From assembly GCF_963921235.1 (NCBI RefSeq), contig NC_086097.1:169076001-169140000 (forward strand): a DNA stretch of 64,000 nucleotides, in the 5' to 3' direction. The notes beneath the pieces were generated by a model that had not been told where the DNA came from, searched no databases, and worked only from the letters and a program-made list of their open reading frames with translations. The stretch is from Mobula hypostoma. Its lineage: Eukaryota. The position numbers and the translations under genes are program-made. This document shows, one piece after another, positions 1-64,000 of the stretch; position 1 is the first letter of the stretch; each line of letters starts with the position of its first letter.

Positions 1-169
1 AAGAGAGGAGTTGGCCAAAGTAAATTGGAAGGAGATGCTGGCAGAGAGGACAACAAAACAGAAACGGTATGAGTTTCTGGGAAAAAAATGAGGAAGGTTC
101 AGGATAGATGCATTCCAAAAGCAAATAAATACTCAAATAGCAAAATAGTACAACAGTGGTTGACAAGGG
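1..169 (+). mobile_element. Old CR1 LINE ORF2 (tether region), left part of a host element interrupted at 170
   Basis: Colinear with the CR1 copy at ~60800-60970; ...cagtggttgacAAGGG resumes as AAGGGaagtcaaag at 5892. Confidence 0.8.
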
Positions 170-1240
170 TCCGTGTTAGGGAACTGGAGCTACAGCTCGA
201 TGACCTTCGTCTGGTCAGGGAGAGTGAGGAGTTGATAGAGAGGAGTTACAGACAGCTGGTCACACCGGGGCCATGGGAAGCAGACAAGTGGGTCACGGTT
301 AGGAGGGGGAAGGGAAAGTGTCAGGTACTAGAGGGTACCCCAGTGGCTGTGCCCCTTGACAATAGTTACTCCTGTTTGAGTACTGTTGGGAAGGACAGCT
401 TACCTAGGGAAGCAACAGTGGCCGTGCCTCCGGCACAGAGTCCGGCCCTGTAGCTCAGAAGGGTAGGGAAAGGAAGAGGAGGGCAGTAGTAGCAGGGGAC
501 TCAATAGTTAGGGGGTCAGATGGGCGATTCTGTGGACGCAGTCAGGAGACTCGGATGGTAGTTTCCCTCCCTGGTGCCAGGGTCCGGGATGTTTCTGATC
601 ATGTCCAAGATATCCTGAAGTGGGAGGGTGGGGAGCCAGAGGCCATGGTACATATAGGTACCAATAACATAGCTAGGAAAAGGGAAGAGGTCCTGAAAGG
701 AGAATATAGGGAGTTAGGAAGGGAATTGAGAAGAAGGACCACAAAGGTAGTAACCTCGGGATTACTGCCTGTGCCACGCGACAGTGAGAGTAGGAATGAA
801 ATGAGGTGGAGGATAAATGCTGAGGGATTGGAGCAGGGGACAGGGATTCAAGTTTCTGGATCATTGGGACCTCTTTTGGCACAGGTGTGACCTGTACAAA
901 AAGGACAGGTTGCACTTGAATCCCAGGGGGACCAATATCCTGGCGGGGAGATTTGCGAAGGCTACTGGGGAGACTTTAAGCTAGAATGGTTGGGTGGTGG
1001 GAATCAAATTGAAGAGACTAGGAGAGAGGAGGTTAGTTCACAAATAGAGAAAGCTAGTAGACAGTGTGTGAGGGAGGATAGGCAGGGGACAGAGAACGGG
1101 AGCACTCAGACCGAAGATGTAGGGGGGAGAAGGAAGAAAAAGTTAACAAAATTGTTTGCACCATTAGGGATAAACAGAGAGTAAGAGGTGGAGAGTTTCT
1201 TAAATGCTTATATTTTAATGCTAGGAGCATTGTAAGAAAG

Positions 1241-1965
1241 GTGGATGAGCTTAGAGCATGGATTGATACCTGGAAATATGATGTTGTAGCTATTAGTGAA
1301 ACATGGTTGCAGGAGGGGTGTGATTGGCAACTAAGTATTCCTGGATTTCATTGCTTCAGGTGTGATAGAATCGGAGGGGCAAGAGGGGAAGGTGTCGCAT
1401 TTCTTGTCAGAGAAAACATTACTGCGGTGCTTTGGCAGGATAGATTAGAGGACTCGTCTAGGGAGGCTATTTGGGTGGAATTGAGGAATGGGAAAGGTGT
1501 AGTAACGCATATAGCAGTGTATTATAGACCACCTAATAGGAAGCGAGAATTGGAGGAGCAAATTTGTAAAGAGATAGCAGATATTTGTAGTAAGCACAAG
1601 GTTGTGATTGTGGGAGATTTTAACTTTCCACACATAGACTGGCAAACTCATTCTGTAAAAGGGCTAGATGGTTTGGAGTTTGTAAAATGTGTGCAAGATA
1701 GTTTTTTGCAGCAATACATAGAGGTACCAACTAGAGAAGGGGCAGTGTTGGATCTCCTGTTGGGGAATGAGATAGGTCAGGTGACAGAGGTATGTGTTGT
1801 GGAGCACTTCAGGTCCAGTGATCACAATGCCATTAGTTTCAATATAATTATGGAGAAAGATAGGACTGGACCCAGGGTAAAGATTTTTGATCGGAGAAAG
1901 GCTAACTTTGAGGAGATGCGAAAGGATTTACAAGGAATGGATTGGGACAATTTGTTTTATGGGAA
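1241..1965 (+). pseudogene. CR1 ORF2 APE endonuclease domain, interrupted at 1966
   Basis: ORF 1241-2050 has ETWL, YYRPP, GDFN, LDLLL, SDH; its last residues run into the nested insertion. Confidence 0.9.
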
Positions 1966-3722
1966 TACGGCTTTGTGCGGAACCAAACGAAATGGGGGAG
2001 ATCTTAAAAAAGGTTTTTTGCGTCTGTATTTACTAAGGAAGCTGGCATGAAATCTATGGAATTGAGGGAATCAAGTAGTGAGACCATGGAAACTGTACAG
2101 ATTGAAAAGGAGGAGGTGTTTGCTGTTTTGAGGAAAATTAAAGTGGATAAATCCCCGGGACCTGACAGGGTGTTCTCTCGGATCTTGAAGGAGACTAGTG
2201 TTGAAATTGCGGGGGCCCTGGCAGAAATATTTAAAATGTCGCTGTCTACAGGTGAAGTGCCAGAGGATTGGAGAGTGGCTCATGTTGTTCCGTTGTTTAA
2301 AAAAGGATCGAAAAGTAATCCGGGAAATTATAGGCCGGTGAGTTTAACATCAGTAGTAGGTAAGTTATTGGAGGGAGTACTAAGAGACAGAATCTACAAG
2401 CATTTGGATAGACAGGGGCTTATTAGGGAGAGTCAATATGGCTTTGTGCGTGGTAGGTCATGTTTGACCAATCTGTTGGAGTTTTTCAAGGAGGTTACCA
2501 GGAAAGTGGATGAAGGGAGGGCAGTGGATATTGTCTACATGGACTTCAGTAAGGCCTTTGACAAGGTCCCGCATGGGAGGTTAGTTAGGAAAATTCAGTC
2601 GCTAGGTATACATGGAGAGGTGGTAAATTGGATTAGACATTGGCTCGATGGAAGAAGCCAGAGAGTGGTGGTAGAGAATTGCTTCTCTGAGTGGAGGCCT
2701 GTGACTAGTGGTGTGCCACAGGGATCAGTGCTGGGTCCATTGTTATTTGTCATCTATATCAATGATCTGGATGATAATGTGGTAAATTGGATCAGCAAGT
2801 TTGCTGATGATCCAAAGATTGGAGGTGTAGTAGACAGTGAGGAAGGTTTTCAGAGCCTGCAGAGGGACTTGGACAAGCTGGAAAAATGGGCTGAAAAATG
2901 GCAGATGGAGTTTAATACTGACAAGAGTGAGGTATTGCACGTTGGAAGGACAAACCAACGTAGAACATACAGGGTTAATGGTAAGGCACTGAGGAGTGCA
3001 GTGGAACAGAGGGACCTGGAAATACAGATACAAAATTCCCTAAAAGTGTCATCACAGGTAGATAGGGTTGTAAAGAGAGCTTTTGGTACATTGGCCTTTA
3101 TTAATCAAAGTATTGAGTATAAGAGCTGGAATGTTATGGTGAGGTTGTATAAGGCATTGGTGAGGCCGAATCTGGAGTATTGTGTTCAGTTTTGGTCACC
3201 AAATTACAGGAAGGATATAAATAAGGTTGAAAGAGTGCAGAGAAGGTTTACAAGGATGTTGCCGGGACTTGAGAAACTCAGTTACAGAGAAAGGTTGAAT
3301 AGGTTAGGACTTTATTCCCTGGAGCGTAGAAGAATGAGGGGAAATTTGATAGAGGTATATAAAATTATGATGGGTATAGATAGAGTGAATGCAAGCAGAC
3401 TTTTTCCACTGAGGCAAGGGGAGAAAAAAACCAGAGGACATGGGTTAAGGGTGAGGGGGGAACAGTTTAAAGGGAACATTAAGGGGGGCTTCTTCACACA
3501 GAGAGTGGTGGGAGTATGGAATGAGCTGCCAGACAGGGTGGTAAATGCGGGTTCTTTTTTAACATTTAAGAATAAATTGGACAGATACATGGATGGGAGG
3601 TGTATGGAGGGATATGGTCCGTGTGCAGGTCAGTGGGACTAGGCAGAAAATGGTTCGGCACAGCCAAGAAGGGCCAAAGGGCCTGTTTCTGTGCTGTAGT
3701 TTCTATGGTTCTATGGTTCTAT
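1966..3722 (+). mobile_element. Young 5'-truncated CR1 LINE nested in the 170-5891 element
   Basis: Host reading LFYG|KDVIEKW is split here; tail (TTCTATGG)n at 3701-3724; GGAA repeated at 1962-1965 and 3723-3726. Confidence 0.92.
2047..3642 (+). CDS. Uninterrupted 531-aa CR1 reverse transcriptase and C-terminal domain (no endonuclease; 5'-truncated)
   Basis: KSPGPD, NYRPVSLTS, QYGF, DFSKAFD, GVPQGSVLGP, FADD. Confidence 0.85.
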   Translation: MKSMELRESSSETMETVQIEKEEVFAVLRKIKVDKSPGPDRVFSRILKETSVEIAGALAEIFKMSLSTGEVPEDWRVAHVVPLFKKGSKSNPGNYRPVSLTSVVGKLLEGVLRDRIYKHLDRQGLIRESQYGFVRGRSCLTNLLEFFKEVTRKVDEGRAVDIVYMDFSKAFDKVPHGRLVRKIQSLGIHGEVVNWIRHWLDGRSQRVVVENCFSEWRPVTSGVPQGSVLGPLLFVIYINDLDDNVVNWISKFADDPKIGGVVDSEEGFQSLQRDLDKLEKWAEKWQMEFNTDKSEVLHVGRTNQRRTYRVNGKALRSAVEQRDLEIQIQNSLKVSSQVDRVVKRAFGTLAFINQSIEYKSWNVMVRLYKALVRPNLEYCVQFWSPNYRKDINKVERVQRRFTRMLPGLEKLSYRERLNRLGLYSLERRRMRGNLIEVYKIMMGIDRVNASRLFPLRQGEKKTRGHGLRVRGEQFKGNIKGGFFTQRVVGVWNELPDRVVNAGSFLTFKNKLDRYMDGRCMEGYGPCAGQWD

Positions 3723-4858
3723 GGAAGGATGTAATAGAGAAATGGAGGTCATTTAAAGATGAAATCTTGAGGGCATAGGTTGAAAGGAAAGGTTAAAAGT
3801 TTGAGAGAGCCATGGTTTTCAAGAGATATTGGAAACTTGGTTCAGAAAAAGAGAGAGATCTACAATAAATATAGGCAGCTTGGAATAAATGAGGTGCTCA
3901 AGGAATATAAAGAATGTAAAAAGAATCTTAAGAAAGAAATTAGAAAAGCTAAAAGAAGATATGAGGCTGCTTTGGCAAATAAGGTGAAAATAAATCCAAA
4001 GGGTTTCTACAGTTATATTAATAGCAAAAGGATAGTGAGGGATAAAATTGGTCCCTTAGAGAATCAGAGTGGATGGCTATGTGCACAGCCAAAAGAGATG
4101 GGGGAGATTTTGAACAATTTCTTTTCTTCGGTATTCACTAAGGAGAAGGATATTGAATTGTGTAAGGTAAGGGAAACAAGTAGGGTAGGGTAGTTATGGA
4201 AACTATGATGATTAAAGAAGAGGAAGTACTGGTGCTTTTAAGGAATATAAAAGTGGATAAGTCTCCGGGTCCTGACAGGATATTCCCTAGGACCCTGAGG
4301 GAAGTTGGTGTGGAAATAGCAGGGGCTCTGACAGAAATATTTCAAATGTCATTAGAAACGGGGATGGTGCCAGAGGATTGGCATATTGCTCATGTTGCTC
4401 CATTGTTTAAAAAGGGTTCTAAGAGTAAACCTAGCAATTATCGGCCTGTGAGTTTGACGTCAGTGGTGGGTAAATCGATGGAAAGTATTCTTGGAGATGG
4501 TATATATAATTATCTGTATAGACAGGGTCTGATTAGGAACAGTCAACATGGATTTGTGCTTGGAAGGTCATGTTTGACAAATCTTATTGAATTTTTTGAA
4601 GAGGTTACTAGGAAAGTTGATGAGGGTAAAACAGTGGATGTTGTCTATATGGACTTCAGTAAGGCCTTTGACAAAGTTCCACACGGAAGGTTAGTTAGGA
4701 AGGTTCAATCGTTAGGTATTGATATTGAAGTAGTAAAATGGATTCAGCAGTGGATGGATGGGAGATGCCAGAGAGTAGTGGTGGATAACTGTATGTCAGA
4801 TTGGAGGCCAGTGACTAGTGGTGTGCCTCAGAGATCTGTAATGGGTCCGATGTTGTTT

Positions 4859-4933
4859 ATAGTCATAGTCATAGCCATAGCCATAGTCATACTTTATTGA
4901 TCCTGGAGGAAATTGGTTAAATATTGGAAATTG
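4859..4933 (-). mobile_element. Extremely 5'-truncated retroposon 3' tail (Rex1/Babar-like) inserted in the CR1 RT
   Basis: Minus strand reads aatttcctccaggatcAATAAAgta(tgrcta)n; host PMLF|VIYIND is split; GTTT at 4855-4858 and 4934-4937. Confidence 0.7.
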
Positions 4934-5891
4934 GTTTGTCATATATATTAATGATCTGGATGATGGGGTGGTAAATTGGATTAGTAAGTATTCAGATGAT
5001 ACTAAGATAGGTGGAGTTGTGGATAATGAAGTAGGTCTTCAAAGCCTGCAGAGAGATTTAGGCCAGTTAGAAGAGTGGGCTGAAAGATGGCAGATGGAGT
5101 TTAATGCAGATAAATGTGAGGTGCTACATTTTGGTAGGACTAATCAAAGTAGGACATACATGGTAAATGGTAGGGCATTGAAGAATGCAGTAGGACAGAG
5201 GGATCTAGGAATAATGGTGCATAGTTCCCTGAAGGTGGAATCTCATGTGGATAGGGTGGTGAAGAAAGCTTTTGGTATGCTGGCCTTTATAAATCAGAGC
5301 ATTGCGTATAGGAGTTGGGATGTAATGTTGAAATTGTACAAGGCATTGGTAAGGCCAAATTTGGAGTATTGTGTACAGTTCTGGTCACTGAATTATAGGA
5401 AAGGTGTCAACAAAATTGAGAGAGTACAGAGAAGATATACTAGAATGTTATCTGGGTTTCATCTCCTAAGTTACAGAGAAAGGTTGAACAAGTTGGGTCT
5501 TTATTGTTTGGAGCATAGAAGGTTGAGGGGGGACTTGCTAGAGGTATTTAAAATTATGAGGGGGATAGATAGAGTTGACGTGGATAGGCTTTTTCCATTG
5601 AGAGTGGGGGAGATTCAAAAAAGAAGACATGAGTTGAGAGTTAGAGGTAACATGAGGGGGAACTTCTTTACTCAGAGAGTGGTAGCTGTGTGGAACGAGC
5701 TTCCAGCAGAAGTGGTTGAGGCAGGTTCGATATTGTCATTTAAGGTTAAATTGGATAGCTATATAGACTGGAAAGGAATGGAGGGTTATGGGCTGAGTGC
5801 AGGTCGGTGGGACTAGGTGAGAGTAAGAGTCCGGCACGGACTAGAAGGGCCGAGATGGCCTGTTTCTGTGCTGTAATTGTTATATGGTTAT

Positions 5892-6985
5892 AAGGGAAGT
5901 CAAAGTTAATGTAAAAGCAAAAGAGAGAGCATACAAGAAAGCAAAAATTAGTGGGAAGACAGAGGATTAGGAAGCTTTTAAAAACCTACAGCGAGCAACT
6001 AAAAAGTCATTAGGAGGCAATAGATTAAATATAAAAGTGAGCTAGCAAACAATATCAAAGTGGATATAAAAGCTTTTTCAAGTATGTAAAAACTAAGAGA
6101 GATGAGTATGGATATAAGATCGCTAGAAAATGAGGCCAGAGAAATAATAACAGAGGACAAGTTGATGACAAATGAACTAAATGAGTATTTTGCATCAGTC
6201 TTTGCTGTGGAAAATACGAGCAGTGTGCCAGATGTTGAGGGAAGAAAAATGAGTGCAGTTACTATTACAAGGGAAAAGGTGCTGAAAAAGCTGAAAGATC
6301 TAAGGGTACATAAGCCACCAGGGGAAGATGAACTGCACCCTAGGGTACTGAAGGAGGTAGCAGTAGAGATTGTGGAGACATTAGTAATAATCTTTCAAAA
6401 TCATTGGACTCTGGCATGATGCCAGAGGACTGGAAAATTGAAAATGTCACTCCACTCTTTAAGAAAGGAGGAAGGCAACAGAAAGGAAATTATAGACCAG
6501 TGAGCCTGACCTCAGTGGTTGGGAAGATGTTAGAACCAATTGTTAAGGATGAGGTTATGGAAGAGTTGATGACACGGGACCAGGTAGGACAAAGTCAAAG
6601 TCAGCATGGTTTCCTTAAGGGAAAATCTTGCCTGATTAACCTGTTGAATTCTTTGAGGAGATTACAAGCAGGATAGATAACAGGGATGCAGTGGATGTTG
6701 TATATTTGGACTTTCAGAAGGCCTTTGACAAGATGCCACACATGAGGCTGCTTACCAAGTTAAGAGTCCATGGTATTACAGGAAAGGTACTAACATGTTT
6801 AGAGCATTGGCTGATTGGTAGGAGAGAGTGAGTGGTTGGCTGTTTGGCTGCCAATGACTAGTGGTGCTCTGCAGGGGTCAATGTTGGGACTGCTTCTTTT
6901 TACATTATATGTCAATAATTTGGTTGGTGGAATTGATGGCTTTGTAGCCAAGTTTGTGGACGATAGGAAGATAGGTGGTGCTTAG
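5892..6985 (+). mobile_element. Degenerate CR1 ORF2, continuation of the 1-169 host
   Basis: ORF fragments LNEYFASVF, NYRPVSLTSVVGK, QHGFLKGKSC; many frameshifts. Confidence 0.85.
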
Positions 6986-7451
6986 ACATAACAGACTGGA
7001 GGGTTCATCTACTGATTGGAACAGGTGGTTTTTGGGCAAAGGGATGCTTGGTAAGTGGAACTGAGGAACAAGAAAAGGGCAACCATGATAGGCAAAGAAG
7101 AGTCAATGGATGTTGACGTAAGAGCCCATGGTATTACAGGAAAGATACTAGCATGCATAGAGCATTGGCTGATAGGTAGGAAGCAAAGAGTTGAAATAAA
7201 GGGAACCTTTTCTGGTTAGATGCCAGTGACTAGAAGGGTTGCACAGGGGACTGTTTCTTTTTACATTGTATGTCAATGATTTTGATGAAGCAATTGATGG
7301 CTTTGTGGCCAAGTTCACTGATGATATTAAGATAGGTGCAGGGGCAGGTAGTGTTGAGGAAGCAGAGCAGGTATGGAAGGACTTAAACAGGTTAGGAAAT
7401 TGGGCAAATAAGTGGCAGATAAAATACAGTGTTGGGAAGTGTATGATCATG

Positions 7452-7660
7452 TAAGGAGTTCTCCCCATGACTGTGTGGGTTTCCTCTAGGTGCTCTAGTC
7501 TCTTCCCACAGTCCAAGGAATTTCGCGTTGGTACGTTAATTGGTCATTGCAAATTGTCCCGTGATTAGGCTAATGTTAAACCGGGGTCTTGCTGGGCGGC
7601 ACAGTTCGAAATGTCAGAAGGGGCTATTCCGCACTGTATCTCAATAAATAAATAAATAAT
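7452..7660 (+). mobile_element. 5'-truncated V-SINE (HE1-like)
   Basis: V-core tgggtttcctctaggtgctct...cccacagtccaag; (TAAA)n tail. Confidence 0.8.
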
Positions 7661-8002
7661 GAAAGCATAGACTATTCTCTAACTGGAAAGAAAATTGAAA
7701 AATCTGATGTGCAAAGGGACTTGGAGAGTCCTCATGCAGAATTCGCCAGAAGGTTAATTTGCAGGTTGAATCAGTAGTAAGGAATGGAAATGCAATGTTA
7801 CCATTCGTTTGAGTGGATAAGAATATAAAAGCAGGGATGCAAAGGCTTTATAAGGCACTGGAAAGGCCTCACTTGGGGTATTGTGAGCAGTTTTTAGCCC
7901 CTTAGTTACTATTCATTTGAGTGGATACGAATATAAAAGCAAGCATGTTAAGGCTTTATAAGGTGCTAGAGAGACCTCACTTGGAGTATTGTGAGCAGTT
8001 TT

Positions 8003-8595
8003 GATTAGATTAGATTAGATTAGATTAGATTCAACTGTATTGTCATTGTGCTGAGTACAGATACAAAGCCAATGAAATGCATTTAGCATCTGACCAGAAA
8101 TGCAAAGAATAGTGTTATTTACAAAATAACTGTGAATAAAAAGTAAGTGCTACAGAACACAAATATAAAAGTACTGAGACAGTATAATATGGGTGCAATA
8201 CTGCTTTGCGCTGTGATGAGAGGTTCAGCAGGGTCACAGCCTCAGGGAAGAAGCTCTTCCTGAGCCTGCTGGTGCGGGAGCGGAGGCTCCTGTAGCACCT
8301 ACCAGATGGGAGGAGAGCAAAAAGTCCATGGTTAGGGTGAGCTGCATCCTTGATAATGCTTTTCGCTCTGCCCAGGCAGCGTTTATAGTAGATGTTCTCA
8401 ATGGTGGGCAATTGGATGCCAATAATCCGCTGGGCAGTTTTCACCACATGCTGGAGTGCTTTGCGGTCCGATACAGGACAATTGCCATACCACACTGAGG
8501 TGCAGTTGGTGAGTATGCTCTCAATGGTACAGCAGTAAAAATCCGTCAACGTCCTGGGACAGAGGTGAGCTTTCTTCATGCTCTGCAGGAAATAA
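8003..8595 (-). mobile_element. Rex1/Babar LINE 3' fragment
   Basis: LYFL..FYCCTIESILTNCTSVWYGNC..LPSGR..SFFPEAV; (AATCT)n tail; TSD AGTTTT at 7997-8002 and 8596-8601. Confidence 0.88.
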
Positions 8596-8954
8596 AGTTT
8601 TTTGGGCCACTTAGCTAAGAAAGGGTGTACTGACATTGGAGAGGATTCAAAGGAGGTTTGCAAAAATGATACTGGGATTCAACAGCTTATCATATAAGGA
8701 GCGTTTAATGGATCTCGGCCTGTACTCACTGGAATTCATAAGAATTAGTGGGGGATCTCATTGAAATGTATCGAATGTTGAAAGGCCTCAATACAGTAGA
8801 TATGGAGAGGATGTTTCCTATGGTGGGAAGTGTAAGACCAGAGAATACAGCTCAGATTAGAGGGACATCTGTTTAGAACGGAGGTAAGTAAGAATTGTTT
8901 TACCAGAGAGTGGTAAATCTGTGGAATTTGTAGCGACAGGCAGATATAACAGCC

Positions 8955-9545
8955 ACAAGGCAGTGGGGCTGGACAGCATTCCAGGGTGAGTACCAAAAGT
9001 GTGTGGCACAGCTGACTGGTGTGTTCACAGACATTTTTAATCTTTCCCCTCCCCTCGTGTATTGCCCTCCTGCTTCAAAACATCCACCAATGTTGCTGTA
9101 CCAAAGAAAACCAAGGTAGCACATCTGAACGACTGGCATCTTGTCGCACTCACCTCGATCACAAGGAATTGCTTTGAGAGGCTAGTCAAGGACTACATCT
9201 GAAGCATGCTACTACCCACAATGGACTCCCTACAATTCGCCTACTGTCACAACCAATTAACAGACTTGCCATAGTCACAGCATTACACACCATCCTCACT
9301 CACTTGGAAACTCACCTGGAGAAGAAGGATGCTTATGTTAGAACGTTGTTCTTGGACCACAGTTCAGCATTCAACACCATAATTCCCCCCAGGCTCGACA
9401 ACAAGCTCAGAGACCTTGGCTGTATCCTGGAGTTCCTGCTGGATCGCTGGCAGGTAGTAAGGATACCTCAGTCTCACTGACACTCAACACATGAGCCCCC
9501 CCAAGGCTGTGTCCTGAACCCCCTTCTCCACTCCCTATAGATCAC
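8955..9545 (+). mobile_element. Degenerate Rex1/Babar RT fragment
   Basis: Frameshifted QLTGVFTDIFNLS, CFERLV, LQFAY, SAFNTI and PQGCVL motifs. Confidence 0.75.
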
Positions 9546-11056
9546 ATTTGTAATATGAAAACAAAGGATTGTGCATTTGTACAGCTCAGATATTACATTG
9601 CCATAAGTCATTCCAAATTCTTTCTGAAGTTTTTTTCATTGATTTTGTCCTGTTATCTGAAAATTTATAAATACTGAAGGGTTTACACAAAAAAACAATA
9701 CTTTTTCACAACATTTTTCTGATTGTGTCCTTAAAACCTTCATTGAAATCTTTACTGAAAAGTATCAAAGGTCACATCCAAGGTGTTCGTTTTACATAGT
9801 AATTTTGTAAAGCTATAGAATTTAGACTACGCATGTCCAAGTGGAAAACAATGAGATGAAGTGAGCATAAAGTAAGACAAGGGATAGGTGGACTATAGTA
9901 GGGAGGTTCTAAGGTCAGGAATATTGGGCTTCAAGGCATCTATGTATTGAGCCAATTGAAAACAAATAGAAAAAATGGTCTGGCAAAGCCATAAGGGTTC
10001 AGTTTTTCAGCTCATTCAGGAGGAGAAAATGTTCTGAGAAATCAGAAGGAATGAACTTGATGTAGTCACACATAAATGAGATTGATCAAGAAAAACTGCC
10101 ATTAAGGATCATGTTTCCTTCAAACTCTTAAATAATATCTGGTGGCTCTTCCACGACTAAGATAGACAACACCAGAAAAACAGAATTAAATTTGTGAGAA
10201 GTGTTGGTTAGGGAAAGAAGCAACAAAGGAAGCAACCAGAAAAGAACAGATTGAAAAGGGGAGCTTTCTCAGTTAGTGGATAAATATGATTTATCTAATG
10301 TACACTTTTTTAGGTATTTACAAATTAGGAATTTTTTACGTGATTTGTTGCCATATTACCCTTCTGCTTATCCACCTAATATGACAGACGATCTCTTTCA
10401 GTTTAAACCATTTCAAAAAGGGTTGATAGCTATAATTTATAAACAGTTATTCAGCTCACAAATGATATCTAAAGATAAAATTAAACGCGCTTGGGAATCA
10501 GAACTTCAGGCGTCATTTTCAGATAACCAACGGAGTAAAATTTTTCATTCAGTTAACAACTCATCTACTTGTGCCCATCATTCCTTGATATAGTTCAAAG
10601 TAGTGCATTGGGCCCATACGTCAAAGGATAAACTAGCGCGTATTTTCTCCAATATCAATCCTATTTGTGATAGATGTAATACTGAGCTGGCCACTTTAAC
10701 TCATATGTATTGGTCTTGTATAAAGCTAGATAACTTTTGGAGAGATGTTTTTAAAATACTATCAAAAATTTTGGATCTGGATCTACAACCTAATTTGCTT
10801 ATGGCAATTCTTGGGATTATCCCATCGGAAGCAGGAAATATTCCTGTTTCCGCTCAACGTATGATAGCCTTTTCAACCTTACTGGCTAGGAGAGCCATTT
10901 TATTGAAGTGGAAGGATTCTAATCCACCTACGGTCTTTTATTGGCTTTCCTCTATTATGTCCTGTTTAAGTTTAGAGAAAATAAGAAGTCAGACTTTTGA
11001 TAAATTTGAGCAAATCTGGCGACCTTTTATCCAATACTTTCATTTAATTTGATTTA

Positions 11057-12351
11057 CAGGTTTCCCCCCCCCCACCATCCAAAGGTAGAGAGCTCCTATG
11101 AAATAGTTCGTAAGCCGAAATGTCGTAAAGCGAAGAAGAAATTACCACTTATTTATATGGGAAAATTTTGTGAGCATTCGCAGACCCAAAAATAACATAC
11201 CAAATCATGCCAAATAACACATAAAACCTAAAATAACAGTAACATATAGTAATGTATGTACAGTGTAGTATCACTTACAGGAATCGGGAAGACAGCGAGC
11301 AAACTGATGATGGTGTGTTAGACTGAGTCGTCGGAGTTTGGGGTGGTGCAGTGGCCCCACCCTCCAGGAAGCGAACCGATACCGATTCATGGAGAATGCA
11401 GCGGTAGCCGGGAGGCACACAGCACATCTTTAAGAAAAAAGCCAAAACAAACATGCTAATTAATTAGGTGCCACCCGACACGTAATTAATTAGCATGTTT
11501 ACTTCAGCTTTTTTCTTAAAGATGTGCTGTGTGCCTCCCGGCTACCGCTGCATTCTCCGCGAATCGGTATCTGTCCGCGGCCTGGGGGTTGAGATGGTGA
11601 GACACTGGGGTGTCATCTCATCATCATCTGTTTCCATTAGGGCAGGTAGGTCATCTTCTTCTATCTCTGCCTGCCTCGATGTCGAAGGTTGAGGTTTGTC
11701 ATCTGCTGTGGCTGATGTGGAAGGCTTGCTTGACTGCTTAGCCTCGCGCATTTTTAGATCATACAGTTCTTTGTAAGCACTCAAATCATCTTGCAAATAT
11801 GCCCTAAACCGACGTACCCTTTCAAAATTAAAGTTGTACTTTATCATTACTCATTCGGTTTCGATTGTTATCCTTTCCTCTTCCAATTGCATCAGCTCTT
11901 CATCTATCAGTTCTTGATCATGGGATGCCAAGACCTCTTCAACATCATCTTCGTCAACTTCCACAAGCCAAACTTTCTTTGTCCTTACTTCGTTCACCAT
12001 GATCGAAATGCTTAATTATGTCTAGTTTTATGCTAAGTGTAACACCCTTAAGAGCTCTTTCAGGCTTTTCCGATACCTTAGAGCTCATCTTGCAAACGGC
12101 TGCTCACAGGCACGTGTTTAAGCAATGCCGGCGAGAATGCCGTTCCGAATCTGGGGGAGAGCGGCTGCTCGGGGCGCGCGCTGCTTTTTTTTTCATGCGC
12201 TGCCTTTTATTGCACGCTGCTTTTTTTCGCGTGCTGCCTTTTTTTCGTAACAATGAAAACAACTTCTGTTAGCGAAAACAGGGAACTAATGTAGGTCTTT
12301 CGTACCAGTGAGGTTTCGTAAAGCGAACATTCGAAAAGCGGAGGACACCTG
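11057..12351 (-). mobile_element. Internally deleted Tigger/pogo DNA transposon
   Basis: TA-flanked CAGGT...ACCTG ends; minus-strand N-terminus MSSKVSEKPERALKGVTLSIKLDIIKHFDHGE (ATG at 12088) joined to C-terminus DVEEVLASHDQELIDEELMQLE...AYKELY; DDE core missing. Confidence 0.85.
11378..11571. repeat. Inverted repeat with ~89-bp arms and a 16-nt spacer
   Basis: 11378-11466 is the near-perfect reverse complement of 11483-11571. Confidence 0.92.
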
Positions 12352-13149
12352 TATTACTCTTTCAATCCTTTTTTTTCGAAGTTTTAGATTTGATCGGAAA
12401 GTCTTTCTTTCTTTTTTTTTGGTAGTATCCTCAAAATGGACTGTCCAGTCCCTTTTTTTTGTTGTTTTTTTCTATAGTCTAGTGGAGTTTTTTTTTCCTT
12501 TCATTTAAAACCCAGTGTTTTTTCTTTTCTCTTCATGAACTGGTAAGAGGAGAATTGTTATTTTCATTTTTTTATTATATATTTTATACTAGTTTAACAA
12601 CATCTACAATTTTGACAATGTCTATCTTAATCTCGATTTATATTGTTACTGATATGTATATTTGAAATAATTCTCCTCTTGATTGTATTTATGCTCCTTT
12701 TAAATCAATAAAAAGATTAATAAAGAAAGAAAGAAAGGAGAGCTGTACAAAAACAACACAGATTACAATAATGTCCAACTGGCATTATGTCAGAACTATT
12801 GGACATTATTTCTATTAACATCCAAACACATTTTTAATATATTTTTATTTTTCACAAAGCTATAACATAGTGTCATTAAACTGACCAGGGTAAGAATAGG
12901 GAGTGGGGAAGAGAGTTGAAAGAGTGTGGGAATGGGGGGTAGACATGGGCATTGGTAAATGAGCTGAAATACAGTGGGGGATCCGAGGATTTGATGAATT
13001 GAACAGAAGGGTAGCATTCATCACCTGGTTTAGCCAGATACTGATTCATCAGGATTTCAGATTAGTTGGACAGAGAATTATCAGAAGTTTACTAAATGTG
13101 TTTGTTTGTAAAGAATTTGATTTTGTTCATCAGAAGGCAGCAATTGATA

Positions 13150-13838
13150 CAAATTCAGTCATAGAAACAGACCCTTTGGCCCACCTAGTCTATGCCAAAC
13201 TATTTAAACACCCTACTCCATCGTCCTGCATCGGGACCATAACCTTCCATACACATACCATTCATGCACCTATCCAAACTTCTCTTAAATATTGAAATAG
13301 AGTTCGCATGCACCACTTGCTCTGGCAGCTCATTCCACACTCTTATCACCCTCTCAATGAAGAAGTTTCCCCTTATGTCCCCTTTAAACTCAACTTTCAC
13401 CCTTAACCCATGACCTCTAGTTGTAGTCCCACACAACCTCAGAGGAAAAAGCCTGCTTGCATTTACCCTATCTATACCTCTCATAATTTTGTATATGTCT
13501 ATTAAAGCTCTCCTCAACCTTTTACGTTCCAAGAAATGAAGTCCTAACCTACTCAATCTTTCCTTATAACTCAGGTCCTCCAGTCCTGGTAACATCCTCG
13601 TAAATTTTTAACCATATTTACATCTTTCCTGTAGGTAGGTGAGTAAAAGTGCCCACAATACTCCAAATTATGCCTCACCAATGTCTTATACAACTCAACG
13701 TAATATCCCATCTCCTGTACGCAATACTTGGAATTATGAGGCCAATGTGCCAAAAGCTTTCTTTACAACCCTATCTATCTGTGACGCCACTTCCAATGAA
13801 TTATGGACCTGTATTCTCAGATCCCTTTGTTCTACAGC
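13150..13838 (-). mobile_element. CR1 3' end
   Basis: ORF 13200-13595 MLPGLEDLSYKERL...WNELP plus 3' UTR. Confidence 0.88.
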
Positions 13839-13839
13839 A

Positions 13840-14417
13840 CGTCTTCAATGTGATTCTGGAATTGTTGGAGCCTGTGATCCGCAGTTTGGAGATTGTTTGG
13901 GTGTTTCAGCACTCTGCAAACTCCAAGGGGATTCTGGGAAGCAGAGGCAGCATGTGGGAACCTTGTGGTGAAAAGGCTGCGAACCAATGCTTGACTCCAT
14001 TTTGCAAATTATAGCGACGAGGGAGATCGAAACGCCAGCTGCCTGCCTTATTATCACTGGTGAAATTACTCTGCTACGGAGAGGGGAAACTGCCTTTACA
14101 TTGCTGATGAGATTGCTCTGCTATGGAGAGGGAGAATGTTGCCCAGGTTTTCTGCATTTTGGATGTGGTCTTCTTTTCTGTCTTATGATTTTCTTGTATC
14201 TGTGTTTTTCGCCAACCTTTCTAGGTTTATTTGTGTGCAGGGGAGGGGGATTTTTGGGGGTCAATGTGCCTATTCTGATTTTGTTAAATTTTTGTGCGGG
14301 GAGGAGAGATTTGGGGGTTGATGATTGTGCTGCTGTATTTTTCTTTCTTTGTTTTGTGGCTCTCTGGCAGAGAAGAATTTCAGATTTGTATATTTTGATA
14401 ATAAATGAACCTTTGAA
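13840..14417 (+). mobile_element. Diverged copy of the unnamed non-coding retroposon 'family X'
   Basis: 3' end gaagaatttcagatttgtatattttgataataaatgaacctttgaa resembles the ends at 50472 and 59441. Confidence 0.55.
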
Positions 14418-14459
14418 GCCATATGGTGGCATACAGTATATGTAATTTGATAGTAAAAT

Positions 14460-14792
14460 TTGCTTTGAACTTTGAATAAGTACCTCATTTGTTTCTATCT
14501 CCCTATACCTGCTATGCACCTCTTTTTTTTCTTAATGAGGGCTTTAATCTCTCTTGAAAACCAAGGATCCTTCAGTATTTATACATTTTATTCTGACAAG
14601 CATATACAAACATTATACTCTCAAAATTTCACTTTTGAACGTTTCCCACTTACCAAGTACACCTTTGCCAGAAAACAGCCTGCCCCAATCTACACTTGCC
14701 AGATCCATTCTGATACCATCAAAATTGGCCTTTCTGCAATTTAGAATCTCAACTGCAGACCAGACCTATCTTTTTCCATATTTACTTTGAAA
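14460..14792 (-). mobile_element. CR1 ORF2 tether fragment
   Basis: Similar to 38270-38510. Confidence 0.75.
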
Positions 14793-14984
14793 TTAATTTA
14801 TTAAGATAACAATAAGTTACCAATATTAATGTAGATTCAAATTTATTTAACAATTCTAAAATGTTCTAAGTAAACATTGCAACACCGAGATTAAAGTTAG
14901 TGAAAGTGATAAGATGGCAGAAGTCATAAATTAAGTGGCTGCAATATCTCAGCCAATAGTGGTTTTGTTAGCTATAAACAAAGA

Positions 14985-15975
14985 CAACACACACAAAATA
15001 CTGGAGGAACTCAGCAGGTCAGGTAGCATCTATGAACATAAGTAAGAAGAAGAAGAAGAAGAAGAAGAATAGCCCTTAACTCGGCAGTGGAGTTATCGGG
15101 GCACCGTCATAACGGTGTTTCCGTAGCAAGCTATTCTTGTTTTTATGAGGCTGAGTTGCTCGCTCGACACTCAACCCAACTTGGATTCCAACTCAGGAAC
15201 CTTTGCTCCGGAGTCCGGCGCTGATATTATTGCGCCAGCAAGCGGGGCATGAACATAAGTAAACAGCTGATATTTCAGGCTGAGACCCTTCATCAGGACT
15301 GGAAAGGAAGGGGGAAGAAGTCAGAGTAAGAACCTGGGGGGGGGTGGGGGGCAAGAAGTAGGCATCTATTAGGAGCTGATAGGTAAAAGCAGGTGGGTGG
15401 GGGAAGGGAATGAAGGAAGAAGCAGAGAGGTGATGGGTGAAAAAAGCGAAGGGCTGGAGAAGAAGGAATCTGACAGGAAAGGAGAGTGGACCATGGAAGA
15501 AAGGGAAGGAGGGGCACCAGGGGAGGTTATAAGCAGGTGAGAAGAGATGAAGTGAGAAGGGAGCCAGAGTGAGGAATTAAAGATGAGGGAAGGGACAAGG
15601 GGAAAAGTACCAGAGCATGGAGAAATCAACGCTCATGCCATCAGATTGGAGGCAAACCAGACAGGTTATGAGGTGTTGCTCCTCCAGCCTGAAAATGGCC
15701 TCATTGTGGTAAAAGATGAGGTAGATGAGGCCATGGAACAACATATGGTAATGAAGATAGGGATTGTAACTAAAAATGGTTGTCCACTGGGAAATCCTGC
15801 TTGTTATGGATGGAGTGAAGTTGCTCAGCAAAATGGACCTCCAATCTACGTTGGGTCTCACCAATGTATAGAAGGCTGCACTGGGAGCACTGGAACAGTA
15901 GACAACCCTAACAGATTCACAGGTGAAATGCTGCCTCACCTGGAAGGACTGTTTGCGGCTTTGAATGGAGGTGAA
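14985..15975 (-). mobile_element. Penelope-like element 3' part (degenerate GIY-YIG + pLTR with hammerhead motif at ~15265-15300)
   Basis: RQHFTCES..VVYC; RLEEQHLI..LQSDGM; ctgatgaagggtctcagcctgaaa. Confidence 0.85.
15046..15248 (-). mobile_element. 203-bp tRNA-headed SINE with an RTE-like middle and a (TTC)n tail
   Basis: A-box-like tggcgcaat; B-box-like gagttggaatcc; exact 14-bp TSD ATGAACATAAGTAA at 15032-15045 and 15249-15262. Confidence 0.82.
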
Positions 15976-16764
15976 TGGATATTTTGACCAGGATCCTCAA
16001 GAGTCTACACGTTTATGAGGATTAAAATTCATTTTTAAATTGATTTTTAAAAATGATCTATAAATGCAGTAAACAACAAACAGGAGCAGAACTAGACAAT
16101 GTAGAATAAGCTGCAAATTGAACAATGATGAATTCAATTCAAAGGACAAATGGACGAAGAAAATCCACACAAATTCTGCATGATTAGAGTTGCATATTCA
16201 AATTTAGAAACATCGTAACCTTAACAGCTCCATGTTTAATCCATGCAAAATAACAGTCAACGAAGGTTACCTAACTATGGAAGAAAAAGAAAAATTATGA
16301 ACAAATTGTCAACAAATTATCCAGTACTCTCATTAAGTCACATTATGAAAATTAACTTTATATGTCAAGATTGAAGCACTGGGTTATTGGAGGGGTTAGG
16401 GTTGGGTGAACCAAAAGATCATAGTTATGATGAATAAGGGAAAATTAAGAACTTTCCTTTCTGGATCTAAGAGATGATAAAACTGAGGTATCCAAGGTAG
16501 TTGGCAGAAATGAAAAGGTAAATGCAGACTACGTATTCAAACTATAATGCCAGTATACAACAAGGGATTATAGTTTCAAACTAAAATATGATAAAATGAG
16601 ATATGAATCTTAATTAAGAATTTCTAATGCAATAAATAAATTCCCAGATAGAGCAATAAAGATACAAATCTAGGAATACATAACAACAGGAAGTAGCAAA
16701 ACTAATTAACCAGTGATCACAAATTGGGACAGATGGAGTTGTCTGTGAAAAAGACAACATCCTT

Positions 16765-18315
16765 ACAAAATTCATGTCGTGAGGATTAGAATATAAAAGC
16801 AAGGATGCAATGTTGAGGCTTTATAAGGCATTAATCAGTCCACATTTGGAGCATTGTGAGTAGTTTTGGGCCCTTATCAAAGAAAAGATGCACTGGCATT
16901 GGAGAGGGTCTAGAGGAGGTTCGCGTCAAATGCCGGTTAACAAATTTCATGTCACATGCCGCTGATAATAAGCCTGATTCTGATTCTGAGAATAACTCCA
17001 GGAATGAAAGGGTTATTGTATGAGCAGCACTTGATTGCATCGGCCTATATATGCTAGAGTTTAGAGGAATTGGGGGGGTGGGGGGGAGTGGAATCTTATT
17101 GAAACTTATCGAATGTTGAAAGATCTAGATGTTTCCCATATTGGGTAAGTCTAGAACCAGAGAACACAGCCTTAGAATGGAGGGGCTCTATTTACAACAG
17201 AGATGAGGTAGAATTTCTTTAGCCAAAGGGTAGAGGATCTATTAATTACAGATACTTTTTGTCGCCAATTAGTACTAGAACGTGCAATCATCACAGCGAT
17301 ATTTGAATCTGCGCTTCACACTCCCTGATTACAAATATTAAATATTAAAATATTAAAATAGTTAAAATTAGTAAATATTAAAAATTTAAATTATAAATCA
17401 TAAATAGAAAATAGAAAAATAGGAAGTAAGGTAGTGCAAAAAAAACCGAGAGGCAGGTCCGGATATTTGGAGGGTACGGCCCAGATCCGGGTCAGGATCC
17501 GTTCAGCAGTCTTATCACAGTTGGAAAGAAGCTGTTCCCAAATCTGGCCGTACGAGTCTTCAAGCTCCTGAACCTTCTCCCGGAGGGAAGAGGGACAAAT
17601 AGTCTATTGGCTGGTTGGGTCGTGTCCTCAATTATCCTGGCAGCACTTCTCCGACAGCGTGCGGTGTAAAGTGAGTCCACGGACAGAAGATTGGTTTCTG
17701 TGATGTGCTGCACCATGTTAACGATCTTCTGCAGCTTCTTTCGGTCTTGGACAGGACAACTTCCATACCAGGTTGTGATGCACCCTAGAAGAATGCTTTC
17801 TACGGTGCATCTATAAAAATTAGTGAGGGTTTTAGGGGACAGGCCAAATTTCTTTAGTTTTCTCAGGAAGTAAAGGTGCTGGTGGGTCTTCTTGGCAGTG
17901 AACTCTGCTTGGTTGGACCAAGTCAGGTCATTTGTGATATTGACCCCGAGGAACTTAAAAGTTTTTGACCTGTTCCACTTGTGCACCACCGATGTAAGTT
18001 GGGTCGTGCGGTCCACTACTCCTTCTGAAGTCAACAACCAATTCCTTCGTCTTGCTGACGTTGAGGGATAGATTATTGTCTTTGCACCATGCCACAAGGT
18101 TCTTAATTTCCTCTCTGTACTCAAACTCATCATTACCACAGATGGTTCTACAGGCCAAGTCATTGGGATGTTGAGAGGTTCTTCATTAGTCAGAAAGTCA
18201 AAGGTTACAGGGAGAAGGCAGGAGAAATGGAGTTGAGAATAAATCAGCTATGATAGAATAGTGAAGCAACCTCGATGGGCCAAATGCATGATTCTGCTCT
18301 TATGTCTTATGGTCC
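16765..18315 (+). mobile_element. Degenerate CR1 3' end split by a small Rex1-type tail (~16930-16990) and by the Rex1 copy at 17240-18145
   Basis: gaatataaaagcaaggatg...; 3' UTR ctgctcttatgtcttatggtc. Confidence 0.7.
17240..18145 (-). mobile_element. Rex1/Babar LINE 3' fragment
   Basis: WCKDNNLSLNVSKTKELVVDFR; FKFLGV; FYRCTVESILLGCITTWYG; SFFPTVIRLLN. Confidence 0.9.
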
Positions 18316-19370
18316 TACAAACCCAGTAGATTTTACTTCCAGCTATAAATAAAATAGCACATTGGTGCTCCCACACAATACAGAAATTTTGGCTAGGATC
18401 TTGTGAGGAAATGCCAGTGTTTACATGATGTTCTAAAGTAGTGGTCAAGTGTTCTAAGCAGTTTCCCCATGAGAATGCTTCAATGTACTGGGTTTTTCAT
18501 TGAGTTCAGCGTTTGCAGCAATTCAGCACAACTTACAACAGGAACCTAGTGCAGGGACTGTTTCAGCTTTGGTTTCGATGGAGGAAAATAGTTTCAACAG
18601 ACTACGTAATTTACAATACGTAAATTGTGGTTTTGTTTTAGTTTTACAACTTTGACTGTTTAAATGTTTTAGCAGCTTCTAAACATTTCTAAAAGCCAGA
18701 AATTTAATGTTTTTGGCAGTTTTGATACTTGACAGATCCAAAAGCATCAAGTTGTTCCAGGTTTTTAATGGATCAACCTTGTTCTAGCACCCATCCACAT
18801 GATCCATTTACACAATGGAAGGGCCCTTCTACACAAGAGCACACACAAAAAATGGATGGGAGCCAATTCAGAAACACAATGGCTTGCAACAGGATCTGCA
18901 CTTGTTGGTAGCAAGGCATCTTGCCAAACACTACAAATTCTAGGCAATTAATTTCTCATGGAATAAATAATGTTTGTAAATCTTTGTGAAGTTACTTCTA
19001 CTGTAACCTACTCACCATCCAGAACATTAGCAACTGTGGTACAGTGTAACAATTCCCAAAAATGCTCAATTATACTTCATGATGAGATTTGAACTGCATC
19101 AAATAAATCTGACAAATAAATCACATGGGGTTCCAGAGCATATAGGAAGTGTGCAAAAATTTTAAGTGGTCTATTTTATTATGCAGGAAGGATTAAATTT
19201 GATGCTTGAAAAGAGGCAGCTGAATAACAATATTCAGAAAGGGGAGTGTTATTAACATTATCTGATCAGTCTGCAAAGTACATAAATTTGAGTTGTAGTC
19301 AATAATGTCATAATGTGCACAATCACTTCCCACAGCTAAGTAACACAGAATGGTATCTATAAACTTTTTA

Positions 19371-20216
19371 CACTCAGAGCCCACATAATGCTATCCCTCA
19401 TAGTTCTGTATTGTTACAAGGTTATTCAATTCTTCATCCAAAATTTTTTAAATGACAAAAATTCATTCTAAACAACACTTAAGACTTCTCAAGAGCAGCC
19501 ACCATTACAGTAAACGTTCAATCAGCCCATGAAAGCACTTTACATACGCTTCGAGCCACTCACAGCTAATCACATATTAGTTCATGCTCTGCCACCCCTG
19601 CACAATGTTCTTACTCCCTTGACAATTTATTCCATTCTTTTCCACCCATAATGTCTGGAAAATGGCCTGCAACTTCCAGTGAGAGTAATACATCTAATGG
19701 TTAGGAAAAACACCAGCATGGATGTGAAACTGCAGGTGACACAGCATTTGAAAGCTGGTGAGTATCAGGTTGATGCTGGCACCTCTTTGAAATTGGCTAG
19801 ATCAACAATCAGAACAATTGTAGAAAATGCAGACAAGATAAAAGCTTCTGCAACAACGACCTCAAAGTTACCATCAACAAAGGTGACTTGTTCAAGGAGC
19901 CATTTGCTTGAAAAAAATAGAAAACAGACTAAATATATGGGTGGATGGCCAAATCCAACAGAACATGCCCTTAGGCCAGCTGATAATACCACCACCTCCT
20001 TCTTTCTGCTGCTGCTGTGATACGTTGATGTACAGGTTAGGTCTATTTGAGTGTTTGTTATTCCACGAAATTCAGCGTAATATATATCTCGTGTGAATTT
20101 TTTAAAATCAGGCACACGTCCATTTATGTAATGTTATAATGACCCTGCATAGCGCTGATTTACATAGTGCTCCACCTCCAGGGAACGCATCCTCAGCATT
20201 AAGCAAGGTCTGAGTG
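19371..20216 (+). mobile_element. Internally deleted Tigger/pogo element
   Basis: TA-flanked imperfect TIRs cactcagagcccacataatgc / gcattaagcaaggtctgagtg; HTH remnant RKNTSMDVKLQV...LARSTIRTIVENADKIK. Confidence 0.78.
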
Positions 20217-22519
20217 TATTTAAAACAAGGGAATTTACCCATTTCTAGACTATTGTCTGCATTGATTGGTATTTGATTAGAGAAGAAAATGTCCTTACAT
20301 TTCCAATTATCTAAACCAGTTTCTCAGTGTTATATCCTGAGAGACCGCAGCTTCACTTGGGCATTGTCTGTCTAGACAGTATTCATGATCCATCTGTTTC
20401 CTACAGCCAGGATGATGACAAACACTATTAGAATTCAAAGACCTTCAGAGCACAAGTCAGTCATCCTACTCTGAAAATTACTATCATTTTTAAAACTCTT
20501 AAAATAGCATCATCCATTTCATTAACATCTGCAGCAGACAGCCAAATATTTCATAAACTTTATAAATTTCCCTTCTACCCAAGCCACTGCATACTAAGCA
20601 GAATCCAACCAAATTTATTCAACTAGTTTTCTCATTTTTCAAAACCAGACTGTAGGGCTGATAAAATATTAACTACAACTTTGATATCAAAGAATTGTTA
20701 TGCAAAATACCTTTCACAACTGCATGGAAGATCTTCACTGTCAATAACAAAGTTTTAAATGGTAGTATAGGCACTAACCAGAAACAATAGCCAACTGTTA
20801 TGAAGTCATACAACACAGAAAAAGAATCTTCAGCCTATCACATCAATAGCTACCATCAAATACCTATCTAAACTAATCCCACTTACCAACCCTTGCACCA
20901 TAGTTCTCTGTGACTTGACAATACAAGTGCTCATCCCAGATATTACATAAATATGATCTAAAGGGCATTTTTATGTTAATGATTTCTTCTTCAAGAAGTG
21001 CCACAAGATCTCTTACATCCACGTAAGAGTGATTTTTGGGAGCTGATTTTATAAGACAACAGGTCAACAGCACCTGACATACTCAGTCCTGAACTAGACT
21101 CAATCATATGTTCAAATCACTGAAATGAGATTTTAACCAATACTTTTCTGACTACAGAGCAAATCTGCTATGATTATGTGAGAGTTTCTACAGTTTAAAA
21201 CTAAATCATACTGTGGCAGTCTACCCCTGGGCAACCAAGAAATGTTTGGAATAGGAATATAAATCCAGTTAAGATCTCAAGTTTGTTCCACCTATTAGTA
21301 ATCTAAATCTTAAACCCATAAATTTGCCTAATACATAAAATTCTGGTTAGTCCTGGATTTCAAGAATAACTTAAGGGGTGAAGCATTCAGCTACAAGGTT
21401 AGGCTAGAAAAAGTGGGATTGTCTTACACAAAGCAAAGAAGGTTGAGATGAAGTTTATTAGTAGTAGACAAGACCAAGATGCTTAAGACATGGTAAATTA
21501 ACAGAAACTGCTCTATTAGCCATGGTTCATACCAGAGGAAAGTGATTCAAACTGAGAGGCAGAAGATACAAGTGCATGTGTATTTTAAAGACATTTTAGA
21601 ACAAGAAGAAATTTTAAAACTCACGATGTGGATACAATTTAGAATTCAGTATCTCTATGAGTCAAAGATTTTTCATTTTGTATTCAATTCCAATTTAATA
21701 TCACCCCTTTCCCCCTCTCCACACAAACACCAATAAACACTAAAAGAGTATATTTTACTCCTTATATTGGATACATGGGTCATGATCTAAGAATTCTGTA
21801 AGTGCAGATTTCCATAACCCAAACGGTTGTTACATGGGAGCTATCTATATTGAATGCATCCAGGAATGTATTTGCAAATGAAGTAACATGTGCATTCAGG
21901 TTACATGACAAAGGGACTCACTGTTCCAATTGTTCAATCACAAACTGCCAGATGTTTTGTCACTAACTCAATGGCAAAAGTAGGCCTTTCAAGAAAATGT
22001 GGTAGAATGCAAAGGATGGAACCAATTAGTACAGCACCACACAGCCCCATGAAACAAAACATAATGAGAGCTTTATAGGGTACTGGTATTTATCAGTCAA
22101 ACAGGATGTTTTAACCATGGAAACCTTCACAAGTAACTTACCTGCTAAGCTAAGCTGATCTGTTAACTATGATGATCACTGCAAAATAAGCATCTATCAT
22201 TAAGAAGGTTCTTTCATTGTTGGCAAATTTAAATAGTAGTTTGACTTAATGTTCTGAGGGCACCATTTCACCTGTAACTGCTAAGCACAAGTATTTTGAA
22301 ACTTATCAATAATCTTTCATACTAGAATATAGGCTGCTCTGAAGCCTTTCGCTGACCTACCTGATGCTATATTATGTGTATGACCCCCTATTGGCCACCT
22401 TTATCATACCTAAACACCTGTAGATTTTAAATTAACTCTTACAATGGTTACACAAGCAAGCCCTAAGATTAATCCAAACAAGGCTCAATTAATAAACTCA
22501 GAACTTAGTTCTTCCCACC

Positions 22520-22810
22520 TTAATTCTATCTTTTCATCTCTCACCAAGTTACTTTCTACTTATATCTGCGACACCGCTGATACCCTCTGCCACCTTGGCT
22601 ATTTCAAATTCTCTGGACCCAACAAGCTCATTCCCTTTTACACCTCCATCCAACATCAGGCTGGTTTGAGAGTTGACTTCTTCCTTGAGTAGAGGGTGGA
22701 TCAGCTCCCCTCTATTAATAATATCTTACTGACCCAAAATGTTAACTTCCCATTTCCCTTTACAGTTAGTACCTGACCTGTTGAGATCTTTCAGCAGTCT
22801 GTTGTTTGAT
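22520..22810 (+). mobile_element. Highly decayed Penelope-like fragments
   Basis: tacctccatccaacatcagg; ctgacccaaaatgttaact...cctgacctgttgag pLTR-like end. Confidence 0.5.
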
Positions 22811-23059
22811 TAAGTTACTAAATTGCTAACTGAATTTCATTATTGCAACAACACAGCTACTACCACTTTTTGAGTTCTAAAATAAGTATATTTTAGATTG
22901 GAACTGTTACTGTAAGTGGATGATGACCAAAGATTGCATTCACTGGGATGTTTATTAAGTCCTTCAAAAAATTTGGACATTTCCCATAAGCTGCCCATCA
23001 GCCACCATCCACAAAAATCAAGCCGAAATACTATTAAATCATAAAGTCATGTTCTTTAG

Positions 23060-23227
23060 AGAAACAGCACCGTTTCAGGTCTTTCCTGGCCAATGAGCGA
23101 GCTTAAGCAACCCAATTACACCCATGTGACTAACTAAACTATGTTTTTGAAATGTGGGAGGAAACTGGAGCACCCAGAGGAAACCCATGCGATTATAGGA
23201 AGAACATACTGTACAGATTCCTTACAG
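23060..23227 (-). mobile_element. V-SINE fragment
   Basis: tgtgggaggaaactggagcacccagaggaaacccatgc. Confidence 0.75.
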
Positions 23228-24307
23228 TGTACTTGATGGGTGTAATAAAATAATGGTGAACTCCGCAACTGAGGGATCATTATTTAAGCTAAATTAACTC
23301 GGCTGGGTCATTACAGCTTGAAGCTAATTTCTGATAAGTTAGCCATAGGTATGGAGGTGGTCAAACTATGATGACCATCAGATGAAAAGCATGAACGACT
23401 AAATACAACACAATTTTTTGGATACAACAGGATACCACAACCCTCATAACAAGTTGGATTAGATTATGAGAGGAAATTCTAGGACTGGGCACAGAATACA
23501 AACTCTTAAAATTAATACAAAATATATAGGAAATTAATCAACAGAAGAATGTGGGTGCAATAAAAAATTGATTGTTGATGGTCAGCATGGACTTGACATG
23601 CCAAGAGGCCTGTTTCCATGCTGTAGGTCTGTTATGACTCTGACCAATTAGTACCTAAAATATGAAATGTTTTGCCAGTAAATAATGACGTGAAGTAAAA
23701 TTGGCCATAAGTAATTGTATCTAAGTGTAAAGCATCATAGCATAGGGTTAAGAATATGTGATGTCAGCTGAACGGCAAAGATTCAGTTTAAAAGTACCAT
23801 ACTTAAAAGGTGAGGGTAGTAGTACTGAACAAACATTTCTTGATCGTTTTAGAGTCAATAGAGTAAAACAACATAGAAACAGGCATTTCAACCCATATAG
23901 TCCATACCATACCACTCAAAAAAAATCTATGCTAGTGTCATTTGCCTGGATTTGGCCCATAAGCTTCTGACCCTTCCCTATCTATGTACCCGTCAAATGC
24001 CCTTTAAATCAATGAAATCAAATCATTTCTGCTCCACAAGACTCTGCTTATGAATAGCTGCAAAATTTTAACTGTGCGGCAGGATGCAAACTTCAGCCAA
24101 TTAAGAGTTAAAAAGTTCTCAACCAGTATCTGGGTGACCATACATGTGTTTTTGTTCACTGTAATCAGGATCTTTGATTTTGTTACTATTTAAAGAGATG
24201 CGTCAGAACTGAAACAATTTATAAAAAATGTTTCCATTAAGTGCACCTTCTTTGCAGTAATTCTAAATAATAAAAGGACAACTGATTGTGTTAAGACAAA
24301 CCAAACC

Positions 24308-26004
24308 CAAAAGATTTAGCAAAATTATCAGAATGCAATTATCAGCCTATATATAAAAAAATTAAGGAAGAGGTAACAAGATGGAACCTAATTCCTTTTC
24401 TTGGTCTCAGTTCAAGGATTGAATCTATTAAAATGAATATACTGCCCAGACTACTATATCTCTTTCAGACCCTACCAGTAGAGATTAACCAAAATCAATT
24501 CAATGAATGGAACAAGATGCTATCAAGATATAAATGGCAAGGTAAAAGGCCTAGAGTTCATCTCAAAACTTTGCAATTAGCCAAGGAAAAGGGGGGATGG
24601 GGCCTACCTTCTCTCAGAGATTACTATTTTGTAGCACAGTTGAGAGCTGTGATATGCTGGTGCAACCCATCATATGACACTCAATAGAAAAACATTGAGG
24701 AGAGGATACTTTCCATCCCCATTCAGGCAATTTTGGCTGATAACAACATACAAAGTTACATAAATACTATTGATAACCCATGGGTGAAATGGACTCTTAA
24801 AATTTGGAAAACTATAATAAAAGAATATAAGCTAGAGAGAGAGACATTGCAATTCTTAAATGGTGTGCATTTGACTCGGATTTTACGCCGAACAAACTGG
24901 ATGCTAGATTTAGGGACTGGACAGCTAAAGGAATAACAGTTCTTTGCAATATAATGAAAGAAGGAACACTGCTCAGTTTTGAAATGCTCAAAGAGAAACA
25001 CTTATTAGAAAAGCAAGACTTTTATCAATATGTACAGATGTGACAGTATGTTAATAGTACAGTTAAAAATGTAACCAAGGCAAGTACATGTTTGATAGAG
25101 CTATTTAGAAAAACATATAATTCAGACAACAGTAGTAGAATAATTTCAAGCGTGTATAAGGGTTTGTCAAATCTTAAAACACATTCGACTTCATACATTA
25201 AAACAAAATGGGAGAAGGAAAGAGGGACAATAATATGGAGGTATCAATGGAAGTGTACCAGATCACAAAAATGGACGGAGTTCAGGAGGAAAAACTTGAT
25301 AAGATATTTTATTACACCCTCTCAGAAATCCCATTATGATAGTAACCTCCCTGTTTGCTGGAGAAATTGTGGAAATCAAAATGCAAACCATTATCATATT
25401 TTCTGGGAATGCCCCGTTATCAAAGACTATTGGAATGGGAGACACAATGTCCGACAAGACATCTTTAAATGTGAAATACCCTTAGAAAGTAAGACCATAT
25501 ATTTTGGGTATATACCTCAAGAATGGTTGAAAAGAGATAAATATTTAATGAATATACTGCTGGTGGCTGGTAAAAAGACTCTTATCAGGAAATGGTTATC
25601 ACAGGACAGCCCAACTTTAAATGTATGGATGGAAATTACAATGGACATTTACAAAATGGAGAAGATAACAGCATCTGTTAATCACAAGTTGGAACAATTT
25701 GATCCATACTGGGGGAAAATGGTTTAACTACCTAACACCTCATAGGCCTGATTTTATTCTCACCAGTCAATGAATATGTTGTAAAAAAATCACTTCCTAC
25801 TTCGTACATAGTTTTCTTCTTTTGATTGTTCTTTCTTTCCTCTCCTTTCTAAAAGTGTATACCTCAAATAAATATTATGTGGAGATTTGTGACAAATATG
25901 ACTATATGATATACATGTACAGTATCTGAAATACATCTTATGGAAAGCTTTGTTTGATGATAAATTTCAATAAAAATTAAATTATTAAAATTTTTTTTTT
26001 AAAA
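24308..26004 (+). mobile_element. 5'-truncated L1-clade LINE
   Basis: KMNILPRLLYLFQ; GGWGLP; CWRNC..HIFWEC; AATAAA; 15-bp TSD AAGACAAACCAAACC at 24293-24307 and 26005-26019 (TT/AAGA target). Confidence 0.93.
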
Positions 26005-27809
26005 AAGACAAACCAAACCAAAAAGGATATGGACAATTGCTCACAAGATCAGAGATTGGAGAAAGTTAAGAGGGACTACAGTCAAGAACTAGAGAAGTTT
26101 GGAAGCACAGAAACTAGTTTCACTGATAACCTGGCATCATTGTTGTATTTTCTTTGTTTACCTGAGATGAATTTAAATAGCCTAAACTTTATGTAAAATT
26201 TGAGTTGACAAGAACTCACAGGGGAGATAAGTTAGGATAAAGGGACTTGGGGGAGGGGGTGGGGCGAAGGTTCAGGATGTAGAGTGGTGGGAGAAGAGAA
26301 GGAATGAGGTTACAGAAGTAAGATAGGGAGACAGTAACAGAGAAGTGATGAAGAAAAGAGACTAAAAGTTGGTGGGAATGGGGGGGGTGTTAAAAAACAG
26401 GGAGTACAAGAGAAACAACAGGGATACAGGGAAATATAAACCACAAAATATGTAGGCAAACATTTTTTCCAGTAGCATTGTCAAATTTGATAAATGTTAC
26501 CAATTTAAACTCAATAGTGAAATACCATAATATGTACAGGTATGCTATTTGTAATATACATCCGAAATCATTAAACACTATGTCATTGATAAATGTACAT
26601 TGACTAAGACTAATCATGGCTTTTTTGTGTTCTACTCTGACAACATACTCTAATTTCTGTTTGCTTGTACTTCAAAACCAGTGTATACCAATCCTTCTGC
26701 TACATTGTTCATCACACATTGCAACGTTTAAGTTTGAAGACAGCCTTTATCTCTCAAGTTAAATTACTCAAAAACAGTCCAAGCTAATGAAGGGTTATGA
26801 TGGGGGCCGGGGGTTAACAGAGATAGTTGATTTCAAATGGTGTACAACATAGAACAAGAGAGTAATCATGAAAAAGAATCATAAAGAAATGAATGTAATT
26901 TTTTCTTGGATTGTGAAATTCACAAATAATCGCTACAGCATATTCCTTATATGTGTGTGTTTTTTCACTTGCTTGAAAAATGGAACATTTAATTTTTTTT
27001 GGAGGAAGGATAGAAAAAAGATCATGTTCATCTGTGTTACATCTCTTGTCTGCATCTCAAAGGTAGATGTTGGCTTTACAGCAACTTGGACTTAATGAAG
27101 TTAATTGAAGGTAGGCACAACAAGTTGTGGTGAGAGCCCTGTTTTCATGTTGTACAACTCCATGATTCTATGAAGTGAAGGATTTAGACCAGGCACTACT
27201 CCCACAAGTGGACTTGCTATGTAAGAATTTTCAAGCCTCACTTGAAGGAGTGAGTCTAACTTCATTTGTTCTTTTCACAACTACATACAAGAATGTCCAT
27301 TTGTTAGAAATATATTTTTAAATTAGCTTACTAAATATTAACATAGCAAGATTGATTTTAAAATAAAATATTTTTTAAGAATTTAAATTTTGTAATAATT
27401 TTTGTAAAGTTGGAGCAACAAATAATAATAATATAATAATAAAACGTCAGCCTTGTCACATATGTGAAAACTGACAATTAAGAGTACAAGCAGTCTTCAG
27501 GTTACACACAGGTTCCAATCCTGAGAATTGTCCGTAAATGGAATTTTTCATGTGAGAAATGAACAATTTTCCTCAAAACCAAGATATACGCAGATATTAC
27601 AACAATGAATGAACAGAAAAATAAAATACCTTGGCAACTGATTGACCACAACTTTTATTTGAGGTAATTGATTAATTGTATTTCCATTTTAAAATGTCCT
27701 CCTTAATTGTATTGGTGAATTTGTATCATTGGCTGCTTCTAATTCTAGTTTTAACTGCTGTGAAACTAAGAACTTCTATGAAACGCTTTTGATTGTTGTT
27801 TGATCTAAA

Positions 27810-28440
27810 GAATTATCACCTTCGCTCCATCCACCATAACATGCAAGATCTCCTGGTGCCCAGCAATTTTAATTCCACTTCCCATGCCCACACTGACATA
27901 TCTGTCCACAACCTCCTTTACTGCCAAGTTGAGGCTAGAGTCAGATTAGAGGAACACCATTAGAGTCTCCAATCTGATGGCATGAACAGCTATTTCTTTA
28001 AGTTCTGGTAACCATTCCTCTCTCAACTTCCTTTGTTTTCCCTCATCTTATTTACCCCATCACTCTTTTTTTCACTCTCTCACACTCCACATCTGCCCAG
28101 CACCCGCATATTCTTCCTTCTGGTTTTCCTCTTCCTCTTTATTTCATGGTCCACTGTCCTCTCCTATCAGATTCCAGCTTCCTCAATTCCACTTATCACC
28201 TCTCATTTTCTTAAATCATTCCTACTCTCCCCCTCCCCCACCTGCCATCTTTCCCCTTTCACCTAGATTCACTTGTTCCACCAACTCTTACTACACCCCC
28301 TCCCCCTATCCTTTTATCCTGGCTATCTACCCACTTTCTTTCCAGTCCTGGTAGAGTCGCAACCCAAAACATCAACTGTCCACTTCTATTCATAGTTGCT
28401 GCTTAACCCACTGAGTTCCTGCAATATTTTGTCTGCTGCT
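27810..28440 (+). mobile_element. Decayed Penelope-like 3' end/pLTR
   Basis: ttttaattccacttcccat; attagaggaacac; ccagtcctggt...cccaaaacatcaactg. Confidence 0.75.
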
Positions 28441-28719
28441 TTAAATTATTTTCTTGTGAGATGATATTATTTCTATTTTTCTTGTTTACATGGATAATAA
28501 AGGTACGGGATTAAGAGCATTCTCAGATTTCTGTACACGTGACTACTGTGTTCTTTTCACTCTTGTGATTTATTGAAAAAAAGCAGATACAACTCAATCT
28601 CTAGTTTGGGAGAAGAAAAGGTTCAATATTGTTTGTAGATTGCAGTAGGTTACTCTTTATTTCCCTAGTCTGAACAGCAGACAAACACATGCTTGACACA
28701 GAGGAATTTGCATAAAGTC

Positions 28720-28960
28720 AGATTCAAGTTCAAGTTCAAGTTTAATTATCAATCAGCCATGCATGAATACATCCAAACAAGACAGTGTTCCTCCTTTTGC
28801 AAGCTGCAAAACACAGTACCAACAGTCATATACATTACAAGGCACATATAAGGTAGCAGGTAAACATACACAAAAATATATATATAGCCCAAGTTCCCGA
28901 GTAGCATATCCCCAAACTAAGGACTGCCTGCATACAAAATAGAAAAGTGTTTGCATTGTC
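28720..28960 (-). mobile_element. Rex1-type retroposon 3' tail
   Basis: Minus strand ggaggaacactgtcttg...gataattaaa(cttgaa)n. Confidence 0.55.
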
Positions 28961-29903
28961 TTTTTGCCTTCAAAAAACTTTGACTTTAAAAAAAAACTGT
29001 TTTTGATAGGACATTACCTCTGAAAACTACAATAAATATTGTGTTTTGGGTGTACAAGAAATGCACTATTTTAAACAGTTTTCATTATACTACAAGCTTA
29101 AAAGCTAAATAAAGATTTTCTGAAAACATTAATAAAGTTGTCAGGCAGGAACAATATTTAAAATACTATTTGAATAAGCTAACTTGTAGTAACATAAAAT
29201 GCTGACTTCAATTCAGAGCAAAACAAGGTGTTTAATGAAATTAAAGAATGCTAAAGTTTGATTCACACTTCTGTTTTCACGACTAGAATAAACTTTAGTT
29301 TTCTACAAACGACAATTCAATGCCATTTCCACCATTTCACAATCCAAAAACTCAGCTCAAAGCATCATCATAACAATGGAAATAAATAGATCTCAAATTG
29401 AGGGCATATCAACAATGACAAATATACAATAAACCCCAAAACAGTACAATTTCATTTTTGAGCTTGAAATTTTCAGCTTTTACATTTGGTTCAGTTCAGG
29501 ATATTTTCTTCTAGCTTAATATTCACGTTTGGAAAAGTAATTTCTTTTCAGATATGTTAAGTATAATGAAATCAAAACCAATAAAAAAATTCAGACTAGT
29601 TCAGGATTTGTTTGTATGCTTTTTTGAGACAAAAGTCTACAGTTTCCAGCAATCATAAACACCTTTTGCTTCATCTACACTTATATTCTTCTGGTATTTT
29701 TCCACAAGATTCCATTGATTAATGCAGAACAAATCTCAAAAATAATTAGATTGGTCAATCTGAAACTTTGAAAAAATCGGCCACATTCAAAAAATATCAT
29801 GAACGTTAAATGAAATTAACTGTATTCTCTTCCTTATAATCCCCTCAGCCCTTTCAAGAAATCCTTTACGATTTCATTACTATTCATGTTTCATAACAAA
29901 TAA

Positions 29904-30101
29904 CCAGATTGAAAATAGTCTGTTCCCTTGTTGGTTTCACAACCTCATTCTTGTTCTCAAGGTTATCTTTGCCAATTTGATGGGAAAATTAAAAAGTCAC
30001 CTGAGATCACTGTAGTAATCATTATCTCCTCCTATAACACGTCTTGATGTTAATACAGCTACTGGTAGCAGGCTTATATAGTATTTCCATGGGTGACTTC
30101 T
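29904..30101. repeat. Left copy of the ~198-bp direct repeat flanking the Hero-type element
   Basis: ccagattgaaaatagtctgttccct...tgacttct, repeated at 32469-32665. Confidence 0.92.
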
Positions 30102-32468
30102 GTCCAGTACAGTGATCCAGCAAGGAAAACTTCCCTTGGATCACCAGGGTATATTCCATGTCCTGCTCCTCCAACCACCCAGTTTGATACCCACCCACCA
30201 CACACCCCCCATCAAGTTAAGTGAAGTCAGAGAAGTCATCAAAAAGGCAAGGTCAGTGTCAGCACGAGGGCCGAATGGAATTTCTTACAAGCTCTATAAA
30301 AATTGCCCTCATGTACTAAAGACCCTGTGGAATCTAATGAAAACTGCCTGTAAAAACCAGTGCATCCCATCAGAGTAGCAAAGAGCTGTGTTCATCGCCA
30401 GGGCAGAGCTTCAGTTCTATCAACCAGCTTTGCACGGCTGAATGTCAAGGAGAAAATCTTCTTCTCAGTTGTGGCTAAAAGAATGACTAGCTACCTCATG
30501 AGCATTGGATATATTGACACCAGCTGCCAGAAGGTAGGAGTTCCAGGCTTCCAAGGATGTGTGGAGCATGCATCATTGATATGGGACCAGATCCAATGAA
30601 CCACGCGTGATAAAGGTGACGTACATGTCATGTGGTTGAATTTTGCAAATGCCTATGGATCTGTGCCTCATCAACTTTGTGATGGATTTCTTTTACATTC
30701 CCAACTGCATTAGAGACTTAGTTTTTGATTACTTCAGTGACTTCCAGATGGGCTTCTCTTTTCAAGACTTTACAATGGGGAGCCAGCCTCCCGAAGTATG
30801 CATCTCTCTGTCCTGTATGTCGCAGCCTTCGAGATCATGCTTATTGGAGCAAAGAAGTGTTTGGAAGTATAAAGCTATAGTCAGGACAGAGGCTTCCTCC
30901 ACTGAGTAGCTAAAATGGATGATGTCACAAGCATGCTTCAGATGGCTCCATGCACAAGAAAGGTGTTGAAGAGACTGAACAAGCTAGTGACATGGGCAAG
31001 GTTGAAGATCAAGCCCTCCAAGTTGCAAAGCCTATCCCTCCGAAAAGGCATCAGAAGCAACAATATCACCTTTGTTGTAGGGCGCAAGGAAATCCCATTT
31101 TTGGGCAGGCAGTCCATCCGAAGCCTTGGGAGGTAGTACACCGCAGAGTTCTCTGATAGGCAGATGGGAAAAATAGCACAGGAATAGCCCACAGAGAGCC
31201 TGGCCAGAATCAACTACAGCCAACTATCTGGAAAGTATAAGGTGTGGTGCTACCGGTTCACACAGTACCAAAGGGTGATCTGGCCTCTAAAAACGTGTAA
31301 AATTTCCTCATCAACAGCCGGTAGGATGGATGGGATAGTCAACACATACATCTGGAAATGGGTGGGGCTGCCTGGTAGATCTCGGACACTGTCCTCTTCA
31401 GGAAGAATATGTTGCACCTGCCACTGAGATCCATTAGGCTGGAGTACAAGTGGAGAAAACCCGACTGGTTGTTGAGCTGAGTGAGCCTACTGACCTGTTG
31501 GTGAGGAATACCAATACCTCAATCCATGCCAACTGTAAATGGAGAGTTCAAGATGAAGTAGACCAAACCATCAACAGGCTGCACCACGGCAGAGTCCAGG
31601 CTGGACATGCAGGATTTGGCTGGGGGAAGGCAGCATGCTTCTGGTCCAAGGCTTCGAAGAAAGAGAGAAAAGTCATGGTAATAGAGGAGGTGACAAGGAC
31701 AGAGCACGAGTGCTACAGGGTGAAGGCAGTGGGACAGGGCCGCCAGGGAAGATGGACAACATGGGAAAGCACTATCAACAGGACATTTAGATGGTCTGAC
31801 CTGTGGAAGGTCCCACAAGCCAGATTCAGCTTCCTCATCAGGGCAACCTATGCCCTGCCCCCAAAATCTTCACCACTGGTTCAGCAGTGAGGATAGCTGC
31901 TCCCTGTATGATCAACCAATGCCAACCTCCAAGACATCCTGGCAGGATGCAAGACTGTGCTGTCCCAAGGGCGCTACAGATGGCGACACATCAGGCCCTA
32001 AAGAAACTGGCAGAGATCCTAGAGATCTGTAGATGGGATGTGAGAAGCAGCCTTCCTCCAGCGTAACGATAACTCATCCCAATTGTTAAGGCTAGTAAAA
32101 GTGCTGAATGCTCCCGCCCAAGAGCTCCTTCAGGACTCTTCACCACACTCAAGGAGTGGTGATATGGCAGTGATTGGAGTGAGGCTCAGAAGAGTCACCA
32201 GTGAGTTGGCTGAAGAGGCAGAAAAGGGCAGCTTTTGACTACGGCTGAGGAGGAAGGACAGAAATTGGGGAACTGACTAACCCCAATGAAAGCAGCAGGG
32301 GTTGGCAGGGTGACGTCCCTGCCACTGTCCACCACCAGGAGCTAAGGGAGCAAAACATCAGTGAATGGTGGTCCCTGGCCGATGACTGTGCAGCTGACTT
32401 ATGGGCACTGTTAGAGGTACGGCAGGCAGCAATGCCAAGCAGGAAACATCTTCCTGTAAATCTCATTG
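30102..32468 (+). mobile_element. Decayed, 5'-truncated Hero-type (R2-group, restriction-like endonuclease) non-LTR retrotransposon
   Basis: GPNGISYKLYKNCP, GCVEH, ANAYGSV, MDDVT, IKPSK, GKYKVWCY, FSFLIRATY, CCHC remnant + YRWRH, C-terminal LAEEAEKGSF. Confidence 0.82.
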
Positions 32469-32665
32469 CCAGATTGAAAATAGTCTGTTCCCTGGTTGGT
32501 TTCACCATACCTCATACTTGCTCTCAAGGTTACCTTTGCCAATTGGCGGGAAGATTAAAGTCACCTGACATCACTATAGTACTCATTATCTCCTCATATA
32601 ACATGTCTTAATGTTAATGTAGCTACTGTTAGCAGGCCTATACAGTAGCTCCATGATTGACTTCT
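32469..32665. repeat. Right copy of the ~198-bp direct repeat
   Basis: Colinear with 29904-30101 apart from scattered substitutions and small indels. Confidence 0.92.
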
Positions 32666-32954
32666 CTCTCTTGTTATTTATATGAGATTATTTCCTACTA
32701 TTGATCTTACTTGTTATACGGAGCTACCCCACCTTAATCCACGTTTGACATATCCTGTTGAACATAAAGCCCCAAAATATTTACCTCCTAGTTTTGGCAA
32801 ACTAGCAATCACATTTCTGCCATGTGTATCTGATCACTTCTACTTGTGCAATAAATTCATCAAGCTGATGCCAAAGGCAGTATCTGTTCAAACAAGGTGC
32901 CTTTAATTTTGACTTTTTACCACTTTGCTCTTACTCAACTACATTTGCACTGTA

Positions 32955-34058
32955 ATGTCAGTTACAAGGGTGCATACTGGTGTCTCTACTGTTTAATCTG
33001 TTCCTCACATGTGTACTACACTATGCATTCACCGTCATACCATGTGAGATATACATAAGGTACAGGATGGACAGATCACTGTTGACTTGTGTTGCTTGAG
33101 GGCCCGTTGGAAAACAATCGCTAATCTCAATCGAGAAGCCCTATACACTGATAATTGTACATTTATGGCCCACACAGAAGCCGATCTCCAGCTACTTGTC
33201 GATAGGTTTTCAGAAGCCACATGTCCATTTGGCCTCACCATCAGCCTACAAAAGACGGAAGTCCTGTTCTAGCCTGGTCCAATCTTTACTGTCCATGCAT
33301 CATCCATCTGTGTCGAAGGTACACAGCTTAGAATAGTTGAGGAGTTCAAATACCTCGAAAGCGTTATTTTGAGTGATGGCTCCCTAGAGAAAGAAATCAG
33401 TGCTAAGATTTGCAAGGCTGAACCAGCATAACATCTGAAAAGCCACAAAACTCAAGGTTTACAAAGCAGTCATCCTTAGCAGTCTACTATACGGTTGTGA
33501 AACCTGGACCATATACAGAAGGTACCTTAAAATGCTGGAACCCTTCCATATGTGTAGCCTGAGGTCAATCTTGGGCATCCATTGGCAGGACCATGCCACC
33601 ACAGAGCACAAGCATAGAGGCAATGATCCTGCAAGCCCAGTTTCACTGGATAGGGCATGTTAGATGCATGGAGGATTCTAGAATCTTCTGTTATACAGAG
33701 AGCTGTCTCAAAGAAGAAAAGACAGGGAGGCGACCTTGTAAGAGGCCCAAGGACTGTGTGAAAAGCTACCTTGCGCATGTTGGCATTGCACCTAAGCAGC
33801 TTGAGTGGAGTACTCAGGACTGGACTGGATGGTGTGCTCTAGTAAGCCAAGCCTCCAACTACTTCAAGAATAGTCGCCGTGCAGATCTGGTCACTGCTTG
33901 AGAGAGGAGAAAAATGGCCACATCAGTTGCTCCAACTGCAGCCAGCTATTATTATCAACATTTATGCCTTTCCAGAATCGGAATGCACAGCCACCTCAGA
34001 ACACACAACTGATGAGCTGCACAGACAAACGTCATCGTCGAAAATGACGAACAACCAA
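32955..34058 (+). mobile_element. Decayed RTE-clade LINE 3' fragment
   Basis: AHTEADLQLLVDRFSEA..FGLTISLQKTEV; LLYGCETWT; WIGHVRCMED. Confidence 0.82.
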
Positions 34059-34780
34059 CATATTATTCATTTCCATCATATTCTGATGATCATTACTCAT
34101 TTTTCTACCCTGCACTATTGGTCTGCCCTTCCTCTCTAATACTGTAATTTTTTTCTTATCTGAACCCTCCCCCAATAATCCAGTTTAAAACACTAACTGC
34201 AGCCACAATTGCTATATTCACCAAGATACTGGTCCCAGGCCAATTCAAGTCAGGTGCTTTCCTAACAGAACAGTTCTAACTGCCAATGCATTTGAATTGA
34301 AATATATTCTAACCAAACCAAACTTTGAATTGCATGTTCAACATTCTGATCTCATTGGTTCAACGCCATTCTCATGAGTTGCAGATAATCAGAGGATATC
34401 GCCTTTGTGAATCAACTTTTTCACTTAGACTCCCTCAGTGGAACTTCTTATTTCACCCTTCTGTATCACCGCTACCTACAAGTGGATCTTTCCCCTCCCC
34501 CACCATATTCCTCTTGAGACCTTAGATGTCATGAGCGTCAGCACTAGACAGACATGACATAATTCGGACTCACACATAACTGCAGTGAATAGTATCAGTG
34601 AGAAAAGTAAATTTCCATGTAAACCTCAAAGATATTTTGGTTTCTTTTTATTAGTTAACACTGAAAAATTCAAGCTCTATTCAAAATCTCAAGTCAATGA
34701 CAACAAAAACAAAAAATAATCATAGTTCTCAACAGTTCATGGCAACATAATATATAGCAGGAGCAAAGTTCAACACTTAC

Positions 34781-34921
34781 AGTTAAAAATTGTTGGAGGT
34801 GGGTGTTCAGTTACTAGCGGACAGTTTTCTTCTTCACTATTATCCCCACAGTCATTTAGTTGGTTGCAAATCAAATTTCTGAATTTCAGACAGTTGCCAT
34901 TGGTGCAGTGGAATTTGCACT
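34781..34921 (-). CDS. LDLRAD4: Internal coding exon (141 nt, phase 1-1) of low-density lipoprotein receptor class A domain-containing protein 4
   Basis: Acceptor ctcttttacag and donor gtaagt; translates (E)[46 protein letters not shown](S), matching recalled human LDLRAD4 [48 protein letters not shown]; not in the ORF track. Confidence 0.95.
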
Positions 34922-35419
34922 CTGTAAAAGAGTATATTATTTACTTTCATTGATCTTCAAATGAATTTGAAAAGAACTTGCTAAATAGATGTTCATATAT
35001 TTTCTAATAAATTCTAAAAACATTTTCAGTTTTGAATGTTTGACAGCGTAATAATACTCAGTGGGTCAAATTCCAAGTTACTGATAGAACTGTCCACAGC
35101 TGATTAAAAATACTTGATATCCTTTTGTTCTTGACTTTAAGTATGGTTATCAGCATGCAAACAGTCACCTGAACAAGGTATACACTGAAAAATAACCAGC
35201 AGCTCACTTGTAGAGTCATGATCCAAGGTTAGTTCTATAAAGGATGTAAGTCAACTTTAGAGCTTATGTTATGCTTTGGACCAAAACTACAATTTTGGTA
35301 TCCTTTTTTGAGAAGGATTTTTTTTGAGCTAATCTACAAAACATTGTGTATCATATCAAGTCAAAAGAAAAATTCCAAGCCTGTCAACAATTTACTAGAA
35401 ATTAAAAACCAAACTTATG

Positions 35420-36132
35420 AGACTGAAAAAGTATTCATTCCCCTTGTAATTACTATGATAACTTTTCTCAGGTACAATACTGTCTAATACCTTACCAAAT
35501 CACCTAATCTATTGATGTAGAAAATTGGAGGATCACCTGAATAAATATACCCACTCCCTGTAAGGTCCAATAGTATGGTAGATTTTCAACAGACAAAACC
35601 AAAATGAAGACAAAAGAGCTTTCAAGACTAGTGAAGGAAATGATAATAGAGAAGCACAAACCTAGGGAAGGTTACAAAACCATCACAATATACTTCGGAG
35701 CTCAGTGCAGTCCATCATAAAAAAAGTGGAAAAAATATTAAACCTCAGCCACACTGTCTAGGTCAGGTCAGCCTTCTATACATAGTCACCGAAGAAGAAT
35801 GCCACTTCTAAGAGATGCCTACACTGTGATGCCAACAGTAACTCTGAGTGAGCTGCAGATGTCAGTGGCTACAACTGGAGATAATGTTCACGGCTCCAAA
35901 ATCTCTAAAAAGGTATTTATGGAAGAAATCTTGGCTAAGAAAACACATATACTTGCCCGTAAAGACTTTGCAAAGCGTCACTTAGAAAATACTGTAAAGA
36001 TGTGGAAGAAGGTGGTCAATTGAGACTCAAGTGGAAATTTCTGGCCTCAACACTAAGAGGTATGTGTGGCATAAATCTAATACTGCACATCAGCCAGCTA
36101 ACACCATCCCTACTGTAAAGCATGGTGGAGGT
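35420..36132 (+). mobile_element. Tc1 transposon relic, 5' half
   Basis: aaaagtattca TIR-like start; MKTKELS...GYKTI from 35603; [10 protein letters not shown] near 36100-36130. Confidence 0.82.
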
Positions 36133-36262
36133 TCCACACCACCAGGTTCAATAACAGCTACTTCAGTACCACTTCTAAAATGATGATATATCCTGTGTTT
36201 TCAGTTGTTTCTTTGATACCACATGGGATTAATGTAATTGGCTTTCAACTAGGTTCTGGAAT

Positions 36263-38788
36263 GAAACCATAGAAACCATAGAAACTACAGCACAGAAACA
36301 GGCCCTTTGGCCCTTCTTGGCTGTGCCGAACCATTTTCTGCCTAGTCCCACTGACCTGCACACGAACCATATCCCTCCATACACCTCCCATCCATGTATC
36401 TGTCCAATTTATTCTTAAATGTTAAAAAAGAACCTGCATTTACCACCTCGTCTGGCAGCTCATTCCATACTCCCACCACTCTCTGTGTGAAGAAGCCTCC
36501 ACTAATGTTCCCTTTAAACTTTTCCCCCCTCACCCTTAACCCATGTCCTCTGGTTTTTTTCTCCCCTTGCCTCAGTGGAAAAAGCCTGCTTGCGTTCACT
36601 CTATCTATACCCATCATAATTTTATATACCTCTATCAAATCTCCCCTCATTCTTCTATGCTCCAGGGAATAAAGTCCTAACCTATTCAACCTTTCTCTGT
36701 AACTGAATTTCTCAAGTCCCGGCAACATCCTTGTAAACCTTCTCTGCACTCTTTCAACCTTATTTATATCCTTCCTGTAATTTGGTGACCAAAACTGAAC
36801 ACAATACTCCAGATTCGGCCTCACCAATGCCTTATACAACCTCATCATAACATTCCAGCTCTTATACTCAATACTTCGATTAATAAAGGCCAATGTACCA
36901 AAAGCTCTCTTTACGACCCTATCTACCTGTGACGACACTTTTAGGGAATTTTGATTCTGTATTCCCAGATCCCTCTGTTCCACTGCACTCCTCAGTGCCT
37001 TACCATTAACCCTGTATGTTCTACGTTGGTTCGTCCTTCCAACGTGCAATACCTCACACTTGTCAGTATTAAACTCCATCTGCCATTTTTCAGCCCATTT
37101 TTCCAGCTGGTCTAAGTCCCTCTGCAGGCTCTGAAAATCTTCCTCACTGTCTACTACACCTCCAATCTTTGTATCATCAGCAAACTTGCTGATCCAATTT
37201 ACCACATTATCATCCAGATCATTGATATAGATGACAAATAACGATGGACCCAGCACTGATCCCTGTGGCACACCACTAGTCACAGGCCTCCACTCAGAGA
37301 AGCAATTTTCTACCACCACTCTCTGGCTTCTTCCATCGAGCCAATGTCCAATCCAATTTACCACCTCTCCATGTATACCTAGCGACTGAATTTTCCTAAC
37401 TAACCTCCCATGCGGGACCTTGTCAAAGGCCTTACTGAAGTCCATGTAGACAATATCCACTGCCTTCCCTTCATCCACTTTCCTGGTAACCTCCTTGAAA
37501 AACTCCAACAGATTGGTCAAATATGACCTACCATGCACAAAGCCATGTTGACTCTCCCTAATAAGCCCCTGTCTATCCAAATGCTTGTAGATTCTGTCTC
37601 TTAGTACTCCCTCCAATAACTTACCTACTACTGACGTTAAACTCACCGGCCTATAATTTCCCGGATTACTTTTCGATCCTTTTTTAAACAACGGAACAAC
37701 ATGAACCACTCTCCAATCCTCCGGCACTTCACCCGTAGACAGCGACATTTTAAATATTTCTACCAGGGCCCCCGCAATTTCAACACTAGTCTCTTTCAAG
37801 GTCCGAGGGAACACCCTGTCAGGTCCCGGGGATTTATCCACTTTAATTTTCCTCAAGACAGCAAGCACCTTCTCCTTTTCAATCTGTAGAGTTGCCATAG
37901 TCTCACTACTTGATTCCCTCAATTCCATAGATTTCATGCCAGCTTCCTTAGTAAATACAGATGCAAAAAAACCTATTTAAGATCTCCCCCATTTCCTTTG
38001 GTTCCGCACAAAGCTGACCACCCTGATCTTCAAGAGGACCAATTTTATCCCTTACAATCCTTTTGCTCTTAATATACTTGTAAAAGCTCTTTGGATTATC
38101 CTTCACTTTGACTGCCAAGGCAACCTCATGTCTTCTTTTAGCCCTCCTGATTTCTTTCTTAAGTATTTTCTTGCACTTCTTATACTCCTCAAGCACCTGA
38201 TTTACCCCGTTTCCTATACATTTCATACAACTCCCTCTTCTTCTTTATCAGAGTTGCAATATCCCTTGAGAACCAAGGTTCCTTATTCCTATTCAATTTG
38301 CCTTTAATCCTGACAGGAACATACAAACTCTGCACTCTCAAAATTTCCCCTTTGAAGGCTTCCCACCTACCAATGACATCTTTGCCAGAGAACAACCTGT
38401 CCCAATCCACGCTTTTTAGATCCTTTCTCATTTCTTCAAATTTGGCCTTCTTCCAGTTCAGAATCTCAACCCTAGGACCAGATCTATCCTTGTCCATGAT
38501 CAAATTGAAACTAATGGCGTTATGATCACTGGAACCAAAGTGCTCCCCTACACAGACTTCCGTCACTTGCCCTAATTGGTTTCCTAACAGGAGATCCAAT
38601 ATTGCATCCCCTCTAGTTGGTCCCTCTATATACTGATTTAGAAAACTTTCCTGAACACATTTTACAAACTCTAAACCATCTAGACCCCTAACAGTATGGG
38701 AGTCCCAATCAATGTATGGAAAATTAAAATCCCCTACCACCACAACTTTATGTTTCCTGCAGTTGTCTGCTATCTCTCTGCAGATTTG
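36263..38788 (-). mobile_element. Young 5'-truncated CR1 LINE, same subfamily as 1966-3722
   Basis: Partial endonuclease (GDFNFP, SDH), tether and RT; (TTTCTATGG)n tail; possible TSD TGGAA at 36257-36261 and 38789-38793. Confidence 0.93.
36342..37937 (-). CDS. Uninterrupted 531-aa CR1 RT and C-terminal domain (frameshifted from the upstream endonuclease)
   Basis: FADDTKIG; about 29 aa differences from ORF 2047-3642 by manual count. Confidence 0.85.
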   Translation of the reverse strand: MKSMELRESSSETMATLQIEKEKVLAVLRKIKVDKSPGPDRVFPRTLKETSVEIAGALVEIFKMSLSTGEVPEDWRVVHVVPLFKKGSKSNPGNYRPVSLTSVVGKLLEGVLRDRIYKHLDRQGLIRESQHGFVHGRSYLTNLLEFFKEVTRKVDEGKAVDIVYMDFSKAFDKVPHGRLVRKIQSLGIHGEVVNWIGHWLDGRSQRVVVENCFSEWRPVTSGVPQGSVLGPSLFVIYINDLDDNVVNWISKFADDTKIGGVVDSEEDFQSLQRDLDQLEKWAEKWQMEFNTDKCEVLHVGRTNQRRTYRVNGKALRSAVEQRDLGIQNQNSLKVSSQVDRVVKRAFGTLAFINRSIEYKSWNVMMRLYKALVRPNLEYCVQFWSPNYRKDINKVERVQRRFTRMLPGLEKFSYRERLNRLGLYSLEHRRMRGDLIEVYKIMMGIDRVNASRLFPLRQGEKKTRGHGLRVRGEKFKGNISGGFFTQRVVGVWNELPDEVVNAGSFLTFKNKLDRYMDGRCMEGYGSCAGQWD

Positions 38789-39644
38789 TGGAAATGGTGG
38801 GATCTCAGAAAAAAAGCCAAGAAGGATAAGCTCATTAGCACTTCTGGATGGACATTATGTGAATATTTTATCCTTGTCTTTAACACTCAGATATCATAAG
38901 TCTTGAAGCTTCCTCATTCTATTAGCCGTTTAACTGTCAACATTCATTCACAACTAGATCTGGCAGGAGTACATGGCTTTGATCTGATCTATCAGATTGC
39001 TTTGATCTGCTTATTGCATGTTGCTTCATGATTACAATTACTGGAACTCATTTTAGATTTATTTAATTACATTGGTTTAAATTTGTCAGCTGCTGTAAAA
39101 GAATTTTGATTGACATGTGGAGCAGCCATACATCAATACTGCTGAAAAGAAAACCTCAGAAGAGTTGGGTAGCAGGGGAATGGGAGGGGAGCAGCATTCA
39201 AAAAAATACTTAAGCATTTAAATGATCTTAACACCTATCCCCACATCCCATCCCAAGAAAACAAGAGTACATTTCCACTAGTTCTGCTTCTCCATGACCT
39301 ATCAGATTATTTGGCAACATCCCATACTGAATGAGCAGAAATTTTCTCAATTAAAAACTGATAAATTTTAAGCTTTGTCCAAACTACTAACTCTGCTCTA
39401 CTCATTAGCAATTTACTGCAAAGCAATCAGACTATCTGCATCGATTGTGTCATATGTGATTCAGAGAAGCATCAGATGAATCACCTCCATAATATTAGTC
39501 TATAGAATATGTGTCTCAGCTTATATGCTACTGAAGTATCTGTCTGGTCTTTGGCAGCATACAGTCACTAAACCTAAAAGCAAAATGTTGTTGTCCATGC
39601 CCAAAATCAGAAAAGAGTCTCGCTCCCCTATTGAACCTTTCTTT

Positions 39645-40318
39645 CCACTTCAACAAAATGGCCCTCCTAGCTATTAATGTAACAAATGCAATAATATGTT
39701 GGTCAGACACAGAAATACCATGAATATTTTGAAGAACTATTCCAAAAAGCACAGTTAATTTATTAGGTTGTAAATTAATTTTAAGTGCTTTAGAAATTGT
39801 TGAGAAAACTGACTTCCAGAACTGTTCCAATATAGAACAAGACCAAAACATATGTGTCAGTGTAGCTATCTCATATTCCCACTTTGTCACAATGGTTCTC
39901 TCAAGTGATGCTATGTCTAGTTTGGAGAAAATTAGAAGTCGAACCTTTGAACCTTTATTTGATTTTGAGAAAAGATGGGGCTCATTTGCTCGTTATTATC
40001 ATTTGAGTTAATTGATATAATTTTTCCACCATCTAATTGTAAATTCTTTTAGTATATTTTCTTTTCTTGCTGGCGGTTTGATGTTTATTTTTAGAAGCTT
40101 TTTGTATGACGCATGGCTCTGGGATTGTACACCTAATGGGTTCTCCTTTTTTTTCTCACTTTTCTGCTCAGTAGGTTTTTTTTGTTATCACAAAATTTTG
40201 TTTTCAATCTTTAAGATGATTTTTTTTAGGCATTGTAAGTGTTGTTACTTCGATGCACTCATGTTATTTTTCCTATATATATATACACACACACACAATA
40301 AAAAGATTTGAAAAGAAA
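39645..40318. mobile_element. L1-clade 3' end with a 5' inversion (twin priming)
   Basis: 39645-39890 minus (TLTHMFWSC...ARRAILLKWK); 39890-40318 plus (LEKIRS, 3' UTR, AATAAA); TSD GAAC(C/T)TTTCTTT at 39633-39644 and 40319-40330. Confidence 0.85.
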
Positions 40319-40850
40319 GAACTTTTCTTTGCTTAACCAGGGATCAAAATAGGTCAGCAGTCTTCCAATTTTAGAATTTTTGGCATTATTTTTTAAATCC
40401 CTACATGGTCAGATACTTCGTTCTCTAATTTCCTCCTGCCCTAAACACTCATATATTTGTGCTACGTCAATCCTGTACTATAAATTTAATTCCTAACCTG
40501 TCCAACTCTGTTACTGTTGCTATGAAGCAACCTTGTCACATCAAAAGCACTATGTCACTATTGGGAAACATCATTTCAAGTTCCAAATTTTTTTGTTAAC
40601 AAATTATTTCCCTGGAATACAACTTCATTGTAAATCCAGGGATCCTGATAGCTAACACCCATCCCATTCCATCTCCACATGACTTCCAATAAGGTTTTCT
40701 TTTCTACGAGATCACAGCTTCACAGTCTAAAACACACACCTTTATTGCATACACATACATCTTTAAAACATACAACATTATAGTCTAAGCAACACACATC
40801 AAAGTTGCTGGTGAACGCAGCAGGCCAGGCAGCATCTGTAGGAAGAGGTG

Positions 40851-40888
40851 TAGTCGACGTTTCAGGCCGAGACCCTTCGTCAGGACTA
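40851..40888 (-). ncRNA. Minimal type I hammerhead ribozyme, core intact
   Basis: uaguc-CUGACGA-agg.gucucgg.ccu-GAAAC-GUC-gacua: stem I, stem II, palindromic ACGU stem III. Confidence 0.8.
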
Positions 40889-41152
40889 ACTGAAGGAAGA
40901 GTGAGTAAGGGATTTGAAAGTTGGAGGGGGAGGGGGAGATCCAAAATGATAGGAGAAGACAGGAGGGGGAGGGATAGAGCCAAGAGCTGGACAGGTGATA
41001 GGCAAAAGGGGATACGAGAGGATCATGGGACAGGAGGTCCGGGAAGAAAGACAAGGGGGGGGGAACCCAGAGGATGGGCAAGAGGTATATTCAGAGGGAC
41101 AGAGGGAGAAAAAGGAGAGTGAGAGAAAGAATGTGTGCATAAAAATAAGTAT

Positions 41153-41942
41153 CAGGATGAGGCTTTTCATTCTAGGACGAGGGAGATGTCTCCCTTTTTT
41201 AAAGAAAGGGGCTTCCCTTCCTCCACTATCAACTCTGCTCTTAAACGCATCTCCCCCATTTCACGTACATCTGTTCTCACTCCATCCTCCCGCCACCCCA
41301 CTAGGAATAGGGTTCCCCTGGTCCTCACCTACCACCCCACCAGCCTCCAGGTCCAACATATTATTCTCCGTAACTTCCGCCACCTCCAACGTGATCCCAC
41401 CACTAAGCACATCTTTCCCTCCCCCCCTCTCTCTGCATTCCGCAGGGATCGCTCCCTACGCAACTCCCTTGTCCATTCGTCCCCCCCATCCCTCCCCACT
41501 GATCTCCCTCCTGGCACTTATCCGTGTAAGCGGAACAAGTGCTACACATGCCCTTACACTTCCTCCCTTACCACCATTCAGGGCCCCAAACAGTCCTTCC
41601 AGGTGAGGCAACACTTCACCTGTGAGTCGACTGGGGTGATATACTGCGTCTGGTACACCCGATGTGGCCTTTTATATATTGGCGAGACCCGACGCAGACT
41701 GGGAGACCGCTTTGCTGAACATCTACGCTCTGTCCGCCAGAGAAAGCAGGATCTCCCAGTGGCCACACATTTTAATTCCACATCCTAATTCCACATCCCA
41801 TTCCCATTCTGACATGTCTATCCACGGCCTCCTCTACTGTAAAGATGAAGCCACACTCAGGTTGGAGGAACAACACCTTATATTCCGTCTGGGTAGCCTC
41901 CAACCTGATGGCATGAACATCGACTTCTCTAACTTCCGCTAA
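41153..41942 (+). pseudogene. Penelope ORF C-terminus with GIY-YIG endonuclease, frameshifted by a 13-bp tandem duplication
   Basis: CKRNKCYTC; VIYC...LYIGETRRRLGDRFAEH; (taattccacatcc)x2 at 41773-41798; RLEEQHLIFRLGSLQPDGMN. Confidence 0.9.
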
Positions 41943-42235
41943 GGCCCCACCTCCCCCTCGTACCCCATCTGTTACTTATTTTTATGCGCACATTCTTTCT
42001 CTCACTCTCCTTTTTCTCCCTCTGTCCCTCTGAATATACCTCTTGCTCATCCTCTGGGTTCCCCCCCCCTTGTCTTTCTTCCCGGACCTCCTGTCCCATG
42101 ATCCTCTCGTATCCCCTTTTGCCTATCACCTGTCCAGCTCTTGGCTCTATCCCTCCCCCTCCTGTCTTCTCCTATCATTTTGGATCTCCCCCTCCCCCCC
42201 AACTTTCAAATCCCTTACTCACTCTTCCTTCAGTT

Positions 42236-42271
42236 AGTCCTGACAAAGGGTCTCGGCCTGAAACGTCGACT
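42236..42271 (+). ncRNA. Minimal hammerhead motif with a core mutation (CUGACAA)
   Basis: agtcctgacaaagggtctcggcctgaaacgtcgact. Confidence 0.65.
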
Positions 42272-43104
42272 GCACCTCTTCCTACAGATGCTGCCTGGCC
42301 TGCTGCGTTCACCTGCAACTTTGATGTGTGTTGCTTGAATTTCCAGCAACTGCAGAATTCCTGTTGTCAACATTATAATCTTACACCTTAGCAACTTTGC
42401 TGTTCATTAGGAAAAGACAAGTATCCTACTCACATCACGAGGACATACACTATTGTCCAGCTTTCAGGTATGCAGGGCAAAGTTGGTCACTGCATTTAAA
42501 AGAAGATGGAGCCACTTAAAGGCACCTCACATACCACCAAATCCAATCATTCCCAAATTGTGCTCCTTCCTATGATATTGTCTCCTCTTTTTCTATACTA
42601 TTTTCTCTTGCTTTTTTTTTCCTTTTCCACAGCTCAAAATAAAATCAACTCGTACTTCTAACTAAATGCTCCAAGTCTCCATCTCCTTTGGAATATAACA
42701 TTCAATGTAAAGTAATTAGTGAGCATTGCAAAAAAAACACTACAAATATATATTTTTTAAAATCACATTAACAGCAGCAAAATAAATTTTAAGATCTACA
42801 AAATAATTTATAATACTGTATCAATATTTGGATACCACATGCATCTCAACCACGCCACAATTACTTTCATCTTTAGTCAAATCTTCTATATTCACCTGAA
42901 ATATTAGTCACCTCTTCCTGACATCTATAATTTATAAACATACAGAATTATAGTGATTGCTTCCAATTTAAAATCTTAATCTAAATTATAACCAGGTTAA
43001 GTAATCTTAGAATACAGAACATATTAATTTATTTCCAATATTAAAACTACTGTGAAATTAACTAGTTTGCCTTACCAATTGCACTTAGTCAGCTACAATC
43101 ACTC

Positions 43105-44880
43105 GAGTTATGGAGTCATACAGCCTAGTAATGGGTCCTCTTGCCCATAATGTCCATGCTGTCCTTTTATTTAAATCTACATCAATCCCATTTGCCCACA
43201 ATAGGACCACATCCTCTATAACTTGCCTATTTTAGTGTCTACCTAAATGCTTCTTAAACCTAGTAACTATATCTGATTCCACCATTTTCTCAGGCAGCAA
43301 ATTGCAAATATCAACCAATCTCTAAGTTTAAAATAACTTACCTCTATGATTCTCTTTAAAACTTCTTCCTCTCACCTTAAAGCTATGTCCTATTTTTGTT
43401 TGAAACCCCTACCAGGGGAAAATGGTTTTTACTATCTACTCATCTTATGTACTTCCATCAGGTCATTCCTCAGTCTATTTCACTCCAGGAAGAAATCCAA
43501 CCAATCCAATCTCTCAGCATAACAAAAGTCCTTTTAATCAAGGCAATACCCTGATCAATCTCCCCAACATGCAATCTAGGGCAGTTATCTTCTACTTACA
43601 ATGCATCAACCAGAACTGCATATAATGCAAGTGTGGCTTAACAAGTGTTTAGTAAAGTTGTAACATAACATTCCTATGCTTCCACTATGTTCTGACCCCA
43701 TATTCTGAAGGAGGCTAACATGCCAATGGCTTTTTCACCTGCCTATCAATCTGTGCTGCTACTTTCAGGGAATTATGGACTTGGAACCCTCAATCTCTCT
43801 GTTTACCAACAATACTCTATGCCTCACCATTTACTATACATGTACATCAGAGGAGGAGAAGATGATGGGGCGACACAGCTTGCACGGCCACTCCGGTGAA
43901 AGATATCTGTAATCTGTCAAGTAGGGTGCCGTGCATAATCCTGATTTGATGGAGACGGACGTGAGAGAACGGAGGAACATCTGGAGATACTTCTGAAATG
44001 CCTTTTTCGCTGCCGCTGTTACTGTGTGATCCAGAATCTCCGGAGGGGAAGGCCCCAAATCCTCGGCTTTGCTTGTTGCTCGGCGGCCGGGACGGGGTTG
44101 AAGCGCTTGGCAGAGATGGTGCTCGGTGTCGAAGGGCTGGTCGGAGGCTCGAAATTTTCGGATGGACTCAGAGTCGGCTATGGTCAGGTGCTTCCAATGC
44201 ATCGACAGTTGTCAGTGCCTGGAGGTCTATGGCAGAGAGAGTTTCTCCCTTCTGCCGCCTGCTATCGGGGACTATCGGGAGTCAATCAGAACTTTGAGAC
44301 TTTTTTTTAACGTTCCCATGGTCTGCTCTTTATCAAATTATGGTATTGCTTTGCACTGCCATAACTATATGTTATAATTATGTGGACTTGTCAGTGTTAG
44401 TCTTTGGTTTGTTCTGTTTTTTTTTGTGATATCACTCTGGAGGAACATTGTATCATTTCTTAATGCATGCATGCACATCTAAATGATAATAAACGAGGAC
44501 TGAATGTCCTCATAATCTAATGTTCTCACACTACTTGACTTCCAAAAATGCATCACTTTGGACTTGTCAGCCTTACATTATATATGCCATTATATTATAA
44601 CTGAGTGGAATATCTGCCAATGTTCCACTCAGTTTTCCAGCTCATATATTTCTTGCCAGGGTCTTCAGTAACCTTGCTTGCCCTCCAAAACACCACCAAT
44701 TTTCATATATTTTGCAAACTTATTAATCATATGTCTTACATTCAAATCCAAGGCATTCATATATGTCATAAACAGTAAAGTGCCCTGCAATACACCACTA
44801 GTCACCAACTGCTGATCAGAAAAATCATCTATCAACAAGCAAACACAAGATCTAACAGGCCAAATCAAATAAGATCCCAT
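43105..44880 (-). mobile_element. Old CR1 3' half interrupted by 'family Y'
   Basis: VTSGVLQG, INKFAKYMKIGG; 3' UTR near 43110-43260. Confidence 0.75.
43848..44519 (+). mobile_element. Unnamed GC-rich non-coding retroposon 'family Y' with a Rex1-like tail
   Basis: Head gaggaggagaagatg; tail ggaggaacattg...AATAAA, hairpin gaggac-tgaat-gtcctc, aatctaat; ATGT at 43840-43843 and 44520-44523. Confidence 0.65.
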
Positions 44881-45082
44881 ACTCTCTCCTATAAAAACAA
44901 AACTTGAAAGAAAGTATTTAACTCTAATCTTGAAATTATTTATGTATCATTATTTTTAAATTGTGTATATAGCTAACATTATTTTTAAACTATCACCTTT
45001 CAAATCAAATTTTATGTAAATTCCAGATTATACAACATCATAAGTTGTTCCTTTGTGCAGAATTGATATGATTAAAAATGAC

Positions 45083-45321
45083 TGGAGCTCTGACCAGTGA
45101 CCAATCGTGAGATCAGAGGCTTGAGAAGAGGGAATTTCACTCAGGTCCCCTGACCGAGTATGAAAGGGCGACAACTTGTGGAAGTTTGTTTGGAGCTCTG
45201 ACCAGTGACCAACCAGGAGATCAGAAGCTTGAGAGGAGGGAATTTCACTTTGGTCCGCTGATGAAGTATAAAAGGGTAGCAACTTGCAGCAGTTTGTTTG
45301 GAGCTTTGACCAGTAACCAAA
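45083..45321 (+). repeat. 108-bp tandem repeat (2.2 units) at the 5' end of a CR1
   Basis: tggagctytgaccagt starts at 45083, 45191 and 45299. Confidence 0.9.
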
Positions 45322-47561
45322 TGACATTTGGGATTGATTAGCAAGAACAAATTAAAGGAAGGCAGGGCTAAGTGTAGTGAATATCATTAGAGCGGTGACT
45401 TCAAGACTTTAGTTCTTCGAGGCTTCATTCAGAGAAAGCTAAATTGAAAATCTCTAGGTAGAGTTTTTTCTCCCCCCACTTCTTTACAGTTGCTCAGTTA
45501 GGACAGTAGAGATGCCAAGCAGGATAGTTGAATGCTCCTCTTTAGAATGTGGGAAGGCAAGGAGATCTCCAGTTTCCCTGATGACTACAACTCTGAGAAG
45601 TGCATCCAACTGCAGTTTCTAATAATCAGTGTTAAGGAATTGGAGGTGGAACTAGATGAACCCCAGATCATTTGGGAGGCTGAAGGGGTGATATATAGGA
45701 CATACAGGGAGGTAGTTACATCCAAGGTGCAGGACACAGGAGACTGAATGACAGACAGGAAGGGGAAAGGGGTTAAGATGTCAGTGCTGAGTATCCCAAT
45801 GGACATCTCCCTCAACAACAGGTACAACACTCTGGATACTATTGGGGTGTAATCACTTAGCAGAGGAAAGTCACAGGGGTCAGGTCTCTAGCACTGGGAC
45901 TGGGTCTGGCTTTATGACTCTGAAGGAAAGGGGGAAGAAGAGGTGCGCTGGAGTGATAGGGGATTCATTAGTAAGGGGAACAGAAAGGAGGTTCTGTGGG
46001 TGAGAACAAGATTCCCAGATGGTATGTTGCCTCCCAGGTATCAGGGTCTGGATCAAGTCCTCGGCATCCTCAGGTGAACAGCCAAAAGTCATGGTCCATG
46101 TAGGTACTAATGACATTGGCAGGACGAGTGATGAGGTTCTGCATAAGGAGTTCAGGGAGTTGGTGGTAAGTTAAAGGGAAGGGCCTCCAAGATTGTGATC
46201 TCAGGATTGCTACCCATGCCATGTGTTAGTGTGGGCAGAACTAGGAAGATTATACAGTTTAATACATGGCTAAGGAGTTGGTGTAAGAGGGACTTTTGGA
46301 TCATTGGCCACTCTCCCAGGAAAGGTTGGACCTATACAGAAGGGACAGTTTGCACCTGAACTGGAGGGGGACTAATATCGTAGCGGGAAGGTTTGTCAAT
46401 GCTGCATGGTGGGGTTTAAACTAGAGTTGCAGGAGGCTGGGAAGCAGTGCCAGAACAGTTAGTGGAGAGGTTGTGGAGACGGATGTTGGTCTAACCTCAG
46501 ACAAAGACAGGAATCGAAAGGTTGAGTATGGTGCAACTAGAGTCCTGAACTGCATATATTTCAATGCAAAGAGTATTGTGGGAAAGGTGGATGAGCTCAG
46601 GGCATGGATAAAAACGTGGAATTATGACATTGCAGCCATTAGTAAGACTTGATTGCAGGAGAGGCAGGACAGGCAGCGCAATATTCCAAGGTTCCATTGA
46701 TTCAGACGCAACAGAGCCGGAAGGATTAAAGGAGGAGGGGTGGCATTATTAGCCAGGGAAAATGTCATGGCAGTGCTCAGTCAGGACAAATTGGAGAACT
46801 CATCTAATTAGGCGATATAGGTGGAACTGAGAAATAAGAAAGGTATGACCACACTAATTGAGCTATATTACAGACCACCCATCAGTCCTAGAGATTTAGA
46901 GGAACAAATCTGTAAAGAGATCACAGACTGTTGTTATAATAGGTGATTTTAACTTTCCACGTATTGACTGGGAATCCAATACTGTAAAAGGACTAGATGG
47001 GATAGAGTTTGTAAAATGAGTTCAGGAGAATTTCCTTCATCAGTATGTAGAAGTCCAAAGGAAAGAGTGTGCAATATTGGATCTGCTATTAGGGAATGAG
47101 GGTAGATGATAGAAGTTTGTGTCCAGGAATACTTTGTATCTAGTGACCGCAGTGCCATTAGTTTCAAAGTAAATATGTAAAAAGATAGGTCTGGTCTGCA
47201 AGTTGAGACTCTAATTTGGAGAAATTCCCATTTTGATGGTATCAGAAATAGTCCGGCAAGAGTAGATTGGGTCAGCTATTTTCTAGCAAAAGTGTACATG
47301 GTAAGTGGGAGACCTTCAAAGGCGCAATTTTGAGATTACAAAGCTTGTTTGTGCCTGTCAGAATAAAAGGTAAAGATAACAAGTGTAGGGAACCTTGATT
47401 TTCAAGAGATATTGAAGCCCTGGTTAAGAGAAAAACAGAGATACGTACTAGGTATAGGCAGGTAGGAAGAAATGAGGTGCTTATGGAGCATAAGAAATGC
47501 AAGAGAACACTTAAAAAATCAAGTTGGCTAAAAGAATGCATGAAGTTGCTCTAGCAGACAA

Positions 47562-48775
47562 AAGACAATAGGTGCAGGAGTAGGCCATTCGGCCCTTCGA
47601 GCCATCATCGCCATTCACTGTGGTCATGGCTGATCATCCACAATCAGTACCCTTTTCCTGCCTTCTCCCCATATCCCTTGACTCCGCTATCTTTAAGAGC
47701 TCTATCTAACTCTTTCTTGAAAGAATCCAGAGAATTGGCCTCCACTGCCTTCTGAGGCAGAGCATTCCACAGATCCACAACCCTCTGTGTGAAAAAGTTT
47801 TTCCTCAACTCCGTTCTAAATAGTCTACCCCTTATTCTTAAACTGTGGCCTCTGGTTCTGGACTCCCCCAACATGTTTCCTGCCCCTAGCGTGTCCAATC
47901 CCTCAATAATCTTACATGTTTCAATCAGATCCCCTCTCATCCTTCTAAATTCCAGTGTATACAAGCCCAGTCACTCCAATCTTTCAACATATGACATTCT
48001 CGCCATCCCTGGAATTAACCCAGTGAACCTACGCTGCACTCCCTCCATAGCAAGAATGTCCTTCCTCAACTTTGGAGACCAAAACTGCACACAATACGCC
48101 AGGTGTAGTCTCACCAGGGCCCTGTACAACTGCAGAAGGACCTCTTTGCTCCTATACTCCTCTCCCCTTGTTATGAAGGCCAACATGCCATTAGCTTTCC
48201 TCACTGGTGCTGTACCTGTATGCTTACTTTCAGTGACTGATGAACAAGGACACCTAGATCTCGTTGTACTTCCCCTTTTCCTAACTTGACACCATTCAGA
48301 TAGTAATCTGCCTTCCTGTTCTTGCCACCAAAGTGGATAACCTCACATTTATCCACATTAATCTGCATCTGCCATGCATCTGCCCACTGACCCAACCTGT
48401 CCAAGTCATCCTGCATTCTCAAAACATCCTCCTCACATTTCACACTGTCACCCAGCTTTGTGTCATCTGCAAATTTGCAAATGTTACTTTTAATCCCTTC
48501 ATCTAAATCATTAATGTATATTGTAAATAGCTGGAGTCCCAGCACCGAGCTTTGCGGTACCCCACTGGTCACCACCTGCCATTCTGAAAAGGACCCGTTA
48601 ATCCCTACTCTTTGTTTCCTGTCTGCCAACCAATTTTCTATCCATGTCAGTACCCTACCCCCAATACCATGTGCTCTAATTTTGCCCACTAACCTCCTAT
48701 GTGGGACCTTATCAAAGGCTTTCTGAAAGTCCAGGTACACTACATCCACTGACTTTCCCATGTCCATTTTCATAA
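47562..48775 (-). mobile_element. 5'-truncated CR1 of another subfamily, nested antisense
   Basis: DFQKAFDKVPH, FADDTKLG; host ctagcagACAA|ggtgaagg is split with ACAA duplicated. Confidence 0.9.
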
Positions 48776-49766
48776 ACAAGGTGAAGGAAAATCCCAAGGG
48801 ATTCTACAGATATGTTAAGAGCAAAAGGATTGCAAAGGACAAAATTGGTCCTCTGGAAGACCAGAATAGTAACTTGTGTGGAGGCAAAACAGATGGGAGA
48901 GATCTTAAATAATGTTTTTGCATCTGTATTTACTCAGGAGACGGACACAGAGTCTGTAGAAGTGGGGCAAAGTGGCATCAACTTCATGGACCCTGTACAG
49001 ATTACAAAGGAGGAGGTGTTTTGATACCCTGATCAGTTTAGGGTGGATAAATCCTCAGGGCCTGAAAATATGTTCCCTCAAACCCCATGGGAGTCAAGTG
49101 CAGAAATTGCTGGGCCCTAGCAGAGATAGTTAAAACATCCCTAGCGACAAGAGAGGTACCAGAGGAATGGAGGAGAGCCAATGTTGTTCCACTGTTTTAA
49201 AAAGGCTCTAAACAACAACTAGAAAATTATAGGCTGATGAGTCTGACATCAGTTGTGGGAAAGTTATTAGAAGGTATTCTAAGGGACCAGATATATAAGT
49301 ATTCGAATAGACATGGACTGATTGAGGATAGTCAGCATGGCTTCCTGCATGGTAGATCATGTCTAACCAATCTTATTGAGTTTTTTGAAGAAGTTACCAG
49401 GAAAGTGGATGATGGCAAGGCAGTGGATGTTATCTACGTGGACTTTAGCAAGGCATTTTACAAGGTCCTGCATGGGAGATCAGTTAAGAAGATTCAGTTG
49501 CTCAGCATTTAACATGAAGTAGTAAATTGGATTAAATAGTGGTTTTGTGGGAGAAGCCAGAAAGTGATAGTAAATGGTTGCTTCTGACTGCAGGCCTGTG
49601 ACTCGTGGTGTGCCGTAGGGAACAATGCTGGGTCCTTTGTTGTTTGTCATCTACATCAATAATCTGGATGATAATATGGTTAACTGGATCAGCAAATTTG
49701 CTGATGACACCATGATTGGGGGTGTGGTGGACAGTGAGGAAAGCTATCATGGCTTGCAGAGGGATC

Positions 49767-50472
49767 TTTTATATCTTTATTTTTCCCTTTCAGGATTCTT
49801 TTGAAGACCCTGACCTGGAATTACATGCTGACTTCCGTTCTTTGTGGGAATCGGACCCATTCTCAAGGTTTCAGGACCGGCTGTATTTCGGCACGCCAAG
49901 GGGTAGACCTGAGAGGCGGCCTAGTGTTTGGAAGCCTAAGATCTCGGGGCTCTGGAGAAGGGCAGATGGAGGATCGGTGTCACGGCAGGAGACTCATGTG
50001 TCATCAGGGAGGCCGGAAAATCTTTCACTGTGGGCCCGAAGGCCCAAGGTCTTTGCGATCTTTGAGCACAGAGCTCGTAAAAGGCGACAAAACACAGACT
50101 TTACAACCTTGTAAACCAACGGGTTGTTGTCATGTCTCCTGCTCACTGTGAAAATGGGGAACACCTCCCTCTCCCTTGCCAGGGAGAGGGAGAACCTGTG
50201 AGTTGCTGAATGCCAAATGAATTGCAATAGTCTTTGGGGTAACTGCAAGGTCTGCATCTTTGCTGTCGCTTAACTCACGCTTGTGTTCAGTAGCGGGTGC
50301 ACTTTTTGTTTTGCCAGTGGGGTGAGGGGGGAGCTGCGGGGGACTTTGGGGTTCTCACGTTCATTCTTTGGGGCACTTCTCTGTTTTCGTGGATGTTTTG
50401 TGAAGAAAAAGCATTTCAGGATGTATATCGTATACATTTCTCTAACATTAAATTGAACCTTGGAACCTTTGA
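49767..50472 (+). mobile_element. 'Family X' non-coding retroposon, 5'-truncated, inserted in the CR1 RT
   Basis: Splits LQRDL|EK; ends attaaattgaaccttggaacctttgaa; colinear with 58868-59441. Confidence 0.75.
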
Positions 50473-52199
50473 AAAATAGGCAGAAAATGGCAGTTGGGAT
50501 ATAATGCAGACAAGTGCAAGGTACTGCACTTTGGAAGGACAAACCAGGGTAGGTGTTGCACAATGAATGGTAGGGCACTGAGGAGTGTGGTAAAACAAAG
50601 GGATCTGGGAATACAGGTACGTATTGAAAGATAGGGCCGTAGAGAAAGCTTTTGGCACATTGGCCTTCATAAGTCAATGTATTGAGTACAGGAGATGGGA
50701 TGCTATTTTGAAGTTGTATAAGACGTTGGTGAGGCCTAATTTGGAGTATTGTATATAGTTTTGGTCACCTACCTACAGGAAAGATGTAAACAAGGTTGAA
50801 AAAGTACAGAGAAAATTTACAAGGATATTGTTGGGTCTGGACGACCCGAGTTATAAGGAAAGATTGAATAGGTTAGGACTGTATTCCTTAGAATGTAGAA
50901 GATTGAGAGAAGATTTGATAGAGGTATACAAATTATGAGGAGTTTAGATAGGGTAAGTGTAAGCAGGCTTTTTTGTTATTGAGGTTGGCTGAGACTATAA
51001 CCAGAGCTCATGGGTTAAGGGTGAAAGGTGAAAAGTTTAAGGGGAACATGAAGGAAAATTTCTTCATTCAGAGGGTAGTGAGAGTTTCGATTGAGCTGCC
51101 AGCATAAGTGGTGCATGCATGCTCAATATCAAAGTTTAAGAGAAGTTTGATTAGGTACATGGAAGGCTATGGTCCCTATGTAGGTCAATGGAGTAGGCAG
51201 TTTAAATGGTTTTGTCATGGACTAGATGGCCAAAGGGCCTGTTCCTGTGCTGTACTTATTTATGACTCTGACTACTAACAAAATTTGCATTTATGCACCA
51301 CCATCATATTTATACCAACCAGTAATTAGGATAAGTTCTAGATTCCATATTGCAGCACTTGGTTGGTTTGTAACCTTATGAATCACAAAACATCAACCAC
51401 TCATTTAAAAAACTTAAGGGTTTGTGTTTTCCTGCTTTCACAGTGAATTCCAGCACTCAACACTATCTTGGTAAATTTTGTTTTAATTTGTCCAACTCTT
51501 CTACACTCTCCTGATCAATTACTTAAATTTATAAAATTCAAAAGTGCTAGAAATACTCAGCAAGTCAGACAGCAACTAAGGAGAGGGGAAAAAGTTGCCA
51601 CTTCAGATCAGCAACCTTTCACCAGTACTGGGAAGAATAGATGCATCCTCCCAATAACACATTGTTCCTATTCACACCTACTATAAGTGTCTTCATGGGA
51701 TCAGTGAACTACTGGCATCCCTTGCTGTGATCATGCAAAAGCCATCCCAAAGCCCGTACATAACCACATAGCTCTGTCTAGAGTAGCAAGTGTCAAGCTT
51801 CCTACTGTGTACTTCCCAAAATCTAATTCTGAAAAGCACAACAGGGCACATTGACAGTTGGTGCATGGACAACACTGAACTATCTGCCTCTATGTGATCC
51901 TTCTTCCTTTGTGCCAGTTATGCATATTGCATTAGCCAAATTGGAGCTGCCTACCTTGGAGCACTTTTCATCGACTCATCTGGGGAAAGCCCATCACAAT
52001 GGGACACTGCAAGCTATCTGATTTTTTGAAACAATGTCAAGACCATTTACATCAACTTTACTCCTCTTCCCTATCTACCCAGGGGCAGTTGAAGAGGTTC
52101 AGCCTTATCCAAAACCTAGATAATTAAGCACATAATCAATGAGGGCATGAATATCAGTAAAGTCCATACATGACTGTTTATTCTTGCCCATCAGAGCAT

Positions 52200-52472
52200 C
52201 TTGATCATCTATCTGGGACATGCCCTTTCTCATTACTACCATCAAGGAGGTGGTACAGGAGCCTGAAGTTCCACACTCAACAGTTCAGGAACAGCTTCTT
52301 CCCCCTGCCATCAGATTTCTGAGCAGTCCATGAAGACTACTTCATTATTTCCTCTTTTGCACTCTTTATTTAATTTTCTAATTGATAGATTCTTATGTCT
52401 TTGCTCTGTAATGCTACAGCAAAACAGATCTCATATCATATCATATGGCAGTGATAACAAATCCGATTCTGA
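52200..52472 (+). mobile_element. Rex1/Babar 3' end
   Basis: ctaccatcaaggaggtggtacaggagcc...aacagcttcttccc; gataacaaatccgattctga. Confidence 0.72.
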
Positions 52473-53409
52473 AAATTATATATAATTCTGAAATTGAGAA
52501 TTCTGCAAGTGTTTCATGACAGAGAAATGGTCACTGCCTATGAACATACAAGAGATATAACTACTTGCAACTTGATATTTGATAGGCTGCTTCATTTAGT
52601 TTACAGCGAGATACACTTAATTTGAAGGAGGTTTTACCAGGATTAAATACTTTCAACAAGGAACTTGTTTATAGTCTTGCAGCTAATTTGCACAATTTAA
52701 CAATTGACAACAACTCAAATACAGATGCTGGAGACGAATTGGCACTCATTTTGATTTTGCAATGCTTTTCAACTTTAGTTACATTCCTGCCTATTGTTAT
52801 TGCTATCTGCAGACCAACTGAAGTCAGTTGATAACATAATTATCACAGAAGCTGTAAATCTGAAATAAAAAACAGAAAAGATTTGAACAACACATATGTG
52901 GCTCAGAGATAGAGTGATGGTCAAGCGTTGTTTCGAGGACTGGAGGCCCGTGTTTAGTGAAGCGCCACACAAGTGGTTAGAAAAGATAAAAGGGTTATTT
53001 CAGATGAGGGGAATCAGCCCAAAATATCAACTGTTCACTTCCTCCCATAGATGCTGCTTGACTTAAGTTCCTCTAGCATTTTGTGTGTGTTGTTCTCGAC
53101 CCAAAATTTTGACTGTCCAATTCCCTCCATAGATTCTCCTGTCTTTTGCGTCTCCTTTGTTCCGTGATCAGCAGATTTAGTAACCATACTGCATATCACT
53201 TAATCCAAGTCACTTATATAAATTGAGTCCAGAGAAATTATGGAAAATAAAAAGGCATCTGAATTAAATGAGTATTTGCATTCATCTCTTCACTGCAGGA
53301 GATATGAGTATATCCTAGAAATGGCTCCAAATCAGGAACTGAAAAAGAGAAAAGAAATCTAAAAAGGTAAAAGTTCTGTACTCATACTCTATTTAAATAA
53401 TAATTTTTA

Positions 53410-53697
53410 GTTACTTATCTATTTTTTTGTTCGAAATCCAGCGCAGAATAGGCCCTTTGAGCTGCACCACCCAGCAACACACCAATTTAATGCTCGCTTA
53501 ATCATGGGATAATTTACAATGTCCAATTAACCTACTAACCAGTCATCTTTGGGCTGTGGGAGGAAATCAGAGCACCCGGAGGAAACCCAAGCACATACGG
53601 AAACTTGCTTACGGAGGACGCTGGAGTTGAAATCTGACCTCTGATGCCCTGAGCTGTAATAGTGTCACACTAACCAATGTGCTACTGTGGCAGCCCT
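53410..53697 (-). mobile_element. V-SINE (HE1-like), near full length
   Basis: tRNA-like head gggctgccacagtagcacattggttag; V-core. Confidence 0.8.
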
Positions 53698-55085
53698 TGA
53701 ACTGATGAAATTTACTTTTTCATTTTTCCTCACAAGTTAGATAAATTCCTATTTTACCACAACATACTTCACATGGCCACTCTTGCTCAATGACTTAAGT
53801 CTATTTGCCTTTGCAAATTCCACAAACCTTGCATATCCACTTTACTCACCCACCAAATTTGGAGGAATATGGGCCAAATGCAGACAATTGGAAATAGTTC
53901 AGGAAGATATAAAATCATGAAGGGTACAGACAGGAAAGACTGTGGGAAACTTTTCCCTTCTCAGAAGCAAATAAAATTAGAGGACACAGATTGGGGTAAG
54001 GGGTGACAGATTTTTCACCCAGAAAGAGGTAATGCACTGCTGGAGTGGTGGAAGCAGAATCACTGCTAGATGTCTAGATGGGGTCTTAAATTGCCTAAGG
54101 ATACAATGCCAGAAGAAGGAATTAACCCAGACAGATAGCCTATAATTGGCATAGATGCGATGGGCCAAATGCTCTGTTTCCGTGTCATATGACTGACTTC
54201 TCATAACTTTAAAGCCACTTCTCAGCAGATTAGTAACAGCTGTTTCTACTCCCAGATCAACATCTCCAGCACTGTTACACTAGCAACACACACAAAATGT
54301 TGAAGGAACTCAGCAGGTCATGCAGCATCTATGGCAGGATTTTTCATACTAACTCTGAGGGTCTCTTTGTGTTTACAATGCTACCAGCACTGAAACGTGT
54401 GAACTCGTCAATGATATGGAGATACCACACTCCTTGCTCCAGTTCATGTAGGTCTAAGGCTACTGTTTCATTGTATTCAGATGCTAGTGGCAGACCAATC
54501 GGAAGCTTGGGTTTAGGCTTTCCATATATTTGGCATGTCTCACAGCTGTCAACTATCTTCTCTAGAATGGAAAAATGGTCTGCATCTTTGTTTTCTGAAC
54601 TTCTGAGCAATTTCTGAAGTCTATCAGTCAAAGTGTGTCCAAACTGCTTCTGAAGCTTGAGCAACACTTTGCATTTCTCATCTGAAGTTTTGTTCTCTGT
54701 GACAATTAGTGCTTCATTCTCACATTGATTCTCAGTAATGCCTTTATCTAAAATGTTCACAGTAATGTCCAGAGCTGCTGAGCTCAAGAGACATCGGCTG
54801 TTGAAACATCATTGCTTGGTTATTCTCCGTATCCAGGTCTGTCCCTGCTTTCTTTGGGGAAGTTTTACTCAAGAGCTATGGGATGTTCACTGGTACCACC
54901 TCCATTTCAATGTAAGATTTCGTCTGCCCTATTTTTGTGGGAATTTTCACTCTTTTGGTAGAATGTACAATCTTTCTAGCTCCAAATTTGAATGTTTTGT
55001 AACTGGAAATATCTGCGTTCACCACTCTATGCACTTCATTCTAGTTTAGTTCACCTCCACAGTCTTCAAGTTATTTTTCTCCACA

Positions 55086-55116
<31 letters not shown>

Positions 55117-55133
55117 CACACGCGCGCGCGCGC
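55086..55133. repeat. (TG)n-(CG)n alternating purine-pyrimidine microsatellite
   Basis: gtgtgt...gcgcgcacacgcgcgcgcgcg. Confidence 0.95.
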
Positions 55134-55972
55134 TGTATCCTAGGAATTCCATCATCAAAATCTCTGCATTAGTAAGTGGTTCCTTTGCAAACAATGCTAT
55201 ATGGCACTCTTCTACATCTTCATTTTTGTTCTTCTCTTCAGTTAGTTTAAATTATTCGGTTCTGTGCAGATAGCTTTTTGCAGTGTTAAGTACTTTGACA
55301 AACCACACATTTCAATCTCCTGCCATACTTGTTTAGTGGATTTATACCAGGTAATTATAACCTTGTCTGGTCACTCTGAGACCTATGCTTGCTACTCTCT
55401 TGTTTCTGCACAGTGAAGTCTGCAGTTTCCTGACTCAAACTAATTCCAACTATTGTCTTAGTGGCTTTTTCTCCAAAACTCCTCTTCAGTGTCAATTTTA
55501 TAGATGCAAATGTACGTTCTGTACATACAGTTAACGCTAGCTGTCTGTCCTTTATGTCTAGACATGCAGTATCCAACAATTTAAGGCTCATACTGCGTCA
55601 TGAAGTTCCATTTTGTACTTATGCATGGAACTGTACTTTTGTTCAAAATCAGTAATACAATCAGTCACATTTGTAGAACTGTCTCTAGAAATTTTGTCGA
55701 AGTCTGGAGATGGCTCATAAATCTGATCCTTTTCTTCCTTCAGAAAAACGGAGTCAAGTGCATTTATTAATGTATTCATACCATCATCTTCCTTCAAGTC
55801 TTCCACTGAAGTTCCCATCCGAGTCTCTCTTGCTCTTCCCAAAAACAACAATACAACTGCAAAGGTCTGCTTTTTCTTCTTGAGTTCCATAACCCAAGTT
55901 CCTATTCCAATTTCATTTTTCCAGCTTTCATAAGGCGTGCTCTTGTCGAATGCTGGTGGGATCCTATAATTG

Positions 55973-55992
55973 GAAACCATCCTCTGCTACCA
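55973..55992 (-). promoter_or_regulatory. Primer-binding site for initiator tRNA-Met
   Basis: Plus strand gaaaccatcctctgctacca equals the 3' 20 nt (with CCA) of vertebrate tRNA-iMet. Confidence 0.9.
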
Positions 55993-56277
55993 CTGATAAT
56001 GTTCAAACAACAAAGACAAGATTTTCTTTCCTTTTAGCAGCTTTACTTTCTCCGTTTATGTTTAGTACACTAGGCTGCCATTTTCTTACCCTACATCCTC
56101 CCCGCCACCCTCATGCACTCGCCTAAAACAGGGAAAGTGAACATCCCAACTAAATGCTCACATAACTGAAAGGAACAAAACTCAACAGATAGAGCAGTAT
56201 TGAAAAATGCCATGTTTCTTGCCAAAAAATGTGACAATGCACAGAACAGTCGATAATAGAAACCATCAGTGTAATAG

Positions 56278-56555
56278 GTCTTCTGTTCTTTCCTGTCAGA
56301 TTCCCCCTTCTCCAGCCCATTATCTCTTTTACCACTTAACTTCCCAGCTCTTAACTTCACCCCTTCCCCCTCACCCAGTTTCACCGACCACCTACTATCT
56401 TGTACTTCTTTCTCCCCTCCCACCTGCTTAATCTGGCTTCTCCTCTTTCTTTCCACTCCTGATGAAGGGTCTCAGCCCAAAACATAGAATGCTTACTCTT
56501 TTCCGTAGATGCTGCCTGGCCTACTGAGTTCTTCCAGCATTTTGTCTGTGTTCCA
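56278..56555 (+). mobile_element. Penelope pLTR fragment with a decayed hammerhead
   Basis: cctgatgaagggtctcagcccaaaac...gatgctgcctggcctactgagttcttccagcatttt. Confidence 0.8.
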
Positions 56556-56887
56556 TTAGTGTAATAAATGCAAGAAATCAAAAATCAGAGATTTTTAACC
56601 TTCTTGCATTTTAGAAATTAAAAATGGAAAGGAGCTAAGGGGAGGTAGTCATCTCTACGTTGCAGGAACCAGGTAAACAGGTGACTGTCAGGAGAAGGAA
56701 GGGAAATGGGTAGTTCATACAGAGAACCCCTGTGGCTGTTCCCCTCAGTAAGTATACTGTTTTGGATACTGTTGAGGGGGACGATCTACCGGGGTAGCAC
56801 CACAGCAACCAGGTTTCTGGCACTGAGTCTGGTGCTGTGGCTCAGAAGAGAATAGAGGTGAAGAGGACTTCAATACTGATAGAAGAT

Positions 56888-59438
56888 CAGTACTGATCTT
56901 GAGGGTGGAGTTAAGATGGTGTCAGATGGCTGCCTCTTTTGCTCATCTGTGGAAACAGCTTAAATTCCTCTTTTTAATGTCTTTGTTTGCTTTTTTTAAA
57001 GGTGGCTGGGGTTCTATTGAGGTCCCTGATCTGCAACAGCATTCAAAACTGCGTTTTTTTTCTCCACAGCGGTAAGTTCCCTTTCTTGAAGCTCACTGAC
57101 CAACCATCTGTTTTTCAACATTCTTCAGGCACAGCATGGAAGACGGTGGGGTGCAGGTTGTGGCCCTATGCACAACTGATTCCAAGCCAATGCCAATGAC
57201 TTAATGGGTACTTTGTATCTGTCTTCAATGTGGAAGACACTAGCAGTGTGCCAGAGGTCCATGAGTGTCAGGGAGCAGGAGTCAGTGCCATTGCTTTTAC
57301 AAAGGAAAGAGCACTCGACAAACTCAAAGGTCTTAAGATGGATAAGTCACCTGGACCAGATGGACTACATCCCAGAGTCCTGACAGAGGCTGCGAAGAGA
57401 TAATGGATGCATTGTCATAATCTTTCAAGACACATTTGACTCTGGCATGGCTCCCGAGGACTGGAAGATTGTAAATGTCACTCTTCACTCTTTAAGAAGG
57501 GAGGAAGGCAAAAGAAAGGAAATTATAGGCCAGTTAGTCTAACCTCAGTGGTTGAGAAAGTGTTGGAGTCTATTATTAAGGATGAGATTTTGGGGTACTT
57601 GAAGACTATTGATAAAATAAGTTAAAGTCAGCATGGTTTATGTAAAGGGAAATCTTGTCTGACAAATCTGTTGGAGTTCTTCAAGGAAGTAACAAGCAGA
57701 GTGGACAAAGGAGAGGCAGTGGATGTCATTTACTTGGATTTTCAGAAAGCATCTGATAAGGTGCCATACATGAAGCTGCTTAACAAGATGAAATCCCATG
57801 GCGTTACAGGAAAGATATTGGCATGGATAGAGGAATGGCTGACAGGCAGGAGGCAGTGAGTGGGAATAAAAGGGGCCTTTTCTGGTTTGGCTGCCAGTGA
57901 CTAGTGGTGTTCCTCAGGTATCAGTTTTGGGACCGCTGCCTTTCACACTGTTCATCAATGATTTGCATAATGGAATTAATAGCTTTGTGACAAAGTTTGC
58001 AGATAATACAAAGATAGGTGGAGGAGTAGGTAGTGCTGGGGAAGCAATGTGGATGCAGCAGGACTTAGACAAATTGGAAGAATGGGCCAAAAAGTGGTAG
58101 ATGGAATACAGTGTTGGGAAATGTATGATAATGCGTTTTGGTAAAAGGAACAATAGTGTGGCCTATTATCTAAATGGGGAGATGGTTCACACATCAGAGT
58201 TGCAGAGGGACTTAGGAGTCCTCGTGCAAGACTCCCAGAAGGTTAATTTACAGATTGAGTCTGTGATAAAGAAGGCAAATGTAATGTTGGCATTTATTTC
58301 AAAGGGAATAGAATATAAAAACTAGATGATAATGCTGAGCCTTTACAAGACACTAGTCAGGCTGCACTTAGAGTATTGTCAACAGTTTTGGGCCCCATGT
58401 CTCAGAAAGGATATGTTGTCATTGGAGAGACAGAGGAAGTTCATGAAGATGATTCTGGGAAAGAAGGGGTTAACATGAGGAGCATTTGGCAGCTTTGGGC
58501 CTGCACTCACTGGAATTTAGAAGAATGCATGAGGACCTCATGGATGTGGAGAGGATGTTTCCTATGGTGGAAACATAGGAACCAGAACTAGAGGGCACAG
58601 CCTCAAAATTGAGGGGCAACCATTTAGAACAGAGGTAAGGAGGAATTTTTTTTAGATAGAAAGTGGTAAATCTGTGGAATGCTCTACCACAGACTCTGGT
58701 GGATATCTTTAAGGCAGAAGTTGATTGCTTGCTGATCAGTCAGGGCATGAAGAATATGGCGAGAAGGCAAATGTATGGGGTTAAGTGGGATCCGGGATCA
58801 GCCATGATGGAATGGTGGAGCAGACTCAATGGGCTGAATGGCCTAATTCTGCTCCTATGTCTTATTGTGTGAGGCCTCGCAAGAGAAGGAACATCAGGAT
58901 TTTACAGCAGTGGATACTGCAGACAAAGGTCTCTGTGGTCAAGCAACCACTTTTTCTCTCTCTTTCCCTTGATGGTGGGAAGAATTTGCTGCCAATTCTT
59001 GAATCAGAGAATCTTGGAATAAAAAGCGACACGGCAGACTATAAAATTATAACAATGACTGTTAGTCTCCCCTTTCACTGTGAAATGTGTGATATCTCTC
59101 TGTCCCTTGTTAGTGAAAAAGAGAGAGAGTCTGTGGCATGTCAAACTGTAGGGTAAACAATATTTTTTGTTGACTGCAGATAACGGTCTCTCTTTGGGGT
59201 GGGGTTTGATCTTGCTTGGTGGGTGGTGGGTGCTGACGCATTTTGCTGAAATGGGTGGGGGGGTTGATGCTTTGCTTCTGCTTGCGGGGGGGAGAGAGGG
59301 GGCTTTGGAGTTCTAATAGTTTTCTGTCATTCATTCTTTTGGAGTTCTTCTGTTTTTTGTGGATGTCTGCGAAAACTAAGTATTTCAGGTTGTACACTGT
59401 ATACATTCTCTGATTATAAACAGAACACTTGAACCATT
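56888..59438 (+). mobile_element. Apparently full-length 'family X' retroposon, split by a CR1
   Basis: Head gagggtggagttaagatgg; tail gaacacttgaaccattgaa; TSD GAAGAT at 56882-56887 and 59439-59444. Confidence 0.7.
57200..58867 (+). mobile_element. 5'-truncated CR1 nested in family X
   Basis: DFQKASDKVP, TSGVPQVSVLGP, FADNTKIG; tail ctatgtcttattgt. Confidence 0.87.
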
Positions 59439-62400
59439 GAAGATTCCATAGTTAGAGGAATAGATATGAGATTCTGTGTACCTAATAGAGATACCTAAGT
59501 GGTATGGTGCCTCCCAGGTGCCAGGGTCAGGAATGTCTCAGATTCCGGTCCATAGGATTCTAAAGGGGAATGGTGAGCAGCTGTAAGTCTTGGCACATAT
59601 TGTCACCAATGACATAGGTAGGAAAGGTGAGGAGGTCCTAAAGAGAAATTTTAGGGAGCAAGGTAGAAAGCTGAAAAGCAGGACCACCAGGGGAGTCAGC
59701 TCTGGACTGCTACCTGTGCCACACACCAGTAAGGGTAAGGATAGGAGCACTTGGCAGATAAATGTGTGGCTGAGGAACTGTTGCAGGGGGAAGGGGTTCA
59801 GATTTCTGGATCATTGGGATCTCTTCTATGGAACGTACGATCTGTACAAAAGGGACAGGTGATGTCTGAACCCAAGGGGGACCAATATCCTTGTGGGCAG
59901 GTTTTCTACAGCTGTTTGGGAGGATTTAAACTTTTTTTGCAGAGGGATGGGAACCGGAGTGATAGGGCTTAGGATGGGGCAGTTGATTTACAAACACAGG
60001 CAGTGTGTAGTGAGACTTCTAGCATGGACACGCTTATGATAGAACAATATTGCAGTCAACAGGATGAATTGCAATGTAAAAGGGGGACAAAAATCGAAAA
60101 GGGTGATGAATATAGGTGTTGTATTTGAATCCACACAGTATACAGAATAATGTAGATGAACTTGTAGCACAGTTGGCAGGTATGACATTGTGGGCATCAC
60201 TGAGTCGTGGCTGAACGAAGGTTATAGCTGGGAGCTTAATATCCAAAGATACACATTGTATCGAAAGAACAGGCAGGGAGGCAGAGAGGGTGAAGTGGCT
60301 CTGTTGGTAAAAGATGAAGTAAAATCCTTAGAAAGAGGTAATATAGGATCAGAAGGTATAGAATCTTTATGAATGGAGCTGAGAAACTGGAAGGGTAAAG
60401 ATTCTCTGATGGGAGTTATATATAGGGCTCCAAATAGCAGCAAAGATATGGGCTACAAGTTACAATAGGAAATAGAAAAGGCATGTCAAAAGGGCAATGT
60501 TATGATAATTATGGGGGATTTCTATATGCAGGTAGATTGGGAAAATCAGGTTGGTACTGGATCCCAAAAGGGGGAATTTGTAGAATGCTTACTAGATGGC
60601 ATTTTAGGGCAGCTCATGGTTGAGCCCAAAATGGGTGTTGTGCAATGAACCAAAATAGATTAGCGAGCTTAAGGTAAAGGAACCTTTAGGAGCCAGTGAT
60701 CATAATATGATAGAATTCACCCTGCAATTTGAGAGGGAGTATCTAAAGTGAGATGTATCAGTATTACAGCGGAGCAAAGGGAATTGCAGAGGCATGAGAG
60801 AGGAGTTGGCCAAAGCCGATTGGAAGTAAACACTAGACTAGCAGGGATGATAGCAGAGCAGCAATGGATGGAATTTCTGGGAACAATTTGGAAGGTGCAG
60901 GATAGATGCATCCCAAAGAAGTAGTAGTATTCTAACAACAGGATGATGCAAGTGTGGCTGACAAGAGAAGTCAAATACAACATAAAAGTCAAAGAGAGGT
61001 TATATAATGGAGCAAAAAAATTGGGAAATAAGAGGATTTGGAAGATTTTAAAAATCAACAGGAGGCAATTAAAAAGTTATAAAGAGGGAAAAGATGGAAC
61101 ATGAAGGTAAGCATGGTTCTGGAGGCCTGGAAAATTGCAAATGTCACTCCACTCTTCAAGAGGGGAGAGAGGCAGAAGAAAGGAAATTATAAGCCAGTTA
61201 GTCTGACCTCAGTAGCTGGGAAGATGTTGGAGTCAATTGTTAAGGATGTGGTTTCAGGATACTTGGAGGCACATGAAAAAATGGGCCGTAGTCAGCATGG
61301 TTTCCTCAAGGAAAAATCTTGCCTGACAAATCTGTTGGACCTCTTTGAAAAAAATAATAAAAAGGAGAATTGGTAGGTGCTGTATACTTGGATTTTCAGA
61401 AGGCCTTTGACAAGGTGCCACATATTAGGGTGGTTGACAAGTTAAGAGCCCATGGTATTACAGGAGAGATGCTAGCATGGGTAGAGCATTAGCTGATTGG
61501 TAGGAGGCAAAGAGTGGGAGCCTTTTCTGGTTGGCTGCTGGTGACTAGTAGTGTTCCACTGAAGTCTGTTTGGGACAGCTTTTTATGTCATATGTCAATT
61601 ATTAGGATGACGGAATTGATGGCTTTGTGGCCAAGTTTGAGGATGATATAGAGGGGCAGGTAGTGTTGCATAAGCAAGGAGGCTGCAGGAGGACTTAGAT
61701 TAGGAGAATGGGCAAAGAAGTGGCAGATGAAATACAGAGTCGGGAAGCGTAAACTGTTTTCTAAATGGGGAGAAAATTCAAAATCCATGGTGCAAAGGGA
61801 CTTGGGAGTCCTTGTGCAGGATTCCCTAAAGGTTAATTTGCAGTTTGAGTCAGTGGTGAGGAAGGCAAATGCAATGTTAGCTTTAATTTCAAGGGGACTA
61901 GAACATAAAAGTAAGAATGTAATGTTGAGGTTTTATAAGGCCTCAGTTGGAATATTGTGAGATGTTTTGGGCCCCTTATCTGAGAAAGGATGTGCTGACA
62001 CTGGAGAGAGTTCAGAGAAAGTACACAAGAATGATTCCGGGAATGAAAAGGATTGATGGCTCTCGGGCTAGACTCACTGGAAGGAAGAATTGGGGGGGGG
62101 GGGGGGGCGGGGTCTCACTGAAACCTGTCAAATGTTGAAAGGCCTCAATAGAGTGGAGAGGATGTTGCCTTTAGTGGGGTCTAGGACCAAATGGCACAGA
62201 CTCTGAAAAGAGGGATGTCCATTGAGAATGGAGATGAAGAGGAATTTGTTTAGCTAGAGAGTGTTGAATCTGCCACAGGTGGCTGTGGAAGCCAAGTCAT
62301 TGAGTATATTTAAGGTAAAGGTTGATAGATATTTGATTAGACAGGGCATGAAAGGTTATGGGGAGAAGGCAGAAAATTGGGACTAAGTGGAAAATAGATC

Positions 62401-63219
62401 AGCCATGATGAAATAATGGAGCAGATGCGATGGGCCAAGTGGCCTAATTCTGCTCCTATATCTTAATGTCTTATGGAAGTGAACCTAAATCCTAAGATGT
62501 GATTGTAGAGTGTGCTAAAAGCACAACAGGAAAACTCAACAAACAAAAATCAGCATGAACCACAAAACTAAAATCATAAGAGCAAATTGTGGCAGCATTG
62601 TACTGGTTAATTAATATAGTGAGAGTAGAAATACCCAACAAATAAATTTACAGAGCAGGTAACAACAAAATGATAAATTAATGGGGAAATAAGCACTATA
62701 AAATCATAAGTGAAAAGTAAACCATATCAATCATACAGTGAATCACAAAACACCAGACAATTAACAATAAATATATAATTGAATTAATACAGAAGCAAGT
62801 CTCTTGTGCAATAAATCAATGTAATTTCTACAAAAGTGAAATCGAAACATTAATGGGGAAGCAGGCACCCGGGAGTCAGTTAATCAATAAATCTAAACAA
62901 ATAGAGCTGTGAGCTCACAAAAAACTCAATAGATTAATAAAAATAATTGGCACTGGCAAATGAAGTGGAGCAGCTAACACACAAGGTCTAATTATTAGAA
63001 CTTTGTGCACCATGTAAACTAATGAAGCAGCAGCCACCTAAGATGAATATACACATGGGATCAGACACCAAGAATTGATAAAATCACTGGACAACAATTT
63101 CAAAGCTTGGATGATGGGGATCACTAGGCTGTGTGTGAGAAAAACAGATAGCTAAACATCAAGAAATGAGTATAGGAAAATACCTGTAAGGTTCTGCATT
63201 TTTATCACACATTTTCATG

Positions 63220-63513
63220 TTTATTTATTTTATTTACTTATTGAGATACAGTGTGGTATAGGACCTTCTGGCTCTTTGAGCCATGCTGCCCAGCAACTCC
63301 TGATTTAGTCCTAGCCTAATCATGGGACAATTTGATATGACCAATTAACCTACCAACCAGTAGGTCTTTAGATTGTGGGAAGAAACTGGAGCACCCGGAA
63401 GAAACCCACACAGTCACAAGTAGAACGTACAAACTCCTTACAGACAGTAGTGGTAATTGAACCCAGGTTACTAGCAAAGTGTTGTGCTAAGTCCTGCACT
63501 ACCATGCCACCCA
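63220..63513 (-). mobile_element. V-SINE (HE1-like), near full length
   Basis: Head gggtggcatggtagtgc; B-box gggttcaatt; V-core; (TAAA)n tail. Confidence 0.82.
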
Positions 63514-64000
63514 TGAACAACATTTAAACATGCAGCAAATAAACAAAATTAATGAATTTGAGAAATTGAGCACATAACTTTATTCTAATTTATTTTCTGC
63601 AAGTCTTATCTTCTATAATACTTGAACATACATTTCCTTAGAACAACCCTTCTCAACCATTTTGCCCTAGAGGACCCCTTGAAATAAGTTTCAGGTCTCA
63701 GGGAACAACTGCATAAAAATTATTATATCTATAGCTCACAGTACATTAGTGTCATCAGTAAGTTGTAGATATAATCAAAAATATTTGACAATGCTCTTTT
63801 GAGTAAAGAATGATTTTTTAGCTTACCTTTCTTGAAATTAATCTCTTTCTTTCCCTTTCATAAATAACAAAAGCTCCTAAGGCAAACATAGTAAACTCCT
63901 CAATTCTGGGTCGCACTTGAGATAAACACATCAAGATTTTACCTTCAGCTGAAAAGAGTCAATTTCTATCCTTGCTCCTGATGCTTGTTAAACAAGAAAA

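Follow-up and report, generated by a model that had tools for sequence, protein, structure and literature searches.

The window, a 64-kb stretch of repeat-rich vertebrate DNA (~40% GC), contains a dead retrotransposon of the Hero type lying between two copies of a direct repeat about 200 bp long. This arrangement raises two linked questions: whether the repeat is host DNA that was duplicated when the element was inserted, and whether a duplication of such length is a habit of the family or the outcome of a sporadic event. Local alignment of the left (29904 to 30104, plus strand) and right (32469 to 32668, plus strand) copies spans 203 columns, 175 of which are identical and 5 of which contain gaps; the pair is recovered by self-BLAST with an E value of 2e-59, and its substitutions comprise 14 transitions and 9 transversions (K2P distance, 0.127). 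The outer end of the repeat lies at 30101/32665, giving a length of 198 bp, or, if one mismatch is tolerated, at 30104/32668, giving 201 bp. At the right junction, the repeat starts at 32469, the base after the 3' end of the family at 32468, and at the left junction, the match of the element to its relatives begins at 30105, with a gap of 0 to 3 bases to the repeat. The first-pass annotation had described direct repeats adjoining both ends of the element, and this is borne out by the alignment and by junctions that both fall within 0 to 3 bases. The locus thus has the order target copy, element from 30105 to the exact 3' end of its family, and target copy.

A screen of the window for direct-repeat pairs (≥40 bp, 78% identity, <10 kb apart) yielded five pairs: two in tandem, two ~8 to 9 kb apart, and one around the Hero element, which is the only short element in the window bracketed by direct repeats. 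The tandem duplications (7797 to 8002 and 45083 to 45320) are unrelated, and both have a period of 108 bp with 84 to 86% identity. The window also houses several other mobile elements. Two young CR1 copies (1970 to 3718 and 36265 to 38014), 97% identical, inverted, and 33 kb apart, each retain an open RT frame of 544 aa; a pair of 369-bp inverted repeats (40787 to 41155 and 41969 to 42336; 98% identical) flanks a 221-aa frame (41123 to 41788) that we take to resemble a Penelope GIY-YIG endonuclease; a degenerate LINE fragment, presumably RTE-like by its motifs, lies at 33048 to 33900, 380 bp to the right of the right repeat; and minus-strand frames at 54344 to 55986 presumably represent remnants of a Gypsy gag and integrase.

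The element itself (30105 to 32468, plus strand), as delimited by tblastn, RT identity, and loose contig ends, is best described as a Hero-clade non-LTR retrotransposon of the restriction-like endonuclease (RLE) type that is dead, 5' truncated, and devoid of a poly(A) tail. Its broken ORF (30105 to 32280, plus strand) comprises the RT, a linker with a CCHC zinc-knuckle remnant near 31900 to 31950, and a C-terminal tail, and contains 6 stops and 12 frameshifts in a profile alignment; it is followed by a 3' UTR (32281 to 32468, plus strand) that is conserved in teleost relatives and stops at the family terminus (32467 to 32468). A tblastn search with P0002, a relative of 1136 aa, aligned its residue 302 at 30105 and its residue 1135 at 32277 (E value, 4e-151), with a gap of ~127 residues at 32160, where the endonuclease core is missing. 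Since the alignment begins only at residue 302 and lacks this core, the copy is both 5' truncated and dead. The internal deletion, whose junction (32159 to 32161, plus strand) is marked by the tblastn gap and by loose contig ends, removed most of the RLE, corresponding to approximately residues 970 to 1096 of relatives. Intact relatives (~50% identity) encode a single ORF with an RT, a CCHC zinc knuckle, and a PD-(D/E)xK RLE, whereas the window copy has kept the knuckle remnant and lost the RLE core. No second Hero copy was found in the 64-kb window.

A translation carried through the RT region, with stops written as X, recovered 86 relatives from 904 candidates. Identity reaches ~51% for the best of these, and those that carry names are proteins of teleosts and amphioxus; the best relatives of solved structure are R2 proteins (E value, 7e-28). 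Judged by eye against the supplementary alignments of PMC5678591 and PMC7650587, the element shares with HERO-1_BF 31 of the 45 residues surrounding its RT catalytic motif plus 18 of 23 in another RT block; with HEROTn, it shares 20 of 45. These by-eye residue counts assign the element to the HERO clade, with HERO-1_BF of amphioxus as the nearest named member. The earlier designation of the element as Hero type therefore holds, its RT being closest by eye to named HERO elements and 51% identical to relatives over the RT region.

The segment at 32150 to 32468, comprising the ORF end and the 3' UTR, is ~74% identical to the tails of four teleost-type loci (L002, L003, L005, and L022), as against ~68% in the RT region, and a five-sequence alignment of the tails has a mean column identity of 72%. 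The stronger conservation of the tail than of the RT region suggests a conserved RNA structure in this segment, which also holds hammerhead-like letters. A 21-base tail motif matched eight bacterial loci, with a Hero ORF in none of the eight.

The first-pass annotation had read the repeat as an old antisense CR1 endonuclease sequence that continues beyond the right copy. A frameshift-aware profile built on 14 CR1 endonuclease sequences gives a score of 43.8 for the minus strand of the right copy, compared with 21.8 ± 2.7 (maximum, 30.4) for 60 shuffles and with values of ≤28.0 for 30 background stretches. The best-scoring part lies at 32536 to 32678 on the minus strand and extends 10 nt past the right repeat; the next motif of the relic, PTR...L-like, lies at 29899 to 29943, also on the minus strand, and extends 5 nt beyond the start of the left repeat. 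Taken by itself, this left-copy motif scores 25.3, which is within the background, and counts only by its order and position. Other searches lend the relic weak support: a single-query frameshift alignment scores 42 against a shuffle maximum of 39 (n = 40), nhmmer gives an E value of 0.04, single-query tblastn provides weak or no support, and Pfam has no match to the repeat in any of the six frames. From the profile scores, we consider the old CR1-endonuclease relic to be real and to extend across the junction on the right and probably across that on the left, a continuity that is carried by few codons. The antisense CR1 assignment thus stands, as does the continuation past the right copy, though the latter amounts to only ~3 codons. 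The CR1 endonuclease of the window has its best named matches in rays (Narcine, Mobula, and Hypanus), which points to a ray as the probable host.

We then compared the locus (29304 to 33023) with contigs of public sequencing runs aligned at 80% likeness. Four of the 20 runs listed, representing four organisms, were compared (X1, X5, X9, and X14); X9, a run with a share of 0.07, was counted only where aligned, and X1 possibly derives from the sample that the window itself came from. Bins within the element have depths of 98 to 2764 in X1, while the left repeat stands at 22.3 against 15.3 to 20.6 in the left flank and the right repeat at 14.4 against 12.7 to 13.7 in the right flank. The repeats are at flank-level depth in all four runs, and although depth is not equivalent to copy number, the contrast between element and repeats is plain. 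Among the entries listed, loose contig ends lie behind 32468 in 47 (X1), 45 (X5), 2 (X14), and 6 (X9) contigs and behind 32467 in 25 (X1), 17 (X5), and 2 (X14) contigs; the 3' flanks of these other copies in X1 and X5 agree at only 0.37 to 0.41 (17 to 47 contigs per entry listed). Such loose ends with disagreeing flanks indicate that the family terminates at this point, lacks poly(A), and occupies unrelated insertion sites. Furthermore, since other copies leave the alignment at 32467 to 32468 and the repeats remain at flank depth, the repeat is host DNA and neither an LTR nor a part of the element. This confirms the original view of the repeat as target DNA and disposes of the concern that the same 198 bp might flank other copies, which instead run into unrelated sequence. 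A further set of loose ends in X1 touches the internal deletion: among the entries listed, 25 and 12 contigs have loose letters before 32159 and 32160 that resemble, by eye, the missing C-terminal part, and other copies in this organism thus appear to keep the RLE part that was lost here.

The age of the repeat pair bears on when the duplication was made. The two copies differ at 23 of 198 ungapped sites, i.e., 11.6% (confidence interval [CI], 7.5 to 16.9) or 5.8% per copy. An independent age for the element, derived from 6 stops in 718 aligned codons, is ~6.5% (CI, 2.4 to 14), on the assumption that 4.3% of random changes yield a stop and with some of the stops near the deletion being misaligned. 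Hence, the comparison of repeat-pair with element divergence that had been proposed for this locus comes out in favor of a common age, within wide intervals, and the duplication was probably made at insertion. Relative to the window copy, the five longest other-copy pieces listed for X1 diverge by 14 to 19%, somewhat above the repeat pair. The filled site is present in all four organisms, and the insertion is therefore older than their splits; organism C has 43 differences in 841 bases of the left side and 196 in 2688 across the element and the right repeat. No clean case of an empty site was seen among the joints listed (15 of 220). One joint, from 29943 to 32524, was considered as an empty site and rejected: it occurs in one contig each of X1 and X5, has a shorter side of 21 letters, and was read as a paralogous CR1 piece. 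We infer a single ancestral copy of the target, and we hold with high confidence that the 198- to 201-bp duplication arose at insertion.

The mechanism toward which we lean, as somewhat better favored than its competitors taken together, is a sporadic distant break of the second strand during target-primed reverse transcription (TPRT) of a truncated copy into the CR1 relic, rather than a rule of the family. Under the TPRT model (PMC2666801), Hero would have inserted into the old CR1 relic by nicking the bottom strand at 29903|29904, which would have primed cDNA synthesis. Synthesis would then have halted early, producing the 5' truncation, and the top-strand 3' end needed for completion would have been available ~200 bp downstream instead of within a few bases, be it from a distant nick, from a gap already present, or from an end left by replication. 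The 198 to 201 bp between the two breaks would then have been duplicated through displacement and fill-in. Minority outcomes of this kind are on record for other LINEs: L1 target site duplications (TSDs) exceed 100 bp in at most 10% of HeLa events and in the majority of those in NER-deficient cells (PMC5223499), 1 of 25 ZfL2-2 insertions has a TSD of 1228 bp (PMC2666801), and extreme changes of the target accompany 5'-truncated L1 copies (PMC2912911).

The best-surviving alternative, which takes up the suggestion of the first-pass annotation that the family may nick the second strand ~200 bp away and which we regard as unlikely, is that the window Hero family routinely duplicates 100 to 200 bp or more, by a template jump followed by a second cut about one nucleosome or Okazaki fragment downstream. 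That the stagger would in such a family be set by chromatin or lagging-strand geometry and not by sequence, making it a non-site-specific counterpart of R9, seems to us similarly doubtful. A length of ~200 bp approximates that of a nucleosome repeat or an Okazaki fragment; this match, however, rests on one number, and among the matches listed, no paper addresses a link to nucleosomes in its title or the start of its abstract. That the window's single Hero copy should also be its one short element flanked in this manner is more to be expected if the family favors long duplications, but this is a sample of one. There are precedents among RLE elements: R9 of bdelloid rotifers has a 126-bp stagger and TSD (Gladyshev and Arkhipova 2009, as cited by PMC12203849 and PMC6895275), and in R2Bm, the template jump creates a four-way junction on which the second cut then takes place, a model that lets the jump set the stagger and that its authors extend to TSDs via melting of the DNA between the cuts, with examples of 9 and 13 bp (PMC6895275).

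Relatives at other loci were searched for the same habit. Of 34 loci encoding relatives (1 + 30 + 3), 32 were self-aligned (L001 to L031 and L042), and two (L040 and L041) were excluded, as their matches reach the contig ends. Both junctions are present in 2 of the 32 self-aligned loci, clearly in L022 and weakly in L002, both of them teleost type. The 5'-truncated L022, with a left flank of 383 bp and a right flank of 2.7 kb, has no long duplication, its best junction match being 7 of 8 bp; L002, with a left flank of only 52 bp in a high-coverage assembly that is possibly collapsed, has no convincing duplication. The lack of a long duplication in these two loci speaks against a family trait. 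Nevertheless, the teleost relatives are only ~68% identical in DNA to the window element and represent a different family, so they are evidence against a clade-wide habit and not against a habit of the window family. Repeats in L003 (37 bp), L005 (154 bp), L013, and L017 were rejected as TSDs, being element sequence, minisatellite, or contig-end overlap. Two of these loci display a distinct organization: L003 (10 to 46 and 3823 to 3859) and L005 (1440 to 1470) contain head-to-tail junctions, in which the 3' terminus directly precedes the next 5' end, and these belong to two different teleost-type families. A permuted element in L005, moreover, is bounded on each side by a 154-bp segment of internal element sequence (555 to 708 and 4351 to 4504; 98% identical), reflecting either a tandem unit or an assembly loop. 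No Hero relatives were found in viral contigs or in plasmids. L001 and L042 are eukaryotic Hero-like elements in contigs filed as bacterial genomes; L042, which is too decayed to read, is rich in AT microsatellites and therefore probably derives from host contamination.

Somewhat less credible than a family trait is repair synthesis with no second cut, in which the aborted cDNA either paired by its end with the top strand 200 bp downstream or had that end resolved at a replication fork, after which host polymerase copied back over the target. The 5' truncation of the copy is in keeping with such a course, replication or repair may expose DNA ends, which have been considered possible primers of long TSDs (PMC5223499), and the three ambiguous bases at 30102 to 30104 are possibly microhomology or untemplated. 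However, the sequence of relatives upstream of the truncation point shows no clear microhomology to the target end, and the structure of the product would be identical to that left by the distant break.

We consider it very improbable that a 200-bp tandem duplication preexisted and that the element landed at its junction. The window's two tandem duplications with a 108-bp period, similar in divergence, show that such structures occur locally, and an empty site was not seen among the joints listed; but a random hit within 3 bp of one of two such junctions in 64 kb has a probability of ~2e-4, and the ages of repeat and element agree. An element-borne origin of the repeat, as an LTR-like structure, the pseudo-LTR of a tandem unit, or a transduced flank, is largely refuted and merits next to no credence: in the teleost relatives L003 and L005, element sequence does occupy the two ends of head-to-tail units, but here both repeats are at flank-level depth, 72 X1 contigs exit at 32467 to 32468 into unrelated sequence, the repeat derives from CR1 and not from Hero, and a 3' transduction would not yield the copy at the 5' end.

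How non-LTR retrotransposons select the site at which the second strand is broken is still an open question (PMC6895275), and the sporadic distant break that we favor would make the locus a germ-line case, well dated, of an outcome known from a minority of insertions, with a length ~10 times the usual. Should the family instead prove to make such duplications routinely, every insertion would double roughly one nucleosome length of host DNA, an addition that recombination between its two copies might afterwards remove, and long staggers might recur among RLE elements and be missed by TSD searches over short windows. The family's hundreds of copies at unrelated sites could then show whether sequence, or rather chromatin or replication, sets the stagger, a discrimination that is impossible with the site-specific R9, and surveys limited to short TSDs (5 to 30 bp; PMC2912911) would misread such families as devoid of TSDs.

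Among known systems, the HERO clade itself is the closest. Intact relatives of the window element have the single ORF with an RT, zinc knuckle, and RLE of this clade, and just as most HERO families have unrelated flanks and are not target specific (PMC4640811), copies of the window family also lie in unrelated flanks; the window copy differs in the 200-bp duplication around it and in being dead, with the RLE lost. The literature passages searched, which include PMC9004415, PMC12203849, PMC4838377, PMC13580325, and PMC4640811 but neither Repbase reports nor the papers that first described HERO, contain no statement on the length of HERO TSDs. With respect to R9, the likeness lies in the RLE type and in a duplication far above the usual 10 to 20 bp. 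R9, however, is R2 derived and rDNA specific, with a long stagger described for the family, whereas the window family is not site specific, its duplication is ~200 bp, and one copy is known; the flanks of its other copies are unrelated to one another, and the window has no Rfam match that would point to an rDNA target. L1 and ZfL2-2 resemble the present case as LINE copies flanked by a duplication of >100 bp that has been ascribed to a distant second nick (PMC5223499 and PMC2666801), but theirs are APE-type LINEs in cultured cells, while the window harbors an RLE element that is fixed in the germ line and common to four organisms. Finally, among the relatives, the head-to-tail junctions of L003 and L005 resemble an arrangement in pufferfish. 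There, Zebulon/HEROTn reportedly forms partial tandem arrays, in which the repeated ends are element sequence, whereas at the window locus they are host sequence.
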